Source of the DNA: Dictyostelium discoideum
Taxonomy: Eukaryota
Direction: 5' to 3'
Length of the DNA stretch: 64,000 nt
Assembly: GCA_000004695.1 (NCBI GenBank)
Contig: CM000152.2
Span: 4,448,001 to 4,512,000, forward strand
Shown: piece by piece, positions 1 to 64,000 of the stretch
How positions within the stretch are numbered: position 1 is the first letter of the stretch
Layout of the letters: every line of letters begins with the position of its first letter
Translations under genes and position numbers: made by a program
The notes under the pieces: generated by a model
The model's database searches: none
What the model was told of the DNA's origin: nothing
What the model saw: the letters and a program-made list of their open reading frames with translations, nothing else

Positions 1-73
1 AAAGATAATAGTAACATAATAGTAATATAAAATAACAAACTTTTTTAATAAATCAATTATATATATATATAAA

Positions 74-170
74 ATGTCATCAGCAGAATTCTCAATGGAC
101 GATTTTGAAGATACTTTTGACTCAAACGCAACTATCTCTACTAAAGATTTATTTGAAGGTTCAGAGTATG

Positions 171-219
<49 letters not shown>

Positions 220-906
220 CTATTATATTATTTTTTAATTTAATTCAAATATTAACTATTTTTATTTTATTTTCTTCTTTTATTATTTCAACACTTTTTT
301 TTTTTTATTTTTTTTATTTTTCTTTTCTTTTTTGGTTCTTTTTTTTTAATGAGTATAGTAGGTTACCATTAAATCAAAGTATAAATACAACAATTCAAAA
401 TTTATATTTACCAAATGGTGGATTTGCAATTGGCGATCAAAGCCAACAACAATATTACCAAGCAATGCCACCATTAAACCAAAGTGATCAATTCAATTTA
501 GGAAGATCAAATAATTTGACACCAAGAACAAATCAACTTCAACAACTTCAACAACAACAACAACAACAACAACAACCACAACAACAACAACAACAACAAA
601 CATATGGTACTCAATCACCAATTCATATGTCACAAACTCCTTCAAGTCCTTTATCATCTCCATTACCAAGTCCAACTCCATTCAGTAGACAACAAAGTTA
701 TAACAACAACAATAGTAATAATACTTCATCATCACAAAATTATAATAATAATAACATTAACATCAATAACAATAACAACAATAACAATACAAACAATAAC
801 AACAACAACAATAATGGTAACAATAGTAATGGTAACAATGGTAATAATAATAACAACAACAACAACAATAACAATAACAATACTAACAATAATAATAATA
901 ATAATC

Positions 907-974
<68 letters not shown>

Positions 975-1386
975 GGTAATCCAAATTTAAGTTCACCACA
1001 ACCAATTCTTGATACAATTTATAAATTATTATCAGAACAAGAACAAACATTAGTTCAAATGATTCATGAACAATCATTGTTATTAAATAGGTTACCACCA
1101 ACATTGGATGAAAATTCATTAGCACCACTCAAATCATTATCTCAAAAACAAATCACATTATCCGGTCAAATGAATACTGAAATGTCAGCACTTGATGCCA
1201 CTAAAAAAGGTATGATCCTTGAACCAACAGATTTAGCAAAATTATTTGCTTTAAAACAAGATTTACAAATTCAATTTAAACAATTAAGTTTATTACATAA
1301 TGAAATTCAATCAATTTTAAATCCACAACATTCTGCACCAAAACCAAAGTATGTAAAATAATAATATTAATAATAATAATAATAAT

Positions 1387-1417
<31 letters not shown>

Positions 1418-2636
1418 TTAATAATAATAATAATAATAATATTAATAATAATAATAATAATAACAAACTTTTTATTTTTATTTTTTGAATAAATTAGTGT
1501 TGCACTTGTATTAAAATCACAACCATTCCCAGTTGTAATTAGTAAAGGTAAACAATTAGGTGAGAATCAATTAGTTGTATTAGTATTAACTGGAGCAAGA
1601 TCAAACTTTCATATAAATGGACCAGTTAAAGCAACAATGATTTGTGATTCACATCCAACCAATAAAAATAATCCAACTACACCATTGGAAATGGATTCAC
1701 AACCAATTTATCCAGCAACATTGACAGCACATTTCCCATTGAAATTCTTGGCTGGTACTAGAAAGTGCTCTGTCAATTTGAAATTTGGTGTAAATATTCG
1801 TGATTTAGATAATGTTACCACAACCGTAGAGAGTGATGCATCCAATCCATTCGTTGTTATCACCAATGAATGTCAATGGGAGGGTAGTGCTGGTGTATTA
1901 TTGAAAAAGGATGCTTTCGATGGTCAATTGGAAATCACTTGGGCTCAATTCATCAATACCCTTCAAAGACATTTCTTAATTGCCACTAAACAAGATCCTG
2001 TAAGACCAAAACGTCCACTCTCTTCCTATGATTTGAAATATATTCAAACTCATTTCTTTGGTAATCGTTCAATCATTCACCAACAAGATTTCGATAAATT
2101 TTGGGTTTGGTTCGGTAAATCAATGCAAACTCTTAGATATCAAAGACATATTTCAACTTTATGGCAAGAAGGGTAAGTTTAAAAAAATTTTATTTTTAAT
2201 TTTATTTATTTATTTTTAAAAAGTATATTAATATTGTTTTTTATTTTTTATTTTTTATTTTTAAAGTATCATTTATGGTTATATGGGTAGACAAGAAGTT
2301 AATGATGCTTTACAAAATCAAGATCCAGGCACATTTATTATAAGATTTAGTGAAAGAAATCCTGGTCAATTTGGTATTGCTTATATTGGTGTTGAAATGC
2401 CAGCTCGAATTAAACATTATTTGGTTCAACCAAATGATACTGCTGCCGCAAAGAAAACTTTCCCTGACTTTTTATCAGAGCATTCTCAATTCGTAAACTT
2501 ACTTCAATGGACTAAGGATACAAATGGTGCACCAAGATTTTTAAAATTACACAAAGATACTGCTTTAGGTTCCTTTGCTCCAAAAAGAACAGCTCCTGTA
2601 CCTGTTGGTGGTTATGAACCTTTAAATAGTTAAAAT
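74..2636 (+). CDS. dstA: STAT family transcription factor Dd-STATa. Four exons at about 74-165, 359-1348, 1498-2172 and 2267-2636.
   Basis: Exon 1 encodes MSSAEFSMDDFEDTFDSNATISTKDLFEGSE and ends at a GTATGT donor. All three introns are phase 2, GT..AG and AT-rich. Exon 2 is Q/N-rich with a coiled-coil segment. Exon 3 matches the STAT DNA-binding region (VALVLKSQPF...ICDSHPTNKNNP...FVVITNECQWEG). Exon 4 is an SH2 domain (GTFIIRFSERNPGQFGIAYIG with the canonical Arg). The C-terminal tail is ...PVGGYEPLNS*, so the phospho-Tyr sits 6 residues from the end, which corresponds to Y702 of the 707-aa Dd-STATa. The assembled CDS is about 708 codons. Confidence 0.88.
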
Positions 2637-3019
2637 ATATATAATTTATATATATATTAAAATGGTGTATGATTTAAAAATAATATTATAATAATTTTTC
2701 AAAAAAAAAAAAAAAAAAAAAAAAAAAAACAAAAAAAAAAAAAAAAAGACTAAATAATTGATCTTGTATCTAATGAAAAACAAATAATAATAATTTTATC
2801 CGAAGATCTCATTTGTTTGTCGACTGTTGTATACAAAAAAAAAATAAAAAAAAATAATAAAAAAAAAAATTTTAAAAAAAAAAAATTAAAATAAAAAAAA
2901 ATATATACATAACAATAGAAGAGACGCACAACATATTGTATATATTTTTTTTTTGTTTTTTTTTTAATATTAAAAAGTTTACAAAAAGGAAAGTTTGAAA
3001 GTTTTTATAAAGCAACCAT

Positions 3020-4035
3020 TCATTCTATGCCACAAATTCTTCGTCCTCTAGTTTCATCAAATTCCAATTCCAAATAAACATGATTTGCCCTGCATTCCCT
3101 AGCAAAAATATTCAAATGTTTTTTATCCAACAAAATCATAACAAGTTCCAATTTGTTTGGATGGTAATATATTGGTTGGTTAGAAGTATTATTATTGGTT
3201 TGGCTAATAGAACCACCTTGATTTTGATTATTATTTCCATTATTGATAATAACGGTTCTATTTCCAATACATGGTGAATAAAAAAATAGGGATTTTTGAC
3301 CTCTGACGTCAAATTCATAGCTAACACATCCAGTTAATTTAAAATAGAAATATAGACTTAAAAATGCACAAAAAAGGTTCAAAAGGTTCATTGCAAACAT
3401 ATTGAATATTGGATTTAATTGGAAATCTGGTGATGGTTCCCAATAAAAATAAGGAGTTTGAAATGAATCTTTATAAATTCTTGCTTGTTCTACTAAACCA
3501 GCAGTACATGTGATAATTCCAATTATAACGACAATTAATACGCCTCTTTTATTTCCATATACACTATCCACTGGAGCTAATGCATTAAAATAAGATGCAT
3601 CTATACTTAATTTTCCATCAAGCTTTTTTAAATCATATTCCCCTTTTTTTTTTTTTTTTTTAAAAAAAAAATTATAGTAATTATTAATAAAAGATTAATT
3701 ACATTTTTTAATTATTATTTTAATTAGCCTTTTTTAAAAAACTTACACATTAAAGCTTGTCTTCCAAGGAGAATAAAAAAGTTTAATCCTATTGTTAGAA
3801 TAGTAGCCCAAAAATAAGACATATTAATGTTTGAAAATGCACCAACAGCAACACCAAAGATTATATAATCAAAACCATTAAAAGCACCCCTCCAATGACC
3901 GGCTTGGTCTGCCCTATATTTTATTGTACCAACATCATTTGGTTGTTTCTCATGAGCTTGTAAATTAACATTGTCTTGTTTTCTTATTTCTTTTATGATT
4001 GTTTGGCAATGGTTACAATTACTATTATTTTCCAT
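3020..4035 (-). CDS. Predicted multi-pass membrane protein of unassigned family. Two exons at about 3747-4035 and 3020-3576.
   Basis: The ORF track gives minus-strand ORFs at 3724-4035 and 3020-3571. Exon 1 ends at ...ALM with a GTAAGT donor (phase 1). The only phase-compatible acceptor is cattag|CTCCAGTGG. Both exons contain several hydrophobic helices. The N-terminus carries an HEKQPNDVGTIKYRADQAGHWRG motif. I could not place it in a family by eye. Confidence 0.55.
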
Positions 4036-4795
4036 TTCTTTTATTTATTTATTTCTTTATTAATAGGAGAATAATACAAATAAATTTCTTTTTAAATATA
4101 CAAGAAATTTATAATTAAAAAAAAAAATTTATAATAAAAAAAAAAAAAAATTAAAAAAAAAAATTAAATAAATAATAATATTATTTTTGATTTGTTAATT
4201 ATAGAGCCTTCTATAATAGGTTGAATCAAAGAAAAACATTTCTTAAGAGAATATAATTTTTTCAATTTGGTATTCACTTAAAATATTAAAAAACATTGAA
4301 TGGGTTTGATTTTAATTGTTTTGGTGGTTATCACTGGAGGGTATTTTTTGTATGATTATTTTTTTTTTTTTTTATACAAATTATTTCTTCCCACCAAGGA
4401 AATACTCCTCGATTTAGTTTAAATTTGCTAAAAATAAAAATTTCCTGAAAAAAACAAAACCCCAAAAAAAAAAAAAAAAAAAATATTGATTAACATACTA
4501 TTTGTGTTAATCAATACCACACAATAAATAAAAAATTTATTCATTTTTTTATTACACACATGGAATAAAGAGTGGTTATTTTTATTGGGGCAAAATAATT
4601 ATAGCACTGTCACTTAATAATTTAAGAACAACACACAAATAAAATACACACAAATATTACATTTTTAAAAAATAAATAACCAAAATTTTTAAATTTTAAT
4701 TTTTTTAATTAATTATTTTTGAGTTTGATAAAAGATTAAATTTATTATGTACAGTTATTTTTTTATATTTTTACTTTTTATTAATATTAATTATT

Positions 4796-7700
4796 TTAAT
4801 CGTATTCTTCGTATGATTCACTTGAGGAAGTAAAAAAATTTGAAACATCCTCTGATCCATCAGATTGTTCTTCCTCCAATTCTGGTTCAGTACCAGATGA
4901 AATATTTAAATAATCTCTCATACTTGTATTTAAATCAGGTTTCTCGATACTTGAATCAAATGATACGTTATCAATCTCTTCTTCTTCTTGTTCTGCTTCT
5001 TCTTCTTCTTGTTCACCATCACTTTTTTTTTTTTTTTTTGGTTTCTCTTTTTCAATTGATTTTCTCTTATTTTTATTTTTCTTTTTATCTTCAATTTCAC
5101 TAATTTCTTCACTTAATATTTCATTATCATCATGTTGACTTTTCTCTTTTTTACTTGATTTTCTTTTATTTTTATTTTTATTTTTCTTTTTCTTTTTAAT
5201 TTCTTCTTCACTAATTTCTTCATAGTCTTCATGTTCTTCCTGTTCTTGTTCTTTTTGATCACTTTGGATTTCTTGATCAGACTCATCACTTGATTTTTTT
5301 TTATTTTTATTTTTATTTTTATTTTTCTTTTTCTTTTTCTTTTTAATTTCTTCTTCACTAATTTCTTCATAGTATTCTTCTTCTTGTTCTTTTTGATCAC
5401 TTTGGATTTCTTGATCAGATTCATCACTTGATTTTCTTTTATTTTTATTTTTGTTTTTATTTTTCTTTTTCTTTTTCTTTTTAATTTCTTCTTCACTAAT
5501 TACTTCATAAACTACTTCTTGATCACTTTGAATTTCTTGATCTTCAGATTCATCATTTGATTTTCTTTTATTTTTATTTTTCTTTTTCTTTTTATCTTTA
5601 TTTTTCTTTTTATAATTTGATTCACTAATTTCTTCATTTATTATTTCATCATCATTTTCAATTGATTTTCTTTTCTTTTTATTTTTCTTTTTCTTTTTAA
5701 TTTCCACCTCTTCTTCACTAATTTCAATAATTTCTTCAACAATTTCTTCTTCTTCTTCTTCTTTTTCTTCGCTCTCTTCATGTTCAATTTCTTTTTCAGT
5801 TTCTTTTTCTTGATCAGATTCAGAGGATTGTTGAGAATCTTCTTGTTGACTTTCTTCATCTTCAGAGGAAGAGTATTTAACTTTTTTAGATTTAACTCTT
5901 TTTGTTGAATTTGCCCTTGTTGATGATAATTTCTTTGATTGATTTGGTTTTTTAATTTTATCAATAATTGATAAAAGTTCATCTTGTTGTTCATCTGTTA
6001 ATTCTTGTTGATGAATATCTTTACTACCACAATCATTGTTATTATTATTATTATCAGTTTCATCATCTTTTTCAATTATTAATAATGATTTCAAATATTG
6101 ATGATACTTTGAAAGTTGACCATTATATGGTTTAGAATTGATTTCATTTGACATTTTATTCGATAGGAATAATAGTTGTTGAATTGATTCTAAACTTAAA
6201 AATGATTTATCCAATTTAAAAAGTTGAAATAATTTACAATGATTCTTACCAATTGTTGTATCACCAATAATCTCTAAAGATAAATTAAATAGTAATTTAC
6301 AATATAGTTTATTTTCAATTGTTTTAAATTTAATTTCAATTTCTTGTTCATTTAAATTAATATTACCTTCATTTTGTAGTATTTGTTGTTCTTGTTGTTT
6401 TTGTTTTTGTTGAATTTGTTGTTGTTGTTTAATAAAATTTGAAATTAAAGAATTAATTAAATATTGATATAATTTAATTAAAGTTGGTGTTGAAGTAATT
6501 GAGTTTTTAAAAACATTTTGTAAAGAAGGAATAAAAGAATTTTCAATGATTGTTAAAGAGAATTCAAAATCTCTATTTGAAGGTAAAACGAAAACATTAA
6601 AGAAAGAGGATAGAATTTGTTGAGTTGGTTTACCATCATTGGTATGATTGAAAAACATTCCCATCAAGAATGAAAATATATATTGATATTGTTCCATTGA
6701 TACCTTTTTATTCTCTAAATCACAAACTTGATTACAAATAATCTTTGAAATACCTTCAACCAATCTTTGTTGAATCTTTTCTTTACCAATGATTTCATTA
6801 TCTTGAGTTTTTTCAATCTTTTTTAATAATCCATATAATTGATCTAAAATAAATTCAAATGTAATTATGAAATTATTATCATTTTCATCAATTGATTGAT
6901 TTTGATTTTGATTTTCAATTTTATTTTCATTTTCAATTGATTGATCTTGATTTTCAATATTCTTTAATTGTTGTTGCTTTTCTTTAAATTGTTTTTCAAA
7001 AATTTTATTTAATGAATAACCATACCATGATAATAAATCAAATAAACCTTCAATTGACGAAACTAAACCATCATGTTTTTCATCAATTTCAGTTGATGAT
7101 TCTTCATTTGAATTTTGATGATGATTATCTTTTTGTTGATTAAAAAATATTAAAGATTCAGTATCTAAAGATTCTAATAGGGAACAAGTATTCTTTGAAA
7201 GTGTTGAAATATTAATCATCGATTGTAATGATAAAACTTTAATTGCCATTGATTTAACTAAAGAGTTTTCACTACATAAACAATTATCCATAATTAACTC
7301 TATGAAATTGTCAATGGTTGATTTAACTTGATTATTTAATTTCAAAATTTTAGTATTCTTTAAAAAGTGATTTAAAATACTTAGAGATTTAATCCAAATT
7401 TTCTCTTCTAATAGAATTTTTAAATTATAATTCTCTGTAATTTGATTGTATTGTTCTACCTTTAAATGAATTTCATCTCTATATAAATCCAACTTTGAAT
7501 TTAGTTTATCTACAACACTCTTATTTAAATTATTACTAATACTAATACTCTTTGAACCGCTATTGTTGCTTCCAGTATTGCCGTTATTTGAATATTTAGT
7601 TTTAATTAATGTTTTAATATCTTTTCTTTTTTGAGTTAATTTATCAATTGATTCTTTGATTGCAGTCAATTGATTTTGCATTTCAATTTTAATCGATTCA

Positions 7701-8013
7701 CTTTGTTCATTATCAATTAAATTGGTCAATGTTGTTAAACTTGTTATAATGGTTTGTGAATAACCTCTATCGGTACCACTACTACCATTTTCACTAGTAC
7801 TGCTACTATTTTGAGGATTAACCAATTGATATAATAATTCCATCAATGGTTCTAAATGATTATCATCAATACTAATTGACATTAATAATTTTTGAATGAC
7901 ATCAATTAATTGTGATCTACCAGATTCATCTGAAAAATCTAAATATTGAGCAATTAATATTAATTGTGATTGAATAAATATTAATTCATTATCACTATGT
8001 TTTAATTTCTCTG

Positions 8014-8044
<31 letters not shown>

Positions 8045-9645
8045 TTCAAGTTGTTGTTCATTTTTATCTTTTTCTTTTTCATCATCATCATCATCATCAT
8101 CATCATTTAAACCTTGTTGTCTTTTTTCAGATTTTCTAAGATAATATAATAAAACTTCATTAAAATTTAAAATACTTGGTAAAATTGTATCTAATAAATC
8201 TTGATTATTTGCTTTCTTTAAATATTGAGATAAAACTCTAAGATTGATTGCTTGTTCCTTACTAAGATTAAATAAATCATATTCTCTACATTTATCAATA
8301 CCAAATTTACCTTTTGAAAATATTTCTAATAATACTACTTCAACTTCTTGTTCAAATAATTCTACTTCTAAATTTTTAATAAACTATAATATAAAAAAAA
8401 ATTTTATTTAAACAAAAAAAAAAAAAAAATAAATAAATAAAATAATTAGTTGATTTTTTTTTTTTTTTTTTTTTAATATATATATATTTTAATTATTTAA
8501 TTACCTTTGAAATCTCTAAAGATTTTTCTAACCAATAATCAATCAACATTGTTGAACAAGCTTCTCTAACAGATTGATCACGATCTTTTAAACCATTCTT
8601 TAAAATACCAACTCTTAATGAAATTGGAATGAATCTAATTTCAATCTTTTTACCAATGAAAATAAAAGAACCTTTTCTAACGGTAGGATTAATATCTAAT
8701 GTTTTCTCTAATATTGGTTGTAATGATTTCTTTGATGGTACTATATTATTTAATGCTGTAACTCTTACATCACTTTTTTTTTAAAATGAAAATTATATTT
8801 TAAAATTAATAATAAATAATTAATAATAAATAATAAATAATAAATAATAAATAATAAATAATAAATAATAACAATAATTAATTTACATACGGTGATGTAT
8901 CAAATCTTAACATATCAATTAATCTTGAAGTGATTGGATCACCTTGAGAAGTTGGGTCTTGGATTTTAGCTAATGAATAAATTGATTGTTTTCTAATGGC
9001 AGGTATTCTATCTTTACTTTTAGTGAGAATACATTCTATTAAATTTGACCAAGTGCTTTCATTGAATTCATATTCTTCTTTTAGATTTGATAATATCTCT
9101 GATAGTATTTGAATGCTTCTGAATCTAACTGGCTTCTCTTTACTATTGGATCTATTAATGAGATGATTTAATATTGAATTAAAAAATTCATCATATTTTT
9201 CATACTCTTCATCAATTTTATTTGATTTTCTTATCATTTCCTCGTCATCAATAATATTATTTTCATCATTATCTTCACCTTCTCCTTCTCCTTCTTCTTC
9301 AATGGTTCTTTTATTATTTACTATTTGTGTTAAAAACTGAGTTAATAACTTAATGATTCTTTCAATTGCTAATTCTCTTTTAAAATGAATTAAAACTCTA
9401 TCAGCTACTGAAAAAATTATTAAATTAAAATGAGTTTTTAAAAAATTACTATTATAACATCCTAATAATAATATTCTTAATTCATTGATTGATTTTTTAC
9501 TTGGTGCTATAATCTTTTGTGATTCATCAAAAATTGTAGTTATCTTTGATTTTAATTTATTAACTTTTTCATTATTATTATTAATATTATTATTATTTAT
9601 GTTATTATTTGTTGTAGTTGGTTTTGATTTTGTTTTTTGACACAT
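4796..9645 (-). CDS. Condensin complex subunit 3 (NCAPG/Cnd3/Ycg1)-like HEAT-repeat protein with a long repetitive K/E/D/S-rich C-terminal extension. Three exons at about 8891-9645, 8505-8772 and 4796-8383, giving about 1536 aa.
   Basis: The exon 1 translation ...PVRFRSIQILSEILSNLKEEYEF...KDRIPAIRKQSIYSLAKIQDPTSQ... aligns with human NCAPG AVRFRVCLLINKLLG...KDKIPNVRIQAVLALSRLQDP. The exon 2 segment LKDRDQSVREACSTMLIDYWL aligns with LNDRSDAVKQAMQKHLLQGWL. Donors are GTATGT and GTAATT, acceptors are aaaaag and tatag, and the reading phases are consistent. Exon 3 is a single 3.6 kb ORF (the track's 1028-aa ORF plus an in-frame upstream extension that lacks any start codon). Confidence 0.75.
5040..5700 (-). 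repeat. In-frame tandem coding repeats of about 120-125 bp, giving about 5 copies of a ~41-aa unit inside the condensin-subunit C-terminal tail.
   Basis: The translated units are nearly identical: ...[40 protein letters not shown](EE)YYEE... The repetition is directly visible in the DNA and in the overlapping-frame ORFs of the track (5113-5496 and 5641-5994). Confidence 0.8.
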
Positions 9646-9762
9646 TTTATTATTTATTTTTATTTATTTATTTATTTTTTTATTTTTTTTTTTACATTAC
9701 AGGAATGACAAAAAAATAATAACAAAAACGAAAAATGAAAATGAAAATGAAACTTGTTTTGG

Positions 9763-9795
<33 letters not shown>

Positions 9796-10031
9796 GCCAA
9801 AATAATTTTTAAAAAAAAATGTTATTAAATTTTAAAAAAAATAAATATTAAAAATGATCCATTTTTTATTTGGAAATAAAATTATAGTTTTCAGTTTTTT
9901 GTAAAATTTCCATCTTATTTATTCAAATTGAATAATTATTTTCAACTGTTTCTAATAAATTAAAATCTAATTTGGTAATAAAAATTTAGTATTTTTTGAA
10001 TTGGGTAATAAAAATTTAGTTTTCATCTAAA

Positions 10032-10114
10032 GCAAGGGTAGGAAAGTCTGGTTAAATCCGTGTGACTTAAGATCTCATCCATTCGGTTCGCGAGTTCGAA
10101 TCTCGCCTCTTGCA
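10032..10114 (+). tRNA. tRNA-Leu with anticodon UAA, class II with a long variable arm, 83 nt, no encoded CCA.
   Basis: It folds by hand into a cloverleaf. The acceptor stem is GCAAGGG/CCTCTTGC with one G-U pair. The D stem is GGA/TCC with GG in the loop. The anticodon loop is C-T-TAA-G-A. The T stem is GCGAG/CTCGC with loop TTCGAAT. A B-box-like GTTCGATCC follows about 40 bp downstream. There is one U-U mismatch in the anticodon stem. Confidence 0.8.
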
Positions 10115-10419
10115 AGCTTTTTCATACCTCCTAAATATATTCGTATGTTCGATCCTATGTTCAATCTCCCTACATTAACAAAAACTATTATATTTTAAAA
10201 TTAAAACTCCTTTTTTTAATTTTTTTTTCAATACAATAAAATAAAATAATAATGATTTTATATTTTTAAACAAAAATTGGTTGTATTGTTTCTCAACTTT
10301 TTCTTGGTGTATTATAAAAAAATTTTTTTTTTTTTTTTTTTAATTTTTTTTTTTTCAATTTTTTTTTTCAATTTTTTTTTTTGGTTTTAAAAACTTTTTC
10401 AGCCAAACAAAAATCCATA

Positions 10420-13368
10420 ATGGCATTAACAATAATAAATAATTATTTAGATAATAATATTGAAATAAATAAGAATGAAATTTTATTTTGGAAAGTTTAT
10501 AGAAATATTTATTTAAAGAAACAAATTTTTAAACAATTAGAATCAGAAATTTATTTTAAAGATTATAGAATGTGTAATACAAAATCTAGAATTAAATTTA
10601 AAGATATTAAATCATTGAAATGGATGATAGATAATTGTGAATTTGAACTTTTAAAGAGAAAGATTGAAAATAAAGAATTCATTCAAATTTCTGGGGAAGG
10701 TATTAAATCATTGGTAAACATAAAAGATCATAGCATATCATTAGAAATACTTGAAATGTTAATGAGAAATCAAAGAGATAATATGGAAACGTTAAGACCT
10801 CTTGATTTTGCAATAAAACATGAAAACATGGAAATGGTAAAAGTGCTCATTAATGAACCATACTCTATGAGAATAACTTTAATGAATATTCAATCAGCAG
10901 TTCGTGCATGTTCTCCACAATTTTTGGATGAATTAATACCGTTGAGCGATATTGATATAAGAACTGGTTCAATAGCTCATGTTTATTGGATATTAAATCG
11001 TTGTGATTATAAAAAACAAGATTTTTTAAATGTTATAGTCAAATATCCTGAAACGATTGCACCACTTGGTCAATCTAGTTTATACAATATGTTACCACCA
11101 ACTTTCATATTAGATATAACAAGTATAACATCGGTTGAACAATTATTTTCATTAATACAGGTTAATTTATTTAAAAAGAAAAATAATTTGGGTATAAAAG
11201 AATTAGTTTCATTAATTACTGTTTATGATAAGTTTAAATATTCTATTAATATTTCAAAAATATTAATTTTCTTTGCATTATATATTGAAAATAATCCTAT
11301 ACAAAACATCAATGAAATTAAATCAAAAATGTTTGAAATTTTCAATAATACTAATAATAATAATAGTGAAATAGAAAAACAATTATTTAAATTATTTATT
11401 TTAGAAATAAATTCAAAAGAGATTTATGAAATTTATTTTTATAAATATTTTGAATTAATTGAAGAAATGGATAATAATAAAAGATATAAAACAATAAAAT
11501 TTTTAAACATTTTACCAAAATTTAATGAAATAATAAAATCAAATGATAAAAATGAAATAGTTAATTTCATTATAGAACTAATTAATCAAGGTAATTTAAG
11601 AACTCCGAAATATAATAATTTATTTAAGAAAATAATGGATACAATAATTAATTATTTAATGGATGATGAATATTATTATAAAATAATTATTAATGAAATT
11701 AAAAGAAAGAATTTAGAAAAGTTATTTTCAATACCATTTGAATGGAGTCCGATATTAAAAGAAATTATGATTGAACCAATCGATGGAGGATTAAATAAAT
11801 TATTTATAAATGATAAAGAAACAATTGATTGGTTATCATCTACATTTAAATTAAAATTAATAAATCATAGGAATGTTAAAACCATATATAATAATAAAAT
11901 GAAAAAAGGATTAGTTCAATTTTCAACACATCAACTTTATACATACTCAATTTTAATGTTAAACAAATACTCTTATGGAAAAAGTTTAATGAGGTCATTA
12001 ATTTATCCATCAATCTATAGTCATCCTTTAATAACAGTAAATGGAAATAAAGAATATTTAAATAAATCAGAAATTATGGAACTATTATTTAAATCAATAA
12101 TATCATATAATTTAAATGAAACCTTATTATATGTTAGTTTAATAGATTTAAAGAATGATTTTAAACAGTTTATTTCAATTTGGAATAGAAAATCAAAATC
12201 AAATGAATATAGATTCTTATTTTTAGATCAATTATTTTCAAAAACTGATATTGGAACAATTAAAAATATTAAAGTTGAAATTGTAATCGATTCAATAAAA
12301 TATTGGATAAATGAAGCAAAATCAAATTTACAAAACAATGATTTAGAATTATTATTTGAAACTATTATAAATTATTTATATAAAAAGTTAATTCAAAATC
12401 AAAATGTAAAAATTAATCAAGTTATTGAAATTAGAGAATTAATTTTAAAGTTAAATATTAAATTAGAGCATACAGAATTTCATGTATTTTATTATTTAAA
12501 TATCAGATCACCAAAACTTATTAGATGTTTATTATTAAATGAATCAGTATTATCATCACCATTATGTATTAGATTTCCGGATGGGTCAAAATATTATTGT
12601 TATAACCATATTAATAATAAACTTCCAACTAATAAAGTTCCAAAAATATTAGTTCCAACAAAAATTTCATTTGATTTATTATTTGGTAATAATGGAGAAT
12701 CATTTATAAATTTACTTGAATATCTTTATCAATTTCGGCCACATAATGTAGATACTCTATTAAAATTTTATTTAGATATAAATAGATTTGATTTATTTTT
12801 AAAAGGATTTCAAACATATAAAAAAGCAACTGATTATGGTCATATTAAATCTATAACTTTTGATTTTATTGAAGCATTATCAGTTGGAAATATTGATCAT
12901 AGTAAATTAATAATATTTCAAAAATATATTGATTTAGTTAAAATATCTAATTTTAAGGATGAAATTCAATTCGTTCAAGATATGTCAAATTTTTCAATTT
13001 CAAAAAATAGAATAGAGTTAGTTTCATTTATAATCAACTACTTTAAATTAAAAAATCTCAAGATTTATCGTCCTACTTTTAATTTATGCCACTATAATAT
13101 TTTTAAATACATATTTGAAAATCATTTCAATGATATTAAATCCATTAGTGTAGCTTTCATTGATTTTGGTGAATGCGTTTCATCATCTGATACTTTTATT
13201 CAAGATTCTATATTATTATTTGAATTATTTTTAAAATACTATCCAAGTTCATTAGATAATGTTTCAAATAGTTTATTTTTTTTTAATATCAAAAGAACTA
13301 AACTCAATTCAAAAATATTTGATTACTTATTATCAAAAAAATTAATAACCCAAGAAAATCATAATTAA
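10420..13368 (+). CDS. Lineage-specific hypothetical protein of about 982 aa, paralog A of a tandem pair.
   Basis: The track ORF 10381-13368 starts at an alternative TTG codon; the first ATG is at 10420 (MALTIINNYLDNNIEINKNEILFWKVYRN...). It is a single exon. It is highly similar to the downstream gene at 13687-16665. I saw no recognisable domain. Confidence 0.7.
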   Translation: MALTIINNYLDNNIEINKNEILFWKVYRNIYLKKQIFKQLESEIYFKDYRMCNTKSRIKFKDIKSLKWMIDNCEFELLKRKIENKEFIQISGEGIKSLVNIKDHSISLEILEMLMRNQRDNMETLRPLDFAIKHENMEMVKVLINEPYSMRITLMNIQSAVRACSPQFLDELIPLSDIDIRTGSIAHVYWILNRCDYKKQDFLNVIVKYPETIAPLGQSSLYNMLPPTFILDITSITSVEQLFSLIQVNLFKKKNNLGIKELVSLITVYDKFKYSINISKILIFFALYIENNPIQNINEIKSKMFEIFNNTNNNNSEIEKQLFKLFILEINSKEIYEIYFYKYFELIEEMDNNKRYKTIKFLNILPKFNEIIKSNDKNEIVNFIIELINQGNLRTPKYNNLFKKIMDTIINYLMDDEYYYKIIINEIKRKNLEKLFSIPFEWSPILKEIMIEPIDGGLNKLFINDKETIDWLSSTFKLKLINHRNVKTIYNNKMKKGLVQFSTHQLYTYSILMLNKYSYGKSLMRSLIYPSIYSHPLITVNGNKEYLNKSEIMELLFKSIISYNLNETLLYVSLIDLKNDFKQFISIWNRKSKSNEYRFLFLDQLFSKTDIGTIKNIKVEIVIDSIKYWINEAKSNLQNNDLELLFETIINYLYKKLIQNQNVKINQVIEIRELILKLNIKLEHTEFHVFYYLNIRSPKLIRCLLLNESVLSSPLCIRFPDGSKYYCYNHINNKLPTNKVPKILVPTKISFDLLFGNNGESFINLLEYLYQFRPHNVDTLLKFYLDINRFDLFLKGFQTYKKATDYGHIKSITFDFIEALSVGNIDHSKLIIFQKYIDLVKISNFKDEIQFVQDMSNFSISKNRIELVSFIINYFKLKNLKIYRPTFNLCHYNIFKYIFENHFNDIKSISVAFIDFGECVSSSDTFIQDSILLFELFLKYYPSSLDNVSNSLFFFNIKRTKLNSKIFDYLLSKKLITQENHN
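11626..12450 (+). repeat. Copy 1 of a ~0.83 kb near-identical segment shared by the two tandem paralogs.
   Basis: Nucleotide sequence 11626-12450 is almost base-for-base identical to 14906-15730, with only a handful of substitutions. The flanking coding sequence of the two genes is much more diverged. Confidence 0.8.
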
Positions 13369-13619
13369 AATTAAAAAAAAATAAAAAAAAAAAAAAAAAA
13401 ACATTTTAATAATAAATCGTTCTTAATCATTCTTTTTTAGTTTTTTTTTTTTTTTTTTTATTATTTTATTATTATTTTTATTCCTTTTTTTTTTTTTTTT
13501 TTTTTTTAAAAAATATATATATTTTTGGTATTTCAGTCTTTTTTTTTGACAGGTCATAATACCAAGCCAATCTTTTATCAGATTTTTTTTTCCACAAAAA
13601 TTCCCAAAAAATTTTAACG

Positions 13620-13655
<36 letters not shown>

Positions 13656-13686
13656 AATTTTTTGAAATAAATAATTAGTCAAAGCA

Positions 13687-16665
13687 ATGGATCATATTAT
13701 TAATAATAATGAAAATGAAAATTTATTTTGGAAAGTTTATAGAAATGTTTATTTAAATAAAAAAATATTTGAACAGTTAGAAATAGTGTTGGATATTAAA
13801 TTTAAAGATTATAGAATGTATAATTCTAAATCTAGAATTAAATTTAAAGATATTAATTCATTAAAATGGATGATAGATAATTGTGAATTTGAAATTTTAA
13901 AGAAAAAGATTGAAAATGAAGAATTTATTCAAATTTGTGTGTTTGGTATGAAATCATTGGCAAAAATAAAAGATGAAAACTTGTCAATCCAACTATTAAA
14001 AATGTTAATGAATAATCAAAGAGATAATTTGGAACCTTACATTATTGGTGTTGCAATAGAATATGAAAAATTAAAAATGATAAAAGTGCTAGTTAATGAA
14101 CCATACTCTATGGAAATAACTAGATTTAATATTGATCAAGCAGTTCAAACATGTTCAGCTCAATTTTTGGATGAATTATTGTTAATGTGTGACTTTGAAT
14201 TAAGAGAAACCTGCAAAAATTTTAAATTATCCCTTATTCATCAGTCAATAAATAATTCTAAAAATAATGAAAATAATGATATATTAAATATTATCATTAA
14301 ATATCCTGAAATGATTCTTCCGATTCAAAATCGTTTATATACTCAATATAGTACACCATATATACGTTATAATTTACCAAGCTTGACATCTGCTAAACAA
14401 TTATTTTCAATATTTGAAACTAATTTATTTAAAAATGAATTTAAAGTCACAAAAGATTTAATTACAGTAATTATCAGGGATCAATTTAAATATCCATTCA
14501 ATATTTCAAAATTATTAGTTTTATTTGGATTGTATATACAGAATTTATATTTCGATGAATCTCAACAATTGATAGATAAAAAACAAGAAATTAAATCAAA
14601 AATGTTTGAAATATTCGATAATAATGAAACTTCAATTAATGAAAAAGAAAAACAATTATTTAAATTATTTATTTTAGAAATTAATTCAAAAGAAATTTAT
14701 AAAATTTATTTTTATAAATATTCAGAATTAATTGATGAAATGGATAATAACTCAAGTTATAAAACATTAAGTTTTTTAAATGTTTTTCAAAAATTTGATG
14801 AGATAATAAAATTGAATGATAAAAATGAATTAACAAATTTCATTTTAAAAATTATTGATAGTGAAATTCCAATTAAAGGTCAAAAATTCAAAAACTTATT
14901 TAAAAAAATAATTGATACAATAATTAATTATTTAATGGATGATGAATATAATTATAAAATAATTATTAATGAAATTAAAAGAAAGAATTTAGAAAAGTTA
15001 TTTTCAATACCATTTGAATGGAATCCAATTTTAAGAGAAATTATGATTGAACCAATCGATGGAGGATTAAATAAATTATTTATAAATGATAAAGAAACAA
15101 TTGATTGGTTATCATCTACATTTAAATTAAAATCAAAAAATCATAAAAATGTTAAAACCATATATAATAATAAAATGAAAAAAGGATTAGTTCAATTTTC
15201 AACACATCAACTTTATACATACTCAATTTTAATGTTAAACAAATACTCTTATGGAAAAAGTTTAATGAGGTCATTAATTTATCCATCAATCTATAGTCAT
15301 CCTTTAATAACAGTAAATGGAAATAAAGAATATTTAAATAAATCAGAAATTATGGAACTATTATTTAAATCAATAATATCATATAATTTAAATGAAACCT
15401 TATTATATGTTAGTTTAATAGATTTAAAGAATGATTTTAAACAGTTTATTTCAATTTGGAATAGAAAATCAAAATTAAATGAATATAGATTCTTATTTTT
15501 AGATCAATTATTTTCAAAAACTGATATTGGAACAATTAAAAATATTAAAGTTGAAATTGTAATCGATTCAATAAAATATTGGATAAATGAAGCAAAATCA
15601 AATTTACAAAACAATGATTTAGAATTATTATTTGAAACTATTATAAATTATTTATATAAAAAGTTAATTCAAAATCAAAATGTAAAAATTAATCAAGTTA
15701 TTGAAATTAGAGAACTTGTTTTAATATTAAATATTAAATTAGAGCACACACAATTTCATGTATTTTATTATTTAAATATCAAATCACCAAAACTTATTAA
15801 ATATTTATTATTAAATGAATCATTATTATCATCACTTTTGATTAATTTAGTTTCACCATCCTTTAAATTCCCAGATGGATTTAAATATTATTGTAGTAAT
15901 TCTGCTATTAATTATAATCAAATTCATCCCACTGATTCAATTCCAATAATATTAGATCCAATAAAAATTTCATTTGATTTTATAGTAAACGAATCATTTA
16001 TGAATTTATTAGAATATATTGATAAATTTTGGTCAAATAATAATACTTTAAAAGTAAATAAGCAATTATATTATTATTTAGATATTAATAGATTTGATTT
16101 ATTTTTAAAAGAATTTGAAGAAAACAAAGAAGCAAATGTATTTAAAAAAGCTGGTAATATCGCAATGTTAAATAAAGAATTTATAAGATCTTTATCAGTT
16201 GGAAAGATCAATGATAGTAAATTAATAAACTTTAAAAAATACATCGACCTGTCCCAACTATTTAAATATCAAGAAAATGAAAAATTCACACAAGATATTA
16301 TAAATCATTCAATTGTTGCCAATGAAAAAGAATTAGTTTCATTTATAATTAATTATTTAAAAATAGAGAAAATCAATATTTATTGTGAAACTTTTAATTT
16401 ATGCTACTATGATATTTTTAAATACATATTTGAAAATCATTCCAATACTATTAAATCCATTGATGTTGGATTTGTTCAAAATAAATGTATATCAGGAACT
16501 GATACCTTTATTCAAGACTCTATATCATTATTTGAATTATTTTTAAAATATTACCCAAATTCATTTGATAATATTTCATTCATTGGAATAACCTCAAACT
16601 CAAAATTACATCACTACTTTGTATCAATAAAATTAATGCCAGAATATTCCCACACAAACAAATAA
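13687..16665 (+). CDS. Lineage-specific hypothetical protein of 992 aa, paralog B of the tandem pair.
   Basis: It is a single ORF starting MDHIINNNENENLFWKVYRNVYLNKKIFEQLE. It is collinear with paralog A over its whole length, with a near-identical central segment. Confidence 0.75.
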   Translation: MDHIINNNENENLFWKVYRNVYLNKKIFEQLEIVLDIKFKDYRMYNSKSRIKFKDINSLKWMIDNCEFEILKKKIENEEFIQICVFGMKSLAKIKDENLSIQLLKMLMNNQRDNLEPYIIGVAIEYEKLKMIKVLVNEPYSMEITRFNIDQAVQTCSAQFLDELLLMCDFELRETCKNFKLSLIHQSINNSKNNENNDILNIIIKYPEMILPIQNRLYTQYSTPYIRYNLPSLTSAKQLFSIFETNLFKNEFKVTKDLITVIIRDQFKYPFNISKLLVLFGLYIQNLYFDESQQLIDKKQEIKSKMFEIFDNNETSINEKEKQLFKLFILEINSKEIYKIYFYKYSELIDEMDNNSSYKTLSFLNVFQKFDEIIKLNDKNELTNFILKIIDSEIPIKGQKFKNLFKKIIDTIINYLMDDEYNYKIIINEIKRKNLEKLFSIPFEWNPILREIMIEPIDGGLNKLFINDKETIDWLSSTFKLKSKNHKNVKTIYNNKMKKGLVQFSTHQLYTYSILMLNKYSYGKSLMRSLIYPSIYSHPLITVNGNKEYLNKSEIMELLFKSIISYNLNETLLYVSLIDLKNDFKQFISIWNRKSKLNEYRFLFLDQLFSKTDIGTIKNIKVEIVIDSIKYWINEAKSNLQNNDLELLFETIINYLYKKLIQNQNVKINQVIEIRELVLILNIKLEHTQFHVFYYLNIKSPKLIKYLLLNESLLSSLLINLVSPSFKFPDGFKYYCSNSAINYNQIHPTDSIPIILDPIKISFDFIVNESFMNLLEYIDKFWSNNNTLKVNKQLYYYLDINRFDLFLKEFEENKEANVFKKAGNIAMLNKEFIRSLSVGKINDSKLINFKKYIDLSQLFKYQENEKFTQDIINHSIVANEKELVSFIINYLKIEKINIYCETFNLCYYDIFKYIFENHSNTIKSIDVGFVQNKCISGTDTFIQDSISLFELFLKYYPNSFDNISFIGITSNSKLHHYFVSIKLMPEYSHTNK
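14906..15730 (+). repeat. Copy 2 of the ~0.83 kb near-identical segment (putative gene-conversion tract).
   Basis: See the entry for 11626-12450. Confidence 0.8.
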
Positions 16666-16772
16666 AATAAAAATAAATATATTAAAGAAATAAATAAAAT
16701 AAAAATAGATTTTTTTCCTTTTTTTTTTTTAAAATTAAACCAATTCATAATTATTACATTTTAAATTAATTA

Positions 16773-19683
<2,911 letters not shown>

Positions 19684-20485
19684 TCAAAAATTGAAACATA
19701 AAAGTCTTTTCTTTGATTTAATTTCTTTGCTTATTATTATTATTTTTTTTTTTTTATTATTATTATTATTATTTTTATTGTTATTATTATTATTATTTTT
19801 ATTGTTATTATTATTATTATAAAATGAGAAAGAAAAAAAAAAAAAAAAGAGGAAATGAAATTAATTTTTCATTTTTTTTTTTTTAAATTTTTATTTTTTA
19901 AATTTTTGTATTTTTTTTTTTATATATTTTTTTACTATTTATTCATTTAAAATCATCCAATAAATCTGTTTTTCCTGTTTGAAAATTTTTTATTCATTGA
20001 TAATTAACATTTTATTTTTTTAAGATTTTTAAATTAATTTTATTTAAATGAATTATTATTTAAATCAGTCGATTCTAAACCGGCTTTTTTTTTTTTAATT
20101 TTTCATTTTTTTAAATTTTTCACATTAAAAAAAAAAAAAAATTTCGCGCCCAAAATTAACCCACATTTTCTTGATATTTTTAGAAATTAAATAATGATAG
20201 ATTTAAATTAGATATTTTAAATTGTAAATATGTATAAAAAAACAAATTAATTTTTTTTTTTTTTTTACAGTGACAATAATTTTTTTTTTTATAATTTACT
20301 TCATTTTTTTTTTTTTTTAAATTGTAAATCATTTTTCTTATTTTTTTTTTTTCTATTTTTAGAAATCAAATAATGATAATTTAAAATGGATATTTTAAAT
20401 ATGAAACAAATTAATTTTATTTTTTATTTTTTTTTTCTATTTTTAGAATTTTTATTTATTTTTAAAATATTTTTTTTTTTTATTT

Positions 20486-22184
20486 TTAGAATTTTTCAAA
20501 TAATGGTTGAAGTTGTTTATCTTTTCTTTCTTTTTTAATTCTTTTTAATTCTAATTCATTATTTTTAGCAATAGCATCTTTTTCTAATCTTTCTAATCTT
20601 GCAATTTCATTCTTTTCAGTGATATAATCTAAAGCGAAACATAAACCAATGATCATAGCACCAACAAGACTTAATAATACAACCAAAGTTGTACCATCAG
20701 AAGAAGATCTAAGAACTGAATTTATGATATTATATTTATAGAGATCATTATAATATTTAGTGCCAGAACTTTGACCACCAAATGTAATCATAGTATTGAA
20801 AAGCGTGGTTATTGAAGTATGGCCTGATCTAGCATCAGGACCACCACTACCAATACTTGAAACGAATTCCCATTTACTAAACTCTATACTGTATCTCCAA
20901 ACTGATGAAACTGCATTCGAAGTTGAATCATTACCAGCAAATACCAACATTGTGCCCAATGGTGTCAATACAGCGGTGTGGCCATATCTTGAATCTGGTG
21001 TTGATGATGTGGAATTCAATGTTGCATTTACCCATTTCTCATTCTCTGCATCGAAAATATAAATTGCACCACTAACTTTTGATGATGATAATGATGATGA
21101 TGTTGATGTAGTAGTGGTAGTACTATTCTCATTATATTTACCACCGAAAACTATCATTTGATTAGTTAATGTCATTATTGATGAGTGTAAAAATAAACCA
21201 AATTTTGGTGCAAATAATTGTTTCTCTTCAATTGTTGTCCATTCATTTCTTTCAAAATCAAACTTAATAATATCATTTAAAAATGGTCCATCTCTACTCA
21301 ATGTATTTGATCCACCATAAAAATAGAAACAATTATAAATTGAATATAAAACACCACTATGTCCCCATCTACCTTTTGGTAAATTAACTGTAACATTTAT
21401 TAATTCCCAATTATCTGTAACTAAATAATTTTAAAATTATATACAGTATTAATATATATTTACATTTATACATATATATATAAATTAAATATATATACAG
21501 TATTAATATATATTTACATTTATATATATATATATATATATAAATTAAATAAAAATTATAATTTACCCATATTATATTTATAAATATCATTAAAAACAGT
21601 TGATTGATTTCTACCACCAAAAATAAACATTCTATTATCAGGTGTTGTTAAAGCAACATGGCCATAACGTTCAGATGGTATTGAACCTGGTAAATTTAAT
21701 TTTGTATGATTTGCATTTTTATTCTTTGCTAACCATGAATCTTGAATTAAATCGTATATTGTTAAATTATTATTTGGTAAATGATCAGAATCTTTACCAC
21801 CAAATACAATCATTGTATTATTAATTGGGTTTAATGCTGCTGAATGTAATGATACTGCTTTTGGTGCATTTTCAGTACCTGATATTACAATTGTAATCCA
21901 ACTATCTGTTACAAAATTACCTATATGCATATACATAATTTGAAATTTTTATTTATTAATTAATTAATTAATTAGTAAAGTTAAATAAAAATAAATAAAT
22001 AAATAAATAAATAAAAAATAAATAAAAAAAATAAATAAAAAAAAAAAAAAAAAATTATCCGATTTCTTTTTTTTATATGGCAGTAAAAAAAAAAAAAAAA
22101 AAAAAATCAATACTTACTGAAACTTTTTGAAACATTGAATAAACAAAACGATAATAACAAAATATAAATTAATGGTTTATTCAT
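20486..22184 (-). CDS. Kelch-repeat (beta-propeller) type I membrane protein with an N-terminal signal peptide and a C-terminal transmembrane segment. Three exons at about 22118-22184, 21567-21920 and 20486-21414, giving about 449 aa.
   Basis: Exon 1 encodes MNKPLIYILLLSFCLFNVSKSF (a signal peptide) and ends at a GTAAGT donor. Exon 2 begins at catatag|GT and ends at GTAAAT. Exon 3 begins at tttagttacag. Kelch-type repeats recur (IVFGG..., RYGH..., IFGG...). The hydrophobic stretch LVVLLSLVGAMIIGLCFAL is followed by a charged coiled tail. Confidence 0.7.
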
Positions 22185-22520
22185 ATTTATTTATATAAAG
22201 TTTAAATATAACTTAAACTACAAAATAGATATAATATACCACAATTTATTTATAGTTCAATAATAATGATAAAAAAAAAAAGTTTTTAAAAAAAAAAAAA
22301 AATTGGGTGGTTTCATTTTTTCCCAAAAAAAAAAAAAAAAATCAGAAAAAAAAAAAATTAAAAAAAAATAAAAAAAAAATAAAAAAAATAAAATTTCCAA
22401 CTAATCAAAAACTGATATTTTTTCACCCCTGTGCAATGGTGAATTTTATTTTATTTTATTCATTAAACAAAAATTCCAAATTTCTTTTTTTTTTTTTTTT
22501 TTTTTTTTTTAATTGGGATT

Positions 22521-22805
22521 CTAAAGATTTAAAGATTTTGGTAAATTAACATAAGTTGAATAAAGATCTTGATTATTTGGTGGGATGGGATATAAAGATG
22601 TACAACTATGAGTGGATAAATAAGATTGATAATAAAAACTTTTAAGATCTTGTTTCGTAATATCTTTAAAATGTTTCGATTGTTGTTCATTTGTTGTCTT
22701 CTTTTGAGAATTTGAAAATCCACTACCACCAACATTAATCGATGAGAAACCATTTCGTAATGGTGAATTTGGTATTGGTTGGTGATATTGATTATTATTG
22801 AAGTT

Positions 22806-22848
<43 letters not shown>

Positions 22849-24057
22849 TTATTATTGTTGTTGTGATGGGTATTGATAATATTATTATTGTTGTTATAAT
22901 TGGTATTGATATTAGGGTTAACATTGATATTATTATTACTATCTCCCATATTTGCATTACCAATATTAATTGGTTGATTTTTTGAATGATGATAATGATA
23001 GCTTTGGTGGGTTTGACTATCTTTTAAAGTTTTTTTTTCTGGTTCATATTGATACCTATAGTTCTCATTTGTATAATGTATTGGTTGTTTTGAAGGTGGT
23101 AATAAAATTGGAGATTTCAAAATAACACCACCTTCATTACTAATGATATTACCACTACCACCTCCATTACTATTACTACTATCATTAATATCATGTTGTT
23201 TTTGCTGTTGTTGATGATGATTATGATGTTGTTGTTGTTGGTATTGCTGTTGATGTTGTTGTTGATGTTGTTGCTTTTGTTGATTACCATTATTATTATT
23301 ATTATTAGTATAATTATAATGATTATTATTAGCAATATTATGATTATGATTATTATTACTATTACTATTACTATTACTATTACTATTACTATTGATATTA
23401 TTATTATTATTATTATTATTATTGTTATTATTATTATTACTGTTTACATTTTCTTGATCATTTATTAATCTATCAATTAAACTTGTATGTTCATTGTTAT
23501 TGCTATTAGTATTATTGTTATTATTATGAGTTGATGATGAAGATGATAAAATTGGTGTTGAGGATGATAAAACTTTTGAATTTTTAAGATTGATTTTATT
23601 ATTCTCATTTGATTTATTTTCATTTAAGGAAGAATAAAGTTTTGATTTTGATTTTTCATTTGTATTTTTTAAATATTCTTTATAATATTTTAGAGAATAT
23701 TGATCTTGACTATTATACTCTAATGGACTTTCTAAATGTGGATAGTTAATATATTGATTGAATATCTCTAAATCAAAATTATTTGTACCTAAATGTATAC
23801 CAAAATGTTTCAAAGGTTGATAATCTGGACCATTATGTAATTTAATATTTGAACCTAATTTCTTATTTTTATTTCTATTAAATTCTGCAATTATACTATT
23901 TGAATCATTTAATCCTACAACTGAACTATTATCATTCTTTTTAAATATTGAATTGTTTCTCTTTGATAATGACACAACCCATCTTTTAATATCATATCTT
24001 TTACTTTCATCTTGTTCATTATTATTATTACTATTAATATTATTGTTATTAATATTA

Positions 24058-24127
<70 letters not shown>

Positions 24128-24169
24128 CTTCATCATTTAATTGCTGTTGTTGTTGATTTAATTGATTTG

Positions 24170-24229
<60 letters not shown>

Positions 24230-26783
24230 GATCAAAATCATTATTATTTAATTGATTTTGACTTGAATCTAATTTTTGTTTTTGTTGTAAATAAGGAGTT
24301 GATAAATTTTGATTTGGATTTTCAATTGTAATTGTTAATGGTGAAGATTGATTTCTAAAACGAATTGGATCACAAAAACGATAAGAGAAATGTTTTTCAA
24401 ATAAAGTTAAACGATCAGTTTTATAGAAAGTATCTTCAAATTCATATAGGGATTTGGCCTTCATCATTTGAATCATTGAAGCTCTACTAACCAAATTGAA
24501 TAATAAAGATGACTTTTTAAATTGATTCAAAGAATGATCCCACCAATTTGTAAAAGCTAAAAGGTGATGTTGTTTTCTATTGGTTATATTATGTAGATAA
24601 TGATCGGTTTCTAAATTCCATAATGGTATTTTCTCGATCGCGATTTGCTTAGCCGGCACGAAATAACCCAAGAATAAATTAATTGAATGTTGTTTATCGG
24701 CATCAATGAATGAATTGCTAATGTATCTTTTAATTGCGTTAACTAAATCTCTAGATTGAGAAGATAGTGAATGCTTGGTATAGGTTTTAATTGTGTTTGC
24801 TAATTCTGAGCCACCATATTGTAAAGCGATTTGGTTACCACATGCCTCATACATATCGATTAAAACTTGAACTATACCTGTATTGAAATCCAATGATGGA
24901 CTATCCAATAAACCCATAGAATACAATTGATAACCTAATGCACATTTCCCAATACAAAATTGTGCTGCATTTGTTCTATCCAATGAATCAATACAATTAG
25001 TTCTAACTACACCAATTTGTTCAGTACCAATTTCATTAAATAAATAACTAAATAATTCATTCTCTTTTTCATTTAATCCACTTATTGTTGTTGCTGCTGT
25101 TGTTGTTGTTGTTGTTGTTGTTGAACCACCATTATCATCACTACTTGAATTATAATTCTCTCTTAAAAAATTACAATATAATTTTGAACTTGAATAAAAT
25201 ATACCAGTTTTTAAAATTGATTGATTTGCAAAAGAATCCAACCAAGCCATATGATCCTCATCCTTTGATTTAGCTGCTTGATGGAAATCCCAAGCTTGAT
25301 AATGAATTCTATGTTGTTCAGGTAACATTTCATTTAAACAATTGATACAATCAGTGAATTCATTTCTTAGGATACTCTCTCTTGGTTTCTTTTCATTGGA
25401 TTTAACAAGATTCAATATGATAATGGGTGACCCAAATCTTTGAAATAAATCTTGAAAATGTAAAATAGTAGAACCTAAAAACGGATCCATACGTTGAATT
25501 TTAATTGGTGGTTTAGGTGTCATTATATTGTTATCCTGTTCCCAATACAATGGTATTGAACCTCTAATTTGAACGAATGAAGAGAACTTTGCCTTACTAG
25601 ACCATCCAGTCAATGGTTCTTGAAGTATTTGTTCAGTCTCTACATCATTTGCAACCTGTCCATTCTCATTAATACCACGTTTTAAAAATCTTGCACCTGC
25701 ATAATATCTACTACGACGTGCTATCAATATTAAATCTAATCCTTTACCGAAAATATCAATCTTATCCTGAACGAAATAACCATGAATAATCGGTAACACC
25801 CAATACCACGTCTTCACCTGATCAACTAAACATTCTAATAAAAAGTGATTCCATGTAAATTGATCATTATAATATAATTTCTTTTTATTAATTTCATTTG
25901 TATTTGTATTTGTATTATTATTATTATTATTATTACTATTATTATTAGTTTGTGGTATATTTTTTGGTATTGGTGAATGAAAATATCTTGTCATATTATA
26001 TTGTAAAGTTCTAGTTATATCATAGGTATAACTAAAATAGAAATCTTTTGTTAAATCTAGGCTGAGGAATAAACCTTTGTATCTAGTTTCATCGGCAAAT
26101 TCTGGTGAATTAGTTTTTGGAAATGATGGTGGTATATAGACATAGGTGATATCATCGATACCATAGATGAAATGTGTACCAATCATACCAACTTTTCTCT
26201 TTTTTGTAATTAGTATTATATAATATCCATGTAAGAATCTAATGAATCCTAAAATACCATATGCTGAACAAACTCTTGTTAATCCCTCTCTATTAGCATT
26301 ACCAATCATTGTTAATAAATCTTGAATTTGTTGTTTATTATAATCGGTTGGATCCTCTGATATCATTACTTCCTCTTCATAAGTTCTATCAATTTTTAAA
26401 ACTTTAAATCTATTTTTTGTTCTATTTGATCCAACTAAATAAAATCTCTAAAATTTATATTTTTTTTTAAGTATGAATTCAATAAAATATATATATATAT
26501 AATACATATAATATTTTCATTTTATTAAACTTACAGTTTTAGTTTCATATAATACAAATCTTTGAAGTGAAAAACAAGTTGGTGGCATAATATAATTATC
26601 ACTCTCTTGTTTTTTATATGTTAAATCGTCCCAAAATGAGGGTTTATTGAATGATGAGCTATCTTGTGTTATATTCTCTTCATGTTTATTTTGGTGTTTA
26701 TTATTATTATTTTTATTATTATTATCCACATTTAATTTTGGTGTTGGAGTTGGTATTGGTGGTGGAGAAATAGAAGAAGACAT
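22521..26783 (-). CDS. FIG4/Sac3-type phosphoinositide 5-phosphatase (SAC domain) of about 1391 aa with very long N/Q-rich low-complexity inserts. Two exons at about 26535-26783 and 22521-26447.
   Basis: Exon 1 encodes ...LQRFVLYETKT and ends at GTAAGT. Exon 2 begins at aaattttag and encodes RFYLVGSNRTKNRFKVLKIDR... The N-terminus resembles FIG4 (LHGYYIILITKKRKVGMIGTHFIYGIDDITYVYIP). The Sac catalytic motif RTNCIDSLDRTNAAQF (CX5R(T/S)) is present. Confidence 0.8.
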
Positions 26784-26923
26784 GTCTTCTTTATTTAAGT
26801 TTGTATATGTGGGGGAATTTTTTAAAATAAAAAAAATAAAAAAATAAAAAAATAAAAAAAAAATGATTTTTTAAAAAATCTATTATTTTTTATTTTTTTT
26901 AATTTTTTATTTTTTACTTTTTT

Positions 26924-26955
<32 letters not shown>

Positions 26956-27057
26956 TAAAAAAAAAAAAAAAAAAAAAAAAAAAACAAAATTTTATATTTT
27001 GAAATTAAGTTTGGGGTACATAAAATAAAAATAAAAAAAATATACATATATATAAAA

Positions 27058-28479
27058 ATGGTAATGATAGATGATACTAATAGATTCTTAGAATGTGTTA
27101 AAAGGAAATGTAATGATCCGTCAATGAAAAATAAAATTTCAAATCAAACATTACTAAAAAAGAATCAAACAAAAAAAGAACATCAAACAGATATTATCAT
27201 AAAAGCATCAATTTCAATTGTAAGCTTATATATATATATTATATATAGATATTATATTAAATATTATTTATTCATTTTTAACCAATTTTTATTGTTATTC
27301 TTTTTTTTTTTTTAAATTTAATTTTTATTATTATTATTAAATAATTTAAAAAAAAAAAAAAAAAAATTAAAAATTAATATAGTATAATACAATTAATACA
27401 TTAGAATTATTTTTAAATGAACATAAAGAAGCATATGTTAATACAACTACACATATAAAATCAATGTCATCAAAGATGACAGATGAAGAGAGAGAGGAGA
27501 TTGATAAATTATCAACCAACCAAATTGAAGTTTGTAAGAGTAGTATTAAATCAATTGAAGAATTAATTAGAAAGCATTATACAGATTTATCAAAAAGTTA
27601 TAAAAAAGAGTTATCTAAATGGTATGGTAATAAATCAATATCATCATCATCAATTGCAATACTTGATATAATAAGAGATGATCCTGCTGACTTTTTAAAT
27701 CTATCTGAAACTGGTAGATTATCATTAAGAGAATCATTAGAAAACTACGGTCCTAGAGTCGTACTCTATAGCAATATCGTCGATCAATTAAAACATTATT
27801 TAAATAATGTTTCAAATTCGTTTAAAAAGTTAAGATCATTCAGATTAAATTTAAAATTAAAAGAATCTGAAAAATTAGGTAATAAAGCAACTCAAGATAA
27901 TACAACTTTATTAAGATTAAGAAATAAACCATCGTCATCATCATCAACAAAAGATCCAAATTCATATAATTATGAAGAAGAAGAAGAGAATGAAAAGAAA
28001 GTAACAACAAAAGATTTATATGGTGGTGATGGTGATGGTGATGATGATGAATTTGATGAAGAGGAAATGCAAATTTATGAACAACAAAACTCTGAATTAA
28101 AAGCTGAATTAGAAACATTAGCTGATCAAATTGAGTATGTAGAAATATTTACTTAATTAATTATTGAAATATTTATATCCTAACATTATTTTTATTTTTA
28201 TTTTATTATTATTATTAAAAAAAAAAAAAAAGAGTTATAAATCGTCAAGTTGAAGAATTATCACAACTATTTGATGAAATTACACCTCATATTTTACAAC
28301 ATAAAGAAGTGATTACAAATATACACACTACTACTATTGAGGCAACAAATTATGTTACAAGAGGAAACAATCAAATTTATGAAGCAACAAAGAAAAGTTT
28401 TGATTTTAGAGTGATGGTTTTAATATTTTTAATTATTTCTTCATTAAGTTTATTGGTTTTAAATTGGTACCAAGATTAA
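27058..28479 (+). CDS. Syntaxin-18 (ER Qa-SNARE, Ufe1 family). Three exons at about 27058-27219, 27383-28134 and 28233-28479.
   Basis: Exon 1 encodes MVMIDDTNRFLECVK... Exon 2 (acceptor atatag) encodes ...LELFLNEHKEAYVN...MSSKMTDEEREEIDKL, which aligns with human STX18 KLRDFLLEHRKDYINAY...MSEYGRMTDTERDQIDQ. Exon 3 encodes the SNARE motif and tail anchor (VINRQVEELSQLFDEI...FDFRVMVLIFLIISSLSLLVLNWYQD*), which aligns with the STX18 C-terminus [26 protein letters not shown]. Donors are GTAAGC and GTATGT, and the phases are consistent. Confidence 0.85.
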
Positions 28480-29013
28480 AGTAAATCCAAAAATAAATAT
28501 ATAAATTAAAAAATAAAATCAAGATTGATCGAAACGGTTTAATTTGTTTTTTTTTTTTTTTTATTCTTTTTTTTATTTTAGGAAAAAAATATCTATTTTA
28601 TTTTTAATTTTTTTATTTTAAAATTTTTAAAAATTTTTTTTCCCCGATTGAAATCAGGGTTATTATTTTAAAAATTAAAATAAACAAAAAAAAAAAAAAA
28701 AAAAAGAAAGAAAATTAAAAAAAATTTGGACAAGTTGAATTTTTTTATTTTTTTTTATTTTTTTTTAATTTTTTTTTTTTTTTTTTAATTTTGCCATCAA
28801 AAATGAAATTCTTAAAATCCAAAAACTTTCAATTGGGTTTTGGGAGATTACTTTTTTTTTTTTTTTTTGTTATTTTTAACTGAAAATATCTTTTTTTTTT
28901 ATAAAAACTGAAAAAATTTTTTTTTTTATTTTTTTTTTTTTTAATTTTTAATTTTTTTTTAATTTTTTTTTTTTTACTTTAATTCCATTTAACCACAATT
29001 GAACAAAAAACAT

Positions 29014-29058
<45 letters not shown>

Positions 29059-29170
29059 ATTACTTATCAAAAAAAATAAAGAAATAACAAAGAAACTTTA
29101 AAAATTTATTAAAAAAAAAAAAAAAAATAAAAAAAAAAATAAAAAATAAAAAAAAAAAAAAAAATAAAAA

Positions 29171-29700
29171 ATGAATAAAGAAAGAGATAGATTACCACCA
29201 ACTTTATCAAATTATAAAAAATTATTTACAGAATCAGAAAGGAATGGTCTAAGTAAAAGATATAAAAAAGTTGATATAGGGCCAACCTTAACATTATCAT
29301 TACAAAAACCAATTTTAAATTTAGATCATTCAAATATTTTCGAACATTCATTCCATTGTTATAATCAATTTTTAAATCAAATAACACCATTAATACATTC
29401 TGTTTGTGTTTCAACTGAAAATCAAGATTCAAAATTAACAAGAAAAATATTACATGATATCCTAACATTAATCTCAACAAGTTGTTCTGAAATTAGTATC
29501 TTTAAAGAAAAAATAAATGAATTAAAAGGGAATAATAATATTAATAATAATAATAATAAAATTGAAAATGGTAAAGATAATAAACAAGAAATAAAGAAAG
29601 AAAGATTAGAGATGAAATTCATCGAAAAAACTGAAATAAATGAAAATAAAGAGGGTGAGAAAATAGATACACAACAACCACAACCACAACAACAACAACC

Positions 29701-29766
<66 letters not shown>

Positions 29767-30085
29767 GGTACAAGCTCAATTAACAAAAAAAGAGAAGAAA
29801 CAACAAAAGAGATTAGAAAAGAAAGAAATTAAAGAGAAAATTTTACAACTTCAACAAAGAGAAATTTTAAATATTCAAGAAGAAATTAAAAATTTAGAAG
29901 AAATAGGTTGTGAAGAGAATGGGTTATCAAACTCTACAGCTTCTATTATTTCAACAACTTCAAATACATCCACAGCAACATCTTCATCAACAACAACAAC
30001 TGCTGCAGTAACTACAATTACATCATTAAAAACCAAACAACAAGAAAGAGCTGAAAAAAGGAAATTAGCAAAACAAGAGAAAAAG

Positions 30086-30118
<33 letters not shown>

Positions 30119-32036
30119 AAACAACAACAACAAACTATTAAAGATGGAAATAATAATGGTGATGTAAAAAATAATGAAAATATTGAAGAAAAAGAAGACG
30201 AAGAAAAAGAAGAACAAGAACAAGAGGAGGAGAAAGAAGAAGAAGAATATGTTGAAGAAGAAGAGGAAGTTATAGATAATATTAACAAAGAAAAAGATGG
30301 TGAAGAAATTTCAAAAAAATTTGAAAAACTAAGTTTAAAACAAAAAAAACAAAAAAAGAATCTGGTTGTTAAGGAATCAACAACGACTTCAACCACAACA
30401 ACAACTACTACCACTACAACCACAACATCAAATAGTGATGGTATAATTGAAATTGGATTTGAAAATGGAGCAAATGTAACTAATGAATCAATATCGACAG
30501 TAGAATCATTAATTCAATTTGAAAAGAATATAAAATTACAATTTCTTAAAAAGATTGATGATGTAAAAATAATGGAAAAGAATTTGAAAAGGTTATCAAA
30601 CAAAGTTCATAGAATGAAGAAAAGCTCAAAAAAAGATGAAATTGAAACACAAAAACAATTGGTTATTAAACAATCTGATCACATTAAACAATTCTATTTT
30701 AGGTTATCAGATTTCTTAAAATCATTTTCAACTTCGATTTTATCATTAGAACCAACAACAACAACAACAACAACAACAACTTTAAATCCATCCTCAACTT
30801 CGATTTTATCATTAGAACCAACAACAACAACAACAACAACAACAACAACTTTAAATCCCTCTTCAACTTCTTTAAATTCAATTCTTTTATCTTTACATAA
30901 AGAGGTTAAATGTACTAGTGATAATAGATTTAAATCATTTGATGATTTAGCAAGAATCTTAACAAGATCAATTAGTGGTATTAGATTATTTTTATTTGGT
31001 TCCTCGGTTAATAGTATGGCTTTAAAAAATAGTGATATTGATGTTTGTGCTAATTTAAAAAGGAATGATGAAAAATTAATTTTTATAATTTCTTCAATTT
31101 TAAAAAAGAGTAATTTTATTTATTTATTTATTTATTTATTTATTATTATTATTATAATATATTTTTTTTAACAATTTTATATTTTAATTATTATTATTTT
31201 TAAATAATTTAGATGGATATGAAAATATTGTTACAATTAGTCAATCAAGAGTACCATTAATTAAATTTTTTGATGCAAAATATGATATTCATATTGATTT
31301 ATGTATAAATAATCTTTTAGCAATTGAAAATTCCAGGTTGATAAAATCATATTCAAGTATAGATAGTAGAATGGAGCCATTGTTTATGTTAATTAAGACA
31401 TGGGCAAAATCAAAGGGTTTAAATGATGCAGCTGAAAAGAGTTTATCATCCTATTCATATGCAAATTTGACTGTTTTCTTCCTACAAACTAGACAACCAC
31501 CAGTACTACCATGTCTTCATAAAGGTATGAGTCCAAAAACAAAAGAAGTCCTTGTTGAAAATGTAAATGTATCTTATTTGGATCCAACCATTTTCTTAAA
31601 TAGTAGTAATAATGGTAATAATAATAATGCAAATGGAAATTATGGTTTCAAATTAAATCAAAACAAAGAATCTGTTGCAGAATTGTTATTTGGATTCTTT
31701 GATTTCTATTCGAAATTTGATTTCGAAAATTGGATCATTGATATTAGAAGAGGTGAAGCTGTTCAATTGAAATCTCGTAAAGAAATTAATTCAACACCTG
31801 CAAATATTTACATTCAAGACCCATTCATTTTCGATTTCAATCCAAGTAAATCCCTAAGTGAAAAGAATTTTATAAAATTCAATACAGAAGTTCGTAAAGC
31901 AGCCTTCCTTCTATCAAAAGGTGTTGAACTCTATGGTATTAGGGATTTAATTATGGGTGATTCTGTTTTATCTTTATCAAGTAAATTAAAATCTTTTGAA
32001 TTACAAGAAAGATTGATAAAACAAAATCCTCAATAA
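29171..32036 (+). CDS. Non-canonical poly(A)/poly(U) polymerase of the Cid1/Gld2/TUTase family of terminal nucleotidyltransferases, about 920 aa. Two exons at about 29171-31109 and 31213-32036.
   Basis: The Pol-beta-type nucleotidyltransferase motif LFLFGSSVNSMALKNSDIDVC is in exon 1. Exon 1 ends at a GTAATT donor (phase 1). Exon 2 (acceptor aatttag) encodes the PAP-associated region ...SRVPLIKFFDAKYDIHIDLCINNLLAIENSRLIKSYSSIDSRMEPLFMLIKTWAK... The N-terminal half is long and poly-Q/T-rich. Confidence 0.8.
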
Positions 32037-32304
32037 ATCTGTAAATTATAAAAGTTTTATCTTTTATAATTTACATTTTTTTTTTTTTTTTTTATTTTTC
32101 CTCCAAAATAGTATAATATATATATAACTCGCACAACTTACAAAAAAATTAATAGAAATAAATAACAACAATATTTGTAATAATTAATAAATAATAATAA
32201 TAAAAATAATAAAATTAAAACGAATATTAATTTTTTTTTTTTAAAAAAAAAAATAATAAAATTAATTTATATGATTAGTTTTATTTGATTTTTTATTATT
32301 GAAT

Positions 32305-37819
<5,515 letters not shown>

Positions 37820-37938
37820 TATTAATATGTATGAATATTTAAATGAAAAGAAAAAAAAAAAAAAACAAATAAACACACTGTGATGAAAAAAAAAAAAATA
37901 AAATTAAATTAAAAAAAATGAAAATTTAAATTCAGTTT

Positions 37939-37975
<37 letters not shown>

Positions 37976-38136
37976 CCTTTTAGGTGACATTAGCTTTATT
38001 TATATGCATTTAATAATATATTTTTGTGAATGGGTTTTTTTTTTAAAATTTCCATATAAAAAAAAAAAAAAATGCCAATATAAACAGAAAAAAAAAAATA
38101 AAAAAATATTAAAACTAAACAAATTCTTATTAAAAT

Positions 38137-38183
<47 letters not shown>

Positions 38184-38205
38184 ATTTTTATTTTATTTTT
38201 TAAAT

Positions 38206-39897
38206 TTAGTTTTTCTTTAAAATTTGAGAACTTGCATAAAAGATACAACCAATTAAATTTAAATTAATGATAATCTTTTGACCAAATACTGGAATGGTTG
38301 ATAACCATTCAAGTTTTGGATGATCTAAGAATTCTTCTCCTAAAAATGGTTTAATTGAACAAACCATTGCATTATTTCTAACGATATTATCACCAATTAA
38401 GAAAACTGATGCACCAAATGTACCAACACTAATTTCTCTAGCGCATCTAACAAGATATTGATAATGAATTTTCATTGTCTTTACACAACTACAATTTAAA
38501 TTCTCTGGATTTGCTGCTGCTTGACTTGCAACTATAATTAATTAATTAATTAATTTTTATTATTATTATTAGTAAATTTAATTTCAAAAAAATAAAATAA
38601 AATAAAATAAAATAAAATAAAATAAATTAATTGATTAATAAATAAATAAAATGTAATTACTTTCTGAATTATTTCTTTCTGGTTCATTTTCATGTTTCAT
38701 AATACTATAAAGTGCTTGAACACCACGACCACTAACAATATCTTCATATTCTAATGAGTAGTTGGTTCTTGTACTAGAAATAAATAGATTAAATAACAGA
38801 TAATTAGATTTGTTATATATATATATTACTATAAAGAGAAAGTTATTTAAAACACTAATAATAATAATAATAATGATACTTTACATTTCCTTTTCTTTAA
38901 TAATGTTTTGTAATTTTTTGAATAATTCTTGTTCACAATCATTAGTATCTGAACAAATGCTAATATGACCAAACTCTGATGGAATAACTTTATATTGATC
39001 ACCAAATTTAGTGATTAAACCTACACCTAAACCAGTACCTGCTGCTAAAACTGGGTCTAAAAATTATAATAAAAATTAAAAATAATTGTAATTATATTAG
39101 TATATATATGTATAATTATACACATTGTAGTATATACTACAAAATAAAAATAATCAAAACTTACAAACACAATTATCTGGTTGTCTTAATGGACCTGTTT
39201 GTTGAACGATAGTTGAGAAAATTGAATCTAAACCACCTTCAGACCTCATGAATGGGATGATACCATAAGCACCACTTTCAAGATCATTTAAAACTGCAAA
39301 TTTACCTGGTGGACAAAGTTTGCTTGGTAATTTCTCTGTGTAAAGGAAATTATCAGATTCAATATAGTTGGTTAATTTATACTAATTTATTAATTTATTA
39401 ATTTAAAAATAATAAAAAATAAAAAATAAAAAAAAGTATTAGAATTACATTTACAATAATATATTAAAAAAAAAAAAAAAAAAAAAAATTATATAAATTT
39501 ATAATTACTTTATTTTTTGAAAGATGTGGACCAGCAAGATCGATACAACAGAATTCTGGTTCGATAAAATTACCTAAACATTCATTTTGAATAATTGTTA
39601 ATTCTTCAATGAGTTTTGTGATATTACTGCATAAGAATTCTTTGATTGTATAATAATCACCATTTTCTGTTGCATATACTACTCTTGTATTTGTACCACC
39701 AATATCAATACCAATAAAATATTGCTAAAATTATATTAAATTAAAAAATAAAAAAATAAAAAATAAAGTTAATAAATGATTTATTTACTTTATTTTTTTA
39801 TTTTTTATTTTTTATTTTTTATTTTTAGTATACTTACAGAGTCTGTTTTTTGTTCTTCAATAAGTTTTGAGTAGTCTCCTAATACTTTATAAACCAT
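38206..39897 (-). CDS. Bacterial-type glucokinase (Glk family, ATP:D-glucose 6-phosphotransferase). Six exons at about 39838-39897, 39509-39724, 39165-39381, 38885-39056, 38661-38773 and 38206-38531, giving about 367 aa.
   Basis: Hand-spliced, the protein aligns along its full length with E. coli Glk. QYFIGIDIGGTNTRVV matches YALVGDVGGTNARLAL. LNDLESGAYGII matches INDFTAVSMAI. LAAGTGLGVGLITKFGDQYKVIPSEFGHISI matches [47 protein letters not shown] matches AERVLSGPGLVNLYRAI. ISVGTFGASVFLIGDNIVRN matches LNLGTFGGVFIAGGIVPRF. All five introns are GT..AG, AT-rich and phase-consistent (GTAAGT, GTAATT, GTAAGT, GTAAAG, GTAATT). Confidence 0.8.
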
Positions 39898-40420
39898 TTT
39901 TGTTTTTATGTATGTTTTTAAAAAAAAAGAAAATTATGAAAATAAAAAAAAAAAAAAAAAAAAATTTGGGAGTATTTAATTATTTTTTTTTTAAAAAATA
40001 AAATAAAAAAAAAAAAAATTAAAATAAAATGATGTTGAAAGTCGGGGTGCTGAACTTATCAATTGGAGGATCGTCTGAATGTTCAATTCGAATTAATTCC
40101 GGAAAAAAAAAAAAAAAAAAAATTAAAAAATAAAATTTAAAAAAAAAAAAATAAATTGTTAATTAAAAAAAAATATTGTTAATACTAAAAAAAAAATATA
40201 TTGTCAATATTTAAAAAAAATAATTAAAAAAATTTAAAAACCCAAAATAAATAATTTTTTTTTTTTTTTTTTTTTAGAGGCAGTCAAGAAAAAAAGTAGA
40301 TTATATTTTTATTTAAAATTAATTTTAAGAAAATTAATAGTAGTTCCAAAATAAAAATAAAAAAACACTTATTTGTTATTCCTATTATTTTTTTATTAAT
40401 TTATTTATTTTCGACTAACC

Positions 40421-40456
<36 letters not shown>

Positions 40457-41145
40457 ATTATTTTTAGTTGTTTATGATTTTTTTTTTTTTTTATAATGAT
40501 AATGAAATGTTATTAATTTTATTGATTTCACCTACCCCCATTAAAATAATTTTTTTAATAAAAATAATATATATTATTATTTTTATAATATTAAAAATAG
40601 CGACATATGAACTTTAATTTTGTTTCAGTGAGGAGCGAGGGTGAGTGTTAGTGTGAGTATTTTAAATACATAATTAATAATATCTAAAAGATTTTAAAAA
40701 ATAATTGAATATTCCTATTAAAAAGAGGGACACAATGATGAAACACAACCTCCCTTCATATGTGATTTTAAAAACATATTAAAATTAAAAAAAAAAAAAA
40801 AAAATTAAGAGGAAAAAAAAAACAAATAGTTTTTTTAAGTGGGTTGTGTTTCAAGTGGGGTGATTTAGATAATTTTTTCAAAAAAAATAACCAATAATTT
40901 GCCCCCACCCACTTTCACTATCAAGTTTTTTTATTTTGAAAAAAAAAATTTTGTGTTTAAAAATAAATTAACAAAAAAAAAAAAATAATAAAAATACATT
41001 TTTTGTGGTGAGATAAATAGAGATAATGATGAATATAAACGACAATTCGAGAAATGAAACCTTTTTTTAGAATGTTTTTGAGATCATATTGAGAGATAAT
41101 TAATCAAAGTGGTGAAATACCCACAAAATTATTTTAAAAATAAAA

Positions 41146-41179
<34 letters not shown>

Positions 41180-41675
41180 AATTAAATTAAATTTTTGATT
41201 AATATTATTTTTTATTTTTTTTTTTTATTTTTTTATTTTATTTTATTTAATTTAATTTAATTTAAATTTTAAATATTTATTTTGGAATTCCAAAAAAAAA
41301 TAAATTCAAACTGTATTATATTGTATTATTAACAAGAACTAGAAAATTTCCTAATCTACTTTTTTTTATTTTAAAATAAATAAAAAAAATATATAAACAA
41401 ATTTTAAAAAAGGTAATAAAAAAATCAATTTTAAATTAAACGATAGATAAAATGAGATCAAATTTTATTTTAATTAAATTTAATTTTTAATTAATTAAAT
41501 AATAATAATAATAATAATTGTAAAATAATAATAAAAATAATGATAATAATAAAAATAATAATAATATTTTTAATATTCTTATTAGTAATTATTATAAATG
41601 GAATTAATTTGAAATTGTTTTAAACACTACATTCTTATTTTAGTTTTTTAAAAATTATCAAAATAATTTATATTT

Positions 41676-41800
<125 letters not shown>

Positions 41801-42118
41801 TTAATTTTAAATTAGATTTGAAATTAAATGTCAGGTTTTTTTAGAAATTTTTTATTTTTTTTCTTTATTATTTTTTTTTTTTTTTTGAATTGTGTGTTAG
41901 ATTTTAATAAATAAATTATTTAATAAATAATAAACCCATTCTCTTAAATAATGGGGTTAAAGAAAATTAACTATAAAAGTTTTATATGGCTAAAACCACA
42001 TAAAATAAAATAAATTTTAAAAAATTATAAATTAAAAAATTAAATATATATTAATATATCGAGCTGAATCTTTTCGATGTTCATTTTTTAAAATAATAAC
42101 AATATATAAAAAAATAAA

Positions 42119-42151
<33 letters not shown>

Positions 42152-42200
42152 ATAATAATAGTAATAATAATAATAATTTTAAACTACCAAGTCCCCACTT

Positions 42201-42250
<50 letters not shown>

Positions 42251-42914
42251 CAAAAAATTGAAAATTGTGGGGTGTTTAAGTTTTCAATAACAATTGAATA
42301 GAAATTATATATAATATTCTATATTAAATAATTGTTGGATTTAATTGTGATACTATTTTTACTATCATAACAACCCCATTAATACATATAAGCACACAAA
42401 CACTACACACTACACACACAACATAAACAACAAAAATAACAACAATAACAACAAAACACTAACCACACGTACAACAACACTAACCACACATAATCATTAA
42501 GAAATAATAACAGCAAAATTTAAAAAAAATAAAAATAAAAAAATAAAAAAAAAAGAAAAAAAAAAAAGAAAAAAAGAAAAAAAAAAAAAAAAAAGAAAAT
42601 AATATTGTTCCTTCCACTACTACTACTATTATTATTTTCATACCACTTTCAAACAAAAGGAACAAATAATAATAATAATTGTATCAATAACCAATAGAAT
42701 TAATTTTTTTTTTTTTTTTTTTAAAAACTTTAACTTTTTTTGGAATATTATTAAAACCGACATTAAAAAAAAAAAAAAAAAAAAAAAAGAGGTAAAAATA
42801 ATAATTATACAGATAATAATATTATCATTCATAATAATTATAAAAAAAATAATTATAAATAATAAAATCAAAAATAATTATAATAATAATAATTTTTTTT
42901 TAAAAAAAAAAAAT

Positions 42915-42945
<31 letters not shown>

Positions 42946-43677
42946 TGTGATATGTTTTAGGTTGGTAAAATTATTTTATTTATTTATTTATTTATTTATT
43001 TTATTTTATTTTTTTTAAAAAAAAAAAAAATTAGCTGTTTTTAAAATAATTTGATAAAATAAATAATCACATTCAATTGTGATATATTAATTGTATTCTA
43101 TTTAATTAAAATAAATAACAATTGTTGTTTTTATCCATTTTTTTATTTTTTTTTTTTTTTATTTTTTTGTGAATTACAAAAAAAAAAAAAAAAAAAAAAA
43201 AAAAGGTTACTTTAATTTTTTTTTTTTTTTTTTTTTTTTAAATAATTGTTTTTGTCCAAAATATTTTATTAAAATTTATGCTATCTTATTATTTATATCT
43301 TGCATAATTCAATTAAAATATTTTTAAGAAAAGGAACAACCCTCTTTTAAAAATATTAAATTATAAAAAAATAAATAATAATTAAAAAAAAAATAAAAAT
43401 AAAATTTTTTAAAAAAAAAAAAAAAAACTCTTAAAATTATATAATTGGAAATAATAATAATATAATAATAGTTGTAAAATAGTATGTATTTATTTTTATT
43501 TTTTTATTTATTATTTCCTTTATTTTTAACATTTTATTTAAATAATAATAATAATAATAATTTAAAATAATAATAAAAAAAATTTTATAACAGTTTCAAA
43601 CTTTTAATTTTATAATTAAAATATTTGAAACTATGTCATAACTGACTCTTCTTTAACTGTGTGAGTTTTTTGTGTTT

Positions 43678-43712
43678 GTGGAGTGTGTGTGTGTGTGTGT
43701 GTGTGTGTGTAT
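43678..43712. repeat. (GT)n dinucleotide repeat of about 17 units, preceded by a G/T-rich stretch, in the srfA upstream region.
   Basis: The sequence is gtgtttgtggagtgtgtgtgtgtgtgtgtgtgtgtgt. Confidence 0.85.
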
Positions 43713-44823
43713 TTATTAATTTTATATGTGTAAAAAATTTATATATTAATTTTAAATATTGTGATATGTTCACCAATTCAAAAAAAAAAAAAATATTAAA
43801 ATAATAATAAAAAAATTTAAATAGTATGTTATTCTTTATAATAATATCAAATTAAAAACATCATACAACACCTACATCATCCAAGTTGTTGTTTTTAAAA
43901 AAGACAGTTAACAATAAAAAACACATTGTTAAATAGATGCATACTCGTTAAAAAAAAAAAAATAAAAAAAAAATAAAATAATAAATAAAAAAAATAAAAT
44001 ACACACAGTTAAAAAAAAAAATAATAATATTAATAACTAGAGAACGAGTGAAATAATAATTTTTTAAAAAAACATATACACCCCCCCACTTTATATAAGT
44101 TTTTTTATTTATTTAATTTTTTTATTAAATTATTATTTTTTTTTTTTTGTGTGTGTCTTTTTTTGTGTGTTGTGGTTATTTTTTTTTAATAGATTTGTGT
44201 TTGAGTGGGTTGGTTTGTGGTGATAGTTGATTTCAAAATATAGCCCTTACAAATAAAAGTTTTATTATGGTGATAACTAAAAAAAATAAAAAAAACAATT
44301 AAAATAAAAAAATAATTTAAAAAAGAATATAAATAATCTTTTTTTTTTTTTTTTATTGTTTTTTTTTTTTTTTTTTTTTTCATAAATAGTTTTTTTTTAA
44401 AAAAAAAAAATTAAATAATAATAATAAAAAACACAATCAAAAAAAGCAACAACACCACCACCACCAACAACAACAACAACAACAATAACATCCAAACCAC
44501 ATACAAAAAAGGGAATACCTAAAATAATCCCAATTTAGAATTTATTAATCAAACCGTCAAATAAAATTAATAATAAAATAAATAAATAATTTATTTATAA
44601 ATATTAATTTTTTAATAATTGTATTATTTATAATAAAACCAAAATTCCTTTTAATGTATGTTTTTATTTGATTTATTTTATTATTTTTATTTTTAACAAC
44701 AACAACACTATTTTAAAAAATTGTTTTGTTTTTTTTTTGTTTTTTTTATTTTATTTTATTTTATTTTATTTTATTTTTTTTACTACAACTCCTAAAAAAA
44801 GAAATTAAATCCAAACAAATCAA

Positions 44824-44856
<33 letters not shown>

Positions 44857-45594
44857 TAGTAACTATACTACAAAAAAATAATTAACAAATTACATTAATT
44901 ATCATCATCATCACCATCATCACCATCCATCATCCATCAAACCTTTTTTCATTTATATATGGTGTAAATTTTATTTAGATTTTACTTTTTTTTTTTTTTT
45001 TTTATTATTGTTTAAAAAAAAAAAAATTTTATTTTTTTTATTTTTTTTTGTTTTTTTTTTTTTTTTTTTTTTACAAAAAAGGTAATTTTTTATAAAACTC
45101 TAATCTTAAAATATTTCACCAACTTTTTTTCACTATTAACAATTTACACCCCACACATACAATACACCATATATTTTTGAGAAGGTTTTACTTTTTTTTA
45201 TTTTTAAATTACATTTAATTTTTTTTTTTATTTTATTTTTTTTTTTTAAATATTATTTTTTTTTTTTTTTATTTATTTTTTTTTTTAATGTTAAATTTGG
45301 AATTATTTTTTAAATACTTTTTCCCTATTTTATCTTTATGTGTTTTTTTGATCATCAACCTTCTTTTTATTAAATAAAATCACAACCCACAATCACCATC
45401 ACCCTACATTTTTAAATCAATTGATAATCTATATAAACGTATATACTAACTTTACTTTAAAATAATATTTTATTTTTTTTATTATATATATCTTAATTTT
45501 CTATAGCAAATAATTAATTTTTAAAAAAAAAAAAAAAGAAAAAAAAAAAATTTTATTTCAAACCACCCAAATAGTATATTACATCATCACGTTT

Positions 45595-45725
45595 TCATCA
45601 TCAACTTATATTATTATTTTTTTTTTTGTGCCCCACTCCCAACCACATAAATTTCCAATTTAAAAATTAAAAAAACACCCACAAACCCACATAACCCAAA
45701 TTTGTATATTATAAAAAAAAAAAAA
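45595..45725. promoter_or_regulatory. Cluster of C/A-rich elements 300-420 bp upstream of the MADS-box gene start codon.
   Basis: The sequence ...ccccactcccaaccacat...cacccacaaacccacataacccaaa...aaacccacactc... matches CA/GT-rich promoter elements. Elements of this kind, read on the opposite strand as G-boxes, are known targets of GBF/CAE-binding factors in Dictyostelium post-aggregative genes. They stand out in a region that is otherwise more than 85% A+T. Confidence 0.4.
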
Positions 45726-45968
45726 CCCACACTCTTTGCTATAAATCAAATATATTTATATTAATTTTATTTATTTGTATAAAAAAAAAAAATTTTAATT
45801 TTTAAAAAAAAAATTTATTTATTATAAAAAAAAAATAATAATAATAATTGTTTATTTTAAAAAAAAAAAAAAAAACATAAATCAAAAAAACAATAAAAAA
45901 AAAAAAAAAAAATCAACAGTTAAAAAAAAAATAATAATAATAATAATTAAAGTAAAAAACGGATTTCT

Positions 45969-46018
<50 letters not shown>

Positions 46019-46019
<1 letters not shown>

Positions 46020-46563
46020 TGAGCTTATCAACAGTATCAAACCATATAATAAATCCATTAGGAAATGTTGTTTATGGTAATCCATCATCACCAACATCAA
46101 CTTCATCATCATCATCCCTAACACCAACATCAACCAACGAAGAAATGATAAAGAAAGAAGATAGTGGTACAAGTGAACCATCATCACCTTCTACAGGTGA
46201 GTGTAACGGTAAAAAAGCTGGTAGAAGAAAAATTAAAATAGAGTTCATCGATGATAAATCCAGAAGACATATTACCTTTTCCAAAAGAAAAGCTGGTATC
46301 ATGAAGAAAGCATACGAGCTATCAACTCTTACCGGTACTCAAGTCTTATTATTAGTTGCCTCCGAAACTGGTCATGTATATACATTTGCAACTGCTAAAT
46401 TACAACCATTAATCACTAGACCAGAAGGTAAAAACCTCATTCAATCTTGCTTAAATACTCCTGATAATCCAAATTCACCTTCAATGGCAAATCAAAATAG
46501 TAATAATAATTCAAATTTATTACAACAACAACAACAACAACAATTACAACAACAACAACAATT

Positions 46564-46630
<67 letters not shown>

Positions 46631-46710
46631 GCTGCTCAACAAGCTGTCCAACAACAACAACAACAACAAGCCGCTCAACAACAAGCCGCTCAACAACAAC
46701 AATTACAATT

Positions 46711-46778
<68 letters not shown>

Positions 46779-46931
46779 TACAACAATTACAACAACAACA
46801 ATTATTACAACAACAACAACACCAACAAATACAACAACATCAACAACAACAACAATATATAAATTCAAATGGATATCCTGAAACAATTTACGACATTCAA
46901 GATAAAGATATTGAAAGAAGATTAGGAAAAG

Positions 46932-46967
<36 letters not shown>

Positions 46968-47275
46968 TTAATAATAATAATAATAATAACAATAGTAATA
47001 ATAATAGTGGTAATAATAATAGCAATAATAATAATAATAATAATAATAAAAATAATTCAAATAATAATTCACAATATATTCAACAACAAAATTTAAATAT
47101 TGACTTAAACTATAGTAACCCAAATGTTTATCCAATTGGTAATTATTTCCAACAAACCGTTCAATCAAGATATATTCAAAGTAGTAGCAGTGCCTCTTCC
47201 TCACCAGCTTCTCCAAACCAATTTAATTATTCAAATCATTCAATGCCATTAAATAATCAATTTCCACCATGCTAA
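46019..47275 (+). CDS. srfA: SRF-type MADS-box transcription factor of 418 aa.
   Basis: It is a single ORF. The MADS box GRRKIKIEFIDDKSRRHITFSKRKAGIMKKAYELSTLTGTQVLLLVASETGHVYTFATAKLQPLIT is of the SRF (not MEF2) type. The C-terminal half is poly-Q/N. The size, the SRF-type box and the very large upstream non-coding region fit what I recall of D. discoideum srfA. The symbol is assigned from memory with moderate confidence. Confidence 0.75.
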
Positions 47276-47952
47276 ATAATTTATAAAAAAAATAATAATA
47301 ATAAATAATAATAATAACAATAATAACAATAAGAATAATTAAACAACTATAAATTTTAAAATATAATTCCAACAAACCGCCATATAGAAGTCTTTTTTTC
47401 TTTCCTTTTTTCCATTTTTTTTTTTTTTTTAATTTATAAAAAAAAAAAAAACTAATAATAATCTGTATACATTCCGGGATAGAAAAAAAGAAGTGATCCA
47501 AATACGCATTGGGAACGAGATATAATATAAATAAACATTATTTATTTAAAAATTAAGTAAATAAAAAAAAAAAAAATAAAAAAAAAGTTGAAAAAAAAAA
47601 AAAAAAAAAAATCCATTCTAAACTTTCTATTATTTTATTGTGTAAAGAGAGATATATCCTTTTTTTTTTTTAACATTAATTAATTACTATTATTCACAAT
47701 TAACATATTAAATTTAAAAAAAATAAAAAAAATAAAAACCAAGAAACAAAATTAGGATTTATTTAATTCTCAAAAAAATATAAAATAAAAAGAAATCAAA
47801 ATTAAAAATAAAAAAAAAATAAAATAAAATAAAAATAAAAATTTAAAAAAAAAAATTTGCCACACGAGCGAGTCGCGTTTTTTTTTTTTTTATTTTTTTT
47901 TTTTTATTTTTTTTTAATTAAAAAAATTTGAGAATAGAGATAGAATATAGAA

Positions 47953-49167
47953 ATGGGTGGAGGTAATAAATATTTATCAGCAAATAATAAACAAAGAGTT
48001 GGTTTTGTACATAACCCAGGTAGTAAAAAAACAGCTCATATTCTTTCTTTACCAAATCAAGGTTTATGTTATACATGTCACGAAACTATTGAATGGAAAA
48101 AGAGATATAGAAAATATAAACCATTAACTGTACCAAGCAAATGGTATGTCATTTTAAAAATAAATAAATAGATAAATAATAAACAAAACATAAATTAACA
48201 AACCTCTTTTTTTTTTTTTTTTTTTTTTTATTATTAAAGTAATCACTGTCAACAAAAAACTGTAAGAAGAGCATATCACTTAACTTGTGATGATTGTACT
48301 TTAAAATTACAAGTATGTGGTAAATGCCAAAAACCAAAAGAAATTATAAAGTAAAGTATTTTTTTTTTATTATTTATTATTTTTTACTATTACTATTATT
48401 AATAATTTATTCTCTTTAAAATTAGGGAAATTATTACAAAAGAAACTGAAATCAAAGAACAAGCTGAAATCAGAGAAGCTGTTAGAGATATGACTGAAAG
48501 AGAAAGAAGAACATTTTATAGAGATTTAGAAAAAGGTGATAAAAAAGATAAAAAAGATGAAGAGGATGAAGAAGAGGATGAAGAAGAAGAAGAAGAAAAA
48601 GGAAAATCTAAATCTAAAAAAGAGGATGAGCATGATGATGAAGAGGATGAAGAAGAGGATGAAGACGAAGAAGAGGATGAACAAGATTTTGATAGTGAAG
48701 ATTATGATGATGATGATGAAGATTATAGTGAAGATGAGGTTAAATTATCAACAGTTCCAAAAACTAGAGCCCAATTAACTGTTAAATCTGTCACACAAGA
48801 TATCAATAAACTCTCTAAAATATTTTCAAATGAAAAAGTTGATAATTTAGTTAAAACTAAACCATCATCTGCCAAAGTTGCTGAATCAACAACCACTTCA
48901 ACAACCCAAGTTGATCAAGATGAAGATGATGAAGATGAAGATGACGAAGATGATGTTAGACAAGTATTATCAGCTGAAGCAGTCTATTTAAAACTCAAAG
49001 AACAATATAAATCAAAAAGTAAAACTGAAAAGCAATCAAATAAATTAGTTAAGGAAGAGGATCATGAAGAAGATGAAGATGAAGATGAAGATGATGAAGA
49101 AGAAGATGCAATTTATGAAGGCGAAGAAAATGATGATGAAGAAGATGATGATGAAGAAGAAAATTAA
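47953..49167 (+). CDS. C9orf85/UPF0642-family protein with an extremely acidic (D/E-rich) C-terminal tail. Three exons at about 47953-48143, 48240-48350 and 48426-49167.
   Basis: Exons 1-2 encode ...LCYTCHETIEWKKRYRKYKPLTVPSK C NHCQQKTVRRAYHLTCDDCTLKLQVCGKCQKPKEIIK. This matches the Cys pattern of human C9orf85 (VCQRCKEVLEWRVKYSKYKPLSKPKKCVKCLQKTVKDSYHIMCRPCA). Donors are GTATGT and GTAAAG, acceptors are ttattaaag and aaaattag, and both introns are phase 2. Confidence 0.7.
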
Positions 49168-49694
49168 AAACCTCTGACAAAAAAAAAAAAAGAAAAAAAA
49201 AAAAAAAAATGGAAAAACATGGAAAAAAAATATGGAAAAAAAAATACAAAAAAAAATATATAAAAAAAAAATAAAAAAAAAAAATCAAGTTTAACTAATA
49301 AAATTAATTATTAGATAATTTTTAAAAAAAAATAAAATATAAAAAAAAAAAAATGATTGTATGTTTATGAAATTCGGCTTTTTTATTTTTTTTTTTTTTC
49401 ACTCGCAATCAGACAATTTTATTTTTTTTTTTTTTTTTTTTGAATTTTTTTTTTTTTTTTGTTTTAAAATAATTTCATTAATTTTGTAGCTCGACTAAAC
49501 GCAAAATAGAAAAATAATAAATAATTTTCTTTTAATATTAACTACTAAGAATTTATATTAAAATTTTGGGTGTTTTTGATAACAAAAAATAATAATAATA
49601 AAAAAAGAATCAATAATAATAAAAAGTTGAATCAATAAAATTTTTTTTTTTTTTTTTTTTACAGAAAGAATTATCAATATTTAATAAATAAAAA

Positions 49695-50243
49695 ATGTAT
49701 CATGGACAAAAATTAGCAAAATTAGGAAGAGAGTCACATCATAGAATGTTAATGCTTCGTACTATGGTTACCCAATTAATTCGTCATGAAAGAATTAAGA
49801 CAACATTAGCCAAAGCAAAGGCATTAAGAAAAGAAGCAGATAGAATTATAACAATTGCAAAGAGAAACACAAGATTATCACATTCATTAGTATATTCATA
49901 TGTAACTGATAAACAAGTTATACCAAAATTATTTAAAGAATTAAGATTACGTTTTGGCGATAGACCAGGTGGTTATACAAGAGTATTAAAAGCTGGTTCT
50001 CGTTTATCAGATAGATCAAAAATGGCATACATTGAATACGTTGAAAATGATTTAGTACCATTACGTGACTACAAAGCAAATAACAGTAAATTTGCTGTAA
50101 TTCGTAAACCAACACCACAAGGTACTGTTTTTAATTTCGAAGAAAAAGAAACTGGTAAAATTTACTCTTCTGCAATCTCTTTAAATAATAGATTCAAACG
50201 TTTAGAACAATTAAAAAAACAATCAACATCCTCATCAAATTAA
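49695..50243 (+). CDS. Mitochondrial ribosomal protein bL17 (L17), 182 aa.
   Basis: The sequence GRESHHRMLMLRTMVTQLIRHERIKTTLAKAKALRKEADRIITIAKR...GDRPGGYTRVLKAGSRLSDRSKMAYIEYV is a typical L17 signature. It is a single exon. Confidence 0.85.
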   Translation: MYHGQKLAKLGRESHHRMLMLRTMVTQLIRHERIKTTLAKAKALRKEADRIITIAKRNTRLSHSLVYSYVTDKQVIPKLFKELRLRFGDRPGGYTRVLKAGSRLSDRSKMAYIEYVENDLVPLRDYKANNSKFAVIRKPTPQGTVFNFEEKETGKIYSSAISLNNRFKRLEQLKKQSTSSSN

Positions 50244-50696
50244 AATAATAATAATAGTAATAATAATAATAATAATAAATAATAAGTAATATAAATAAAA
50301 AAAAAATAAAAAATAAAAAAAAAAAAAGTAAAAAATATATAAATATAAACAAAAAGAATGTAATAATATTTGTTAATTATTTAATATTAAGTTTTTTATT
50401 TTATTTTATTTTTTTTAAAAATTTCCATTCAAAACTATATATTTATTTAATTTCCATAACCACTTAATTTAATTAATTTCTTTAATTTTTTTTAATTCTT
50501 TTTTTTTTTTTTTTTGGAAATAAAATAATAATAATAAATTTTGGTTTAATAAAAGAGTAATAAACAGAAAAAAAAAAAAAATTATATAATTTTTGATTAA
50601 AAAAAAAAGAAAAAATTGATTTATTTTATAATTGTTTTTGTTATATATTTGTATTAATGTATTTTTGAAATTTTTGAAATAATTAAATAATTGAAC

Positions 50697-52570
50697 TTAA
50701 TTTGATTTTGGAGCTTCAGTGGTAGTTGGGGCAGCAGTGGTGGTAGTGACTGGTTTGGAGACTTGTTCTGGTTTCATAGCTGGGAAAAGAATAACTTCTT
50801 TAATGTTATAAGTATCAGACATTAACATAGCGAAACGATCGATACCAAGACCGAAACCACCAGTTGGTGGAAGACCATATTCGAGTGAGGTAGTGAAAAC
50901 TTTATCGATAAGCATAGATTCATCATCACCGGCAGCTTTAGCTTTAGCTTGTTCAGCGAAACGTTCGATTTGAACGAATGGATTATTTAATTCGGTGTAA
51001 GCATTACAGATTTCTTTGGTGTTGACAAAGAGTTCGAAACGTTCAGTTAATTGTGGTTTCTCTCTGTGATATTTGGAGAGTGGTGACATAATTTCTGGAT
51101 GATTGATGATGAAGGTTGGATTGATACATTGTACTTCTAAATATTCACCAACAAGTTTATCTAATAAACGAGCGGTAGTTTGTGGAGCAGAGCATTCAAC
51201 TTTACGTTCACGACAGGTTTTAACTAAAAATTCACGACATTCTTCACTGGTGTATGGGGTTGGAATCTTTTCACCAATGATTGCTTCCAAATCGGCAATC
51301 ATATCGATCTTTCTCCATGGTGAAGAGAAATCGATTTCGATTTCCTTACCTGATGGACCATCTGGGTGATATTTAATTTTGAGGGAACCATGGATACTCA
51401 TTACGATGGATTGGAGTAATTGTTCGGTCATGGTGTAGAGATCATTATAATCAGCGTATGCCATATAGAACTCGCAAGTGGTGAACTCTGGGTTATGGGT
51501 GTGATCGATATCTTCATTTCTGAATTGTTTACCAATTTCATAGACACGATCCATACCACCGACAACCAATTGTTTAAGGTAGAGTTCTGGTGCAATTCTC
51601 ATAAAGAGATCCATGTTGAGGGCGTTGTGATGGGTAAGGAATGGTTTAGCGGCGGCACCACCTGCGATCATATTCATCATTGGTGTTTCGACTTCAATGA
51701 AACCTAAATTGTCGAGATAACGTCTTACACCTTGAATAACCTTTGAACGAATGATAAAGTTCTTCTTTACACTTTCATTGCAAATCATATCCAAATAACG
51801 TTGTCTGAATCTGGTTTCTGGGTCTGTTAAACCTGAGGCTGCCTTTGGTAACATATGTAAACATGGTGATAATAAAATAACCTCTGTGGCAAATAATGAA
51901 AGTTCACCAGTCTTTGAACGACCTGGTGTACCTTTGGCACCAATAATATCACCACGTCTTAAGAGACCATTGATTTTAACGTAATCTTCTTCACATGATG
52001 CGTATGCACGTTTGTTAACTAAAACTTGTACTTTGTTGAACTCACCAGTGATATCGTAGAAAACTAAACCTGATCCTGCTGCTCTCTTACTTAAAACACG
52101 ACCTGCAATTGATACAACTTGAGTTGATGGTTCACCATCTTTTTCAAGAACTGAAAATTCTTCAACAAATTTTGGTAATTGATGTGAAACTTCAAATTTA
52201 TGTGGCCATGGGTTAACACCAATATCAGCACTTGTTAATTGTTTAGTACGATTTTCTTTATACATTGATGGATCGAAATCTTCTTCATCATTCTTTTTGG
52301 CTGGTGCTCTTAAATATTAAAATTAATATATATAAATAAAATATATTTTTATATTTATTTAAATAAATAAATAAATAAATAAATAAAAAAAAAAATGAAA
52401 AAAAAAAAATTGTTAGAAATAAGTTCTGAGAAAAATGAGTAGTATTTGTAAATATTAAAAAAAAAAAAAAAAAAATTAAAAAATAAAATAAAATAGGATA
52501 TTAAAAATTTTAATAAAAGAAAAGGAAATAAATAAATTATTTAAACCAAATATTTCATTTCCGAAATTAT

Positions 52571-52606
<36 letters not shown>

Positions 52607-52649
52607 CTTTTCTTTTCTTTCTATTAAACCTATTTGTTAATCCAATATT

Positions 52650-52688
<39 letters not shown>

Positions 52689-52739
52689 TACATACTGTTT
52701 AGCTGGTTGTTTGGCTGGAGCTGGAGCTGGAGTTGTCAT
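50697..52739 (-). CDS. Lysyl-tRNA synthetase, class II (eukaryotic cytoplasmic type). Two exons at about 52696-52739 and 50697-52308, giving about 551 aa.
   Basis: Exon 1 encodes [14 protein letters not shown](Q) and ends at a GTATGT donor (phase 2). Exon 2 (acceptor atttaag) encodes [23 protein letters not shown]... followed by the anticodon-binding OB fold and the class II catalytic core ([32 protein letters not shown]). Confidence 0.85.
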
Positions 52740-53092
52740 TTTTAATTATTTATATATGTATTGGTATTTCTAAAAAAAAAAAAAAAACTAAAAAACTATC
52801 GAAAAAAAAAAAAAAAAAAAATTAAAAACGAAAAAAAAACTTAAAAAAACTATCAAAAAAAAAAAAAATAAAATAAAAAAATAAAAAAATTAAAAAAAAA
52901 AATTCCAAAATTCAATTCAATACAATCCCACACTTCACCCCATTTTATTATTATTTTTAGTTTTTTTAAGATTTAAAATATTATTATTTTTTTTCTGAGA
53001 TATTTATATTATTTTTTTTCTATTATTTATTTCATAATCAAAAATTCAAAAACTTATTTATGTTTTAATTTTTTTTTTTTTTAATTTTTTTC

Positions 53093-53130
<38 letters not shown>

Positions 53131-53720
53131 TGTAATATAAAAAAAAAAGCTATTATAAAATTTTATTTTTAATATAATTTTATGGTTTTATTCAATAATA
53201 ATATCAATTATGCATTAATTTTATTTCAATATTCAATTCTTTTTTAATGTTAAATCAATTTATTAAATTTATTGAAATAAAAAAAAAAATAAAAATAAAA
53301 ATAAACCAAAATTGGAATTATATAATGCAATTTAATTATTATTTATTCCAATACATTTTTATTTTAATGGAAACTTATTTACACTTCCATAATTTAAAAT
53401 AACCATGTGGAAGTAAACCTATTTATTCCATGTTTTTTTTTAAACGGGAATAGAATGCTCTATTCTAAAAAGATAGAAAAAACAAAAAAAAAAACAAAAA
53501 AAATTAAATTAAACAGCCGATCGTTTATTTTATTGTTTTTTTATTTTTTTTAATTTTTTATTTTTTTTATTTTTCAATTTTTTTTTTTTCGAGTTAAGAA
53601 AAACTATAAAACCATAAAATTTTTTATAATATTTTAAATTAAATATCATTTTTTGTATTATTACAATTACCTTTTTTTTTTTTTTCAATAAATTAATAAA
53701 TATAAAAATTATCATTTAAA

Positions 53721-53832
53721 ATGTGCAAAAAGATTACTTGCGGTAAATGTACTAAACCAACTTGGGCTGTATGTATTTTATTTTTTTATTAATCTTATAT
53801 TTATTTTTATTTTTGTCTATGCTAACCATAAA

Positions 53833-53870
<38 letters not shown>

Positions 53871-53950
53871 TATAGGGTTGTGGTCAACATATTGAAAGTT
53901 GTTTAGCAGATGTACCAGTCAATGAAAGATGTGTTTGTGCTCGTACCTGA
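53721..53950 (+). CDS. Candidate 40-aa cysteine-rich mini-protein, MCKKITCGKCTKPTWA|GCGQHIESCLADVPVNERCVCART. Two exons at about 53721-53768 and 53876-53950.
   Basis: It is absent from the ORF track because it is split. Exon 1 runs from ATG to ...TGG GCT, followed by a GTATGT donor. A 107-nt AT-rich intron ends at a tatag acceptor. Exon 2 is in phase 0 and ends at TGA. Seven Cys and one His fall in a CxxC...GCGxH...C...CxC arrangement. This is a prediction only. Confidence 0.4.
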
Positions 53951-54254
53951 ATCGCATTTGTTCAAGAAAATAAAATAATGATATCAATTGCTTTGGTATT
54001 ATTATTGTATAGATTATTTCAATAATAATAATAATAATAATTAAATAAATTTAAAACGATATATAACAATATTTCAATTCTTTTTTTTTTTTTTTCTTTT
54101 TTTTTTTTAAAGAAGAGGAAACAAAAAAATAAAGATTTTAAAAGGATACATAATAATATTTTTTTTAATGTTGCTCTTGATGTTTTTTTTTTTTTTTTAT
54201 TTTAAAAACATAATTAAAAACTGGAAAAAAAAAAAAACAAAAAAAAAAAACAAA

Positions 54255-57063
54255 TTAGTTTAGTAAAAATTCAGATTTAACAACCCATCTCTTTGAAACT
54301 TTGCTAAATTCTGAAACACTTTTTAATAAAACCTTAAATAATGGTGCTTGTTCTTCAGTGATTGTTAATTGGAAATTGTTAATAATTGATTGAGTTGTGA
54401 CTGAACCACCTTTTTCCATAATAAAGTTAAAAATACTTTCGATAATCTCTGAAGAATTTAATCCACCAAATAATGTTTTAGCAGTTTCTTCCTCTTCAGC
54501 ATTTAATGTTGATAATAATTTTGATGATGAAAATCTATTATTATTATTATTTTTATTATTATTATTATTATTACTATTATTACTTTGATTGTTATTATTA
54601 TTATTATTATTGTTATTATTATTGTTATTATTATTTAAAAGTGTACTATCATTAAGTGATGTGATATTTGAAATTTGTTGAAGTGGTGATAAATGAGTTG
54701 GTAATTTTGATTTTTGACCAAATCTTCCGCCACCGCCACCACCACCAATTGGACTAGAAACTGCTAATGAAGTAGAGGTTGTAGTTGAAGTTGGTGATGT
54801 AATGAATGATGGAGCGCCACCAGAACCAAATCTTCCAGTCCAAGTTGGTGTATTACCAGTAATTTGTTCACGAGATTTCTTTAAAATACTAACAGCTTTT
54901 GAGGCGATTTTCTCAGCTTCATTCATTAATAATGAATGTTCTGGTCCTGATTGGTCCATAATTGTGTCATGTTTCAAAGCACTCTTTAAACCTTCTTTCT
55001 CGAATAAACATTTCAAAATATATGAATCGTCATTCTCTCCACTTGGTGAATTATTACCATCAATATCAGCATCAGCATCAACATCATTCTTGATTTTATT
55101 ATTATTATTATTTCCTATAATTCTTTTACCATGATTACCTCTAACTCTTTTTTTACTTTTGCTATCACTTTCATCACTACTACTATAATTATTATCACCA
55201 TCATCTTTTTTCTTTTTTGGTATTAATGGTGAACTACTATTTAAAATACTGTTATTATTATTATTCTTATTTTTAATTGAATTTTTATCATTTTTATCAT
55301 TCATATGTTCAGGTAAAATTTCAGAATTTGAACCAGAAAAGATATCACCAGTTTCTGAACCTTTTTTATTTTTTGTATAGGTGAATAAATCTTTGAAATG
55401 TTTTGATTTAAAGAATCTTTTTTGACGTGGATCTTTTAAGATTTTATTGGTTAAGAATTGTTTATAGATTTGACGATGATAGATTTTCTCTTCTATTGTA
55501 CCCAATGTGATTAGACGATAAATCGTTACAGCTTTCTTTTGACCAATTCTGTAGACTCTTTCCCTTGCTTGCATATCAGTTGATGGATTCCAATCTGGGT
55601 CAAACAAGATCACCCTATTGGCACCAGTTAAATTTAAACCTAATCCACCAACTTTTGTAGTTAGCAAGAAAATGAATAATGAAGGATCAATATTAAATTG
55701 TTCAACTAAACATTGACGTTGTCTAATTGAGGTCGTACCATCCATACGAAGATAATTGAATTGTGTTGAATCTCTAATATACTGCTCTACGATATCCAGC
55801 ATTTGTCTAGTTTGACAAAATAATAATACTTTATCACCTTGTTTAAACCATAGGGGTAGGATGGTTTCCACCACTTTTAACTTTGCACTTCTTTCAATGT
55901 TACCATAATCATGTGGTCTATCTTCATCACTGGCATCCATATGAAGTATATCAGGATGATTGCAAATCTTCTTCAAAATATCAATACCATAGAGAGCATT
56001 ACGCCTTCCATCCAATACTGATTTAATATCGTTACTATCTAAAAACTCCAAATAAAGTTTCTCTTGAAATGGTGTCAATGGACACATTAAAACCTGTTCA
56101 TTCTTTGATGGAAGTGATTTCAATACATCGGATTTCACTCTTCTAAGCATGTATGGTGAGATTAAATCACGTAATGCCACTGCACATTTATAGGCTGCTT
56201 GAACTTGTATTGGAGATGCATTGGCAAATCCACCAACGGAAATGGGTAATGAAAATTGAGATTTAAAAATTGGCAATGTTCCTAACCTACCAGGGAAAAC
56301 AAAATCAAAAAGTGACCATAACTCTGTTAATTTGTTTTGAATTGGCGAACCTGATAAAATCACCCTATGTGGAGTTTGAAGTTGTTTACAAGATAGTGTA
56401 ATCTCTGCATCTGGATTACGAATTTTATGACCTTCATCTAAAATAACATATTCCCAATGATACTTTAACAATATCTCTTGATTTATACGAATTGAATCAA
56501 ATGTTGTCAAAAGTATATGCCCCTTTTCTGCAATCTTTTTAACAATATCTTCTTTATCACTACCATCATTACCACCACCACCACTACCACTTGAATGAAA
56601 TAAACCAACTCTAAATGGTGGCCACCATTTATGAAACTCTTTAATCCAATTAGAAAGTAATGTAGCTGGCGCAACAATTAAAGCAGGACCACCTAATCTT
56701 CTACTATAATGAAGTGATGCCAAGAATGAAACGATTTGTACGGTTTTACCTAAACCCATTTCATCACCAACAATACCACCAGTTTCTTGACAATGCAATT
56801 CATATAACCAACGAACACACGTAACTTGATATTCAAATAAATTCTTATAAATATCAAATGGTATCTTAAAATTTTCATCAATTTCATAATCATCACCAAT
56901 TATTTCTTCTTCAGCTTCTTTTTCTTCTTCTTCTTCAAATATTTTTTCAATTTCATTATTATTATTTTTATTTAAAACTGCTTCTTCATCTAATTTTTCA
57001 TTATTTAAATATTCATCCTCAGCTAAATCATATTGACTTGGATATAATTCATCTTCATTTTCT

Positions 57064-57095
<32 letters not shown>

Positions 57096-58854
57096 TTTCA
57101 TTAAATTATCAGTATATTTCTCTAATACTTCAAGTCTTTTCTTTTGATCCATTTTCTTTATACGATCTCTAATTTTCTTTTTCTTCCATTCTAATAATCT
57201 CTTTTGATAAACTTTTTCATTACCATCATCAGTCCATCTCTCTTTATGAATGTTTAATAATTCTTTTGGTATACGATCATCATAATCAATTTTTTCATCT
57301 TCATCATCTTCATCTTCGTCATCATTGTCATCATCATCATCCACGTCTTGTTTTCTTTTTCTTTTATTATTTGAAATTGTACTTTTTATTGATTTTTTAT
57401 TCTTTTTTAATGTAAATTCTTCTTCAATTTCATCTTCATCTTCATCTTCATTATCTTCAATTTCAATTTCTTTATAATCTTCTTGATCATCATCATCATC
57501 TTCATCATCATCATCATCATTCTCTTCATTTTCATTTTCATCATTCTCTTCTTTTTCATTATCATCATCCTTTTCTTTATTAGTATCGGTAGTTAAATTT
57601 AATCTATTGGTAGGAGTTCTAATTCTACCACTAAGACTAATATCTAAATTTAATAAATCATCATCATTATTATTTTTTGGTTTTGATTTTGATTTTGGTG
57701 TCGAGATTTTTTTTAATTTTGAATTTGATTTTTTTGAAGATTTTGGTGGAGGAGATTCATCATTTTCTTCTTTTTCAATATCAATTTCATCTTCTTCATT
57801 TTCTTCTTCATTGTTATTATTATTATAATCATCATTATCATCTTCTGAAATATTTAAAGATTCCATATCATTAAAATCATCATAAAATTCTTGTAATTTC
57901 TTTGGTGGATCACGTTGAATACTATACTTTTTCATTTTTTTTTGTTTCTTTTTCTCTTTTTCAGTTAATACTTTCTTTTTCTTTGCATCGAATCTATTTG
58001 TGGTCTTTTTAATTGGTTTTAAGAATATTTTACTACCACCACTGCCACCACCGCCACCGCCTTGATTCTTTTCATTTTGTTCAGTTTCTTTCTCTTGGTC
58101 CAATGTTTTTGTGATATCAACAACGTCATCCAATACAATTGTTTTTTTATTTGTTTTTGAATGCATTTCAGAGAATGGTGTAATTTTACCAGTTCTAATT
58201 AACCTATCTCTTTCAGATTCAGTAGTAGAGAAACCAAATGCTTTATCGAATAAACTTGGTAATGGTAATTCACCAATTGATTTATTTTCACCACTACTAT
58301 TTGAACCATCTGGTTTTCTTTTTTGATCATTTATTCTTTTCTCTCTATCTGTTTTTATCTTTTCTTTAATTTCAATGATTTTATTTTGAGTTGATTTCTC
58401 TTGACTCTTTAAATCGCTAAGTTTCTTCTTTTCAAATGTTATCAATGATATTAAACTTGCAAGTGTATCTTTATCAATATCTTTATTCTTTTCATTGATT
58501 TCTCTTTCATTGTTTTTAAATAGAAATTGTTCTGCCTCTGAAATATCGTTTCTAATTTTCTTTAATTTTATATCAAGTTCATTAATTTCATTATATAGTA
58601 TTTCTTTATCAATTTTATGTATTACTTTATTTTCAACATAATTTGAACTATATTGTGTAACACCCAATTTCGATAAATCTAATGATTGATTATTATTATT
58701 ATTATTATTGTTAAATCTATTATTATTAGATGAAGTGGTGGTTGTTGTAGTCGTTTTAAATTTATTACTATTACCAGGGTCGAATCTACTAAAATTTTTA
58801 GGTAATCCATTCTTTTGTTGATCTTGTAACGATGCTCTACTTTTATTATTATTA

Positions 58855-58910
<56 letters not shown>

Positions 58911-59222
58911 GTTATTATTATTATTATTAGTTGTGGTAGTGGTTGTGGTTGGGTAAGAGCTTGTTCTTTTACCATGATACAATTGATTACCTTTACTTTG
59001 AAGAGATGATTGTGATGCTGTTGGATTTGATTTTCTTAAAAAATTAGGTTTATCATCTTTTGGTTTATTGGTAGTAGTATTATTATTATTATTATTGTTA
59101 TTATTGTTATTTATATTATTATTATCATTATTTTCTGTACTTGGTTTCCAACCTGGTAATATAAATTGTCTAATATCTTGTGATTTATTATTATTATTAT
59201 TATTATTACTATTATTACTCAT
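54255..59222 (-). CDS. ERCC6/CSB/Rad26-like SNF2-family DNA-dependent ATPase (transcription-coupled repair), 1655 aa.
   Basis: It is a single ORF. The SNF2 N-terminal domain reads ...LFEYQVTCVRWLYELHCQETGGIVGDEMGLGKTVQIVSFLASL...DEGHKIRNPDAEIT...LSGSPIQNKLTELWSLFDFVFPGRLG... The helicase C domain contains ...LLTTKVGGLGLNLTGANRVILFDPDWNPSTDMQARERVYRIGQKK... It has an acidic N-terminal half and N-rich tails. Confidence 0.85.
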
Positions 59223-60283
59223 TTAATTTTTTATTTTTCTCTGATTTGAAAAAAATAAAATACGAGTGTATAAAACAAATAAAATACGAGCGTAACAAAC
59301 AAATAAAATTTTTAAAAAAATAAAAAAATAAAAAAAATAAAAAAAGTAAAAAAAAATAAAAAAAAAAATAAAAAAAAATAAATTAATGAAAAAATTAATT
59401 TTTCTTGGAATTTCCTAAAATAAAATTAATAAAACTAATTTTTTAAACTCATTAAAACATTAAAAAATGAATTATTTACAAACTAAAAAAAAAAAAAAAA
59501 AAATTTTTTACTTATATACAATACTTTTTAATTTTTTTATTATTAAATAAAAAAAAAAAAAGGAATTTCAAATAATTTTTTTTTATATATTTTCAAACAA
59601 ACATATTTTGATATATTTATTTGTAGATTAAAATAATTTTTGAACTATATAGATATTCAGTTTATTTACTCTTTATTATGATTAACCTTGGCTGAAAAAA
59701 AAAAAAAAAAAAAAAAAAAAAATTAAAAAGAGCTAAAGTCAATTTTATATAATAATTTTAAACCATCTGTTTTGATTGAAATGAACCCCTTTTTTCAATA
59801 TTCTACCTATTAAATTAAGAAAATAAATAGTTTAAAAAAAAAAAAATATTAATAAAATTTAAAATGGAAATAAAAAGGTTTTTTTCTTATTTTTTCCCCA
59901 AAAAAAAAAAAAAAAAAAAACAACTGATATAAGTTGTCGGGTGTGGTATTTTAACTAGCTCTCATAAAAATCCATGCAAACACAAGATAAAAAAAAATTG
60001 AAATGAAATGGACTACTACAACAATGTTGCCAGTAGGTTTTTTTTTTTTTTTTCTATTTTTATTATTATTTATATTATTATTATTTTTTTTATTTTTTTT
60101 ATTTTTTTATTTTTTTTTTTTAAAAATCTCAAAACTGATAAAAGTAGTATTTTAATTTTTAACCAAATATATCATCTATGATAAAAACAATTCTAATAAA
60201 ATCAATTTTTCTTCAAACATCAAAGAAAACCATGTGGCTTTATTTTTAAAATATAAAAAAAAATAAATATTAATTTAATTAAT

Positions 60284-60316
<33 letters not shown>

Positions 60317-60730
60317 AAATTTAAAATAGTATTTAAATGAGGTAAAAATTTAGAACATTCATTTAAATAAATTCAAAAGTACTTGTATATTAAAAATAAT
60401 AATAAAAATTAAGAAGATTTAAATATATACATTATATCTATATTTAACAACTCCAAAAAAAAAAAAAAAAAAAGTAATATTAATTAAAAACCTAAATTGG
60501 AAAAAACTAATTGAACACATTTAAAATACAAAATTATTGTTTATAAAAACACATAAATATTTATAATTATCCAAAAAATTTTTTGATTTTCAAAGTTGTG
60601 TTTATTTTTTAAAATTATTTTTAATATAATATATTGGGTAAATAAAAAAGAAGAACATAAAAGTTCTTTATTAATAATTTATCTATTTTTTTAAAAGTAA
60701 ATCTTTTTAATTATTTTATTTTTGTTTAGG

Positions 60731-60773
<43 letters not shown>

Positions 60774-61055
60774 TAAATAAAAAAAAAGTAAAAAAATTAA
60801 TTAAACAAAATATAATAATATTGATTGTTTTATTTACAAAATTTAACTCCAACTGCTCATTGGAAACTTTAATTAATAAAAAAAAAAAAAAAAATAGAAT
60901 TATTTTCAAACCAAAGCAATAAAAACACACCCAATTTTTTGAATTTATTATTTCACACAAAACTAACCCACCCAAGCAAAACAACACACTCCCACACTTT
61001 CAAAAATAGTTTAAACAAACCTAATACATTTTTTTATTATAAAAATAATTTAAAT

Positions 61056-61094
<39 letters not shown>

Positions 61095-61431
61095 ATAAAG
61101 AAAATAAAAAAAAAAAAAAAAAATTCTATTATTAACAAAAAAAGAAAACAAAATAATTACTTAACAAAAAGTTTAATGGCATATAAAGATTCATATATTA
61201 ACAATTTTCAATTAATATAAATTTAAAAAGTAGAAATCAAATCTATAAAAAAAAAAAATTTTATTTTATTTAGAAACAAAAGAATTCTTTATCATAAAAA
61301 TGTATGTATATATATTTAATCAACCCTTTTTTTTTTTTTTTTTATTTTTCAAATTAATTAGTTTCTTTAATAACCCTTTATTTTAAATTTTTTTAAATAT
61401 TAAAAAAAATATGTAATAACAAATAAATAGG

Positions 61432-62579
61432 AATAGTTTTTTAATTGAAAAATATTGTGATTTTGAATTGCCAAATTATATTAATTTGGCAATTCCAGTA
61501 TTCTTTATTGCAATGGTAGTTGAAGTTACTATTCAATTTTGGAAAGTAAAATATAGAAATCAAGAATCTGATCATGATTTTAATGATACAATATGTTCAA
61601 TTTTATTGGGTTCCCTACAAGAAGTTTTTCATTTCTTTATGAAACCAATGTTTTTTATACCATATTTATATATGTATGTATTTTTTTTATTAATAATTAA
61701 ATTGAATTATTAAATTATCCATAAAATTTTTATTATTATATTTTAGATGGAATAATTTTAGAATTTTGGATGCATCAACTACAAATGTGTTAAGTTTCAT
61801 TTTAGGATTTTTAGGAATTGATTTTTCAATTTATTGGTAATTATTAATAAAATATATATATATACTAAAATAATAATAATAATAATTATAATAAAAATTC
61901 TAATATTATTTTATTATAATATTATTTTATATTTTAATTTTTTAATTTTTTAAAAGTTTTCATCGTTTAGGACATGAATTTAATTTTTTTTGGGCATTAC
62001 ATGTACCACATCATTCATCAGATTATTATAATTTTTCATCAGCAACTAGACAAAGTATGTTTCAATATATTTATGTTTGGATACATTATTTACCAATGGC
62101 ATTTTTCGTTCATCCAATTCATTATTCATTTCATCATCATTGGAATAGAATCGTCCAATTTTGGTTACATACAAATGTATTGACTGGTTATTGTGAATGG
62201 ATTGAATTTATTTTTGTAACACCAAGAATTCATAGAGTTCATCATGCAAAGAATCCACAATATATTGATAAAAATTATGGTGGAATGTTAACGATTTGGG
62301 ATAAACTATTCGGTACATTTCAAGTCGAACATCCTGATGTTAAAATGGAATTTGGTATAACAGAAGATGATGATATCAACACTCATTCAACTATTTGGTT
62401 AAATATTCATCATTTCGTTTATATGTATAATCTATCAAAAAGATTAAAAGGTTTTTCAAAATTAAAAGTTATTTATAAACCACCAAATTGGTTACCAGAA
62501 GATGATTATCCAATTATTATTAATAATAATAATAATAATATTAAAAATGATGATAATAATGATAATAATGATAATAATG

Positions 62580-62657
<78 letters not shown>

Positions 62658-62761
62658 TAATTAATAGTAATGAAGATAGTTGTAATAATAGTAGTGATGA
62701 TAGTGATAGTAATTGTTGTGATGAAAATCAAAAATTATTAAAGATTATTAAAAATAATAAC

Positions 62762-62809
<48 letters not shown>

Positions 62810-63439
62810 TTAGAATCATCAGATTTAATAATTAAAAAACAAGTTTTAATTGAAAAACTAAATATTGAAGATAAAAATCAAAATCAAACAATTTCAAAAA
62901 AAAGAAAAACTAATGATGTTTTTGGTGTTTTAATGTGTGCATATTTATTAATGGAAGCAACAAATATTAGTATTATATTATCAAGTTTAGAGAATTTTAA
63001 ATTTGTTTTCAATGATAAGGATATTTATAAAGTTGCAATTATAATAGTATTCCAAATTGGATTTGTTGGTTCAATTTTATCAAAGAATAATAGTGATCCA
63101 ATTTATATTAATTCAAAAACAATAACTAGAAAATCTAAAAAATATTCAATTTACAATTTAATTTCATCACAACAAATACAACCACAACCATCAATATTAA
63201 TTAATGATTTAAAAATTTCATTCCTTGAAAGTAATCCAATATTATCATTGGTTCAAATGTTAAGAATGGTAATAACAACTATTTTCTTTTATGATATAAG
63301 TATGACAAATGTTTTTCCAAGTGTTCAATTATTCTTTGGTTTCCTTTTCAAATTCACTTGTATTCAAATAGTTTCTTGGTTTGTTGCTGTTTTGTTTTCA
63401 TATCATAAAAATATTATTATCACTTCAGAAAATTTAGAA

Positions 63440-63533
<94 letters not shown>

Positions 63534-63664
63534 TTCAAATTAAAAAAGAATATAAAATAAATCAATTATCAGATAGAGAATCACTTAAAAATCATTATAA
63601 ATATCAAACTAATCAAACAATTGAATATTTAAAATCCAAAATTAAATCTCAAAAAAATGAATAA
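61432..63664 (+). CDS. Alkylglycerol monooxygenase (AGMO/TMEM195)-like fatty-acid-hydroxylase-superfamily enzyme with a C-terminal N-rich, multi-transmembrane extension. Exons at about ?61432-61673, 61747-61836 and 61957-63664. The first exon and start codon are unresolved.
   Basis: The spliced protein reads ...FLIEKYCDFELPNYINLAIPVFFIAMVVEV...YLYIWNNFRILDASTTNVLSFILGFLGIDFSIY(C)FHRLGHEFNFFWALHVPHHSSDYYNFSSATRQSMFQ...TPRIHRVHHAKNPQYIDKNYGGMLTIWDKLFGTFQVEH. It aligns with human AGMO segments [57 protein letters not shown] and [34 protein letters not shown], including the diagnostic histidine boxes. Donors are GTATGT and GTAATT, and both introns are phase 2. The in-frame upstream ATG at 61411 is immediately followed by TAA. 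Confidence 0.75.
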
Positions 63665-63888
63665 ATATTAAGAAATTATATTAAAAATGTTAATTTACTC
63701 ATAGATCACACTTAAAAATTAATTTTTAAAGAAATAAATATTATATACATATCGTTTTACAAAATGCTTGAATTGTGTAATTTCACACTTTATAATATTA
63801 TTATTCTATTTATTATTGTTTTTAATGGATAATAATAGGTCATAATGAAGGATTCGAACCTACGACTGAATTATATTTGCTAAAAGCT

Positions 63889-63971
63889 TGCAAGAGGCGA
63901 GATTCGAACTCGCGAACCGAATGGATGAGATCTTAAGTCACACGGATTTAACCAGACTTTCCTACCCTTGC
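63889..63971 (-). tRNA. tRNA-Leu with anticodon UAA, second copy, identical to the gene at 10032-10114 but on the opposite strand.
   Basis: The reverse complement of 63889-63971 equals 10032-10114 at 83 of 83 positions by hand comparison. A perfect external B-box GGTTCGAATCC lies about 30 bp downstream of the gene, at plus-strand 63851-63861. External B-boxes are a known feature of Dictyostelium tRNA genes. Confidence 0.8.
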
Positions 63972-64000
63972 TTTGATGAAATTCGATTTTTTTTACTAAA

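Follow-up and report, generated by a model that had tools for sequence, protein, structure and literature searches.

The window analysed here is a 64,000-nucleotide stretch of the Dictyostelium discoideum genome (GCA_000004695.1, contig CM000152.2, positions 4,448,001 to 4,512,000 of the forward strand). It contains two tandem genes, designated A and B, which share an internal tract of near-identical sequence and lie beside a tRNA gene. The features, in coordinates of the window, are as follows.

10032-10114: tRNA-Leu(UAA), 305 bp upstream of gene A.
10420-13368, plus strand: gene A (DDB_G0281421), a single-exon open reading frame of 982 aa with an exact protein match to EAL66692.1/XP_640664.1.
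10477-10722, plus strand: N-terminal module of about 82-85 aa (LFWKVYRN...SLKWMIDN...LLKxKI) in gene A.
11599-11619, plus strand: left boundary of the tract, a 3-bp indel at 11599 and closely spaced A/B differences that recur from genome to genome.
11620-12559, plus strand: conversion tract, copy in gene A, about codons 401-714, with 0 fixed A/B differences.
11872-12438, plus strand: core of the latest AX4-lineage event, copy in gene A, 567 bp long and identical to the B copy except at 12200.
12547-12560, plus strand: right boundary of the tract, an indel-rich junction with an 18-bp insertion in B (15836-15853) relative to A.
13687-16665, plus strand: gene B (DDB_G0281423), a single-exon open reading frame of 992 aa, tandem paralog of A, with an exact protein match to EAL66693.1/XP_640665.1.
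13717-13968, plus strand: N-terminal module in gene B.
14896-15835, plus strand: conversion tract, copy in gene B (in the alignment register A 11620 = B 14896 and A 12559 = B 15835).
15148-15714, plus strand: core of the latest AX4-lineage event, copy in gene B, from the same pairwise alignment.

The first-pass annotation had placed two open reading frames of about 990 aa head to tail, 320 bp apart and next to a tRNA gene, and this layout was borne out, with a measured gap of 318 bp. The pair had also been described as collinear but clearly diverged, in agreement with the codon-aware pairwise alignment, which gave an overall nucleotide identity of 78% with flanks differing at about 25% of sites; the two proteins are 66% identical. 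When the stretches before, between and after the two genes were compared with one another, only low-complexity sequence matched, and thus the detectable duplication ends at the borders of the coding sequences. No third copy turned up in the rest of the window when the tract and gene A were searched against it by BLAST, and a direct-repeat scan of the whole window returned only low-complexity A/T and trinucleotide noise. A search by gene identifier found no paper naming either DDB_G0281421 or DDB_G0281423. The tandem pair is also present in two wild D. discoideum isolates (FIR and FIW), in D. cf. discoideum (FIZ) and in D. citrinum (CIT). Together with AX4 these made up the five genomes and ten A/B sequences compared. 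In every one of the five, synteny is conserved and there are just two genes, both intact, one with A-type and the other with B-type flanks (10/10 open reading frames intact).

The proteins belong to a family that is restricted to Dictyostelium, all-helical and without a recognised domain. That no domain could be recognised had already been noted, and profile searches agreed, giving nothing significant in Pfam-A or among PDB chains. The ankyrin models of Pfam (Ank, Ank_2, Ank_3, Ank_4) reached only 13.4-13.8 bits with gene A, against gathering cut-offs of 22.3-27.3, and had no match in gene B, while the distant relatives P0017 and P0034 scored 17-18 bits against ankyrin models. An exhaustive profile search yielded 37 representatives; the ten that were looked up, along with P0005 and P0008, were all Dictyostelium proteins without assigned function. 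Relatives of about 30% identity occur in D. dimigraforme and D. purpureum. The earlier description of the paralogs as lineage-specific therefore stands at the level of the genus only, the duplication itself predating the split between D. discoideum and D. citrinum. The N-terminal module is common to at least 30 Dictyostelium proteins and was modelled by AF2 with a pLDDT of 84.8, and it had no match in Pfam or the PDB. Its distance between paralogs is about equal to that between orthologs, and thus it is conserved by constraint and not by conversion. A full-length AlphaFold2 model from a seven-sequence alignment (pLDDT 47.9, pTM 0.31) was too poor for a fold search.

A sliding-window comparison of A with B was used to ask whether identity is uniform along the pair, and it was not. 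Identity lay at 0.94-1.00 within a discrete tract and at 0.51-0.93 elsewhere, with the same pattern at third codon positions. A maximum-likelihood search for two breakpoints placed the AX4 block at 11638-12438, where 10 of 801 sites differ (1.2%), against 509 of 2073 (24.6%) outside (logLR 148). The longest identical runs between the copies measure 328 and 238 bp; when the positions of the differences were shuffled 10,000 times, such runs reached 34 bp on average and 83 bp at most. The near-identical block that had been reported is thus real, although its B coordinates need a shift of 4 bp (the counterpart of A 11626-12450 is B 14902-15726) and its length, given as about 0.83 kb, comes to about 0.80-0.94 kb depending on the criterion. 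The substitutions cited as lying near its edges (SPILKEI versus NPILREI, LKLINHRN versus LKSKNHKN) are genuine differences, but they are found farther in, 120-250 bp into its left part.

Synonymous divergence followed the same pattern, with the reservation that dS estimates are rough in a 20%-GC genome. Paralog dS was 0.044 in the tract against 0.38-0.48 in the flanks; over the four discoideum-clade genomes it ranged from 0.035 to 0.08 in the tract, against 0.34-0.52 in the flanks, and in D. citrinum it was 0.18 in the tract, the flanks across genomes spanning 0.34-0.60. Between AX4 and D. citrinum orthologs, dS was 0.31 in the tract and 0.43-0.54 in the flanks, indicating that synonymous sites in the tract are free to change. 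The idea that the tract might be equally invariant at synonymous sites between species was checked and is contradicted by this value. Even so, ortholog dS in the flanks somewhat exceeds that in the tract, an observation that a conversion model does not predict. No signature of GC-biased conversion was found in the tract, either in GC3 (0.086-0.105, against 0.085-0.169 in the flanks) or in total GC, which was not raised (0.16-0.19, against 0.18-0.22).

Neighbour-joining trees of the ten sequences change topology at the tract. In the flanks the sequences group by paralog, the split between A and B having bootstraps of 1.0 and 0.95. In the tract, this split has a bootstrap of 0, and the sequences group instead by genome or species (FIZ_A with FIZ_B, 1.0; CIT_A with CIT_B, 1.0; the six D. 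discoideum s.s. sequences, 0.995). In the core, AX4_A joins AX4_B at 1.0. Fixed sites diagnostic of A or B number 143 in the 5' flank, 0 in the tract and 92 in the 3' flank. Conversely, polymorphisms common to both paralogs concentrate in the tract (3/12/1 for 5' flank, tract and 3' flank), as do states private to one lineage and present in both of its copies (AX4 0/3/0, FIR 0/2/0, FIZ 0/13/2, D. discoideum s.s. 2/11/1). The AX4-private states at 12123, 12133 and 12137 are found in both AX4 copies, and a derived 15-bp deletion after 12336 occurs only in AX4_A, AX4_B and FIR_A. Mutations and an indel have thus passed from one copy to the other. Outside the tract, the search for conversion within D. 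discoideum s.s. gave only 0-2 candidate sites per sequence. Distant relatives were also considered as donors and rejected, the sequences in D. dimigraforme (L006) and at the FIY locus (L007) being only about 30% identical and belonging to other loci.

At least four independent events are recorded in the tract, one each in D. citrinum, D. cf. discoideum, the ancestor of D. discoideum s.s. and the AX4 lineage, with a further small event in FIR. The tract is therefore best explained as the product of recurrent interlocus gene conversion between the tandem duplicates, a reading to which we give a probability of about 0.9. Ectopic conversion between the copies, as had been proposed from the AX4 sequence, is strongly supported by the discrete tract, the by-genome trees and the private mutations present in both copies. 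The accompanying picture of one young identical tract holds for the 567-bp core, which is recent and belongs to the AX4 lineage, but the same tract has been homogenised in all five genomes.

The ends of the tract coincide with indels. Sites at 11600-11619 distinguish the paralogs in every discoideum-clade genome; from 11628 onwards almost no such sites remain. Left ends in FIR, FIW and FIZ fall at 11620-11638, and right ends at 12546 in FIR, FIW and CIT and at 12522 in FIZ. The flank divergence of 24-29%, together with the indels at both ends, probably stops the extension of heteroduplex. In D. citrinum the tract has decayed, its middle 380 bp having diverged to 16% while both genes were retained, and a different 3' block (AX4_A 12690-12930) has been converted privately in that species.

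A tandem duplication before the split of D. discoideum and D. citrinum produced A and B. On the mechanism that we envisage, homologous-recombination repair would since have repeatedly templated one copy from the other, that is, by non-reciprocal interlocus gene conversion. As the organism is haploid, this would probably take place between sister chromatids or within one chromatid. Copying is limited to an internal segment of about 0.9 kb, which may stay similar enough to recombine because it is the slowest-evolving long part of the protein; every conversion would then restore the identity of the segment, giving a self-perpetuating island of identity. The latest event, in the AX4/AX2 (NC4) lineage, homogenised 567 bp, left one site unconverted and carried the 15-bp deletion along. 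In its right half A appears to have been the main donor, since B holds A-type states at 12362 and 12367 as well as the deletion. Polarity markers are few and partly inconsistent, AX4_A being B-type at 11942 and AX4_B being A-type at 11958, only 16 bp away, which suggests that this event was mosaic or was laid over older polymorphism.

Such a process may well be neutral. It could alternatively be envisaged that concerted evolution here is adaptive, selection favouring an identical central domain, for instance for a common partner or for mutual binding, and purging conversions that spread into the diverged termini, so that tract ends come to be shared across lineages. The ends common to at least four independent events could indeed reflect selection rather than a mechanical barrier: they agree within about 30 bp in AX4, FIR, FIW, FIZ and, for the outer ends, D. 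citrinum. Between species, dN also reaches its minimum in the tract (0.11, against 0.19-0.25), and both genes are intact in all five genomes. However, D. citrinum has tolerated 16% divergence over its mid-tract without gene loss and has converted another block, dN/dS of the tract between species (0.36-0.47) is not markedly below that of the flanks, and the indels at the boundaries are a sufficient mechanical explanation. We thus consider the adaptive account unlikely. The fragmented tract and the other 3' block in D. citrinum fit better with a process that is opportunistic and depends on identity than with a selected unit. By the same token, the suggestion of a domain under concerted evolution is apt as far as the central segment evolves in concert, but "domain" is too strong a word for a tract whose middle has escaped in D. 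citrinum, where a different 3' block was converted.

A related and comparably doubtful possibility is that the tract is a module held in lock-step by selection, or that a site initiating recombination lies in or next to it and is conserved throughout the D. discoideum/D. citrinum complex. In the selective version, A and B would have one central domain, such as a putative binding or heterodimer interface, while their termini specialise. Were either version true, the same 0.9 kb would have been re-homogenised repeatedly with the same ends.

Far less probable is that a single recent conversion, confined to the sequenced strain, is the whole story, as the first-pass annotation had it. The AX4-specific core, with AX4_A and AX4_B joined at a bootstrap of 1.0 and three private substitutions in both copies, is what such an event would leave, but the tract is also near-identical within FIR, FIW and FIZ, and partly within CIT, and private states present in both copies number 13 in FIZ and 11 in D. 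discoideum s.s., refuting the single event as a complete account. An account by strong purifying selection, acting on a conserved domain while the copies do not recombine, has a negligible probability. At non-synonymous sites no other long segment evolves as slowly as the tract, yet this account is refuted by a dS of 0.04 between paralogs against 0.31 between species, by the change of topology from by-paralog to by-genome and by the private mutations in both copies. The indel in both copies also tells against it, and pure constraint can be seen in the N-terminal module, where paralog and ortholog distances are about equal.

The reference was assembled from short Sanger reads, and the genome is very AT-rich and repeat-rich, which could favour the collapse or mis-joining of a repeat. 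An assembly artefact can nonetheless be dismissed, as an independent Nanopore and Illumina assembly of the same laboratory lineage (L005, GCA_054883475.1; PMC12745789) recovers A and B at 100% identity to the window, while differing from it at homopolymers and showing, along the 22.9 kb around the pair, 10 mismatches plus 8 gaps, and four other independent assemblies carry the same tract. At the level of assemblies, the collapse that had been raised as a concern is thus contradicted.

In this pair, interlocus conversion in a haploid amoebozoan can be followed cleanly through several genomes, with dated ancestral, species-level and strain-level layers and one in the NC4 laboratory lineage. Any estimate of orthology or divergence that takes in the central third of DDB_G0281421 and DDB_G0281423 will be wrong, and variants called from short reads will be ambiguous in 11620-12559 and 14896-15835. 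The pair could act as a natural reporter of mitotic or meiotic ectopic recombination in Dictyostelium. The analysis also delimits an uncharacterised, genus-specific protein family with a common N-terminal module.

A and B are a clear but ordinary new example of a well-known process, and leave the present understanding of gene conversion unchanged. Mosaic tandem paralogs arising by interlocus conversion have been described in Drosophila blocks (PMC2588116), Caenorhabditis (PMC3966223), Arabidopsis halleri HMA4 (bioRxiv 10.1101/2025.10.29.685298) and frog ATP1A1 (bioRxiv 10.1101/2020.08.04.234435). As in those cases, close tandem duplicates have a discrete internal tract homogenised at synonymous sites as well, the tree changes from by-paralog to by-species within it, polymorphisms are common to the paralogs, and diverged regions persist alongside. 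Unlike them, the present pair belongs to a haploid social amoeba of about 20% GC, has had the same tract reused in at least four lineages of a species complex, shows no GC enrichment in the tract, and represents a family without assigned function.

Long-lasting concerted evolution is known from fungal ribosomal protein genes (PMC6993855) and prokaryotic paralogs (PMC6053082), in which, as here, the same pair is homogenised repeatedly and independently in different lineages. In contrast, those cases usually involve whole coding regions of highly expressed, dosage-sensitive genes, whereas in A and B about one third of a fast-evolving gene is affected and the homogenised state decays in one species. 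Within Dictyostelium itself, recombination and gene conversion have been described at the tgr allorecognition loci (PMC12745789; bioRxiv 10.1101/2025.10.22.684067), which likewise involve local recombination among tandem paralogs in the same genus, and the same new genome set enabled the present comparison. At those loci recombination creates diversity in polymorphic surface receptors; in A and B, which encode unrelated proteins, conversion instead erases the diversity between paralogs.

Genes A and B, in a window of ~20% GC, are uninterrupted open reading frames (ORFs) lying head to tail on the + strand with a spacer of 318 bp, and each is an exact match to an annotated hypothetical protein of strain AX4. 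No third copy of the pair was found in the 64-kb window. The features concerned are as follows.

10032-10114, + strand: tRNA-Leu(UAA), 305 bp 5' of gene A
10420-13368, + strand: gene A (DDB_G0281421), ORF of 982 aa
10477-10722, + strand: N-terminal module of gene A
11620-12559: wider low-divergence zone (the tract) in gene A
13687-16665, + strand: gene B (DDB_G0281423), ORF of 992 aa
13717-13968, + strand: N-terminal module of gene B
14896-15835: wider low-divergence zone (the tract) in gene B
63889-63971, - strand: second tRNA-Leu(UAA), its 83-nt sequence identical to the copy at 10032-10114

The two tRNA-Leu(UAA) copies lie ~54 kb apart in opposite orientation. The position upstream of gene A is kept in D. 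discoideum isolates and D. citrinum, and in D. cf. discoideum (L003) the sole tRNA-Leu of the locus lies ~6.3 kb further upstream. A large upstream gene (ORF at 4796-7882, - strand; 1536-1583 aa in related loci) has a faint HEAT match and coding tandem repeats at 5042-5667 (periods of 99-138 bp, 2-3.4 copies, 79-87% matches). Elsewhere, 40001-46000 and 60001-62000 are without an ORF of at least 250 aa and, at 13.5-15% GC, markedly AT-richer than the remainder of the window.

A codon-aware alignment of A and B gave 78% nucleotide identity overall. Sliding-window identity was 0.94-1.00 within a central block as against 0.51-0.93 outside, and third-codon positions displayed the same contrast as all sites. 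A two-breakpoint likelihood search placed the block in AX4 at 11638-12438 (logLR 148), with differences at 10 of 801 sites inside and 509 of 2073 outside (1.2% versus 24.6%). A core at 11872-12438 carries one mismatch, at 12200, flanked by perfectly matching stretches of 328 and 238 bp, and in 10,000 shuffles of the difference positions the longest identical run was at most 83 bp. Sliding windows, breakpoint search and shuffles thus confirmed the discrete near-identical block that the first-pass annotation had described in an otherwise diverged pair, save that its coordinates were correct for A but shifted by 4 bp for B, and that the amino-acid differences it quoted, though real, fall within the left-hand portion of the tract and not at its edge.

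An assembly artefact was rejected by comparison with an independently assembled chromosome (L005; GCA_054883475.1, CM142509.1) on which protein A is also encoded. This record is part of a Nanopore and Illumina genome set (PMC12745789) and, from its accession series, is probably the AX2-214 laboratory strain. Over 22.9 kb the two sequences disagree at 10 mismatches and 8 gaps, among them shorter homopolymer runs in the A-B spacer of L005, yet both genes are base-for-base identical.

Four further loci were fetched, from two wild D. discoideum isolates (FIR, L001; FIW, L002), D. cf. discoideum (FIZ, L003) and D. citrinum (CIT, L004). In all four the tandem pair is present with its synteny conserved, the ORFs are intact in all ten genes of the five genomes, and the ten-sequence codon alignment revealed the near-identical tract in every genome. 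Long poly-Asn runs were seen at the N-termini of FIW_A (L002 6665-9733; 1022 aa) and CIT_B (L004 13791-16880; 1029 aa), and are absent or short in AX4 (982 and 992 aa), so that trinucleotide-repeat length is polymorphic just 5' of the conserved N-terminal module. Neighbour-joining trees of the flanks separated a clean A clade from a B clade (bootstrap 1.0 in the 5' flank, 0.95 in the 3' flank), and the duplication therefore predates the divergence of D. discoideum from D. citrinum. Across the tract, support for the A|B split fell to zero, and the sequences grouped as FIZ_A with FIZ_B (1.0), CIT_A with CIT_B (1.0) and all six sequences of D. discoideum s.s. (AX4, FIR and FIW; 0.995), while the core tree joined AX4_A to AX4_B (1.0).

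Site counts, given as 5' flank/tract/3' flank, displayed the same switch. Fixed A/B diagnostic sites among AX4, FIR, FIW and FIZ numbered 143/0/92. States private to one genome and carried by both copies numbered 0/3/0 in AX4, 0/2/0 in FIR and 0/13/2 in FIZ, those private to D. discoideum s.s. 2/11/1, and polymorphisms common to both paralogs in D. discoideum s.s. 3/12/1. Only AX4_A, AX4_B and FIR_A have a derived 15-bp deletion following 12336, indicating that an indel was copied between paralogs. Paralog dS was 0.035-0.08 in the tract (0.18 in D. citrinum) versus 0.34-0.60 in the flanks. When AX4 and D. citrinum were compared, ortholog dS across the tract was 0.31, and its sites are thus without nucleotide-level constraint. 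Constraint alone is ruled out by the trees, the site counts and the combination of low paralog with high ortholog dS, which together establish that interlocus gene conversion drives concerted evolution of the tract, as had been proposed from the AX4 pair. There was no GC enrichment in the tract relative to its flanks, and thus no sign of GC-biased conversion.

The conversion had been read as one young event; instead it is recurrent, old as well as recent, with at least four independent events in at least three lineages. The middle of the tract, 11758-12135, escaped conversion in D. citrinum: distances among CIT_A, CIT_B and the D. discoideum sequences are all similar there (0.14-0.16), so that its last homogenisation dates from about the time of the species split, with divergence in D. 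citrinum since. The left and right parts (11620-11757 and 12136-12546; paralog difference 0.072 and 0.019) were reconverted later in that species, which also carries a private converted block within the 3' portion of its two genes (AX4_A 12690-12930; 0.103 between CIT_A and CIT_B, 0.18-0.23 between orthologs, 25% in the AX4 pair). FIZ, with 0.8-3.6% paralog divergence by sub-block, underwent very recent conversion across the whole tract. The ancestor of D. discoideum s.s. was homogenised, A and B then drifting 2-4% apart in FIR and FIW, and FIR shows a small private event at ~12101-12201. The NC4 lineage (AX4/AX2) shows the 567-bp core event, in whose right half the deletion and the markers at 12362 and 12367 point to copying from A to B. 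Left-half markers conflict (11942 is B-type in AX4_A, 11958 A-type in AX4_B), and 12200 is unconverted, AX4_B having the state of FIW_B and FIZ, which points to a patchy tract or several events.

Just right of the core, AX4_B has six private substitutions within 114 bp (~1.7 expected from the gene-wide density) and a private 12-bp insertion (12439-12552 / 15715-15853), and at 11747-11754 there is a cluster private to AX4_A. Such clusters could be due to chance, stem from an unsampled donor allele or mark mutations associated with repair.

The most economical explanation for the position of the tract is a self-sustaining island of identity. Between-species dN is lowest there (0.11 versus 0.19-0.25 in the flanks), and slower protein evolution would keep the segment similar enough for recombination, each conversion then resetting its identity. 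The left edge (11599-11619) has a 3-bp indel and dense paralog-specific sites recurring across genomes, and the junction at the right edge (12547-12560) is rich in indels, AX4_B carrying an insertion of 18 bp there. Recombination depends on homology, and such diverged, indel-carrying flanks may halt heteroduplex extension. Selection for a common central domain is an unlikely alternative, since the fragmented tract and additional converted block of D. citrinum are more in keeping with an opportunistic process than with a selected unit.

The absence of a recognisable domain in the proteins was borne out, Pfam giving only sub-threshold ankyrin matches (residues 108-145 of A) and PDB sequence profiles no match. 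A profile search run exhaustively over 1.84 billion representatives returned 37 proteins at E<=0.001; the ten looked up, together with P0005 (D. cf. discoideum) and P0008 (D. purpureum), were all from Dictyostelium (D. discoideum, D. cf. discoideum, D. dimigraforme and D. purpureum) and without assigned function, and a protein search found no relatives outside the genus. Many relatives share just the N-terminal module of ~82 aa (consensus ExLFWKVFxNxYL...NRIKFKxIxSLxWM..N.Q..LLKxKL), which recurs in at least 30 Dictyostelium proteins that otherwise differ greatly and range from 76 to 1434 aa (P0008-P0043), and which has neither a Pfam family nor a significant structural match. Its model reached a pLDDT of 85; the full-length model shows helices only and is unreliable (47.9). 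Over the N-terminal 80 codons paralog and ortholog distances are similar, and identity there thus reflects constraint, not conversion. The D. dimigraforme relative and a second D. cf. discoideum locus were rejected as donors, being too divergent at ~30% identity. In the latter (L007, from a second isolate of that species), the called gene at 10001-11281 matches the N-terminal half of the family and its neighbour at 11377-13590 the C-terminal half; the two are probably one member split by a frameshift, intron or annotation break.

Neither DDB_G0281421 nor DDB_G0281423 was found in the searchable literature. The pair is a new, well-resolved case of a well-documented process. Interlocus gene conversion leads to mosaic divergence in tandem duplicates of Drosophila (PMC2588116), and the same mosaic has arisen in Caenorhabditis (PMC3966223), at HMA4 of Arabidopsis halleri (bioRxiv 10.1101/2025.10.29.685298) and at frog ATP1A1 (bioRxiv 10.1101/2020.08.04.234435), and the tgr loci of Dictyostelium itself have been discussed in connection with gene conversion (PMC12745789).

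Follow-up and report, generated by a model that had tools for sequence, protein, structure and literature searches.

The window, the 64,000-nucleotide stretch of Dictyostelium discoideum DNA analyzed here, carries a gene resembling bacterial glucokinases on its minus strand (39897..38206); this raises the question of what enzyme it encodes and whether it was acquired from a bacterium. A first-pass annotation had regarded it as a Glk-family glucokinase and as a candidate for ancient horizontal acquisition. The reading we consider highly probable is that it is the nuclear gene for the ATP-dependent glucokinase of D. discoideum (EC 2.7.1.2, DDB_G0281523), a member of a eukaryote-specific Glk subfamily that was vertically inherited in Amoebozoa. 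The gene is already known and annotated and is not a new finding. Protist glucokinases of the Glk type have an ample literature: relatives of this enzyme from pathogenic amoebae and from trypanosomes were crystallized as drug targets, and an affinity of such protist enzymes with bacteria has been under discussion since 2001. The result matters little beyond good book-keeping; its modest points are that the enzyme falls in a coherent eukaryote-specific Glk subfamily with recognizable sequence signatures, and that introns at positions common to Dictyostelium and Pelomyxa date the gene.

Gene model and its conservation

The splice model consists of six exons and five introns, and both its coordinates and its intact spliced frame agree with the six-exon gene proposed in the first-pass annotation. 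All features are read on the minus strand. Translation starts with the ATG at 39897 in exon 1 (39838..39897), which encodes residues 1–20 (MVYKVLGDYSKLIEEQKTDS) and is followed by intron 1 (39725..39837; 113 nt, phase 0, GTAAGT..TTTTAG, GC 6%). Exon 2 (39509..39724) encodes residues 21–92 with the phosphate-1 motif DIGGTN, and is separated by intron 2 (39382..39508; 127 nt, phase 0, GTAATT..AATTAG, GC 5%) from exon 3 (39165..39381), which covers residues 93–165 in part and carries N124 and D125. Beyond intron 3 (39057..39164; 108 nt, phase 1, GTAAGT..TTTTAG, GC 12%), exon 4 (38885..39056) holds the AAGTGLG motif together with E192 and H195. Intron 4 (38774..38884; 111 nt, phase 2, GTAAAG..TTCTAG, GC 14%) precedes exon 5 (38661..38773), which carries E232, and intron 5 (38532..38660; 129 nt, phase 1, GTAATT..TTATAG, GC 5%) precedes exon 6 (38206..38531). 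The last exon encodes the C-terminal helical part with the signatures L-I-G-D-N-I-V-R-N and N-L-N-L-I-G, ends in ..ILKKN and is closed by the TAA stop at 38208-38206. As had been noted beforehand, all five introns are AT-rich and of GT..AG type (108–129 nt; phases 0,0,1,2,1), with a GC content of 5–14% against 27–33% in the exons. The spliced coding sequence of 1104 nt gives the 367-residue protein that had been predicted; the chance of 368 open codons at this base composition is ~6e-16. All 367 residues match the D. discoideum AX4 protein XP_640672.1 (EAL66743.1, UniProt Q54TY9) with no difference, which identifies the gene in the window as the DDB_G0281523 locus. This product is named "hypothetical protein" by NCBI and "Glucokinase", by homology, by UniProt.

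Comparison with D. firmibasis gave exons that were 88–95% identical with no gaps, against introns that were 39–72% identical with 8–92 gap columns, so that the exon model has comparative support at the sequence level. The short exon 1 was 93% identical and free of gaps in this species; D. purpureum and T. lacteum preserve its peptide as well. Sixty of the 100 differences between the two coding sequences fell at the third codon position, and a dN/dS of 0.19 was obtained; the gene is under purifying selection. Orthologues were found in six Dictyostelium genomes, each encoding 367 residues. Codon usage was characterized by a GC3 of 0.139 and by relative synonymous codon usage (RSCU) that correlated with that of the neighboring genes at r = 0.955, versus r = −0.10 with E. 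coli glk, which bears out the host-like usage described earlier.

Family, fold and predicted function

The protein matched the Pfam glucokinase family PF02685 with 85.8 bits (cut-off 22.1), its residues 27–341 covering positions 4–294 of the 314-position profile. The Glk-family assignment is thus upheld, as are the three motifs on which it had been based: the phosphate-binding loops DIGGTN (27–32) and AAGTGLG (169–175), and VGTFGASVFLIGDN at residues 294–308. Residues N99, D100, E157, H160 and E187 of E. coli Glk correspond to N124, D125, E192, H195 and E232 of the Dictyostelium protein; N99, D100, H160 and E187 are glucose-binding or catalytic residues of the E. coli enzyme (PMC13133996). D27, G29, T31, N124, D125, T172, G173 and E192 were invariant in a 19-sequence alignment including E. 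coli Glk, in which H195 and E232 each differed in a single sequence. Hexokinases (PF00349/PF03727) and ROK glucokinases (PF00480) catalyze the same net reaction and resemble Glk distantly in having the ASKHA superfold. No hexokinase match was found in Pfam or among the PDB sequence matches at E ≤ 1, nor among the top 50 Foldseek matches, in keeping with the earlier remark that the protein does not align with hexokinases. The ROK profile stayed below its threshold (E = 0.11; 12.4 bits, cut-off 22.9), and a search of the protein for the zinc motif of ROK kinases, CxCGxxGCxE, found none. The best matches, whose location in ROK or hexokinase families had been named as the outcome that would overturn the assignment, lie in PF02685.

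With the equivalog models that NCBIfam provides for bacterial glk (TIGR00749 / PRK00292), the scores were far below the cut-offs, the best among them being 72.3 vs 333 bits and 59.8 vs 225.45 bits, which indicates that the Dictyostelium protein has clearly diverged from the bacterial enzyme. Judged by these models, it is outside the bacterial glk orthologue group in the narrow sense. The end-to-end alignment with E. coli Glk claimed at first holds at the level of profile and fold, but not by BLASTP, which gave a partial alignment of 23% identity (Dictyostelium 20–311, E. coli 2–267); the PDB sequence search found E. coli Glk with E = 0.002 over residues 158–309.

The AlphaFold model (pLDDT 92.3, pTM 0.90) is predicted to adopt the two-domain Glk fold. 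The best solved relatives by PDB sequence search were 8dtc (2e-46), 6vzz (3e-40) and 6da0 (7e-39), followed by the T. cruzi enzyme (~1e-19). The top Foldseek matches were the glucokinases of Acanthamoeba, Balamuthia, Naegleria, T. cruzi and L. braziliensis (TM 0.78–0.83), next to which came E. coli Glk (TM 0.81, target-normalized) and then ROK kinases; the 17 best PDB matches were all Glk-type glucokinases, with query-normalized TM values of 0.66–0.83. The enzymes of Acanthamoeba castellanii (8DTC), Balamuthia mandrillaris (6VZZ) and Naegleria fowleri (6DA0) share ~30–31% identity with the Dictyostelium enzyme in the Foldseek alignment (TM 0.79–0.83) and are collinear with it over the full length, while being ~10–80 residues longer owing to N-terminal extensions and small insertions. 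Those of Acanthamoeba and Balamuthia carry the G-D-N and N-x-N-L-x-G signatures, as the Dictyostelium enzyme does; in that of Naegleria, G-D-N is kept and the second motif takes the form N-x-N-V. The Trypanosoma cruzi and Leishmania glucokinases (2Q2R, 5BRD, 6EDI) have the same fold (TM ~0.8) at an identity of merely ~25%, and the T. grayi enzyme bears the same subfamily signature (VGDNIVKN / NLNLIG). E. coli Glk (b2388; 1Q18/1SZ2) is of the same Pfam family and fold, and it, too, has the DxGGTN and GTGLG loops as well as the glucose-binding N-D, E..H and E residues. The bacterial enzyme is, however, ~45 residues shorter, has A-G-G-I where Dictyostelium has G-D-N, and is devoid of N-L-N-L-x-G.

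These likenesses suggest how the enzyme would work. The protein is expected to be an actin-like ATPase (ASKHA) sugar kinase whose two domains would shut over glucose, with the ATP phosphates held by the DIGGTN and AAGTGLG loops. The hydroxyls of glucose would be bound by N124, D125, E192, H195 and E232, of which D125 is the likely catalytic base, and transfer of the γ-phosphate to O6 would yield glucose-6-phosphate for glycolysis and for the metabolism of glycogen or trehalose. From this conservation we infer both the ATP-dependent phosphorylation of glucose by DDB_G0281523 and its substrate specificity. The trypanosomatid enzyme is glycosomal (PMC9512073) and has a C-terminal PTS1 (..ASKL in T. 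grayi), whereas the ..ILKKN terminus of the Dictyostelium enzyme has no PTS1-like signal. A peroxisomal location was rejected on these grounds, and the enzyme is probably cytosolic. A literature search by the gene ID DDB_G0281523 found no paper among those available. A glucokinase of the organism was reportedly described in an old biochemical report (Baumann 1969, "Glucokinase of Dictyostelium discoideum").

That gene prediction produced an artefact here, or that the gene is a pseudogene, has a practically nil chance of being correct: the NCBI product name, merely "hypothetical protein", would suit such a view, but the frame is intact, the low dN/dS and the contrast between indel-free exons and indel-rich introns speak for a working gene, exon 1 is conserved along with the constant 367-residue length of the orthologues in the six Dictyostelium genomes, and the fold is predicted with high confidence along the whole length. 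It is somewhat easier to imagine, yet still improbable, that the protein phosphorylates another sugar, such as glucosamine, mannose or an N-acetylhexosamine, and is called a glucokinase by homology only. Sugar kinases with the ASKHA fold have many different specificities, and N-acetylhexosamine kinases of the ROK family are the next-best structural matches; nevertheless, the protein has kept each of the five residues by which E. coli Glk contacts glucose, the nearest solved structures (8dtc, 6vzz, 2q2r) are glucokinases crystallized with glucose, and both the ROK zinc motif and an above-threshold ROK profile match are absent. A glucokinase remains our preferred reading.

A eukaryote-type subfamily, its introns and its origin

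The first-pass annotation had proposed a phylogeny as a check of the Glk placement. This was run by neighbor joining (NJ) on corrected p-distances of 154 sequences with bootstrapping; the placement was upheld, and the gene fell among eukaryotic Glk sequences. A eukaryote-type clade of 107 cluster representatives, ~12 of which are tied to named eukaryotes and most of which are environmental sequences, received a bootstrap of 96.5%, and its grouping with a prokaryotic sister received 80.5%. The named members were all eukaryotes belonging to Amoebozoa, Euglenozoa, a parabasalid and a malawimonad, and comprised Dictyostelia (bootstrap 83.5%), Acanthamoeba, Trypanosoma grayi, Pelomyxa, Gefionella, Namystynia, Histomonas and an unclassified eukaryote. 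Two genes of clade members adjoin typical eukaryotic genes (gelsolin/villin and IFT57), and members of the sister clade lie on dense contigs with prokaryotic gene organization. Of ten sister-clade proteins, one is from a named Coriobacteriales metagenome-assembled genome (MAG), and the genes around two others are organized in a typically bacterial way. Relationships within the eukaryote clade were poorly resolved, and neither Amoebozoa nor other supergroups formed clean clades.

The C-terminal signatures IGDNIVRN and NLNLIG of D. discoideum exemplify a pattern, G-D-N-x-V-x-N plus N-[LFI]-N-[LIV]-x-G, that was found in most members of the eukaryote clade, where bacterial-type sequences have G-G-[IV] instead; this signature is defined from our own alignment and is not a published criterion. 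Judged by tree and signature, the Dictyostelium enzyme belongs to a eukaryote-type Glk subfamily that includes the amoeba and kinetoplastid glucokinases. Its named members are from Amoebozoa and Euglenozoa (both kinetoplastids and diplonemids), together with one parabasalid and one malawimonad; the structure from Naegleria (Heterolobosea) is among the closest. A pattern scan of prokaryotic genomes, based on a 9-sequence alignment, gave at least 9 loci, from Thermoplasmatales MAGs and Bacteroidales. The Thermoplasmatales proteins among the matches listed are of the A-G-G-I-A-A-K-N type, like sequence P0035, and lie outside the sister clade.

The intron positions bear on the age of the gene. Four of the five are identical across Dictyostelia. 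In D. purpureum, D. firmibasis, Cavenderia and Acytostelium, intron 1 falls in the same alignment column with the same phase, and a Pelomyxa intron lies within 2 columns of it. Each of the six dictyostelids compared, and Pelomyxa schiedti as well, has intron 2 at the identical position; introns 3 and 5 share column and phase among Dictyostelium spp., Cavenderia, Acytostelium and Pelomyxa. Intron 4 is found, among dictyostelids, solely in D. discoideum, D. firmibasis and D. purpureum, with a phase-2 intron of Pelomyxa one alignment column away. Pelomyxa, whose intron positions are taken from a computational gene model with one 108-nt intron counted as single, therefore has three introns identical in column and phase and two more within 1–2 columns; the probability of three exact matches by chance is ~2.5e-6. 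Such sharing indicates that the gene is older than the split between Dictyostelia and Archamoebae, and the amoebozoan lineage would have inherited it vertically since before that divergence. The introns shared with Pelomyxa date the gene and argue against a horizontal transfer into Dictyostelium.

The suggestion of an ancient horizontal acquisition was accordingly retained only in part. As an acquisition by Dictyostelium it fails, because the gene lies in the eukaryote-type clade and shares intron positions with Pelomyxa; a test for horizontal acquisition, which would call for nesting inside a bacterial clade and for a lack of orthologues in related eukaryotes, was negative, orthologues being present across Dictyostelia, Acanthamoeba, Balamuthia and Pelomyxa and the gene branching among eukaryotes. 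The nearest non-eukaryotic relatives are prokaryotic, and those with checkable genomic context are bacterial, which makes it plausible that the eukaryotic subfamily as a whole came from bacteria very long ago, in an event not specific to Dictyostelium. This bacterial-looking ancestry may go back to a horizontal or an endosymbiotic transfer, or to a gene that early eukaryotes already had; if there was a transfer, its date and direction are inferred.

Two other histories were weighed against vertical inheritance in Amoebozoa. A fairly recent, lineage-specific transfer of a bacterial glk into Dictyostelium, which later received introns and host codons, might be suspected from the predominantly prokaryotic nature of the Glk family and from the Pfam and NCBIfam models, built mostly on bacterial glucokinases. 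Its chance is very slight, and it is effectively refuted on present evidence: the best bacterial-type matches share ~22–29% identity at E > 1e-14, while those from other eukaryotes reach E = 1e-40 to 1e-48, every named member of the well-supported clade is eukaryotic, orthologues with common introns occur in all sampled dictyostelid groups, three intron positions recur identically in Pelomyxa, the codons are used entirely as in the host, and synteny has been kept. A more serious competitor, to which we grant a real though minority share, is a gene acquired once from a bacterium that was absent from any common ancestor of all these groups and then spread from eukaryote to eukaryote, with Amoebozoa as recipient or donor. 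The patchy distribution of Glk agrees with it, since Naegleria, Willaertia, diplomonads and parabasalids use glucokinase instead of the hexokinase of most eukaryotes (PMC1665464, PMC7729029, PMC7285305), and so does the NJ tree, in which the lack of a monophyletic Amoebozoa makes transfers between eukaryotes possible. Poor resolution may, however, merely reflect weak signal and the method used, no particular donor–recipient pair is supported, and the introns common to Dictyostelium and Pelomyxa argue for vertical descent within Amoebozoa. Alongside this vertical descent, we tentatively entertain a deeper history, doubtful as it is, in which eukaryote-type Glk was gained from a bacterium a single time, ahead of the divergence of Amoebozoa, Discoba, Metamonada and malawimonads, and hexokinase later took its place in most lineages. 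If this were true, a Glk-type enzyme would have stood beside hexokinase in the early eukaryotic glycolytic toolkit, and the Dictyostelium–Pelomyxa introns would be the first positional trace of Glk antiquity.

Genomic neighborhood

The glucokinase gene is divergent from an SRF-type MADS-box gene on the plus strand (46019..47272; 418 residues; Pfam SRF-TF E = 2e-21), which is genomic context and has its MADS domain at residues 76–123. D. discoideum has just two SRF-type genes, and SrfB is a protein of 467 residues with its MADS box at 38–118 (PMC3640940, PMC3819988). The length and domain position of the neighbor exclude SrfB, so it is srfA by elimination, in agreement with the divergent arrangement that had been described. 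The two start codons are separated by an AT-rich spacer of 6.1 kb (39898..46018; GC 11–17%). Alternative promoters are known for srfA (PMC3640940, citing Escalante et al. 2001). In D. firmibasis, too, the gene is divergent from srfA, across a spacer of 5.4 kb; low-complexity A/T matches were abundant in the blastn comparison of the spacers, and long collinear blocks alone were used. In D. purpureum, the synteny of the glucokinase gene with an AAA+bromodomain gene is kept.

Structure and identity of the glucokinase gene

The window is very AT-rich (GC 11–39% in 1-kb bins), and six open segments on its minus strand, from 39897 to 38206, were joined through five GT..AG introns into a 1104-nt reading frame. 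The splice model places exons 1 to 6 at 39897-39838, 39724-39509, 39381-39165, 39056-38885, 38773-38661, and 38531-38206 (all minus strand), separated by introns of 113, 127, 108, 111, and 129 nt in phases 0, 0, 1, 2, and 1, respectively. GC content was 27–33% for the exons versus 5–14% for the introns. As a stop codon is expected every ~11 codons at the base composition of the window, an open frame of 368 codons would arise by chance with a probability of ~6e-16. An exact-sequence look-up identified the 367-aa product as D. discoideum AX4 DDB_G0281523 (EAL66743.1 / XP_640672.1; UniProt Q54TY9, "Glucokinase"), and orthologues of 367 aa were present in other D. discoideum, D. citrinum, and D. 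firmibasis assemblies. The six-exon, five-intron gene of the first-pass annotation, whose product had the same length, matches this entry; the gene is already annotated and the finding already known.

The annotated proteins of the orthologues were mapped back to their genomic loci for exon/intron comparison. Between D. discoideum and D. firmibasis, whose glucokinase proteins are 90% identical, all six exons are equal in length and gapless (88–95% nucleotide identity), and all five introns are unequal in length (8–92 gap columns, 39–72% identity). The third codon position holds 60 of the 100 CDS differences, and dN/dS was evaluated at 0.19 (Nei-Gojobori). Judged at the sequence level, this divergence pattern is the one seen in spliced, functional genes subject to purifying selection. 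Codon usage was indistinguishable from that of the neighbouring genes, with a GC3 of 0.139 (neighbours 0.11–0.28) and an RSCU correlation with them of r = 0.955, compared with r = -0.10 for E. coli glk. Together with the five introns, this bears out the earlier description of the gene as domesticated.

Family, fold, and predicted function

The sole significant Pfam family was Glucokinase (PF02685, 85.8 bits, cut-off 22.1, residues 27–341); hexokinase was not matched in this search and ROK reached E = 0.11 only, in agreement with the proposed Glk-family membership. The bacterial glk equivalogs of NCBIfam were matched far under their cut-offs (best 72 vs 333 bits). A PDB sequence search gave 8dtc (E = 2e-46), 6vzz (3e-40), and 6da0 (7e-39) as top matches, followed by T. 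cruzi glucokinases (~1e-19) and L. braziliensis 6edi (8e-11); E. coli Glk appeared at E = 0.002 only, over residues 158–309. BLASTP against E. coli K-12 Glk (from NC_000913.3) aligned D. discoideum residues 20–311 with E. coli residues 2–267 at 23% identity. A confident AlphaFold model built from a 39-sequence alignment (pLDDT 92.3, pTM 0.90) was ranked by Foldseek closest to the Acanthamoeba castellanii, Balamuthia mandrillaris, and Naegleria fowleri glucokinases (TM 0.79–0.83), then to those of T. cruzi and L. braziliensis, then to bacterial Glk (E. coli 1sz2, target-normalised TM 0.81), and then to ROK kinases, with hexokinase absent among the best 50 matches. Since the sequence matches to E. 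coli Glk are partial and weak, the end-to-end alignment claimed for the two proteins is valid at the profile and fold level only and does not extend to BLASTP.

The glucose-binding residues of E. coli Glk, Asn99, Asp100, His160, and Glu187 (PMC13133996), correspond to N124, D125, H195, and E232, and Glu157 to E192. Phosphate loops were located at 27–32 (DIGGTN) and 169–175 (AAGTGLG). Among 19 eukaryotic, bacterial, and environmental sequences, D27, G29, T31, N124, D125, T172, G173, and E192 were invariant, and H195 and E232 had one deviating sequence each. The ROK zinc motif was not found in the protein. Its C-terminus (..ILKKN) has no PTS1, whereas the T. grayi enzyme ends with ..ASKL. The product would most likely act as a cytosolic ATP:glucose 6-phosphotransferase, of which we infer both the specificity and the location.

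Glucokinase in place of hexokinase is described for diplomonads and parabasalids (PMC1665464, with reference to Henze 2001 and Wu 2001). The glucokinase of Naegleria, which has no hexokinase, closely resembles the trypanosomatid enzyme (PMC7729029), and Willaertia expresses glucokinase without hexokinase (PMC7285305). A glycosomal GlcK with PTS1 was reported for kinetoplastids and diplonemids (PMC9512073), and drug-target crystal structures for the Naegleria and Balamuthia enzymes (PMC8569187). Developmental work on Dictyostelium treats glucokinase as a regulator of glucose levels (PMC3341216).

Phylogenetic placement and age of the gene

In a word-indexed search, every dictyostelid group yielded orthologues, at 67% identity in D. 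purpureum, 49% in Tieghemostelium, and 40% each in Acytostelium and Cavenderia. Acanthamoeba, T. grayi, and numerous short environmental contigs were also matched; proteins of bacterial length were matched only at E > 1e-10. At thresholds of E <= 1e-3 and E <= 1e-10, an exhaustive HMMER search returned 792 and 171 cluster representatives, respectively. In a 161-sequence alignment, the better matches have the motifs G-D-N-x-V-x-N and N-[LFI]-N-[LIV]-x-G in common, while in bacterial-type sequences, E. coli among them, the first is replaced by G-G-[IV] and the second is absent. A neighbour-joining tree (154 sequences, 331 columns, rooted on E. coli Glk, 200 bootstrap replicates) united the motif-bearing sequences into one clade of 107 representatives (bootstrap 96.5%), within which Dictyostelia received 83.5% and supergroups were not resolved. 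Its named members are all eukaryotes, namely Pelomyxa schiedti, Gefionella okellyi, Namystynia karyoxenos, Histomonas meleagridis, "Eukaryota sp. TZLM3-RCL", Acanthamoeba, T. grayi, and the dictyostelids. The genes of two of these named members adjoin gelsolin/villin and IFT57 genes, and are therefore not bacterial contaminants. The sister group (80.5% for the joint clade) comprises 15 prokaryotic members, one of which is a Coriobacteriales MAG; two others have densely packed, operon-like surroundings, with TolC/RND/MacB efflux genes in one case and GntR and pyrK-pyrD-pyrF genes in the other.

Introns 1, 2, 3, and 5 coincide in alignment column and phase among the dictyostelids D. discoideum, D. 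firmibasis, D. purpureum, Cavenderia fasciculata, and Acytostelium subglobosum. Within dictyostelids, intron 4 is confined to the three Dictyostelium species, and Tieghemostelium has introns 1 and 2 only, the former three columns off its position in other species. The Pelomyxa schiedti gene contains seven introns, of which three match Dictyostelium introns 2, 3, and 5 exactly in column and phase (chance of three exact coincidences in five, ~2.5e-6) and two more lie 1–2 columns from introns 1 and 4. The three exact matches indicate that the gene, with introns, was already present before Dictyostelia and Archamoebae diverged, so that a transfer specific to Dictyostelium is ruled out. The horizontal acquisition suggested at first pass has only partial support. 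The glucokinase has long resided in Amoebozoa, as part of a eukaryote-specific Glk subfamily with a bacterial nearest outgroup. This subfamily may derive from a single, very ancient acquisition from bacteria with subsequent losses, or may also have moved between eukaryotes.

Two unrelated compact intronless contigs (L017 13-1644 and L018 3031-5224; NCBI GCA_006365135.1 and an ENA metagenome) carry a eukaryote-type (G-D-N) glucokinase directly adjoining an RNase PH gene, which suggests that this linkage is conserved in some group of organisms. Glk-family proteins of 357–402 aa are also encoded by MAGs of uncultured Thermoplasmatales, which are archaea (L007 1596-2804, L008 1944-3017); these proteins were the best prokaryotic tblastn matches to the Dictyostelium protein among those listed (25% identity, E = 1e-17), but bear the bacterial-type A-G-G-I-A-A-K-N motif.

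The srfA side and other genes of the window

Upstream of the glucokinase, 6.1 kb of DNA with a GC of 11–17% extends to an SRF-type MADS gene of 418 aa that starts at 46019 on the plus strand (Pfam SRF-TF, E = 2e-21). D. discoideum has only two SRF-type genes, and in SrfB, a protein of 467 aa, the MADS box occupies residues 38–118 (PMC3640940, PMC3819988); as these features differ, the gene at 46019 is srfA, and the divergent position noted earlier is confirmed. D. firmibasis has the same arrangement with a 5.4-kb spacer. Transcription of srfA from alternative promoters (PMC3640940, citing Escalante et al. 2001) fits the long upstream region. A collinear match of ~76% identity (D. discoideum 44777-46018, D. 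firmibasis locus L006 2562-3582) runs through srfA and extends ~1.2 kb beyond its ATG on the upstream side. For this genome, such non-coding DNA is unusually well conserved, and it may contain srfA 5' exons or promoter elements.

Downstream of the glucokinase lies an AAA+bromodomain (ATAD2-like) gene on the minus strand (main ORF 36471..32311); in D. purpureum, too, this gene comes next after the glucokinase (L002 3601 onward). An exon at 37828..36452 (minus strand), immediately downstream of the glucokinase, probably encodes the N-terminus of the AAA+bromodomain protein and contains a long (ATT)n tract (37657-37742) translated into a poly-asparagine run. The window further holds a Cid1/TUTase-like poly(A) polymerase in two open segments (29168-31168 and 31188-32033, plus strand), a ribosomal protein L17 homologue (49692-50240, plus strand), and an SNF2-family helicase of 1655 aa that contains long poly-Asn runs (54258-59222, minus strand). 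Two tRNA-Leu(UAA) genes of equal length and Rfam score (49.1 bits) lie in opposite orientations near both window ends (10032-10114, plus strand; 63889-63971, minus strand). A class II (Asp/Lys/Asn-type) aminoacyl-tRNA synthetase ORF (50700-52316, minus strand) is the GC-richest stretch of the window (GC 0.39, GC3 0.275) and its codon usage agrees least with that of the other genes (r = 0.76), as would be consistent with high expression.

Follow-up and report, generated by a model that had tools for sequence, protein, structure and literature searches.

The gene described here lies at positions 53721 to 53950 of the window, that is, the whole 64,000-nt stretch of Dictyostelium discoideum DNA that was analysed, and it is read from the plus strand. 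According to the sequence and its translation, exon 1 (53721..53768, plus strand) comprises 16 codons, an ATG at 53721 followed by 15 others (MCKKITCGKCTKPTWA), and its last base at 53768 abuts a GTATGT donor. The intron (53769..53875, plus strand) is 107 nt long with a GC content of 10.3%, extends from GTATGT to TATAG and separates codons 16 and 17 in phase 0. A pattern search of the intron located a CTAAC motif at 53822..53826 (plus strand), 50 nt upstream of the acceptor, with a long T run (polypyrimidine tract) between the two, and this motif is the putative branch point. Exon 2 (53876..53950, plus strand) continues in phase with GCGQHIESCLADVPVNERCVCART and ends with TGA. The product is a mini-protein of 40 amino acids, including seven cysteines and one histidine. 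A sequence-only reading had proposed this gene earlier; its two exons, splice junction and reading frame are exact, and its residue counts are correct by translation.

The same reading had called the gene unannotated, which is wrong because the protein is already on record: it is identical over all 40 residues to DDB_G0281439 (XP_640678.1, EAL66701.1, UniProt Q54TY3). This entry is placed on the 6.36-Mb chromosome of D. discoideum AX4 as a "hypothetical protein" without function, domain or family assignment, and a literature search by the locus tag DDB_G0281439 and the accession Q54TY3 found no paper. We are almost certain that the gene is real and is DDB_G0281439. Its value as a gene discovery is nil, since the model is present in GenBank, RefSeq and UniProt, but the case illustrates that conserved proteins of 40 residues or fewer may be annotated and yet functionally invisible.

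The neighbours of the mini-gene are a lysyl-tRNA synthetase (LysRS) gene and, downstream, an SNF2-family helicase gene. Exon 1 of LysRS begins at 52739 on the minus strand, so that the two genes are divergent with 981 nt between their start codons, in agreement with the distance of about 1 kb given before. The DNA around the mini-gene is typical for Dictyostelium, and the whole window has a GC content of 21.7%. The spacer that separates LysRS from the helicase gene measures 1,515 nt and has a GC content of 14.6%, and its two strongest GC islands are the two exons of the mini-gene, with 37.5% in exon 1 and 40% in exon 2 against about 14% in the flanks. At the base composition of the spacer, the probability of 40 stop-free codons is 0.013 and that of at least seven Cys codons among 40 is 3e-7. 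Together with the GC islands, the latter value places the open frames far beyond chance. In the mini-gene, Gly is encoded only by GGT (four codons) and Pro only by CCA (two codons), the preferred codons in expressed Dictyostelium genes. A scan of 52200-54400 against Rfam gave no RNA family, and tblastn within the 64-kb window gave no paralog of the mini-protein. Inverted repeats in the promoter common to LysRS and the mini-gene were also considered and set aside as mostly AT-rich low complexity.

A word-indexed search found only DDB_G0281439 itself. An exhaustive phmmer search with the single sequence against 1.84 billion cluster representatives gave 641 matches at E <= 1e-3, each a cluster at 50% identity, the best of them 74% identical over the full length. 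A profile built from 65 trimmed cores extended the family to at least 2,603 clusters at 90% identity. Against the family profiles, in a 5.8-billion-sequence database, the D. discoideum protein scored E = 1.4e-16 (profile A1) and 1.1e-17 (profile A3); both profiles contain the query itself, and the phmmer search is independent of them. Family members fall in one length class with the D. discoideum protein and are 55-74% identical to it. Identity from bacteria to amoebae is about 60%, reaching about 70% in the best bacterial/amoebal pairs. Membership of the D. discoideum protein in a conserved family is thus hardly open to doubt.

Many members belong to the bacterial phyla Actinomycetota, Myxococcota and Acidobacteriota. 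Among eukaryotes the distribution is patchy and includes Cavenderia fasciculata (DFA_07888), Plasmodiophora brassicae (PBTT_08104), the mucoromycete fungus Pilobolus umbonatus (BDB01DRAFT_850031), Ostreococcus tauri (BE221DRAFT_207201), Tetrabaena socialis (TSOC_001061) and, as invertebrates, the oyster Magallana gigas and a bdelloid rotifer. Every named member is recorded as a "hypothetical protein", in no case with a precomputed Pfam domain. Neither the 40-mer nor bacterial members matched any Pfam or NCBIfam model above threshold; DUF1096 (PF06493), at 13.2 bits and E = 0.13, stayed below its gathering threshold of 25 bits and was rejected. The PDB was searched by sequence with the protein alone and also with a profile, and the only matches were chance ones of Cys spacing, to cerato-platanin and Kunitz/dendrotoxin proteins at E >= 0.2. 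The family is undescribed in Pfam, NCBIfam, the PDB and the searched literature, while the gene itself was already known.

Conservation among dictyostelids had been suggested as a check on the gene, and it is present: the C. fasciculata protein also has 40 residues, is 73% identical, and its intron site lies within 1 nt. The nucleotide alignment of the two species is limited to the two exons (about 83% identity, blastn E = 1.45e-13 for each), with pN = 0.169, pS = 0.553 and a dN/dS of about 0.19 at a dS of about 1. As judged from these sequence comparisons, the mini-gene is real, spliced and under purifying selection.

The family signature is an N-terminal MC followed by C-x4-C-x2-C-x7-(G)C(G)-x-H-x13-C-x-C. 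The D. discoideum protein has the full spacing, C2-x4-C7-x2-C10-x7-C18-x2-H21-x13-C35-x-C37, together with Gly17, Gly19 and Arg34. Exon 1 encodes the conserved Cys2, Cys7, Cys10 and the aromatic Trp15; exon 2 encodes Gly17, Cys18, Gly19, His21, Arg34, Cys35 and Cys37, and in addition the non-conserved Cys25. In 470 near-full-length family domains, Gly17, Cys18, Gly19, His21 and Cys35 are each present in 470/470, and position 15 is aromatic in all 470 (W 345, F 70, Y 55). Cys2 and Cys7 occur in 469/470 each, Cys10 in 468/470, Met1 in 464/470, Arg34 in 453/470 and Cys37 in 394/470. Six cysteines are hence conserved among the seven that had been read as a motif, and the seventh is not, since position 25 is mostly Val or Ala and is Cys in only 3/470 relatives. 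The shorthand "CxxCGKC" for the first part of the motif was likewise incorrect, the actual spacing being C-x4-C-x2-C (CKKITCGKC).

In these domains, the invariance of Cys2, Cys7, Cys10, Cys18, His21 and Cys35 is 99.5% or higher. Where Cys37 is missing, 59 of the 76 members have a His at three or four residues after Cys35. This exchange of Cys for His at the last position is what would be expected of a metal ligand, unlike a disulfide partner. A Met immediately precedes the first Cys in 111/115 database entries, even when the gene call starts further upstream, which indicates that the true N-terminus is Met-Cys. The D. discoideum core accordingly starts with Met1-Cys2 (MCKK at 53721) and has no N-terminal extension. 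Methionine aminopeptidase removes Met before Cys, so that a free Cys is probably the first residue of the mature protein. A C-terminal tail is found in many bacterial members and in some eukaryotic ones; it ends in a motif like G-F/L-F/L-x-R-L-F/L-G-R/K, for example GFFARLFGR. The dictyostelid proteins lack this tail and consist of the core only. The D. discoideum protein is the minimal form, core only and tail-less, of an ancient uncharacterised mini-protein family.

Metal binding had been suggested from the cysteine pattern, and the suggestion fits the invariant six Cys and one His as well as the replacement of the last Cys ligand by His in some members; on this pattern we consider it likely that the mini-protein binds metal. 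AlphaFold2, with an alignment of 118 sequences, gave a mean pLDDT of 87.3 and a pTM of 0.52; it predicts two strands (residues 3-6 and 13-16) and a short helix (residues 22-25). On this prediction, Cys7 and Cys10 form a knuckle in the loop of a hairpin, and Cys18 and His21 lie where the helix begins. Cys2, Cys35 and Cys37 would then be left as a second group of three, a division of the ligands that follows from the predicted secondary structure and motif logic. No structural match for the predicted fold was found in the PDB.

In the proposed mechanism, the seven invariant Cys/His side chains would hold one or two metal ions, probably zinc, which is the most likely metal. The first site would consist of the Cys7/Cys10 knuckle in the beta-hairpin loop and Cys18/His21 at the start of the short helix. 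A second and possibly incomplete site near the termini would be formed by Cys2, Cys35 and Cys37, with His38 or His39 in some members. Seven ligands are too few for two tetrahedral sites without a bridging or a non-protein ligand. As far as the predicted secondary structure allows a comparison, zinc-ribbon and treble-clef zinc fingers would share with the mini-protein a CxxC knuckle in a beta-hairpin loop, a C-x2-H at the start of a short helix and a domain of about 40 residues. The predicted secondary structure is compatible with a zinc ribbon or treble clef, in which a hairpin knuckle and the N-terminal end of a helix supply four tetrahedral Zn ligands.

Other small proteins rich in Cys and His, such as the CDGSH/NEET proteins and the metallothioneins, are also able to hold metal or Fe-S centres. 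The likeliest alternative is an iron-sulfur protein with either a labile [2Fe-2S] cluster of the CDGSH/NEET kind on Cys7, Cys10, Cys18 and His21 or a [4Fe-4S] cluster on four Cys; such a small protein would carry electrons or donate its cluster. The set of three Cys and one His, with a Pro and Gly-Cys-Gly-x-His, resembles the CDGSH motif in style, and all the motif Cys and the His are invariant. NCBIfam also gave matches to RnfB and VhuG (E = 0.05-0.08), but these are below threshold and reflect Cys spacing only. The CDGSH/NEET motif is C-x-C-x2-(S/T)-x3-P-x-C-D-G-(S/A/T)-H, and the observed C-x2-C-x2-P-x4-C-G-x-H departs from it. Pfam gave no match to zf-CDGSH (E <= 10) or to Fer4, no Fe-S assembly genes recur beside the bacterial mini-genes, and the structural search returned no match. 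An iron-sulfur protein is therefore improbable, although it deserves to be kept in mind before the others.

For the zinc-type metal-thiolate domain that we prefer, a possible role is suggested by the genes around its bacterial relatives. In Trueperella pecoris, the mini-gene is located 36 bp downstream of a gene for a CoA-disulfide-reductase-rhodanese fusion and adjoins a gene for a CsoR-family repressor. In Saccharomonospora, its immediate neighbour is a rhodanese gene, and a PIG-L deacetylase gene is close by. In one myxobacterial-type MAG, no obvious functional link was seen at the mini-gene locus. A total of 120 bacterial loci were then gathered with a DNA pattern back-translated from KPTWAGCGxH, the mini-ORF was found in 111 of them, and all ORFs within 3 kb of the mini-gene in these 111 loci were clustered. 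The recurrent neighbours, confirmed with Pfam, are rhodanese, the CsoR-family repressor (PF02583), TauE/SafE and thioredoxin, and further an ECF sigma factor fused to a ZAS anti-sigma domain, DUF4395 and DUF302.

With the rest of each 8-kb tile as the control, the density of rhodanese domains at up to 500 nt from the mini-gene was 40.3 per 100 kb, that of CsoR-family repressors 25.9 and that of thioredoxins 16.3, compared with 1.0 per 100 kb at 5-8 kb for each of the three. Within 1 kb, rhodanese was found in 41/111 loci, the CsoR-family repressor in 29/111 and thioredoxin in 17/111, counts that are not independent because many of the loci come from related genomes. TauE was found in 7/111 loci within 1 kb and in 19/111 within 3 kb. 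A marker gene lies within 1 kb in 61/111 loci, which come from several orders of Actinomycetota and from Myxococcota: 17/23 in Microbacteriaceae, 13/17 in other Actinomycetia, 9/15 in Myxococcota, 8/14 in Acidimicrobiia and 7/13 in Propionibacteriales, with 0/11 in Acidobacteriota. The remaining 50/111 loci have no marker and showed no alternative recurrent neighbour; 27 of these 50 have less than 1 kb of sequence on at least one side.

The repressors next to the mini-gene are informative in themselves. Copper sensors of this family have an x-C-H-C pattern, while persulfide sensors (CstR) have x-C-x-C without the His (PMC8643695). Cys-x29-Cys spacing was found in 32/34 of the adjacent repressors, with Ala, Gly, Asn or Ser at the position of the copper-ligand His, and by the published criterion they are thus CstR-like (PMC8643695). 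This result bears on a second alternative, that the mini-protein buffers or chaperones Cu, Zn or Cd in the manner of a metallothionein and is regulated in bacteria by CsoR-family repressors that sense metals. It would account for a small and Cys-rich protein whose gene adjoins a PF02583 repressor gene in 29/111 loci. Without the copper-ligand His, however, these repressors count as persulfide and not copper sensors (PMC8643695), and CopA and CopZ genes are not recurrent in the neighbourhood. Metallothioneins also differ in having very high Cys contents in CC, CxC and CxxC clusters, no aromatics and no fixed secondary structure without metal. The D. discoideum protein has only 17.5% Cys, the aromatic position 15 is invariant, identity between bacteria and amoebae is around 60%, and a fixed fold of hairpin and helix is confidently predicted (pLDDT 87). 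A metallothionein-like buffer is thus unlikely, and more so than an iron-sulfur protein.

Since the bacterial relatives share operons with genes for rhodanese, TauE, thioredoxin and a repressor of the CstR type, we propose that the metal-thiolate mini-domain would serve cytosolic thiol and sulfane-sulfur (persulfide) homeostasis. It may act as a sulfur acceptor or carrier, or as a redox-sensitive partner of rhodanese-type sulfurtransferases. In Streptomyces coelicolor, a His-less CsoR-like regulator, a PDO-rhodanese, TauE and a rhodanese were experimentally shown to form a sulfane-sulfur homeostasis circuit (PMC7533328). The operons for sulfide/persulfide detoxification under CstR, namely cst in Staphylococcus aureus, CstR-CoAPR in Enterococcus faecalis and ScCsoR in S. 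coelicolor, have the same set of genes as the surroundings of the bacterial mini-genes: a repressor of the x-C-x-C type, rhodanese or CoADR-rhodanese, TauE and thioredoxin. They differ in that no such mini-protein is described in these reports (PMC7533328; PMC8643695).

A role in sulfur or thiol stress is slightly favoured for the bacterial proteins. The Dictyostelium mini-gene differs from its bacterial relatives in lying outside any CstR-type cluster, and the other eukaryotic orthologs likewise have unrelated neighbours, so that what holds in the bacterial setting may not apply to Dictyostelium; the same sulfur or thiol role there is accordingly a tentative proposal, less probable than in bacteria. 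The explanation as a whole, a real and known gene for a metal-thiolate mini-domain in thiol/persulfide homeostasis, is nevertheless the one that we think probably correct. A bolder version, that the protein has a metal-thiolate fold of about 40 residues not described before and dedicated to the handling of persulfide and sulfane sulfur, as an acceptor or carrier of sulfur or a redox-sensitive rhodanese partner, with the obligatory N-terminal Cys, bared when Met is removed, and Cys35/Cys37 as its reactive site, is more doubtful and we offer it as a speculation. Such a fold would be common to Actinomycetota, amoebae, fungi, algae and some invertebrates at about 60% identity. The family is very widespread and combines an invariant ligand pattern and a confidently predicted fold unmatched in the PDB with a statistically strong link to CstR and rhodanese in bacteria. 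This gives a testable hypothesis, that the mini-protein is a missing small component of reactive-sulfur homeostasis, and Dictyostelium is a tractable eukaryote for it.

The ancestry of the eukaryotic genes can be followed from their introns. Relative to D. discoideum, the Cavenderia intron is shifted downstream by 1 nt, into phase 1 within the Gly17 codon, and the sole intron of the Pilobolus gene has exactly the position and phase of that in Cavenderia. Two metagenomic gene calls have in-frame inserts at the same site, TWAG^GCG, which look like unspliced introns. The Tetrabaena introns are at other sites, and the Ostreococcus and Plasmodiophora genes are intronless. The intron position common to D. 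discoideum, Cavenderia and Pilobolus argues for an old eukaryotic ancestry over a recent transfer. It speaks in the same way against a third alternative, that the Dictyostelium gene was recently acquired from bacteria or is a functionless and decaying relic, for which the identity of up to about 70% between bacterial and amoebal sequences and the patchy eukaryotic distribution could be adduced. The gene is native to its host in codon usage and GC content, and a dN/dS of about 0.19 was maintained over a divergence of dS near 1, which leaves this reading very little probability.

Being small and Cys-rich, the product could also be taken for a secreted peptide with disulfides, such as a signal, a toxin, an antimicrobial peptide or a RiPP precursor. 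Nonetheless, it has no signal peptide, the core begins with Met1-Cys2 in 464/470 domains, and the swap of Cys for His at the last position fits metal ligation and not disulfides. Maturation or export genes do not recur nearby, and the bacterial and eukaryotic sequences are almost alike, so that a secreted peptide is a slighter prospect even than a transferred relic. That there is no gene at all, and that such very short ORFs are chance open frames in an AT-rich spacer or the UTR of another transcript, is effectively refuted by conservation, composition (3e-7 for at least seven Cys codons) and selection. The alternatives to the metal-thiolate domain thus rank, by likelihood, as iron-sulfur protein, metallothionein-like buffer, functionless transfer, secreted peptide and chance ORF.

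Some longer proteins among the family matches were examined and rejected. One entry of 421 residues (P0269), in the same 90% cluster as the entry P0020, has no sequence resemblance to the family, and a fusion to an OTU domain scored exactly at the Pfam cut-off. Most of the domain fusions, to a DDE transposase, TctC and DUF3470, look like chimeric gene calls.

In several Microbacteriaceae the mini-gene is present as two closely spaced paralogs, and two copies per locus were found in 19 of the 111 bacterial loci with a mini-ORF. The pairs lie immediately side by side in the loci L020 (911-1218), L026 (6909-7216) and L027 (1319-1626), and further pairs occur in L008 (4960-5808), L032 (7308-7861) and L033 (314-1139). 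The first paralog, of 37-40 aa, has the family core without a tail and RCxC at its end, while in the second, ~61 aa long, W-C-N-G-K-H replaces R-C-x-C and a ...GFFARLFGR tail is present.

This tail is one form of a conserved C-terminal motif, G-F/L-F/L-x-R-L-F/L-G-R/K, that many bacterial members and some eukaryotic ones carry after the core (for example, GFFARLFGR and SLLARLLGR). Tail-bearing members include the proteins P0167, P0092/P0272 and P0197 and those of most bacterial loci in the range L007-L126; the dictyostelid mini-proteins do not have it. The motif could form an amphipathic helix for membrane or partner binding.

In Myxococcota, the gene next to the mini-gene is often (5 of 15 loci) not one for a CstR-like repressor but one for an ECF sigma factor with a fused ZAS (zf-HC2) anti-sigma domain. 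Examples are L005/L006 and, among the Myxococcota loci, L019 and L103, and this neighbor may provide a different regulatory input, of the thiol-oxidation type.

In three metagenomic, eukaryote-like proteins (P0115, P0271, and P0027), the mini-domain, a variant with an RCxxW...C ending, forms a fusion with an OTU-like cysteine protease that lies downstream of it (PF02338; the score of 23.3 bits equals the Pfam cut-off), and a C2H2-like element is located at the C-terminus. The fusion occurs in at least two distinct sequences and could be either a genuine architecture or a merged gene call. Another protein, the unnamed P0064 (400 aa), contains four tandem degenerate core-like copies in which most Cys are gone (MCQCGTGLRVPSWSGLRTHVEELREDVPV...), and appears to be a derivative built of core repeats that has decayed.

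In the window, LysRS and the mini-gene share a promoter region (53295-53470), in which Rfam identified no RNA family. The region has a minor GC island (53401-53450, 31% GC) and several palindromes with GGAA/TTCC, including ACACTTCCAT...ATGTGGAAGT around 53381-53414 and GAATAGAATGCTCTATTC around 53448-53465, which are possible transcription-factor sites. The LysRS gene also has two exons, a short first exon (52694-52739, minus strand) being joined to the main ORF (50697-52310, minus strand) by removal of an AT-rich intron some 385 nt long. Convergent with the 3' end of the mini-gene, at a gap of ~300 nt, lies an uninterrupted 1,655-aa ORF (54255-59222, minus strand). It codes for a helicase of the SNF2 family (ERCC6/CSB-like) that contains long stretches of poly-Asn and of acidic residues.
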